From Macrostomum lignano (taxonomy: Eukaryota), in NCBI GenBank assembly GCA_002269645.1, contig NIVC01000306.1:115343-179342 (forward strand): DNA of 64,000 nt, written 5' to 3'. Below the pieces are notes generated by a model that worked only from the letters and a program-made list of their open reading frames with translations, made no database searches and was not told the origin of the DNA. Position 1 is the first letter of the stretch. Every line of letters starts with the position of its first letter. The position numbers and the translations under genes were made by a program. Positions 1 through 64,000 of the stretch are shown one piece after another.

Positions 1-329
1 CTCAGACACAAGTAAATCTGAGAGACATAATATAACACACGATATTATAGTACAAGCACTAGGAAAAACATAGAGACCGATTCTAGAAAAGGCACAAATA
101 TCGATTCTAGGATGACACAAAACGATATTCTGAGAAAATACGCAAAATTCGATTGCAGGAAAAAAATTTCTGGAAAGAAACAATTATTAATTCTAGGAAA
201 GACACAAAAATCAGTTCAAGTAAATACACAAAATCGATTCCACGAGCGTAGGAAAGACATAAAAATCGATTCTACGAACGAAATGAAAATCGAGTCTTGG
301 AACAACACAACAATCGGTTCTAGGAAATA

Positions 330-895
330 CACAATGACTGATTCTAAGAAAGACAATGAATGATTCTAAGAAAGACACAAAGATCAATTCTAAGAAAGAC
401 ACAAAGATCAATTCTAAGAAAGACACAAAGATCAATTATAAGAAAGACACAAAGATCAATTCTAAGAAAGACACAAAGATCAATTAAGAAAGACACAAAG
501 ATTAATTCTAAGAAAGACACAATGAATGATTCTAAGAAAGACACAAAGATCAATTCTAAGAAAGACACAAAGATCAATTATAAGAAAGACACAAAGATCA
601 ATTATAAGAAAGACACAAAGATCAATTATAAGAAAGACACAAAGATCAATTCTAAGAAAGACACAATGACTGGTTCTAAAAAAGACAAAGAATAAGACCG
701 ATTCTAAGAAAGAAACAATTGTCGATTCTAAGAAAGACACAACGAATGATTTTAAGAAAGGCACAATGACTGATTCCAAGAAGGACACAAATAATAAGAT
801 CGATTCTAAGAAAGAAACAATTGTCGATTCTAAGAAAGACACAATGACTGATTCTAAGAAAGTGACAATGATCGATTCTAGGAAAGACACAACGT
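330..895. repeat. 24-bp minisatellite (TTCTAAGAAAGACACAAAGATCAA)n
   Basis: Direct tandem units, degenerate at the edges. Confidence 0.9.
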
Positions 896-1364
896 GGCCA
901 GCACACACAGCATTAGGACACACCCTAAATAACGTACAGTAAGTCTGTTTGTCTTTCACTCAACGAACTCACTGCTCAGTAAGTCAATATATGCGAAGCG
1001 GATATATGATAAAAAAAGCAGTAGAAGAAAGTGTTTCAAGAAAAACACAAGCAGATTTTGTCTGTCTTGTTTCAATTTTTTGCGACATCTGCCGCGTACG
1101 CGGTATTTGCCCCGTCAAGGGAGGGGAGGCATTGCTAGGGGAGAGAATCTTCCCAGCCAATGACGGTGGCTGGCGGCTAGACTCGGATTGGTCTCAGAGT
1201 TGGCCCCAACCCCTCTGTCAACCGCTGCTCAAGGCATTCTGAGCAGTATTAAGTTGCTTTTGGAGAGCAGCGCAGTCAGACCTCAAGCCTCTATATATAC
1301 ATAGAATTCCTTGGTGAAAAATTTCGATTTTACTTTTTGGACAGCAACACCGGAAGAAACCATC

Positions 1365-17347
<15,983 letters not shown>

Positions 17348-17690
17348 TTTGCTAACACTAAAACTGCATTAAGAGTTACTGAATTATTTGAGTAAAATAT
17401 TAAACTTGTAATTTTCACCCTTGCATACGCTCGTAGCTGTGTAATCCTATTGTTTTTTAATGGGTGAGTTTGAAAAAAAAACATTACAAATTACTTTCGT
17501 CCTGCGTATTGTACGTAAGTTGGCATTGTTTAATTTAAGGCATATTCCCTGCAAATACTTTTATCAAACTAACCATAACCCCTTCTATGAGCGATAAAAT
17601 ATTGTTCACAATAATTCTAATAATAGACTTTTTAATTGTTGTTCTAATATTGTATGCAATCTACATGCGTCTCTACCTACGCTATAGGTA

Positions 17691-17696
17691 AATAAA
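17691..17696 (+). terminator. Candidate polyadenylation signal of NR2E3
   Basis: AATAAA about 345 nt after the stop, in an AT-rich 3' UTR. Confidence 0.45.
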
Positions 17697-17934
17697 TTTG
17701 TTATTAATTTTCAGCTTTATACGTTGTTGACCTCCCACTCGCATACACATATTTGCTCGGAAATTACCGTAAAATATCTGCACTATAATACACTGGAAAA
17801 AAAATCAATGTCAAAACCAATAATCAACTACAACTGCCATTTGTCGAAAGTTTTTAGCTTGAGAAAAAGTTCTCGATTGCTTTGCATAATTTCTTCATGA
17901 AATTGCGAATGAGATTGAGAAAGTAGGAGAGAAG

Positions 17935-18375
17935 CAAAGGAGAGAGAGATCGAGAGGGAGGGAGAGAGGGAGAGGGGGAGATATAGGGAGAGTGAGAGTT
18001 AGAAAGAGAGAGGTAGAGAGGGAGGTAGAGAGGGAGAGGGAGAGGTAGAAAGGGAGAGGGAGAGGCAGAGAGGGAGAGGCAGAGAGGGAGAGGCAGAGAG
18101 GGAGAGGCAGAGAGGGAGAGGCAGAGAGGGAGAGGCAGAGAGGGAGAGGCAGAGAGGGAGAGGCAGAGAGGGAGAGGCAGAGAGGAAGAGGCAGAGAGGG
18201 AGAGGCAGAGAGGGAGAGGCAGAGAGGGAGAGGCAGAGAGGGAGAGGCAGAGAGGGAGAGGGAGAGAGGGAGAGGCAGAGAGGGAGAGGCAGAGAGGGAG
18301 AGGCAGAGAGGGAGAGGGAGAGGTAGAGAGTGAGAGGGAGAGGCAGAGAGGGAGAGGGAAATGTAGAGTTAGAGG
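17935..18375. repeat. 14-bp purine-rich minisatellite (GAGAGGGAGAGGCA)n
   Basis: Tandem units. Confidence 0.9.
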
Positions 18376-19159
18376 TAGACAGCCGAGAAGGGCAGCCGGT
18401 GTTGGAGAGGGGAGCATCAGCTCGCCGGTCAGCCGGTCTCAGCAATGCAAACACACAAATCAGTCGCAGCGCAAAGCTTCCGGTAAAAAAAGCAACCGCT
18501 TTCTCCCTAGAGCGAACAGCGCAGAAGTCGGGATTTATAACAAAAAAATGAGTGAAACCGGATCAGATTAAGGGAGTGTAGGAGAGCATCAGATGCAATC
18601 GCGCGGATTTAAATCTTCCACCTATAACTTCATCCGCGCTTTTTGTGTCTCAATTTCTCTCCAAAGCCACTTTGAGGTCTGACAGACAGACAGAAAGAGA
18701 AAGAATGAGGCAGAGAGAAGGAGAGAGAGGAGGCTCGACATAATCGGCTTAGGGATTAATGAGATTGCCGAGTCAAAGTTGCCGCCTAGCCAGCCAGTCT
18801 TTGTGGCCGGGGAGGGGGGGGGGTACCGGGCGCTTGGGGATGCAGAGGGAAGAGGGAGAGATCATGAAGGCGAATACGACAGAGGCGCATACGGGATGGC
18901 TGGGGAAGAGATGGGAGAATAATTGGGAATCTCGGGAGCGGTTTTGGGGGACCGAAAGAGAAAAGGGGAAGACGATTGAGCGGGAAATCAAGCCTGCAGT
19001 GTGTTTTTTGCGTCCCTTCTCCCCTTTCCTCTTTACTACTTACTGTCTGTCCCATCGCAGTGTCCTTCTGCCTTCAACCTGTCCATATTTCTCAGGATTT
19101 GTGTCTTCTCATCTCAAGGAGATCTTTTACAAGAATTTGGAGCGCGAAGGCTTTTTGAA

Positions 19160-19450
19160 ACCCGTTTATTCACATCGGATAAACCAGTTTATTCATAACG
19201 GATAAACCAGTTTATTCGCATGGGATAAACCAGTTTATTCATAGCAGATAAACCAGTTTATTCACATCGGATAAACCAGTTTATTCACATCGGATAAACC
19301 AGTTTATTCATAACGGATAAACCAGTTTATTCACATGGGATAAACCAGTTTATTCATAGCAGATAAACCAGTTTATTCACATCGGATAAACCAGTTTATT
19401 CACATGGGATAAACCAGTTTATTCATAGCAGATAAACCAGTTTATTCACA
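19160..19450. repeat. 23-bp minisatellite (GGATAAACCAGTTTATTCACATC)n
   Basis: Tandem units. Confidence 0.9.
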
Positions 19451-20227
19451 GCATAATTCAGAGAATTTAATAAATTTTAATTCGTGAGATAAAGTTTAAC
19501 AAAATCCCTATTCGACCGAACAGAAAACTTGTAAAACTTGCTTTCTTCGCCAAAGATTTTAGAAATCCCAGATTCCCTTCAAGGACTCCTTGATCCGCAG
19601 TCCCAGCCCCCCTAAGAAGTCGGAGAATTGGGGATTCACTAGAAATTTTCTTTTTAACGTATGCAAGGTCAGGATACAGAGAGGGGGTATGGGCTTGGGA
19701 AATTCTCGATCAAGTGGGATGAGAGGTTCGGGCGGAGGCCTGTGAGCGCAGATTTTCAAATCTGATTTTCCTCGCTCGAGCGAACCGTTGAGATTTCGAG
19801 CTGTCCAGGACGAGCTGCCTGCCTACTCGCACCCTGCCACACAAAATCCCATTATGACTTCATAACCTTCAATTGGCAGTTCCGAGAGTATAAGAAGACA
19901 GCGTCATGTTTTTTTGCTTTCACCGTAAGCCCGCAAGCTGCTTGAGCTTGAGCAGAAATTGTTCCTTGTGGTTTAGTGACCGGTTACGCCAATTGACTCT
20001 GTGGGGAGTAGATGGCAGCCTGAGGGGTTGAGTCTGGTTTGGACACGTCAAATAAATGAGCCGCGCACCTATCATTACTGTCTGTCTGTCTTGCTGTCAA
20101 GGCCTTCGGGCAAACTGCAGATTTGAGCGATATGGTTTTTGGCAGGGTCTGAAATATTGTTGCTAAGATATAAAATTTTGAAGAAAAAAAATATTTACAC
20201 TTACCTTAGGAGATTGTAAACAAAAAT

Positions 20228-22875
20228 TGTAGATTAGAAATCCCAGATTAGTAGATTATAAATTCAAGATTAGTAGATTAGAAGTCGCCCAGATTAGTAG
20301 ATTAAAAATCCTAGATTAGTAGGCTAGAAACCCTAGATTAGTAGATTAGAAATCCTAGATTAGATTAGAAATCCCAGATTAGTAGATTAGAAATCCTATA
20401 TTAGTAGATTAGAAATCCCATATTAGTAGATTAGAAATCCCATATTAGTAGGCTAGAAACCCTAGATTAGTAGATTCGAAATCCTAGATTAGTAGATTAT
20501 AAATCCTAGATTAGTAGATTATAAATCCTAGATTAGTAGATTAGAAATCCTAGATTACTAGATTAGAAATCCTAGATTAGTAGATAAGAAATCCTAGATT
20601 AGTAGATTAGAAATCCTAGATTAGTAGATTAGAAATCCTAGATTAGTAGATTAGAAATCCAAGATTAGTAGATTATAAATCCTAGATTAGTAGATTAGAA
20701 ATCCTAGATTAGCAGACTAGAAATCCTAGATTAGTAGATTAGAAATCCCAGATTAGTAGATTAGAAATCCTAGATTAGTAGATTAGAAATCCCAGATTAG
20801 TAGATTAGAAATCCTAGATTAGTAGATTAGAAATCCTAGATTAGTAGGCTAGAAACCCTAGATTAGTAGATTAGAAATCCTAGATTAGTAGATTAGAAAT
20901 CCCAGATTAGTAGATTAGAAATCCTAGATTAGTAGATTAGAAATCCCATATTAGCAGATTAGAAATCCCATATTAGTAGGCTAGAAACCCTAGATTAGTA
21001 GATTCGAAATCCAAGATTAGTAGATTTTAAATCCTAGATTAGTAGATTATAAATCCTAGATTAGTAGATTAGAAATCCCAGATTAGTAGATTAGAAATCC
21101 TAGATTAGTAGATAAGAAATCCTAGATTACTAGATTAGAAATCCTAGATTAGTAGATTAGAAATCCTAGATTAGTAGATTAGAAATCCCAGATTAGTAGA
21201 TTAGAAATCCTAGATTAGTAGATTAGAAATCCTAGATTAGTAGGCTAGAAACCCTAGATTAGTAGATTAGAAATCCTAGATTAGTAGATTAGAAATCCCA
21301 GATTAGTAGATTAGAAATCCTAGATTAGTAGATTAGAAATCCCATATTAGCAGATTAGAAATCCCATATTAGTAGGCTAGAAACCCTAGATTAGTAGATT
21401 CGAAATCCAAGATTAGTAGATTTTAAATCCTAGATTAGTAGATTATAAATCCTAGATTAGTAGATTAGAAATCCCAGATTAGTAGATTAAAAATCCTAGA
21501 TTAGTAGATAAGAAATCCTAGATTACTAGATTAGAAATCCTAGATTAGTAGATTAGAAATCCTAGATTAGTAGATTAGAAATCCCAGATTAGTAGATTAG
21601 AAATCCTAGATTAGTAGATTAGAAATCCTAGATTAGTAGATTAGAAATCCAAGATTAGTAGATTAGAAATCCTAGATTAGTAGATTAGAAATCCCAGATT
21701 AGTAGATTAGAAATCCTAGATTAGTAGATTAGAAATCCTAGATTAGTAGATTAGAAATCCTAGATTAGTAGATTAGAAATCCTAGATTAGTAGATTAGAA
21801 ATCCAAGATTAGTAGATTAGAAATCCTAGATTAGTAGATTTGAAATCCAAGATTAGTAGATTAGAAATCCTAGATTACTAGATTAGAAATCCTAGATTAG
21901 TAGATTAGAAATCCTAGATTAGTAGATTAGAAATCCCAGATTAGTAGATTAGAAATCCTAGATTAGTAGATTAGAAATCCTAGATTAGTAGGCTAGAAAC
22001 CCTAGATTAGTAGATTAGAAATCCTAGATTAGTAGATTAGAAATCCCAGATTAGTAGATTAGAAATCCTAGATTAGTAGATTAGAAATCCCATATTAGCA
22101 GATTAGAAATCCCATATTAGTAGGCTAGAAACCCTAGATTAGTAGATTCGAAATCCAAGATTAGTAGATTTTAAATCCTAGATTAGTAGATTATAAATCC
22201 TAGATTAGTAGATTAGAAATCCCAGATTAGTAGATTAAAAATCCTAGATTAGTAGATAAGAAATCCTAGATTACTAGATTAGAAATCCTAGATTAGTAGA
22301 TTAGAAATCCTAGATTAGTAGATTAGAAATCCCAGATTAGTAGATTAGAAATCCTAGATTAGTAGATTAGAAATCCTAGATTAGTAGATTAGAAATCCAA
22401 GATTAGTAGATTAGAAATCCTAGATTAGTAGATTAGAAATCCCAGATTAGTAGATTAGAAATCCTAGATTAGTAGATTAGAAATCCTAGATTAGTAGATT
22501 AGAAATCCTAGATTAGTAGATTAGAAATCCTAGATTAGTAGATTAGAAATCCAAGATTAGTAGATTAGAAATCCTAGATTAGTAGATTTGAAATCCAAGA
22601 TTAGTAGATTAGAAATCCCAGATTAGTAGAATTGAAATCCAAGATTAGTAGATTAGAAATCCTAGATTAGTAAATTTTAAATCCAAGATTAGTAGATTAG
22701 AAATCCTAGATTAGTAGATTTTAAATCCTAGATTAGTAGATTTTAAATCCTAGATTAGTAGATTTTAAATCCTAGATTAGTAGATTTTAAATCCCAGATT
22801 AGTAGATAAGAAATCCCATATTAGTGGATAAGAAATCCCATATTAGTAGATTAGAAATCCCATATTAGTAGATGA
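20228..22875. repeat. 22-bp satellite (TAGATTAGTAGATTAGAAATCC)n, about 120 units, with higher-order structure
   Basis: Tandem units with recurring variant blocks. Confidence 0.95.
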
Positions 22876-23499
22876 TAAGTCTATCACTCCACCATTGGAG
22901 TCGCCAGCCAAGCAAAACTGACTTATCTCACTGCAGTCTTGTTTATTCTCCGTGAATATCTTCCGCCTCCCATTTGCCAAAGCTGGCATTTCATGTTCTT
23001 CTTTTTGGCTTCTGGATATAAGTTATCCCCACGAGGATAACCTTAGTCTGCTTTTTTGTGCTAGCATTTCTCAAACACACTCTCCCTACAAGGCATAATT
23101 GATCAACATGATCTCTGTATTTCAGATTCTTATATCATATCGCTGATGCGTATCGTAATAGAGAAATATGAAAGAGGCCGATTTCGTGTCCCCTGCAATC
23201 TGTTTAGTTTCGGCTGACTGACTAAAACAAAACTGTTCGGCCCACCAGTTCGAACCATTTGCCTCTCAGTAAGCTCACTGAACAAGATCTTTCCTTTTCG
23301 ATTTATGCTTAAATAGGTTTTTTAGTGGCTAGCGCAAATATGTCTGCTGCGTGCTTATCTGCCTACTTATTAGCGGCACTGATGGTATAAGTGGGGTAAA
23401 TTTTGGCTAGATTTGAAACATTTACGCTCGTAAGGCGATTGAAATGAAAGCAATTGAGTTTTTTCAACTTATTATTCACATAGGCACTATATTTTAAAG

Positions 23500-24000
23500 C
23501 TATGAGATTATCAAGATGAGATAAACAGGCTATGAGATTAAAGACCTGTGAGATTATCGAGATTACCTCGATAATATCGAGGTGTGAGATTATAGAGTTG
23601 TGTAATTATCGAGTTGTGAGATTATCGAGCCATGAGATTATATAGTTGTGAGATTATATAGTTGTGGGATTATCTGGTTATGAGATTATCTAGTTGTGAG
23701 ATTATCGAGTTGTGAGATTATCCAGTTGAGATTATCCAGTTGTGAAATTATCTAGTTGTGAGATTATCGAATTTTGAGATTATCTAGTTGTGAGATTATC
23801 GAATTTTGAGATTATCTAGTTGTGAGATTATCTAGTTGTGAGATTATCCAGTTGTGAGATTATCCAGTTGTGAGATTATCCAGTTGTGAGATTATCCAGT
23901 TGTGAGATTATCCAGTTGTGAGATTATCCAGTTGTGAGATTATCCAGTTGTGAGATTATCCAGTTGTGAGATTATCCAGTTGTGAGATAATCTAGTTGTG
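23500..24000. repeat. 16-bp minisatellite (GTGAGATTATCCAGTT)n
   Basis: Tandem units. Confidence 0.88.
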
Positions 24001-24316
24001 AGCTTAGCGGAGAAATTCAGCCGTGAGATTTTTCTTTTAATTCGAAAATAAAAAAACAAAAAAGTCAATATTATGCCAATTGTGATAGTCAATGCAACAA
24101 TGTAAGTAATTGACAAAGAAAAGGTACAGATAGCTACATATACTTCATTCAATCGTTTCAATACCACATGAAACAGTAACAAAAAAGTAATTTTTAGCAC
24201 CGGTGAAAACAAACAAAATATACAATAGAAATTTGACGTGAACGGTTCAGATGCACTCAAATGAAATAACGTTAGCACCGTGTGAAAGCTATGGAAAGAA
24301 GTGATAGACAGAAAGC

Positions 24317-24322
24317 TTTATT
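24317..24322 (-). terminator. Candidate polyadenylation signal of the dioxygenase gene
   Basis: AATAAA on the minus strand about 175 nt after the stop. Confidence 0.45.
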
Positions 24323-24495
24323 AACACAGAATTGTTAATATTACACGCAGGTGAAGTAACTTATGAGCATATGCACTATCAGTTTTTCATAGCGGCGAAA
24401 CTTAATCATTAAATATATTTGAAAACAGGTCTTGTGTAAATTTTGACCATTTCATACGGTTTTTTTCTAAGTACGAGCTAGCATCCAGTTTTGTC

Positions 24496-28396
<3,901 letters not shown>

Positions 28397-28502
28397 GGGT
28401 GAAAGATGCAAAGAGTCTTAGTTCGAAGCAATTGTCTTGAATAAGGTAGATTAGTGCAGAGAGTCTGCCAGGTCATGCCACAATTGTATGCTTTTTCGAG
28501 AG

Positions 28503-28510
28503 TATTTATA
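28503..28510 (-). promoter_or_regulatory. TATA box of the dioxygenase gene
   Basis: TATAAATA on the minus strand about 110 nt upstream of ATG 28396. Confidence 0.5.
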
Positions 28511-29065
28511 GCCGAATAATGTCGCAGTGCAGCACTCACCCACGAGGCGAGTGCGAGCCCGAGTTCGGACGTTCACCCTAGTCGGTGGGTCAGAAAAGGG
28601 CTTGTAAAGCAGATCACGCGTGATCTAAGTGCACGCCTAGCAATTTCTATTTACCAGTCTGTAAGTTATCTTGTAAAAAAGTCTTCCGATTTTGATTACA
28701 GCGCGTGGCATGCGAGGCTTATCGGCTTGTGCCTACTTGAACTCGTTTCGGCTTTAACTTGATTGCAATGGTGCGGACGTCATATTTGACACAGAGCTTG
28801 TGTTTAGCGGCAAGACTTGAGAATTTTTTAAAAAGATAATGCTAATCGAACACGCGGTCAACACGAGACTTTGATAATAGACATTTTGATAGCATCTCTG
28901 CCGCAGCAGAAAAGTACAGATGACGTTGTTTGCTTTATTTTTTCGGTTTATTTGAAATGTGTACGTGTGCTTTTTATGGACTAATCAAAACTTGTAATTA
29001 AATCCAAGATTAATTATAATTTTTTGCGATCTTTACTTTGCCAAAAACGCAATCTCTATTCATGT

Positions 29066-29360
29066 CATGGATGAATAATATAACTGGATCGCCAGAAGCT
29101 CGATTTTTTGGTCCTAGCCATAGACAAGCACCAGCATCACAAGAAGCTCAGAATGCCGTACTTTCACACATAGACAAATAGCCGCTGCAGAAGCTGCAAA
29201 CCTTTATTTATAAGTATTCTATTTTATGTCCAAGCACATGCTCGCAATATATGCAGGGTGAAAGTACGGCATTCTGAGCTTCTTGTGATGCTGGTGCTTG
29301 TCTATGGCTAGGACCAAAAAAATCGAGCTTCTGGCGATCCAGTTATATTATTCATCCATG
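29066..29360. mobile_element. MITE, P-element-like (hAT is the alternative), about 102-bp TIRs, 8-bp TSD
   Basis: Arms 29066..29167 and 29258..29360 are near-perfect reverse complements; ATTCATGT is duplicated at 29058-29065 and 29361-29368; termini read CATGGATGAATAATATAAC. Confidence 0.88.
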
Positions 29361-29374
29361 ATTCATGTACGCTC

Positions 29375-31830
29375 GTACTATTTACAACCCAGCTTGAGCC
29401 ATAGACTAATCTCAGAAAACTTTGCCAGAACTGAGACCAAAATATAAGCAAACAAAGCACCATAGACCAGGTGCGGGCAAATTCCGGCACCCGCATGTAG
29501 CCTGCAAAGCCTCTCTATCCGGCCCTCGGATCCTTTTAAACTTCACAATAGCAATTCGGCCTGCTCAAGGTTTGTGCCCCGTCTCTGCTCCTTACTCCTT
29601 CTTTTATCTCATCTCCTCTCTCCTCTCCCCCTCTTCTCTCTTCTCTCTTCTCTCTTCGCTCCTCTCTCCTCTCCTTCTCTCCTCTCTCCTCTCTCCTCTC
29701 TTCTCCTTCTCTGCTCTATTTTCTCCTCTTTCCTCTCCATAATGATTTAATGGACGAATACGCCAATTGACCCTGCTGGCGAATATGATCGCGACAGTTT
29801 TGGTCTCGGACCTGTCCGTCCATTGTTCAGCAGAGCGAATAAAGTTTTGTAAAAGATCTCTAAGGGTTTCAGGTGACGGCCCGCATGCCATGCACGGCTG
29901 TGACATCATCGACATAACCGACCTTAATGATGGGGTCAAGATCACAGAACTTACTGTGGTCTGTGGTCTGTGGTCTGTCTGTGTTCTGTAGTCAAGATGG
30001 CTGTCCTAATGGAGCTCATCGATTACCATGTTCCAGAGAACTGGAGAAAGAACACCGCCTTGGGGGCTGCCTTTGCAGATGTTTATCATCCGTTGGTGGC
30101 CCAGCAGGTGCGCGGTGGCAGTACGAAAACTGATCGTATACATGATCCACCTGATAAGGTGCGAGTGGGAGTGATCAGGGGGTCGGGCCTGGCTGGCTCG
30201 TTCGAGATAAACGCTGTAAGCATCGCCTCCAGTGTTTTCCTGGGTTTTCAGTGGGCGAGTCGTCGGCTCTCTTGACTGAGGAAAGTTTGGACATTTTGTC
30301 CTGCGTAAACGCTTTAACGATCCTGGAGGTGGTGACCTCGAGTTCCTCACAGTTTTCGCGTCACTTGTTTGTTTCGGCGTTCCTGACCCTGCCTCTTGAA
30401 TCCGTGGATTGTGTTCAGGTAGGTGGTTTGGTCGGCCAAGTTTTTAATTTTCTGGGCCCTACGGTGAAGCCTTTTGGTTCTGCGACGGAGGTCGCCAAGC
30501 TGCGGGTTCCACCATGGGGCCGGCTGTTTGCCTTTATTTGCCCGAGGCTTCGAAGGCAGCAGTGAGCGAGTCCGTGAGCACGGCCGCAAAGTTATCTGCT
30601 TCCTCGCAGGTGTTGGTGGAGACTGGAGCGCTAGTGCAACGATAGGTCTCCTTCCGGACACTCCTGAAAGTAGTCCAGTCGGTAATCCTAGCATTCCGTT
30701 TCCAGTACAGCTGGTCTGCGTTTCGGGCGCTGGCCAGCTTAAAAGAGATGAACTTGGGATTGGAGAGGGACGCCCCAGGAAGCACCCGCCACTCCCTACT
30801 AGTGCTCTGGAGAAGCCTGGGCGTGGCAAGGGCGTTGTTGAAGGTAGGGGTACTACCCGAGTTGCAGAACTTAAGGGTTGTAGTTGTAGTATAGGTCAGG
30901 AAGTCTTCACCTCTCTGGTTGATTTCAGAACTGCCCCAGTGGGTGTGGTGGGCGTTGATGTCGCCTGCCACAAGCAGCTCATAATTTCTGGTGGAGCAAA
31001 GCTCTACCAATGTGACAAGCTCTCCCAGGGAGTATGTCTTCAGATTGGACAACACAGAGTCCCTGGTGGACAGGTCCGATCTGATCCATGCGTTAATAAA
31101 GCTAGACACCACGATACAGGATCTTGGTGCCAGGTTTTCCTCCCCGGTGCCAGCGGTTAAAAACTGGTAGCCGGAGGGGACGTTTTGTGGGCTGCCCCTG
31201 AGCGTCCAAGGTTACTGGATAAGAATGATTCCTGGTGCGTTGTGCTTCATGAGGTTGACTGAAGCAGCAACGCTGTGCTGCAGGTTGACCTGCAAGCAGT
31301 GAATGCCCTGAGAGACGGTCATGCCTACTGTCCAGGGCCGGAGAAAAGCAACTCATCCTCATTTCTTAGCCTTCTCGGTGAGGGTTGAGTCGTGGAGGTG
31401 GACGCGGCACCCGTGGCAGGTGAGACACTTAGCCGCACTGCAACTGAGTTACGGCTGCTGCCTTTGCCTTGCGCCCGGCCGTCAAAAGTCTGAACTCGGC
31501 CGGCAACATCCTCCTGGAGGCAATCCCACCAGTTGGATGGCTGAGCCGTGCCGTCGTCCAGTTCCTCCGACTGGCTTTGTGCGGTGTTGCGAGCGGCACG
31601 AGTCCGCTCGAGTTGAAATCTCAGAGACTGAGCTTCATCAAGTGCGCGCTGAACTTGCACGATGGAACGCTCAACGCCATGCAGTAACTCGACACATTTC
31701 AGCGCGCTCCACCCCGCCTGATGCAGACGAGGTCGCGCACGTCTTTAGCAAGCTCTGGTTAGTGTAGCGCGACGTGTCATCTGGTGCTACGTGCCTCAGG
31801 AGCTCCTTGACTGCGTTTGCTAGAGAATTG
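29375..31830 (-). mobile_element. Decayed non-LTR retrotransposon (R1/LOA-like LINE): ORF1 remnant plus APE endonuclease and RT fragments
   Basis: ORF1 remnant stops (TAG) just before ORF2 ATG 31322. Then LQVNLQHS..IILIQ*PW, VAGDINAHHTHWGS, NSGSTPTF (APE), PAPWWNPQL, KGSPQGGVLSPVLWNMVIDEL, GYVDDV (RT catalytic), TLRDLLQ..AEQW, RTWS..LIFW..VYGS. Contains stops, frameshifts, an internal deletion and a (CT)-rich insertion at about 29590-29740. Confidence 0.88.
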
Positions 31831-32196
31831 ACGTCCAATCGTCAAATACCCAAGTATTCGGACAGAGAGGACAGTGAATGCATGCATTCGGAGTTTGATG
31901 TTCGTTAAATAAATCAATTAGATAGCGAAAAACCGAATTGCCTGTTGATTTCAGTTTTTAGTCTATATGAGTACCGGTAGTGATTATGAACTCTTCATTG
32001 TACCAAATGTATTGGACGCGGTAAAAACCAAATGGGAAGAATGGGAAGATATTCAAGAGTTCTTGAATATGTATTGAATATTAAAATCTACTTTTTGACG
32101 ATTCTAACATTATATTTTAATAGACAATGGTAGAAAATTACTGATGTGATTAATAAGGTGAAGCAGCTTTACTGATACTAAGATAAAGTTACAAAA

Positions 32197-35100
32197 CTAC
32201 CGATACAAGGCCCTGGCTCTATCAAAGTTCAAATTCATGAGATCTCGCATGGCTATTGACAGCACAATGGCAGCAACTTCGGCAAAGGAAAGCAGCAGGC
32301 CCGAAGTGCCAAGAGAACAGACTATTACCGTAAATTTATCACTAATTTTCTCCATACAGAAGTCAGTACAGGGACAGCTTTGAATTTCTTCGCTCGAAAT
32401 AGTCGATTTATTTAATTCATTTATGCAGCAGAGATGCTGCACTTTAGCCTGAGTGCAGCAGTCCTGCTCCGAGCAGGGTGGATGCCCCAGCGGATCGCTG
32501 ACGTACCCGGAATGGTACAGGCCGCAGCATTTGTATTTTGTCTGCAAAATTTGATTCGAAGAATTGTTTTGTGTTGCGTCTCACGCGCATACCACTCGTA
32601 TCATGCTACTGTTGAGTAAAGTGAAAGCACTGAATATTAATAACTATTTTGCTTAGATTCACTATAGCTTTTTGCAGCCCATTTGGGCTTACGCGCATTG
32701 AATTTAATCCAAGATACGAGCTACGTTTGTCAAAGTAATGGAGCTTTTGTCTATGGTAGCAAGGCTGGCACAGCGGCATTTAATTTGGTCCAACAAGCAT
32801 CAATTTGGTCCATTTAGTTCATTTGCAGCTCAGTCCCAGAATTGTGGACCATATGCTAGGCTGTTGAACGAATGTCATTGGCTTGTGATCGAAGCACTCG
32901 ACGGAGGTGAACACCCAAAGGACATTGCAAGGTTGCTGAATGTAAAAGAAAAGGTGGTTTACAGCATCCAGGAGCGCCTTGAAACTCTGCCGGCAGAGAT
33001 TGCCTGCGAAAGGGTGGCAATCGCCAAGGAAAGTTGCTCGAAAGCCTCAGGTCCAACTGCTACTCGATGCAGTGGAGACGAACCCTTTGTTGACGTTTCA
33101 GAAAATGCAGCAGAAGTTGAGGGAACAGCTCCAGTTGGTTATCAGATTTCGACTATCAGCAGAGCTCTGGAAAAGCAACTGAAAATTTTTGGTAGAGACG
33201 CTGACATTCCAGCGGTGCGCAACAACCTGCAGACGGTTGAGAGAAGGCAAGAGTTTGTCCAATGGCTCACGAGTGTTTGGACCAAATGGATGCTTGTTGG
33301 ACCAAATCAAATGCCGCTGCGCCAGCCTTGCTACCATAGACAATAGCTCCGTTACATTGGCAAACATATCTTGGATTAAATTAAATGCGCGTAAGCCCAA
33401 ATGGGCTGCAAAATGCTATATTAAAAGCGATATAAAATACACTCAGCAAAAAGTAGAATAATTCCACTCCGAAACACGCAGTGGAAAACATAGGGAAGCT
33501 TTAATAATCCCGTTCTCTAGGCCATAAATCTTCACTCTCTCCACGCCAGAAAATTGCGTCACTTCGGACAGAGATCTGAAAAAATGATGACTTAGACTTA
33601 ACCGGAGGGAGATCAAGGCGGTCACCAACGCCTTCTCTTGTCATGGTTGCTTTGCCAGGGATCGCAATCTCAAGGGGCGGGATCCGCAATGAAGAGTGTA
33701 TATTATTGAAGTTCGTTTCGAAAGTTTGGAAAGAAACAATGGAGCTGGTAATGTTATAGCGTCGTAGGGGGCGCGCTTCAGGAACTGACGAAAGACGGAG
33801 TGACGGAGTTGCCGAAGCGCCGACAAGTGCGCGCGCATGTCTTCGACGGTTGAATGCAAATTAAGTCGAGAACATCAACAAACCATCATTTTACTAAACT
33901 TTTAACAAAAATACATGTAGTTCTTGTTTCGGTGATGCACCAAGGACTACTACAGTATAAGGATGCAACACTTGAAATCTTTGGAAAATATCTTGAAGGC
34001 CACTTTTCGCCGAAAAATACACTACGGAGATAGGAAGTTATCAGTTTTTCAGCACAAAAACTGTTATTGCTTTCGATAGGAGGCAGACCCAGTGTTCATC
34101 TTTTGATATGTTGTGCCTTTTTTCTAGCTCTATTGATATTCATAAAGCCTTTTGTTTAGAAAATTAGGATTATTTTCTTATTCTACGTACAATTGCATGT
34201 CCTGTGCCTAAAAACCATTGAAATGGCACGGCCCAGCTCATTGGTTTTATGAATCTATTTTGTCATTCTCAGCTGCTGACTGTGTAAAAATATGTGTAAC
34301 AGAGATGATAAAATAGATTCATAAAACCAAAGATTCGAGCTGTGCCATGCACTTTTATGATTTTTAGGTACAGAAAATGTGCGTAGAATAAAAAATTAAT
34401 ATCAAAACAACATATCGACAAAAGGGGGCCGTAGCCCAGCGGTCTAGCGCAGTCTCTGGTGTGCCAGCGGCCCAGGCTCGATTCCAAGTGCAGTCACATT
34501 AATTTGGGGCTGAATTGGAATCTCGGCTTGGCTCTGCTCGTGCAATCAATGGCCTTGAGAGCCAACCCCCCAAGGCGCAGTGAAGTGTACATGCCTAACG
34601 ATAATATAAAGTTAGGGCCGCTGTACACTCCTGTGTGAGTGTGTGCTTGCGTACGTATCCGCGCGCTTGTATGCCTGCTCAGGGGAGTCGGCGGAATGGG
34701 CAGTAATGCCTCTCGCCGGTTGTGTGCCTATGTCGCTTAAAGTGCGCCAGGGTGCACACAACCCCCTGCCTCTAAAAAAAAAAATATCGACAAATCAAAA
34801 TATGAAAATTGGGTCTGCCTCCTATCGAAAGCAATAACAGTTCTTGTGCTGGAAAAATGAAAACTTCCTATCTCCGTAGTGTATTTTTCGACGAAAAGTG
34901 GCCTTCAAAACTTTTTCCCATGAAACGTGAGTGTCCCGTCCTGTATATACGCTGCTTTAGTTGTCCTTGTGATGCACTTCAAAAAATCACAGGCCATCAA
35001 AGTTTCATTTAATGCGAATTTACCTGAGCCTCTGCTCGCTTCGCATCGCCGGCCCGATTCCAGCCGGCCTCAATAATGGTTTTGATCTGATTAGAGTCGG

Positions 35101-35404
35101 CTGCTAAGCAGCTGCACGAGACTGAGAACTGAATTAGACAGAGAGGGAATGTACACAACAGGTACATAAACAGTACAGTGTGATTCTTCATCCAGGCACC
35201 AGCGAAACCAACAATCGATATCGGAATCAGAGCATTCGAACACGCGTCCAACGAATCCAGCAGGTTGATCTTGGACACCACCGGCGTGTTGATTGTCAAC
35301 TGAATGGCGACTTTCAAAGCGATGCCGGCTAGAAGAAAGGCAACATTAATTGACAGCAAAGCCGTTCTGGTGCTACTTAGGTAGCACCAGAAACTGTACA
35401 ACAT
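32197..35404 (-). CDS. Tetraspanin of the TSPAN13/31 (Tsp97E-like) subfamily, about 241 aa, 2 exons
   Basis: complement(join(32197..32541,35024..35404)), phase-0 intron. Four hydrophobic segments, IQFSVSCSCLA, CCG motif, DPLGHPPC. Confidence 0.88.
32665..33418 (+). mobile_element. Tc1/mariner-IS630 family non-autonomous deletion derivative in the tetraspanin intron
   Basis: About 150-bp imperfect TIRs (TAGCTTTTTGCAGCCCATTTGGGCTTACGCGCA... / ...TGCGCGTAAGCCCAAATGGGCTGCAAAATGCTA) flanked by TA. Internal ORF has transposase HTH-like segments (IEALDGGEHPKDIARLLNV; TISRALE..RNN) and no DDE domain. Confidence 0.8.
34424..34783 (+). mobile_element. tRNA-derived SINE (about 360 bp), antisense in the tetraspanin intron
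   Basis: 5' GGGGCCGTAGCCCAGCGG (Pol III A box) and GGCTCGATTCC (B box), 3' poly(A) tail, 11-bp TSD ATATCGACAAA at 34412-34422 and 34784-34794. Confidence 0.85.
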
Positions 35405-35684
35405 ATTTTCTATGAAGACAGTGTTTACATGTAGATCGATTTTTGCTATAGTATAATTTTACTAATTTTAATTTTTCATCGCTAAACGATCTAATCCGCA
35501 TGCGCGTACTTGTATAGACATTTAATGCTAACCATAGACTGTTTGAAATAGAAATTTTGATAAAGGCAGTAGTTATACCGAGGAATCTATTTATAGACTT
35601 GTAAATCTGACGTAGCCATGCATTTACAAGGGTTTTGAATATGAAAGTGGAGCTCAAATAGATCCTAGATTAAGCGACGCTAGA

Positions 35685-35818
35685 TTTCTTGGCAACGAGT
35701 GTGCAGACCTGCTTGCCAAGGCGCGCTGTGTTGGGGGCGGGCCCTGCAGGGACCCCCATCTTCACCTCAGCGATCAACTCTCACCTCAAACGCTTGGCAG
35801 ACAGGAATGCTTCTAACA
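35685..35818 (+). mobile_element. Small LINE RNase H fragment
   Basis: Translates FLGNECADLLAKA, matching the RNase H C-terminal GNExADxLAK motif. Confidence 0.5.
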
Positions 35819-38800
35819 AGGAGTGAATTGATTTTTAAGAGTTCAAGAATCAATAGTTAGGAGCTAGTTGTTCCAAGGAGTTGTGACGTTGTCAGTTGAG
35901 GTGCCCCCGACAAGGGTCGTTTTAGCGAAAGCAGTGTCATTCTATAATATTGTTAATTTGATGGTCTCGTACTCTAACGTCTGCTTGTAGTAGTAATGCC
36001 CAAGAAGTTTTAACAACATTGCGTGACGTTCGTAAAGCCTATGTACAATGCGATCGATAATTTCTGTTTTCAAGTTGGTTTTCGCGCCGGCCAATAGGAA
36101 GGCCGCGCATATATTATGCTAGTCTGAAATTAAGCTTTTGTCGTGCACCCACCCCCAGCCCGCTCGTTATCAGTCCTGTCTGGCAGGGGCGCCCGGGGTT
36201 AGGCTTCTTCTTCTTCTCCTCTTTCTCTCTCCGCCACAGTTCTAAGCCACGCCTCTGCCAAGTCTCAGTCGCGCCACCGCCACCGCCAATTCTCGATCAC
36301 GCCACCGCTACCGTTCGCACGAGGTTCTCGCCACGAGTACCGCCACCATACAATCACTGCCATTACATGTACATCACCGCCATTGCCTCAGGCTCATCAA
36401 CTCGCTCTATCATCCATCTTATTGTTGCGCAGCCGCCCAGTGCATTCCTTACGGATTCAGCAAAATACTCAGGCCCATCTCTATCGAAAGTCTCACTTGA
36501 TGCTCGACACTTAAAGCATAGTTGCAACGAGTCCAGTGCAGTGTTCAATTCGACTTTGATATTCGTCAGGCCGGCTAACTTAAGCGAGTTGATTCTCATT
36601 GAGCCGAAATCGTGACACAGTACATGTACATGTACGAAATTCTTCGAAAATGTTTATCCTTTGCCTAAATTGCCTGGGTCACCGATCTTTGTCTCCCTCG
36701 TTGTCCGAGCCTATACATAATGTAGGTCGCTGTCCGAAAACATGACAATGATCGATCGACACTCCTATACCCTTGAAATATTAACTAAGAGTTAGGAGCT
36801 TATGAAATTCTGTCCTTCTATAAAACACACGCTCCTAAAATTTACCCCTAAACGGCAACTCCTACATGTACATGTAGCTCCTAAATCCTACGATCCCCAC
36901 TCCTTATTCTATTAGCACGCTATACAAAACCTCAATGAGGTCTCCTTCATTCACTGAGGAGTCTCCTACGTCCTTAAAGGAGACTCCTAGCTTTTAAAAT
37001 TTACTCCTGATTCTATAGCACAGAAAAGCCATCTAGGAGCTAGGAGTTATAATAGGACACTCTCACTCTTAAGGATTTATAAATGCCTGTGTCACATATT
37101 GAGCCTCAATTCATATCGCCGCGGTTTGAAAAACGGAACCGGTTCCGAACCGGTTACACGCTCTTCATATTGATGGTTCGAAAACAGAATCAGTTCCGGA
37201 ACATGGTTTTGGTTCTGGAATATGGTTCGAGAAATTTTCTCGAACCGTTGTCATGTTTACACTTAACAGTAAAATATATTTGAAATCGTCAATTCTTTAT
37301 TACTGTTATATAATTATTCCATTTTTGTCATATTTAAGAGGAAACAAAGTCAAAGAACGACAAAATTAAATTGTAAAGACTCTCAAACATAATATGGGTT
37401 CGAAGCTCCTCATTTCACACTGGTTCTGGTTCTAGAACTCGAATTTATTCTGGTTCTAGAACCGATTGCCGTGAAGAGGCTCATTATTGACGAAGACCTT
37501 AATATCTCAAAAGTTTTTAAAAACCGAACCAGGAATTTAAAAATTTTATAGCTGGAGCAATTTTTTAAAAGATGCTATATTTAGGTGGCTTAGTAAAAAT
37601 AATTTTTCATACGAGCATTTACATTCGTTTTAACTGCACAACATTTAAATCAAGAAAATAAACTATGATTTATAAGAAACACACTAATTAACCCCACACC
37701 AGGCACGGTCTGGCAATCCTTCGCCATTGCCAGTGAAGTTGTAAGTAGTAGGCCAGCGACAGTTTTTCTAGTCTCCTCTCTCAAAATCCATAGTTATCGT
37801 TAACGTTGTGTTGTTTGTAGCTTTTAGTTTATTCGCGTTTTTTAAAGTTACGAAAGATCTAGATGAAAAGTTATGATTGAATAAGATGGCCTACTAGGCC
37901 AAAAAATAAAACATTAGTTAGGCCTATCCAAATGTGTTTCTTATAGCAAGAAATGACCTTTTTATGAAGTGTAATGCTAAGAGAATTTTTCATGCCATTT
38001 ATATATGTTTTGTTCAAAATCTTGGTTGCCCTTGGCCTTGGCCTTGGCCAAGGGCCCAAGGCCCTTACTTTGTTATGTATCACAATAAAGTCAAAAACCT
38101 TTATTAGATTTAGAACCTAGTCATAATAATATTAGTATGGTTACCATGGTATACCATGGCTGGGGCCTGTGAGCATGAATGGTATTAGCAAATTATATTA
38201 AATAGGCCCTATTGATTATTAGCCTAATCTTTATTATGTCCATTTCACCTATATCCTATAATATAGGCGTAGTATATACTAAAAACCAAAACTATCTACC
38301 TGCCTATCTATCTATCTATCTATAGAAACTTTGGTTTAACTTGACTTTGCAAAGACCAATTTTCTTCAAACTTGCACCATTCAAACAGAAAATTTTCTGT
38401 GGTGATATAATATGTCTTAGCTAAGATTAAGAAATTGCTCAATGCCAAAAGGATTAAATATAAAAAATATGCTTTTTTTGCAAAAGTCACATAGACTTTT
38501 CAACTTAAAAATGTATTTTAAGAATGCTAGAGAAGAAATTTCAACTTGGAATGCATTATAAAAATAGCAGAGAAGAAATTTTAACTTGAAATGCATTATA
38601 GTCTCCTCTCTATTGACTGTGTCTAGAATGCTAGAAATGCTAGAATGTAAAGATTACATCACAACTGAATTATAACTCTGACTTAAACTGCTAAAAACAC
38701 AATATAGAAACATAGCACAAGACTTGCTTTAGATTGTGTAACTCTATTGTTAACTTTATTTGAGACTGCTATAAGACTGCTTTAGAAATTGATTATGTCA

Positions 38801-39099
38801 TGACTTCTTTATGTGATTTTTACTTTGACTTGGTATGAATGTTGAATTTATGTGCTAGGCCCTACAGTTCAAGTTATCAAAACAATGAGAGCTAGCCTAG
38901 AAGTGAACAGATAGAACTATTAATGTAGTAACCAGGGTTTGAATCTTGATAATATAATTTTTTATTATTTAAATATCAAACACAAAAAGCATCATAAAAG
39001 GTTATTTGGGGGATTTTAAGCTGTCAAGGTGCATAGAAAATATCAGATCTATAGTCTAGACTTGGAAGGAATTGCTATACTGCTTATGACTCTTAAAGA

Positions 39100-40920
39100 A
39101 AATCAATGAGATATCAAGGCTTACTGGGAGAATTAATAAAATTTCAAGGCTTATAGAGGGAATTACTAAGATAACAAGGCTTACTGGGAGAATTGCTAAG
39201 ATGTCAACATTTACTATGGGGATTGCTAAGACTTCATGGCTTTTTGGGAGGATTGCTAAGATGTCAAGGCTTATAGAAAGTTGCTAAGATATCAAGGCTT
39301 ATATATGGGAGGAGGGGGGTCACTGAAATTCCAAGGCTTATAGGAAAATTGCTAAGATGTCAAGGTTGACTAGGGGATTGCTAAGATATTAAGGCTAAAA
39401 TGTCAAGGAAATTGCTGAGATTGGTTACTTTTGGCAGGTGTTTGCTATTTGGAGATGCTTGCTATTAGATGCTTGCTAGTAGAATTGCCAAGGTGTCAAG
39501 GCTTAGAGGGGAATCACTAAGACTCCAAGTCTTATAGGAGAATTACTGAGATATCCAGGCTCAAGTTGAATCGCTGAGGTGCCAAGGCTTACTAGGGGAA
39601 TATGCTGAATTGTCAAGGATTATTGGGGAACTTGCAATGTCAAGGCTTTTTGAGGGGATTGCTAAGATGTCAAGGTTTATAAGGAGTTGCTAAGATGTCA
39701 AGACTTACTGGGTAAATCACTAGGATTCCAAGGCCTTCTGGGGAATTGCTAAAATATCAAGACTTGGTTAGGGGATTGCTAAGATGTCAAGGCTTACTAA
39801 GGGAAGTTTTGAGATTTCAAGGCTCAGGAAAACTGTTGAGATGCTAAGGCTCATGGGAGAATGGCTGCAATGTTAAAGACTCACAAGAGAATAGCTAAAA
39901 TTCACAAAATGTCAAGGTTCATTTGGTAATTGTTGAAATGCTATGGTTTATGGTGGGAATTGTTGAAATGCTATGACTTGGCAAGGTTAGGGTTAAATCA
40001 AAAAACTCATGTGGAATTGCCTAAAAGACTAAAAAAAGCATCATATAATATTTAGTTATTGCAAAAAATAAAAGAAGGTTCATGCAAAAATAATAGAAGT
40101 GTCTTGTTAGACAAAAAGGAAGCATCATGTAAAAACAAGCATCTTGAAAAACATACATGCGCAACTGCTGGCTGACCTGGCCGATCTGGCCACCGTAAAT
40201 TGTGGTGGACCAGGGGTAAGTCGCAAAATGCCCAGCCTAAAGAATACAGATGTAGTACTAATTAGATGATGAGGCATTTAGCCCTTATAAGACACTCATA
40301 GTTACTCCTGCCATTTACCCACAATTGCGTTAGGGTTTCTTTTACAGGTAAGCTGCATTTTTGGTCAAAAAGTAAGTCGCATGGCCAGTGTAAATCAGGG
40401 GAGTTGCGCATGTATGTTGAAAAACATAAATAAAATGTCATATGAAACTTTGGTATGACTCTTAGGGAGAATTTCTGAGATATCAAGGCTTGGAGAAAGG
40501 AATTTCTGAAATGTAATGGCTAAGCTCAGAAGCTACATATAGTTTATTAAAAATTGTATTGAAAATTGAAATTTGATAAGGATTATTGCACTAGCTAAGA
40601 ATGTAATTATTGCACTATCCTAGAAAATTATTATTGTACTGCATGATAAGAAAAGTATTGTTGAACTAGCTTAGAAAAGGATTATTGCACTAGATAAGAA
40701 AAGAATGATTGCACTAACTGAGGAAATTGTTGCGCTAGCTTGCTAGGGGTGCATGCTTTCTATCAGGAAATACTAGCTATCTGAAGTTGCTTGCTATCTG
40801 GGATTGCTTGCTCTCTTGTTGCTTGCTTAGATGTCAAGTCTTGCAGGAATTACTGCAATCTCAAGTTTTTAGGGAGAATTTCTGAAATGTCAAGGCCTGG
40901 CAAAAGAATTGCCGAGATTG
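39100..40920. repeat. Degenerate inverse copies of the 29-bp family (GGGAATTGCTAAGATGTCAAGGCTTAC)
   Basis: Decayed tandem units interrupted by unique sequence. Confidence 0.7.
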
Positions 40921-42030
40921 TTTGCTTTTGATGAGTGTTTGCTTTTGGTGAAGTTTGCTATTAGGCAATGTCAAAATCAAAATCTAAATAAGAAATAGAA
41001 CAAAAAATGCTACAGTGAAAATTTCTATGATAAAGACAGCCTCAGAATTATTTGTATAGAACAACCAAGGGTTAAAGTTAGGATAGCAAGCCCCAATGGG
41101 GTTGGAATTGGTTAGTCCATCACAATATACTAAATCTCTAAGATCTGTTTGTTTCTATATACTTAAAATGGTCTATTGGTACATGTGTGTGATTAATTTC
41201 AGAAAAAAAACAGCTCAATTATAAAATCTCATTGGAGTCATTTTTATATATGTTATAATAGTTATTATTCAATTCTATTGCTATACCACTAATAAGTTTT
41301 ACTATTGCCAATTTCATTGTGATTCAACTATTATGACCAAATAGTTATTTTTATCCTATAATGTGTATAATGTCTTTAATCCTATATGTTTTATCCTATA
41401 AAATTAATTTGGTCTGTCCTCTATATAGGCTTATATATTGAATAGGAATCTATCAAAATTTGAATCTTAATCTTGCTCAATCACAATTTTTATCCTATTC
41501 TAACCTCTATTTTTTACCTGATAGTATTGATTTAGAAAGGCTTAGCAGAGGTCACTCCTTCCATATATTGTATTGTTTTCCTTTGTCTTTTTCAGTGGTA
41601 AATATGGTTGCTTGTTGAATTTTATTCAGCTGTTTAATGCTTTTTTGCATGTAATATTATTTGCTTTTCCTAAAAAACAATGAAAATGTGTATATTAAGG
41701 CAAGTGAAGTTACCAAAAAAGACAAAAAACAAAAAATGATGAAAAATTAATACAATAAAACAGACTTTTTTTAGCTTAGTTAATGCTTTTAGAAATTATT
41801 CTTAGCTGATGCAGTAATCTATAAAATGTTAAAACTGTTTTTTAAAATACCTTTTGATATATGGTTACTAATTTAGAAGAAAGAACTCTTAATGGTATTT
41901 ATAATTTGTAATAAAATTAATGGTATGGAAACAAGTTATAGAACTATATTTTAGCAGCATTTTTTGATTTCTAAAAGATAAAAATAAGCCAAAATTATCT
42001 TTGAAATCAATTTCTGATTACTCTATTAGC

Positions 42031-45000
42031 ATGAGTTTCTCTACTCGCTTATCAAAGCTGAATATCGCTCCAGTTTTCATTGCCACACCAGATGAGTTGG
42101 ATGACCTAGCTGGTTATGTAACTGAAATTGTTAAACAGAAACTGTCTGCATTGGATACTGGATGTCTGATATGCAAGCTGTGTCCACCTGAACAAAAATC
42201 AGTAGCATCCTCTAATTTTGAGAATAGTGAGGTTGAACCCGACTTCAGCGGATGTCTGCTGCCATTCTGTTTGGACATTGATTTGTTTAAATTTTGTCCT
42301 ACTAGGCAAAAAATTGGTGGTAATGATTTACCAGGCCTGGCTGCAGAATGCCATCTGGCTGAGTTTGTTGCACGCAATGAGGCAACTGAGTGTGGGCAGT
42401 TTTCCATGACACCTGCAGCTGTTGAGGCTGAGTTCTGGAGCCGCTTTGAGTCGGGTAAGTTTACTACATCTGAAGCGAATAGGACTCTAGTGTGTCATTA
42501 TGGAATAATATTGCACTAGCTCACCTGAAGGATTTTGAAGGAATGGTAAGGTGCACTAGATCACCTAGATGAATGGGCGGCGCTCGCCTCCCCGCTGCGT
42601 CTTCGGACCGCACTAGCTCACCTGAAGGATCGGGAAGGAATGGGAAGGTGCACTAGCTCACCTGAAGGATCGGGAAGGAATGGGAAGGTGCACTAGCTCA
42701 CCTGAAGGATCTGGAAGGAATGGGAAAGTTCACTAGCTCACCTGAAGGATCGGGAAGGAATGGGAAGGTGCACTAGCTCACCTGAAGGATCTGGAAGGAA
42801 TGGGAAAGTTCACTAGCTCACCTGAAGGATCGGGAAGGAATGGGAAAGTGCACTAGCTCACCTGAAGGATCTGGAAGGAATGGGAAAGTGCACTAGCTCA
42901 CCTGAAGGATCGGGAAGGAATGGGAAGGTGCACTAGCTCACCTGAAGGATCGGGAAGGAATGGTAAGGTGCACTAGCTCACCTGAAGGAATGGGAAGGTG
43001 CACTAGCTCACCTGAAGGAATGGAAAGGTGCACTAGCTCACCTGAAGGATCGGGAAGGAATGGTAAGGTGCACTAGCTCACCTGAAGGAATGGGAAGGTG
43101 CACTAGCTCACCTGAAGGAATGGAAAGGTGTACTAGCTCACCTGAAGGAATGGAAAGGTGCACTAGCTCACCTGAAGGATCGGGAAGGAATGGGAAGGTG
43201 CACTAGCTCACCTGAAGGATCGGGAAGGAATGGGAAGGTGCACTAGCTCACCTGAAGGATCTGGAAGGAATGGGAAGGTGCACTAGCTCACCTGAAGGAT
43301 CTGGAAGGAATGGGAAGGTGCACTAGCTCACCTGAAGGATCGGGAAGGAATGGGAAGGTGCACTAGCTCACCTGAAGGATCTGAAGGAATGGGAAGGTGC
43401 ACTAGCTCACCTGAAGGATCTGAAGGAATGGGAAGGTGCACTAGCTCACCTGAAGGATCGGGAAGGAATGGGAAAGTGCACTAGCTCACCTGAAGGATCG
43501 GGACGGAATGGCAAGGTGCACTAGCTCACCTGAAGGATCTGAAGGAATGGGAAAGTGCACTAGCTCACCTGAAGGATCTGAAGGAATGGGAAGGTGCACT
43601 AGCCCACCTGAAGGATCTGAAGGAATGGGAAGGTGCACTAGCTCACCTGAAGGATCTGAAGGAATGGGAAGGTGCACTAGCTCACCTGAAGGATCTGGAA
43701 GGAATGGTGCAGTATTCATTCTTAAAACATGAATACTATGTAAATAGAAAAACTGAGTGAAAAAGCATATTGGTGTTCCTCATTTTTAGCGTCTTCATCT
43801 TCAACAGTTGAGTACGGCAAGCAATTGCCCCTAGTAGAAGAAGACGGCTGGGAACTAGCCAACAGTTTATCTGACTGTTCAGGCGTTATCAATATTGCAA
43901 GCACTGAGTCGCCGAACGACTGGTGGCGCTGTCAAATCGGTTCAAGATTTTTGTCTTCAACTGGCAATGGAGCCGGTGTCTGGCAGTGTGACTGGTCTGG
44001 CTCAGTGTCCTACCTGCACTGGGGCGAGGCCAGGATTTGGTATTGTCTGGCTTCCAACGACAATGGAAATCTTGGATGGCGTCTAGAACAAAGACCTGGC
44101 GAGTTTGTTGTGCTGATGCCTGGCGCCAGGTATGCTTGGCTTGACTGCGGCGTTAATTTTTTAGAATTGGCTCGGTTTTGTCCATTCAACTGGCTGCCGG
44201 AAGCTCTGACTGCTGGCATGCCTCAAGAAGTTCGGCGTAGGGCTGTGCTAGAAGCAGCTGAAGCTGTGGTTGAGGAGTCTTTAGCTACTGTTGAAGTTAA
44301 TAATGCATCGAGACAGCAGCAACAGACACGACTGTTGCTGTCTGCTGATCTAGCTGAGTTGCTGCTCAATGAGATTGAGGTGAGAGATTAGGGTTTGGTT
44401 GGGGGTGTTTTCATTTTCAAGTTACAGGCGCTTTATTTTATCGACAACTGTTCTCTGGACACAACTATTCTTATCTGGATACAACCGATCTTTTTTTCGA
44501 CACAACCAAGCTTCTCTGGACACAATTAATTATCTCTGGACACAACTAATTATCTCTGGACAGAACTAATTATCTCTGGACACAACTAATTATCTCTGGA
44601 CACAACTAATTATCTCTGGACACAACTAATTATCTCTGGACACAACTAATTATATCTGGACACAACTAATTATCTCTGGACACAACTAATTATCTCTGGA
44701 CACAACTAATTATCTCTGGACAGAACTAATTATCTCTGGACACAACTAATTATCTCTGGACACAACTAATTATCTCTGGACACAACTAATTATCTCTGGA
44801 CACAATTAATTATCTCTGGACACAACTAATTATCTCTGGACACAATTAATTATCTCTGGACACAACTAATTATCTCTGGACACAACTAATTATCTCTGGA
44901 CACAATTAATTATCTCTGGACACAACTAATTATCTCTGGACACAATTAATTATCTCTGGACACAACTAATTATCTCTGGACACAACTAATTATCTCTGGA

Positions 45001-47910
45001 CAGAACTAATTATCTCTGGACACAACTAATTATCTCTGGACACAACTAATTATCTCTGGACACAACTAATTATCTCTGGACACAACTAATTATATCTGGA
45101 CACAACTAATTATCTCTGGACACAACTAATTATATCTGGACACAACTAATTATCTCTGGACACAACTAATTATCTCTGGACACAACTAATTATCTCTGGA
45201 CACAATTAAAAATCTCTGGACACAATTAATTATCTCTGGACACAACTAATTATCTCTGGACACAACTAATTATCTCTGGACACAATTAATTATCTCTAGA
45301 CACAACCAATCTTCCTTAGACACAACTAAACTACTTCTCTGGAGTCTAGACACAACCAATCTTCTGGACACAACCAATCTTCTGGACACAACCAATCTTC
45401 TGGACACAACCAATCTTCTGGACACAACCAATCTTCTGGACACAACCAATCTTCTGGACACAACCACCATTCTTATACACAACCAACTTCTCTGGACCCA
45501 ACTGATATTCTCTGGACACAACCAATCTTCTCTGGACACAACTAATCGTCTCTGGACACAACTAATCGTCTCTGGACACAACTAATTATCTCTGGACACA
45601 ACCAACTATACTGGAAACAATCAGTCTTCTCTTAACACAATGACTCATCTCTGTACACAACCAATCCTGTCTGGACAGAATCAATCCTTCAGACTCAACC
45701 GATATATTCTCTAAGGCTGTACTACAGACACAAATAATATTGTTTTAGACACAAGAAAGTATTGTGAACGCATCTGCGCTCATACTTACTGTATAATCTA
45801 TGATCAATCCACAGTCTCTGCTAAAGTCGAGCTCTGATGAACAACAGCAACAGCAACAACAAACAGAAGCCGCAGTTGCGCAAAACGATTTGCTCAGTCG
45901 AGCTCGAATTCAACTAATCTCCCTACGCGATCAGTACAATGAGTGGCGATCTACGGTAGATTCTATCAGTAGGAAATCTAGCATAGCTAAGAAGCCGGAC
46001 AATGGGCATTCGGAAGAGTCTGACAATGATAATAAGCCGGAACTATCCGAGCTTGAGTTGCTAGCCTGGCGCGGGGTTGCCGAATTGCACCTGTCCCCGG
46101 TTAGTTGCGCACCTTTGGCTCGGTTACGCAATCGGGTGCGTTCCTGTCGGCGAGCCCGACAAGTTGTCAGCGCCCTGCTGACTGCCGCGGCAGCCTCCAC
46201 TGTTGCTGCCACCGCATCATCTTCTTCTTTCGTTAAAGAAGACATTGCCGAAGAAGAAATTGTCGAAGAGAAAGAGTCGCCTACTGTTGCTATTAAAAAA
46301 GAAGACGAACCAATCGAAGCGGAGCAGGAAGACTACGACGAGGGGTCGCCTAGCGAAACAGTTCGAGTTCGCCAGCTGCGCAAACGGCTGCGGTTTCCCA
46401 GATGCGGCGGCCGGGTCGGCCGATGCGTCAACAAAATCGACGAGGCCAGCTTTGTCGCCGTGTGTCGCCGGTTAGACCGGCTGCCGTGTCGGCTATCGGA
46501 CCATGAGGAATCCGGTTTTGCCGGTCTTCGAACTCAGGTCGACAGTTGGCGCTCCCGTTGCCAGGCTCTGATGCAGAACTTCGAAGCCGATCCTAGCGTG
46601 GAACCGGATTTTGACATCGTAGCTTCCTTAGCAACCGAAGCGGCTAGTCGACTGCCGGTTGCTATGGACGCTTGGCCCTGGCTAGCCGCTGTGTACGAGC
46701 GTCAGCTGTTTTTAACCGAGGCTCAATCGATTTTAAACGAACTCGAAGTTGATAACAAAGAGCAAGATGATGGCGAAGAGAAATCTACTGTTAAGAAGTC
46801 TTCTACTAATAGAAGAAAGCTGTTTCCAAGCGAGTTGTCGCAGTTATGCGCCAAAGGTTCATCGCTGCGAGAGCAGACGTCTAAGTCAGAAGCAGCTCTG
46901 GCAGGGCTGTTGAATTTGCTGAGAACCGGTCAGGATTTGGAGGCTAAGTAAGTTGTAATTTTGTGTAGTTTTGCAACCATTCTGGTACATTATACTCGTG
47001 GGTTCTTTTTTAAATAAAAAGCCTTCTAAACAGTCTTGTAAACGTATTCATAAACAGCTGATTTTTACACAGTTTTTATACTCATCTAACCTATCGATAA
47101 TAAACAGCCTATAAACACACCATTATCCAACTAATCTACTCATAAACATCTTCTAAACCTACTCATAAAGCAGCCTATAAACACACCCTTAACCTATTAG
47201 TCTACCCAAAAACAGTCTGGAAACCTGTTCATAAACATCCTGTGCAGCCGTTTTTAAACACCCTGTAAACCTGCTTATAAACATCCTGTTAGCCGACTTA
47301 TAAACATCCTGTAAACCTACTCATAAACATTCTGTAAACTAACTCATAAACATCATGTAAACCTTTTTATAAACATACTGTACAACCACTCATAAATCAT
47401 CCTGTAAACCTACTCATAAACAACCTGTAAACCTACTCATAAACAACCTGTAAACCTACTCACAAACATCCTGTAAACCTACTCATAAACATCCTGTAAA
47501 CCTACTCATATGCATCTGTGAACCTAAACACACTTTTAGCTTATTAACCTACTCATGAACATCTTTTAATCTTACTTATAAACAGTCTCTAAACCCACCC
47601 TTAAACAGCTTAGAGATTAACATTTTAAAAAATTCTAAAGCTACTTATAAACAGCATATAAAGCTATCCCTAAGCATCTAATAATAATTATTTTATTTTT
47701 AAATAGTCTCTTACCATAGTGTCTAACACCTACTCCTAACACCTGTAAAACCCTACTCTGGAACACCTTTGTCTCTACCTAACAAATGAAAATTTACAAA
47801 TCCCAGTTATTTCTTTGTACACGCAGAGCACGCAACTGCCTGGAGACACGTCAACGGCTGCAAAAGATGCAGCGCCAGCAGCAGCAGCAGCAGTCTTCTT
47901 CTTCTAGTTC

Positions 47911-47951
<41 letters not shown>

Positions 47952-50900
47952 TGCAGGCCTCCCTACTGGACCTTGACGATCTGCAAAAACTGGTTGACGA
48001 CGCCGAGCGACTGCCGCTTCGTTTGACTTCGGTGAAATCGGCCGCCGATCTGTTAGCTCGAATTCGACAATGGTCAGAGACGGTTGCTATGGAAACTGGG
48101 CAGGGTAGCGCGGTAGCCTATCCGACTCTGGGAACGCTGGAGCGACTGCTAGATGAGGGTCGCAAGTATTGCGTGAAGCTGGAGCAGCTGGTGGAGCTAG
48201 AAAATCACGTGGCCCAAGCTAAGGGCTGGCTAGATCGGACTGCCCGGAACTTTCTAAAGAAGTACTCTCCTCTGTCGCTTATACAGGTACGCCTGCTTGA
48301 GTTTTTAGTGCTACATCCTCAGTTGCTAGGCTGGGAACTCTTGTAGATCCTTGGTTGCTAGGCTAGGAACTCTTGTAGATCCTCAGTTGCTAGGCTGGGA
48401 ACTCTTGTAGATCCCCAGTTGCTAGGCTGGGAACTCTTGTAGATCCTCGGTTGCTAGGCTGGGAACTCTTGTAGATCCTCAGTTGCTAGGCTGGGAACTC
48501 TTGTAGATCCTCGGTTGCTATGCTGGGAACTCTTGTAGATCCTTGGTTGCTAGGCTGGGAACTCTTGTAGATTCTTGGTTGCTAGGCTAGGAACTCTTGT
48601 AGATTCTTGGTTGCTAGGCGTTGAACTCTTAAGGCTTACCTCCCAGATCCTCAGTTGCTGTGCCAGCCTCCCAGAGTGTCAGTTGCTGGGCCAGCCTCCC
48701 ACATCCTCAGTTGCTGGGCCAGCCTCCCAGAGTGTCAGTTGCTGTGCCAGCCTCCCAGAGTGTCAGTTGCTGTGCCAGCCTCCCAGAGTGTCAGTTGCTG
48801 GGCCAGCCTCCCAGAGTGTCAGTTGCTGGGCCAGCCTCCCAGATCCTCAGTTGTTAGGCCAGCCTCTCAGATCCTCAGTTGCTAGGCCAGCCTCCCAGAT
48901 CCTCAGTTGCTAGGTCAGCCTCCCAGAGTGTCAGTTGCTGGGCCAGCCTCCCAGATCCTCAGTGTTGGGCCAGCCTCCCAGAGTGTCAGTTGCTGTGTCA
49001 GCCTCCCAGATCCTCAGTTGCTAGGCCAGCCTCTCAGATCCTCAGTTGCTAGGCCAGCCTCCCAGATCCTCAGTTGCTAGGTCAGCCTCCCAGAGTGTCA
49101 GTTGCTGGGCCAGCCTCCCAGATCCTCAGTGTTGGGCCAGCCTCCCAGAGTGTCAGTTGCTGTGTCAGCCTCCCAGATCCTCAGTTGCTGGGCCAGCCTC
49201 CCAGAGTGTCAGTTGCTGGGCCAGCCTCCCAGAGTGTCAGTTGCTGTGCCAGCCTCCCAGAGTGTCAGTTGCTGGGCCAGCCTCCCAGAGTGTCAGTTGC
49301 TGGGCCAGCCTCCCAGATCCTCAGTTGCTGGGCCAGCCTCCCAGAGTGTCAGTTGCTGGGCCAGCCTCCCAGAGTGTCAGTTGCTGGGCCAGCCTCCCAG
49401 AGTGTCAGTTGCTGGGCCAGCCTCCCAGAGTGTCAGTTGCTGGGCCAGCCTCCCAGAGTGTCAGTTGCTGGGCCAGCCTCCCAGAGTGTCAGTTGCTGGT
49501 CCAGCCTCCCAGAGTGTCAGTTGCTGGGCCAGCCACTGTAGATGCACATACAAAATTTCCCTAAAAAATTCATCACGCACAGGTGCTTTTGCCCCGATCG
49601 TCTCGCTCGTTTTTACGCGACTACACGAAGCCAAACGCCGGTCAAGGCGGGCAGAGCTCCGGTCCAAAGAAGGGCGCGGTATCGAAGAAAGCTCCTGCCA
49701 AAGAAGAGAACAGCAACGGCGGCCAGTCGGCTCAACAGCAGCAGCAGAACTTTTTGGAGCCGGTTGATCGATTCTCGGACGATATTACCGACGCTGAAAG
49801 GGTGGCTCTCTATCAGGAGCTGGCCGCTACAGAACTGAAAAGTGCGATGGCTGCTAGGTGAGTCAGAGTATTAGTTTATTCTTATGCCTTTTCGTATGCT
49901 AGTGTCAAATTGTTCATTATTTTTTACAACTTTTTATATTTAGAATCGGTTTGTGATATCCAATATTGATGTATGATATGAATTATCGATTTTTAATACC
50001 CAATATCGATTTATGATACTCATTATCGATTGATGATATTCGATTTCGATTTATGATATTTCGTAACAATTGCTAATTTCCAGTATCTATTTATACATTC
50101 AGTATCGATTTATGATATTCAATATCGGTTTATTATATTCGATTTCGATTTATGATATCCAGTATCGATTTTTCTAATACTCAATATCTTTTTATGATAT
50201 TCAATATCGATTTATGATATTCAATATCGATTTATGATATCCAGTATCGATGTATGAAATTCAATATCGATTTATGATATTCAATATCGATTTATGATAT
50301 TCAATATCGATTTATGATATTCAATATCGATTTATGATATTCAATATCGATTTACGATATTCAATATCGATTTCTAATATTCAATATCGATTTATGATAT
50401 TCAATATCGACTTATGATATTCAATATCGATTTATGATATTCAATATCGATTTATGATATTCAATATCGATTTATGGTATTCGATTTCGATTTATGATAT
50501 CCAGTATCGATTTTTCTAATATTCAATATCTTTTTATGATATCCAATATCGATTTATGATATCCAGTATCGATGTATGAAATTCAATATCGATTTATGAT
50601 ATTCAATAACGATTTATGATATTCAATATCGATTTCTAATATTCAATATCGATTTCTAATATTCAATATCGATTTATGATATTCAGTATCGATTTATGAT
50701 ATCCAGAATCGATTTATGATATTCAATATCGATTTATGATATTCAGTATCGATTTATGATATCGAGTATCGATTTATGATATCCAGTATCGATTTCTAAT
50801 ATTCAATATCGATTTATGATATCCAGTATCGATTTCTGATATCCAGTATCGATTTATGATATTCAGTATCGATTCACGATATTTATGATCGATTTGTTGC

Positions 50901-53900
50901 TTGATGTATCGATCACTGACATTTGATGATCGATTTACAATACTTACAGACACCGCAAAGGCCACGATCTAGTCCTGGCATCCACGTGCATCTGCGGCCA
51001 GCGCAGCTCCAATTCCAGCAACAGCTTCATGCTGCAGTGCGAACTGTGCCGGCACTGGTACCATGCCCAGTGCGTCACTTTGCCCAAGTATTTGAAGCCG
51101 AAGACGCTGACTAACGCCGGCCAATCGGCAATGCGGGCCGCTCTCAGGGATCTGAAATATCTGTGCCAGGCTTGCGAGCGCGGCAGGCGGCCTCGGGTTG
51201 AAACTATTCTCAGTTTGCTGCTGGCTCTGCAACGCCTACCGTGTCCTCTACTAGCCGGGGTAGCTCTGCAGTGTCTAACCGAGCGTGCGATGTCCTGGCA
51301 GGATCGGACCCATTGTCTATTGTTAAGCAGTCCCGAATTGCGCCGGGCGCTAGTCTGCTTGGCTAGAACTATGAAACTGCAGCTGCCTGATAAACTGTTG
51401 CGCCAGCTAAACACCATGGTTACCTCGGGTGGCGAGGCTGCTATGGCCTCTAGCGTGGCTGCAATTAGCGCTAATAGCGGCCTAACCCTGGCTGAGCGGG
51501 GTGCCGCTAATGCGGCTGCCGCTGCCGCTGCCGCTGCCACTTCGACTTCGTCATCGGCGGCATCGGCGGCTGCGGCTGCAGCGGCGGCGGCGCAGTCTTC
51601 GTCGTCTAGAAAGCCGCGAAAGTCGCCGCTGTTTCCTCGCGGGCCGTCGCAATCAGGCGGTGGCAACAATACGGCGGCCTCGACTACGTCGGCTGCCGCC
51701 CCAGCTGGTCCTGGCAGCAGCAGCCTGAGCATCTCGCCGCCTCCGACAATGTCGACAAGTGGCGCCGGCGATTTCATGACCTCGCCGACCTCTTTAATGC
51801 CGGCCCGTAGGCCTCGCCTGACTCTGAGCCCGGCGGCCCGGTCTCAACTCGAGTCCGCTATGCTCGAAGGCGACCTATTGGAAGTCTCCATGGAGGAGTC
51901 CACCTGGCTGTGGCACCTGCTGCAGGCCAGCGCGCCCGACGCTGACGTTAATGAGTTTGGCGACGACGACAGAGGAGTCGGTCTTATTGCCTGCGGCCGA
52001 GGAGCTGACAGCGACAACGAGGACAATGACAACGACGAAGAGAGCAGCAGCGAAGGTGACGAAGAAGGTGACGACGCTATGGACTCCTCCTCTGTGCAGT
52101 CCTCGGCTAAAGCGGCCGCCTCCACGGCCGCAGGCGTCGCTGCCTCCGCCGCTGACGATGACGATGGCGACGATATGTCTGACGCGTATTCGACGTCGGC
52201 CATCGCTCTCGGCCCCGTGATGCTCCCGTCGGCGGCGTCTACAGCGTCGTCGTCGTCGAAGTCAAAATTGGCAAAACGACAAACAAAAGGACATCTTGTA
52301 CTTTCTCAGCAGCAGCAGCCGCAGCAGCAAAGGCAGCACGCTAGAAGAGGTCGCAAACCTGGTAGCTCATCTGTGGTGTCGGTTGCTAAGCGACCGGCTG
52401 GTTCAGCCGACGCCGACAAAGATGCCGCTCCAGCCGATAAGCGTCGGCGCAAAGTCCGGACTCCTATTGAGGCGGTGAGTCCGACAGTTTTATGCTCTAA
52501 GCTGTTAATGCCTCACTTTCTGTCATCTCAGCAATTCGTCCCATAAGCCTTGATATATCAGCAATTCTCGCATAAACTGCAAATCCCTAAACTACTAATA
52601 TCGAAGCCAATATTCCCTAACCCATTAATCTCTAGGGTACTAATCCCTGAGTTGTTAATACCTAAGCCACTAATCCCTAAGCTACTAATCCCTAAGCCAC
52701 TAATCCCTAAGCCACTAATCCCTAAGCCACTAATCCCTAAGCTACTAATCGCTAAGCTACTAATCCTTACGGTACTAATCTCTAAGCTACTAATCTCTAA
52801 GCTACTAATTTCTAAGCTACTGATCCCTAAGCTACTAATCTCTAAGCTACTAATCCTTACGGTACTAATCCCTAAGCTACTAATCCCTAAGCCACTAATC
52901 CCTAAGCTACTAATCTCTAAGCTACTAATCTCTAAGCTACTAATCTCTAAGCTACTGATCCCTAAGCCACTAATCCCTAAGCTACTAATCCCTAAGCCAC
53001 TAATCCCTAAGCTACTAATCGCTAAGCTACTAATCCTTACGGTACTAATCTCTAAGCTACTAATCTCTAAGCTACTAATCTCTAAGCTACTGATCCCTAA
53101 GCCACTAATACCTAAGCTACTAATCCTTACGGTACTAATCTCTAAGCTACTAATCCCTAAGCCACTAATCCCTGAGCTAATAATCCCTAAGCCACTAATA
53201 CCCAAACTACTATTCCCTAAGCCACTGATCCTTAGGCTACTAATCCCTAAGCTACTAAGGCTCTATCAAGCATTCACTGTTCGGTCTTCTTGCAGGCAGC
53301 CGAGAGGCGTAGAAAGCACTATACTCAACCTGCGGCATCTCATGCTGCCTCGTCCGCTGCCGCTTCTGTGGCTTCATCTTCGGCCTCAGCTTCCAAGCGA
53401 CAGCAAGCCCGACATCAACAGCAGCAACAGCAGAAGCGTCGAAAAGGCGGCTGGAGCGAGGACTGCGCAGCGGTGAAATGTCACCAGCCGACTGGAACTC
53501 AGGTGCAAATTTGTACTCGTAGTATCTCATATGCCATCATTATCGCATCTAGATACCAATATCCCGTCTATCCCGTTGAGATTTAAATCTTACATAGATT
53601 TACAAAATCTCGCTTACATCCAGAAAAAATGACCTAAATCTTAAAAATCTCACTCATATCCTCAAAATCTCACCTAGATTCTCAAATCTTCCCCATATCC
53701 TCAAAATTTCATCTAAATTCTCAAAATCTCCCCATAAATTAAAAAATCTCACCCATATCCTCCAACTCTCCCCTACATCCTCAAAATCCCACCTACATCC
53801 TCAAAATCCCACCTACATCCTCAAAATCCCACCTACATCCTCAAAATCCCACCTACATCTTCAAAATCCCACCTACATCCTCAAAATCCCACCTACATCC

Positions 53901-54809
53901 TCAAAATCCCACCTACATCTTCAAAATCCCACCTACATCCTCAAAATCCCACCTACATCCTCAAAATCCCACCTACATCAACAAAATCCCACCTACATCC
54001 TCAAAATCCGATCTAGATCCTCAAAATCTCCCCTACATCCTCAAAATCCGATCTAGATCCTCAAAATCTCCCCTACATCCTCAAAATCCGATCTAGATCC
54101 TCAAAATCTCCCCTACATCCTCAAAATCCCACCTTCATCCTGAAAATCTCACCTACATCCTCAAAATCCCACCTACATCCTCAAAATCTCACCTACATCC
54201 ACAAAATCTCACCTACATCCTCAAAATCTCACCTACATCCTCAAAGTCTCACCTACATCCTCAAAATCCCACCTACATTCTCAAAATCTCACCTACATCC
54301 TTAAAATCTCCCCTTCATCCTCAAAATCTCACCTACACCCTCAAAATCCCATGTATATCCTCAAAGCTCACTTACATCCTCAAAATCTCAAAATCCATTA
54401 TACTAAAAATTCTCCCCTATATTCTCAAAATCTCATCCTTAAAAAACCTCATCCTTAAAAAACTTTAAGAATTATTAAATACATAAAAAATCTATCGCTC
54501 ATGCAGGTGAACTGGGTGGAATGCGATCAATGCCAGCAGTGGTTTCATTGGATCTGCGTTGGAGTCCGCTCTGTTGACGAGCTGGCCGACTCGTACCTGT
54601 GCCCCACCTGTTTGCAACAGTCTAACAGTCGCGACGCGTCTCAACAGAGCGACTTTGATGAAGAAGACTTCGATAATGAGGATATTGAAGAGCTGCTGCC
54701 TACGCCTGATGGAGAAGAGTCTGGCTCGGATGAGGATTCCCATGAGGAACTGATTAGTCAACAAGATGCTGACGATGACGACGAATCAGCTGGATTGGCT
54801 GAGAATTGA
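42031..54809 (+). CDS. KDM5: KDM5/lid-like protein, predicted catalytically inactive: JmjN-degenerate JmjC-PLU-1-PHD2-PHD3, about 1638 aa, 8 exons
   Basis: join(42031..42454,43790..44379,45815..46947,47827..48286,49583..49857,50950..52474,53296..53502,54507..54809); 4917 nt, all phases consistent. Jmj[27 protein letters not shown]; EAEFW..VEYG; [11 protein letters not shown]; QRPGEFVV; PHD2 [12 protein letters not shown] and [26 protein letters not shown]; PHD3 [19 protein letters not shown]. Confidence 0.9.
42515..43710. repeat. 40-bp minisatellite (CACTAGCTCACCTGAAGGATCGGGAAGGAATGGGAAGGTG)n, KDM5 intron 1
   Basis: About 30 units with shorter deletion variants. Confidence 0.95.
44455..45700. 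repeat. 20-bp minisatellite (CTGGACACAACTAATTATCT)n, KDM5 intron 2
   Basis: Tandem units, with 18-bp variants near the 3' end. Confidence 0.95.
47030..47580. repeat. About 23-bp degenerate minisatellite (CTGTAAACCTACTCATAAACATC)n, KDM5 intron 3
   Basis: Tandem units. Confidence 0.8.
48310..49535. repeat. 32-bp then 28-bp minisatellites, KDM5 intron 4
   Basis: (GTTGCTAGGCTGGGAACTCTTGTAGATCCTCA)n grading into (CAGTTGCTGGGCCAGCCTCCCAGAGTGT)n. Confidence 0.93.
49960..50935. repeat. 20-bp minisatellite (TATCGATTTATGATATTCAA)n, KDM5 intron 5
   Basis: Tandem units. Confidence 0.92.
52575..53260. repeat. 15-bp minisatellite (CTACTAATCCCTAAG)n, KDM5 intron 6
   Basis: Tandem units; same family at 56945-57370. 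Confidence 0.92.
53640..54400. repeat. 20-bp minisatellite (CCTACATCCTCAAAATCCCA)n, KDM5 intron 7
   Basis: Tandem units. Confidence 0.92.
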
Positions 54810-55425
54810 AAAATAATTTATGGTTCGTGTACCAGGAATTAGCCTAAATGGAAGAATGCAAGAGTTATTGATGACTTGATTTTCATTGTCTATGGCCCAA
54901 CAGGGGTCTGTGAAGCAACAACCAATTCGAGGATTTGGTCGCGCAATTAACATTTTCTACAGTTGTTCCAGCCTTTGGACCATAGACAATGAAGATCAAC
55001 TCTTCAATAGATTGACTCTCTTATCGAGTCTGTTATCTTGGTGTCTATGGTAACTGAACATATGTACTTTATTTGTAAAAGGTTTGGCATTGTTGCAACG
55101 CTTAGTTGTAGTTGCTATGGTTATGTAATTTCATGCTAAGTTTCTTTGTAACTAACATTATTATTATTAGTTAGCTATCTGTTGTTTATTTTGCAAATAT
55201 GTCAGTTGCTATGCGTTTGCTTGCACTCTTACTGTTTATTCGTTCCTAATTATTGATATTTATATTTCAGTGTCATATTTTTGTGGGTAGTAATTTTTAT
55301 CAAACTTCGTGTGTTGCGTGCATTTTTTCATTTTTTTATTGTTGCAGCTTATACTTATTAATTGTCATCTTAATGTATCAATTTTAATGTACTCCGTCGT
55401 CTATCTACTAATTAACATTAAGATA

Positions 55426-55431
55426 AATAAA
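55426..55431 (+). terminator. Candidate polyadenylation signal of the KDM5-like gene
   Basis: AATAAA followed by a T-rich downstream element. Confidence 0.55.
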
Positions 55432-55569
55432 ATTAACAATATCCTCATGAACAAATATCAGCTTTTTGTTTGAATTAATATTTATTTTTTTAGTTTTTAC
55501 ACCCCCTAGTAGGTCCAAAGTTCGAATATCTTCGACTTAACACATAAGCTAAATGCATAAACTCTAATG

Positions 55570-55583
55570 CTGATTTTTTACAG
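55570..55583 (+). promoter_or_regulatory. Unpaired 3' splice acceptor (candidate SL trans-splice site) upstream of AKAP10
   Basis: TGATTTTTTACAG 27 nt before ATG 55611; in-frame TAA between acceptor and ATG; no obvious upstream donor before the KDM5 poly(A) signal. Confidence 0.45.
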
Positions 55584-55610
55584 AACGGTTCCATGTTGTA
55601 ATGAAATTCT

Positions 55611-62413
<6,803 letters not shown>

Positions 62414-62479
62414 TTGAGCAGTGCCAAGCTTCATTTTAAAGATTCAATGCTTTTGAAATTCAGGAGTGGAGATGCGGAT

Positions 62480-63470
62480 TCAAGGATGCTGAGAAGGGGG
62501 CGGAAAGGCGGATTCAAGGATACTGAGAAGGGGCGGAGAGGCGGATTCAAGGATACTGAGAAGGGGGCGGAGAGGCGGATTCAAGGATACTGAGAAGGGG
62601 CGGAGAGGCAGATTCAAGGATACTGAGAAGGGGCGGAGAGGCGGATTCAAGGATACTGAGAAGGGGGCGGAGAGGCGGATTCAAGGATACTGAGAAGGGG
62701 CGGAGAGGCGGATTCAAGGATACTGAGAAGGGGCGGAGAGGCGGATTCAAGGATACTGAGAAGGGGCGGAGAGGCAGATTCAAGGATACTGAGAAGGGGC
62801 GGAGAGGCGGATTCAAGGATGCTGAGAAGGGGGCGGAGAGGCGGATTCAAGGATACTGAGAAGGGGGCGGAGAGGCGGATTCAAGGATACTGAGAAGGGG
62901 GCGGAGAGGCGGATTCAAGGATGCTGAGAAGAGGGCGGAGAGGCGGATAGGCGGATTCAATGATACTGAGAAGGGGCGGAGAGGCGGAAAGGCGGATTCA
63001 ATGATACTGAGAAGGGGCGGAGAGGCGGATTCAAGGATGCTGAGAAGGGGCGGAAAGGTGGATTCAATGATACTGAGAAGGGGGCGGAGAGGCGGATTCA
63101 ATGATACTGAGAAGGGGCGGAGAGGCGGATTCAAGGATGCTGAGAAGGGGGCGGAGAGGCGGATTCAAGGATGCTGAGAAGGGGCGGAGAGGCGGATTCA
63201 ATGATACTGAGAAGGGGGTGGAGAGGCGGATTCAATGATACTGAGAAGGGGGCGGAGAGGCGGATTCAAGGATACTGAGAAGGGGCGGAGAGGCGGATTC
63301 AATGATACTGAGAAGGGGGCGGAGAGGCGGATTCAAGGATGCTGAGAAGAGGGCGGAGAGGCGGATTCAAGGATACTGAGAAGGGGCGGAGAGGCGGATT
63401 CAAGGATGCTGAGAAGAGGGCGGATAGGCGGATTCAAGGATACTGAGAAGAGGCGGGGATGCGGATTCCA
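62480..63470. repeat. 33-bp G-rich minisatellite (GGCGGATTCAAGGATACTGAGAAGGGGCGGAGA)n downstream of AKAP10
   Basis: About 30 units. Confidence 0.93.
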
Positions 63471-64000
63471 GGACTACAAGAGATTTATGGCCAGTTAATG
63501 CTTGCAGGTGCGCTTTTGTATTACATAAAGTACAAAATGTTTGACAGTAAAAACTATTTTCTATCGACTTTTTCTTTCCATTTTTTTCCCTGCAATCCGT
63601 CTTCCTATCAATGTTTTGATTAATGAAGTTGTTAAATCTTTAATAAATTTGATAATCATTTCTAAATTGAAATAATGTCTCACTTGCACGCAAACTTTTT
63701 TTCGGTTTAAGTTTAATCATTTCACTTTATCTGCTGTGACAAGAATTGCATGAGTTAATTATTTTCTGGCAATAAAAATTAAATGTTCTTGGAATGTAGA
63801 GTTAGTATGAACTCGATTGGTTCATTCCCTGGCTAATTTTTGTGTTTCTTGCCTGAAATTATTGGCAATCGCTACATGTCGTAGACTTTGTGTGCATGTA
63901 TTCCTACTAATAAAGCGGAGAGCTGAAAAATGAAAAAATCTCGATTAGTTCAAGAAGTGGTTTGATCTTCTCTCCCTTCTTCCTCTCCCCTATTATCCCT

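Follow-up and report, generated by a model that had tools for sequence, protein, structure and literature searches.

A lineage-specific KDM5 duplicate of Macrostomum lignano with deleted ARID, PHD1 and C5HC2 domains and a degenerate JmjC domain

The gene of Macrostomum lignano described here arose by duplication of the canonical KDM5 gene Mlig012680 within this lineage, and it probably encodes a pseudo-demethylase with a conserved C-terminal module. It occupies positions 42031-54809 on the plus strand of the window (the whole 64-kb stretch of DNA analysed) and comprises 8 exons coding for 1638 aa. ARID, PHD1 and C5HC2 have been deleted within exons and are not overlooked exons. Its enzyme core is broken as well. 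The product therefore most likely serves chromatin as a reader or scaffold with no catalytic role, and not as a natural "minimal" demethylase.

The 1638 codons of the gene model are free of stops, and its 7 introns are all GT-AG and consistent in frame (Table 1). The peptides quoted in the original prediction were all found within this single model. The independent UniProt model P0006 (A0A1I8H220) agrees throughout aa 1-338 (100% identity) and hence shares the splice between exons 1 and 2; exons 5-8 are matched by another independent UniProt model, P0007. The junction between JmjN and the pre-JmjC helix is present in two more copies, P0156 and P0157. An assembly artefact as the source of the junction was ruled out, because P0006, P0156 and P0157 all have it. 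All three copies of the N-terminal half are open reading frames. No protein covering exons 3-4 was found in a collection of 15 billion sequences, and no assembly-derived (Logan) protein clusters with the N-half model at 90% identity. Public annotation does not treat the locus as one gene; instead it has two proteins there, a 'JmjC protein' of 341 aa and a 'PHD protein' of 620 aa.

Table 1. Features of the KDM5 duplicate (positions are those of the window)
Feature	Position	Strand	Content	Evidence
Exon 1	42031..42454	+	aa 1-141, phase 1 end; start codon, JmjN relic, deletion junction, pre-JmjC helix	ORF and GT donor; equals UniProt P0006
JmjN relic	42067..42315	+	aa 13-53 and aa 77-95	custom KDM5 JmjN+tail HMM, E=9e-8, two pieces
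Junction	42316..42354	+	aa 96-108, 13 residues	phmmer to 6ek6, 5a1f; alignment to Mlig012680
Pre-JmjC helix region (...EAEFW)	42355..42438	+	aa 109-136	aligns to KDM5B 'YTLRTFGEMADAFK...VEKEFW'
Intron 1	42455..43789	+	1335 bp; 40-bp minisatellite (42610-43707), 82%	
Exon 2	43790..44379	+	aa 142-338; degenerate JmjC and relic of C-terminal helical domain	Pfam, custom HMM
WQCD	43981..43992	+	aa 206-209; counterpart of WHIE iron-binding HxE: His->Gln, Glu->Asp	MAFFT
37-aa internal JmjC deletion site	44044..44079	+	CLASND^NGNLGW	alignments
GARYAW	44122..44139	+	aa 253-258; counterpart of PRAYHAGF; distal iron-binding His is Tyr256	alignments
Intron 2	44380..45814	+	1435 bp, phase 0; 20-bp minisatellite (44452-45677), 85%, 61.5 copies	
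Exon 3	45815..46947	+	PLU-1 start at aa 363 (nt 45887)	alignment
PLU-1, Pfam-recognised part	46451..48283	+	aa 551-868, exons 3 and 4	Pfam E=7e-21, 75 bits
Intron 3	46948-47826	+	between exons 3 and 4	
Exon 4	47827..48286	+	ends ...SLIQ|VLLPRS	
Exon 5	49583..49857	+	linker preceding PHD2	inside UniProt model P0007
Exon 6	50950..52474	+	PHD2, post-PHD2 helical region, LEGDLLEV...LLQASAP motif, second 10-residue motif	
PHD2	50987-51175	+	aa 974-1036, exon 6; Cys4-His-Cys3 intact	Pfam PHD E=8e-12
Exon 7	53296..53502	+	first portion of PHD3	
Exon 8	54507..54809	+	remainder of PHD3, acidic tail, stop codon	

It had been proposed that the end of JmjN and the pre-JmjC helix lie in one exon about 12 residues apart, and indeed 13 residues separate them in exon 1. 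The JmjN relic, divided in two by 23 inserted residues (aa 54-76, nt 42190-42258), is matched by KDM5 JmjN domains at E=3e-5 to 5e-3 (BLAST/tblastn), and its tail peptide ends at aa 95 (nt 42315). As judged from the alignment to Mlig012680 and the canonical exon map, the junction takes the place of about 285 canonical residues (approximately aa 88-372), containing ARID, a linker, PHD1 and two introns. Beyond it, the pre-JmjC helix region retains seven of nine invariant KDM5 positions. The resemblance to ARID/PHD1-deleted laboratory constructs also holds at the junction: phmmer alignments to the engineered KDM5B chains 6ek6 and 5a1f cross it unbroken, and it lies about 3 residues or less from the engineered one. 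A Pfam scan, suggested earlier as a check, gave no match to JmjN, ARID, KDM5_C-hel or zf-C5HC2 at E<=1 in the protein, with all four detected in both other M. lignano KDM5 paralogues as a control. Searching both strands of the window by tblastn with five canonical KDM5s revealed no coding sequence for ARID, PHD1 or C5HC2. When custom KDM5 domain HMMs were run on the complete six-frame set of 2373 fragments from the window, the best matches to ARID and C5HC2 were at E=2.4 and E=0.26 respectively, and the PHD1 profile gave only cross-matches to the PHD2 and PHD3 exons. The remnants of JmjN (E=9e-8, exon 1) and JmjC (E=7e-13, exon 2) are well above chance among the same fragments.

Where the helical domain should end and the C5HC2 finger should follow, exon 3 has 24 residues (aa 339-362, nt 45815-45886), and aa 273-400 are devoid of Cys. 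Intron 2 was correctly said to have no room for the finger, since the unique segments of 72 and 137 bp left by its minisatellite fall below the approximately 162 bp needed. A repeat-filled intron as such is unremarkable here: tandem repeats also pack the introns of Mlig012680, and 15% of the M. lignano genome consists of simple and tandem repeats (PMC5730564).

Degeneration of the JmjC domain is the main point at this locus, and it had been overlooked in the original prediction. The Pfam match to JmjC is only partial, aligning aa 236-268 to profile positions 79-111 of 114; it scores 22-30 bits, whereas both other M. lignano KDM5 paralogues reach 144-145 bits. The match of the custom HMM is confined to profile positions 73-97 and 139-179 of 182. 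The domain measures 130 aa as compared to 185-197 aa, having a shortened first half, with about 25-30 aa gone upstream of the HxE motif, and a 37-aa internal deletion in which the canonical stretch 'ApALEtAM...ELF..PDLLHHITTIMNP..LM..GV' is lost. Only 24 of 78 KDM5-invariant positions (31%) are kept. Substitutions affect each of the three iron ligands (H→Q, E→D, H→Y) and likewise the 2-oxoglutarate contacts (Y→Q, N→S, K→R). Alignment at the HxE motif is ambiguous: without gaps, phmmer arrives at a register different from that of MAFFT, and neither method places a His there; aa 1-338 contain no His except H108 and H218, neither of them at a ligand position. Many 2-oxoglutarate oxygenases tolerate Asp in place of Glu as the second ligand. 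The fold-core motifs EFW, VEYG, YLHWGE, GEFV and NF.E..F..WLP are still present. The AF2 model of the N-terminal half, with a pLDDT of 33, is uninformative. The domain is predicted to be a catalytically dead relic. However, with just 31% of the invariant positions retained, the chance of losing all six cofactor residues is about 0.69^6 = 0.11, and their loss alone is thus no evidence of a selected pseudoenzyme fold. The N-terminal half may be a decaying spacer, open merely since a frameshift there would kill the C-terminal half. In the description of the gene as a 'directly linked JmjN-JmjC KDM5', the junction and the domain losses stand, but the working enzyme that it implied is not supported.

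The C-terminal half is in a very different state. PLU-1, PHD2, PHD3, LEGDLLEV and the second 10-residue motif show 42-66% identity to canonical KDM5. Compared to Mlig012680, identity is about 45% over the C-terminal half, 56-66% in exon 6 and 63% in PHD3. The zinc ligands of PHD2 and PHD3 are all intact, and both cage tryptophans of PHD3 are present in exon 8. These two tryptophans are presumably the H3K4me3-binding feature of KDM5A PHD3, and by this analogy PHD3 of the window protein most likely still reads H3K4me3.

Mlig012680 (P0160, PAA67014.1) has the full JmjN-ARID-PHD-JmjC-C-hel-C5HC2-PLU-1-PHD architecture. In a neighbour-joining tree of the C-terminal half (397 columns) the three M. 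lignano KDM5 genes form one clade in 200/200 bootstraps, and Mlig012680 is the partner of the window gene in 197/200, the two branches being equally long. The tree of the N-terminal half gives the window gene a branch several times longer than the others. Intron 1 of the window gene has no counterpart at the same place in Mlig012680. Intron 2 corresponds in position and phase to canonical intron 3 (LLDEIK|ELQ), and the intron after exon 4 (SLIQ|VLLPRS) to canonical intron 4; these two common introns point to a duplication at the DNA level. Since both Mlig012680 and the outgroup paralogue Mlig015885 carry ARID, PHD1 and C5HC2, their deletion in the window gene is secondary. Identity to a horseshoe-crab outgroup is 39% for JmjN and 42% for JmjC as compared to 58% and 66% in the canonical gene, whereas the PHD2 block (47% vs 44%) and PHD3 (52% vs 47%) are not behind. 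Thus, the N-terminal half is strongly accelerated and the C-terminal half is not, in agreement with the asymmetric divergence after duplication that had been suggested. Mlig015885 (PAA72229.1) belongs to the same lineage-specific expansion and has lost domains too, but it is the mirror image of the window gene: its JmjN-ARID-PHD1-JmjC-C-hel-C5HC2-PLU-1 cassette is complete, PHD2 is deleted within an exon and PHD3 was not found within 10 kb downstream.

Probably, constraint on the N-terminal catalytic cassette was relaxed after the duplication. ARID, PHD1 and two introns would have gone through an in-frame genomic deletion in what is now exon 1, and the C5HC2 finger through a deletion within an exon. 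The JmjC barrel became shorter by about a third and was left with none of its iron and 2-oxoglutarate ligands. The PLU-1-PHD2-PHD3 module would have stayed under constraint equal to that on the canonical gene. The protein is presumably made. It is predicted to be unable to demethylate H3K4, and its most likely role is scaffolding, or competition with the active KDM5 paralogues.

It is possible, though rather unlikely, that the locus gives two products. A functional protein devoid of the JmjN/JmjC relic would start downstream, either at an in-frame ATG that lies 15 nt ahead of the exon 3 acceptor, at 45800, and opens the ORF MINPQ|SLLK..., or by trans-splicing at exon 3, and exons 1-2 would be a separate decaying unit ending in intron 2. 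The annotated 341-aa model (...NEIEVRD*) does end by read-through into intron 2, and human cells have an inactive, N-terminally truncated isoform of KDM5B (PMC10281864). But intron 2, in phase 0, is ancestral and shared with Mlig012680, with exons 2 and 3 in frame across it, and the N-half ORF is still open in three copies. The 620-aa model begins in mid-exon 5 with no Met and resembles a fragmented assembly broken at repeat-filled introns more than a true boundary between genes.

A whole locus decaying as an unprocessed pseudogene, with no stop codon acquired so far, is more doubtful still. The heavy degradation of the N-terminal half would suit such a duplicate, as would an amino-acid divergence between its copies (12/341) that is 10- to 20-fold what the other paralogues show (2/1320 to 5/1424), the gaps in annotation and protein coverage noted above, and the extensive recent duplications in M. 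lignano DV1 (PMC5730564). Against this, all 8 exons and 7 canonical introns still keep the 1638 codons open, the N-terminal half is open in 3/3 copies, every PHD zinc ligand is intact, and in the C-half tree its branch does not exceed the canonical one in length, with equal or higher identity to the arthropod outgroup. The split from Mlig012680 is old, as seen from the C-half identity, and far too long for neutral survival of the ORF. It is very improbable that the naturally linked JmjN-JmjC core demethylates H3K4 as a working minimal KDM5: its junction coincides with that of active constructs, in-vitro kinetics are barely affected by ARID/PHD1 deletion (PMC10578193), fold-core motifs are kept and Asp at the second ligand position might be tolerated, but both iron-binding histidines and three 2-oxoglutarate contacts are missing from a shortened barrel of which Pfam recognises only the last third, and a single mutation of H483 or E485 abolishes the activity of KDM5A (PMC10578193).

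A pseudo-demethylase paralogue can be placed among several known systems. With canonical KDM5/JARID1 proteins (human KDM5A-D, Drosophila Lid, Mlig012680) the window gene shares descent, PLU-1, PHD2 and PHD3, but it is devoid of ARID, PHD1, C5HC2 and a recognisable C-terminal helical domain, its JmjN is split and its JmjC is truncated with the ligands gone. Engineered delta-ARID/PHD1 cores of KDM5A and KDM5B (PDB 5a1f, 6ek6, 5e6h and others), the best PDB sequence matches of the protein, join JmjN to the pre-JmjC helix at nearly the same residues, but their JmjC is complete and active, and the KDM5B constructs also contain the helical/zinc-finger domain; having lost JmjC ligands and parts of the barrel, the window protein is no natural counterpart of these active cores. 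In plant JMJ14-type KDM5 (PDB 5ykn, E=1.8e-6) JmjN adjoins JmjC naturally with no ARID or PHD1 between them. These plant proteins, however, are active enzymes with an intact triad, a C5HC2 finger and FYRN and FYRC domains, none of which is in the window protein. By analogy, JARID2 and yeast Ecm5 would be proteins of a similar kind to that of the window. JARID2 (Jumonji) is a JARID-family protein that has lost its JmjC cofactor-binding residues and serves non-enzymatically as a catalytically inactive PRC2 cofactor. The direct match to it is weak (7kso_F, E=0.0025), and unlike the window gene it has kept ARID and C5HC2 and is devoid of PLU-1, PHD2 and PHD3; as the window gene is nested in the M. 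lignano KDM5 clade, its inactivation is independent of that of JARID2. Ecm5 is a fungal protein of independent origin which retains ARID and a PHD finger, and it is likened here by description, not by sequence. It is a JARID1-like, chromatin-targeting subunit of the Snt2-Ecm5-Rpd3 complex with no demonstrated demethylase activity (PMC8329514, PMC10841535).

The KDM5-derived gene of the window (hereafter the window gene) is described here as a pseudo-demethylase and not as a KDM5 demethylase, because ARID, PHD1, an active JmjC and C5HC2 are all missing from it. A single frame-consistent model of eight exons and 1638 aa was obtained, in which all seven introns are GT-AG. When 1.84 billion representative proteins were searched exhaustively with HMMER, the top matches were KDM5s, and it was this search that brought the M. 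lignano paralogues to light. Clusters of matching models were assigned to Macrostomum lignano by cluster look-up. P0006 (A0A1I8H220, 341 aa) and the gene model agree at every residue of aa 1-338 (100% identity) and share the exon 1/exon 2 splice; P0006 continues into intron 2. P0007, a 620-aa UniProt model, spans exon 5 onward. Exons 3-4 are covered by no protein in the searched collection. Public annotation cuts the gene into two fragments, and the locus, mis-annotated as two unrelated pieces, calls for a database correction. Exact-protein look-ups (spliced model, ORFs 45800-46951 and 51029-52546, P0006, P0007) gave no match. Word-indexed search with the full-length query was dominated by poly-Q/A/S words and returned just 5 distant KDM5s; the N-half query found its own UniProt entry alone, and the PHD2-region query found fragments.

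P0007 has an earlier exon 6 donor (...AIALGP/), dropping 75 low-complexity residues (52250-52474), and an internal acceptor in the last exon (...PTGTQ/SDFDEE) which removes most of PHD3 (54507-54650). Just 5' of the start codon at 42031, one base away, is an AG (42020-42033, ...attag c ATG), as expected of a spliced-leader trans-splice acceptor. There is also an in-frame ATG at 45800, 15 nt 5' of the exon 3 acceptor (MINPQ/SLLK...; 45800-45814), a possible alternative start bypassing the JmjN/JmjC relic. It could be that the locus makes two products, by a downstream start at this ATG or by trans-splicing at exon 3, though this is less likely than a single product.

Location of the window gene, the third M. 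lignano KDM5 paralogue and neighbouring features (window coordinates unless a locus is named)
Feature	Location	Strand	Remark
Window gene, whole model	42031-54809	+	
Exon 1	42031-42454	+	
Exon 2	43790-44379	+	
Exon 3	45815-46947	+	
Exon 4	47827-48286	+	
Exon 5	49583-49857	+	
Exon 6	50950-52474	+	
Exon 7	53296-53502	+	
Exon 8	54507-54809	+	
Acidic, Ala/Ser-rich insertion	46000-46400		~aa 400-545
Poly-Q/poly-S tract	47850-47960		~aa 735-770
Neighbouring coding piece	15036-16713	+	
Neighbouring coding piece	29600-31160	-	
Neighbouring coding piece	32197-35404	-	
Neighbouring coding piece	60786-61151	+	
Tetranucleotide array	13192-13872		
Tetranucleotide array	24828-26010		
Tetranucleotide array	57735-58465		
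Tetranucleotide array	59112-59906		
Mlig015885g1	L002 (Mlig015885 locus) 10001-16994		GCA_002269645.1 NIVC01001103.1

The original prediction was that natural deletion of ARID, PHD1 and C5HC2 has left a KDM5 with JmjN linked directly to JmjC. This loss of domains is confirmed, and all the peptides quoted in its favour are present in the gene. The JmjN tail ends at aa 95 and after 13 residues the pre-JmjC helix starts at aa 109 (...EAEFW), all within exon 1. By phmmer the top PDB matches are the engineered KDM5B delta-ARID/PHD1 chains 6ek6 and 5a1f; the alignment spans the artificial junction, and the natural and engineered KDM5B junctions lie ~3 residues apart. Three independent N-half copies (P0006, P0156, P0157) carry the same junction, which is therefore not an assembly artefact. 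The JmjN relic was detected by a custom KDM5 HMM (E=9e-8) in two pieces flanking a 23-aa insert; Pfam JmjN gave no match at E<=1. A hidden 47-nt intron in this insert was rejected, as its excision frameshifts into a stop and an independent model keeps the segment coding. In a full-length alignment MAFFT placed aa 44-95 beneath PHD1, which was rejected as an artefact because phmmer, BLAST and the JmjN HMM align aa 77-95 with the JmjN tail PPF..D...F.F.PR.QRL.

It had been proposed that ARID and PHD1 are absent and do not reside in missed exons. Neither tblastn with five canonical KDM5s nor custom domain HMMs, run with --max on all 2373 six-frame fragments of the window, found coding for them in the 64 kb. 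For ARID there was no Pfam or tblastn match, and the best custom-HMM match in the whole window had E=2.4. For PHD1 between ARID and JmjC, the HMM and tblastn matched only the PHD2 and PHD3 exons. The Pfam scan gave no JmjN, ARID, KDM5_C-hel or zf-C5HC2 at E<=1 and found PLU-1, PHD and a partial JmjC; as a positive control, it detects all seven domains in the paralogues Mlig012680 (the full-length canonical M. lignano KDM5) and Mlig015885. The C5HC2 finger is missing as claimed, with no match by Pfam, none by tblastn or custom HMM in the 64 kb, and no Cys in aa 273-400. The 20-bp minisatellite makes up 85% of intron 2.

Descent of the window gene from KDM5 was established by phylogeny and by two introns with identical position and phase. 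Six exons were mapped exactly at L001, the Mlig012680 locus. Intron 2 of the window gene (NEIE/SLLK) equals canonical intron 3 (DEIK/ELQ), and intron 4 (SLIQ/VLLPRS) equals canonical intron 4 (SLLQ/VLLPRS), which argues for a duplication at the DNA level. Only these two positions are common, and introns have been gained or lost on a substantial scale since the genes duplicated. Introns 1, 3, 5, 6 and 7 (42455, 46948, 49858, 52475, 53503) have no counterpart in Mlig012680, which has one intron (after aa 1342.67) absent from the window gene. The loss of ARID-PHD1 corresponds to canonical aa ~88-372, a stretch holding two canonical introns, and could have arisen by a single in-frame deletion of ~1.7 kb of genomic DNA; the loss of C5HC2 is located within exon 3. 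A neighbour-joining tree of the C-half (PLU-1-PHD2-PHD3; 397 columns) groups the three M. lignano KDM5 genes together in 200/200 bootstraps. Within this clade Mlig012680 is the sister of the window gene (197/200), and the two branches are equally long. The missing domains are present in both Mlig012680 and Mlig015885, so their loss is derived. The collections searched contained no closer relative from another species.

The two halves of the gene have evolved at different rates. When their phylogenies were built separately, the C-half branch equalled that of Mlig012680 and the N-half branch was several times longer than the others. Identity to the horseshoe-crab KDM5 outgroup, for the window gene and Mlig012680 respectively, was 39% and 58% in JmjN, 29% and 51% in the pre-JmjC region, 42% and 66% in JmjC, 32% and 26% in PLU-1, 47% and 44% in the PHD2 block and 52% and 47% in PHD3. 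Copies of the N-half differ at 12/341 amino acids, against 2/1320, 4/1377 and 5/1424 for the other two paralogues. These amino-acid data support the proposed asymmetric selection after duplication. The C-terminal module is as conserved as that of Mlig012680. Pfam PLU-1 matches aa 551-868 (E=7e-21, 75 bits), covering profile positions 88-337 only, and Pfam PHD matches two stretches, PHD2 and PHD3 (E=8e-12). The Cys4-His-Cys3 zinc-ligand patterns of both fingers are intact, and in PHD3 both tryptophans of the VNWV.CD...WFH motif are retained. The PLU-1 region differs from that of other KDM5s in having a long acidic, Ala/Ser-rich insertion and a poly-Q/poly-S tract. The whole locus is unlikely to be a pseudogene, because its 1638-codon ORF is intact and the C-half is unaccelerated.

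The JmjC domain is a relic, which the original prediction missed. Pfam JmjC matches profile positions 79-111 of 114 only, at 22-30 bits (144-145 bits in the paralogues), and a custom KDM5 JmjC profile matches positions 73-97 and 139-179 of 182 only. The alignments have a 37-aa deletion directly after ...WYCLASND; the first half is shortened too, and the whole block is 130 aa vs 185-197 aa in other KDM5s. The iron ligands H and E of WHIE are Q and D (WQCD) in the window gene, the register of this HxE motif varying by aligner, and the H of AYHAGF is Y (ARYAWL). Among the 2-oxoglutarate contacts, Y (CYVGM) is replaced by Q (CQIGS), N (SINYLH) by S (SVSYLH) and K (EPKTWY) by R (EARIWY). The only His in aa 1-338, H108 and H218, are not at ligand positions. 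Twelve KDM5s of acoel, arthropod and M. lignano origin share 78 invariant JmjC positions; the window gene keeps 24 of these, has substitutions at 31 and has lost 23 by deletion. In KDM5A, mutation of H483 or of E485 alone is enough to abolish activity (PMC10578193). The product of the window gene is predicted to lack H3K4me2/3 demethylase activity and to be catalytically dead. It is very unlikely to be an active minimal KDM5, with the iron and 2-oxoglutarate ligands all changed and 37 aa deleted from JmjC. Thus the domain losses and the JmjN-JmjC adjacency first reported are real, but with these ligands lost the gene is not the equivalent of an active core. Loss of all six cofactor residues as a sign of a maintained pseudoenzyme fold was not significant (chance ~0.11). 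An AlphaFold2 model of the N-half, built from an alignment of 6 sequences, had a mean pLDDT of 33 and pTM of 0.19 and was too poor for use.

The most likely mechanism is that the product acts as a pseudo-demethylase. At the level of sequence, the substitutions leave the N-terminal relic unable to bind iron or 2-oxoglutarate in the canonical manner. PHD3 would target the protein to H3K4me3 chromatin, where PLU-1 and conserved motifs including LEGDLLEV could serve as a scaffold; alternatively, the protein could compete with the active KDM5 paralogues. As for the N-half, it may persist as a structural stub or simply as a frame kept open for translation of the C-half.

All seven introns of the window gene (42455-54506) are filled 54-94% by minisatellite, each with its own unit (40, 20, 23, 32+28, 20, 15 and 20 bp in introns 1-7), and four of the five Mlig012680 introns (L001 3662-8532) are mostly tandem repeats. 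Repeat-filled introns appear to be a genome-wide trait of M. lignano, not peculiar to this gene; simple and tandem repeats account for 15% of the genome (PMC5730564). They probably explain the fragmentation of the gene in older assemblies and annotations. The neighbouring coding pieces include nuclear-receptor ligand-binding-domain exons (Hormone_recep, E=1e-10) split by a 15-bp minisatellite, endonuclease and reverse-transcriptase fragments of a non-LTR retrotransposon, one tetraspanin exon and one RGS-domain exon. Very long, pure tetranucleotide arrays, (CTAT)n of ~170 copies, (TAGA)n of ~296 copies, (GTTA)n and (GACA)n, yield long spurious ORFs in several frames.

The third paralogue, Mlig015885, retains the full JmjN-ARID-PHD1-JmjC-C-hel-C5HC2-PLU-1 cassette by Pfam. 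At the genomic level PHD2 is deleted within its last exon, and no PHD3 was found within 10 kb downstream. Its domain pattern is the mirror image of that of the window gene. By the domain contents of the three paralogues, M. lignano has a full KDM5, an 'eraser-only' form and a 'reader-only' form, the last being the window gene. We tentatively suggest that the eraser (Mlig015885) and reader (window gene) modules may have been partitioned after duplication, beside the full-length gene. Should both genes be expressed and functional, this would be subfunctionalisation by complementary domain loss and, if true, would offer natural forms of KDM5 with separated functions in an animal amenable to RNAi and transgenesis.

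Dead paralogues specific to a lineage are common in enzyme families. What makes the present case a useful lead is that three paralogues of one tractable flatworm divide the domains in a complementary way. Demethylase-independent roles of KDM5, like that of Drosophila Lid in meiosis (PMC4975413) or of truncated KDM5B isoforms (PMC10281864), are not easily disentangled from catalysis. A dead paralogue with only PLU-1, PHD2 and PHD3, beside one with only the catalytic cassette, would let single-gene knockdown test these roles in a regenerating flatworm. No mention of Macrostomum and KDM5 together was found in the literature searched.

Among known systems, the engineered delta-ARID/PHD1 cores resemble the window gene only in JmjN-JmjC adjacency, and to cite it as a natural counterpart of these active constructs would be wrong. 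Plant JMJ14-type enzymes are also alike only in this adjacency; unlike them, the window gene lacks the triad and C5HC2 and has no FYRN/FYRC match in Pfam. It can be likened to JARID2 and yeast Ecm5, JARID-family proteins without demethylase activity which are subunits of chromatin complexes (PMC8329514, PMC10841535). Being nested in the KDM5 clade and devoid of ARID and C5HC2, features in which it differs from JARID2, it belongs to neither family, and JARID2 chains in the PDB match it by phmmer at just E=0.0025 vs 5e-12 for KDM5B. What JARID2 and the window gene have in common is a JmjC domain without iron ligands.
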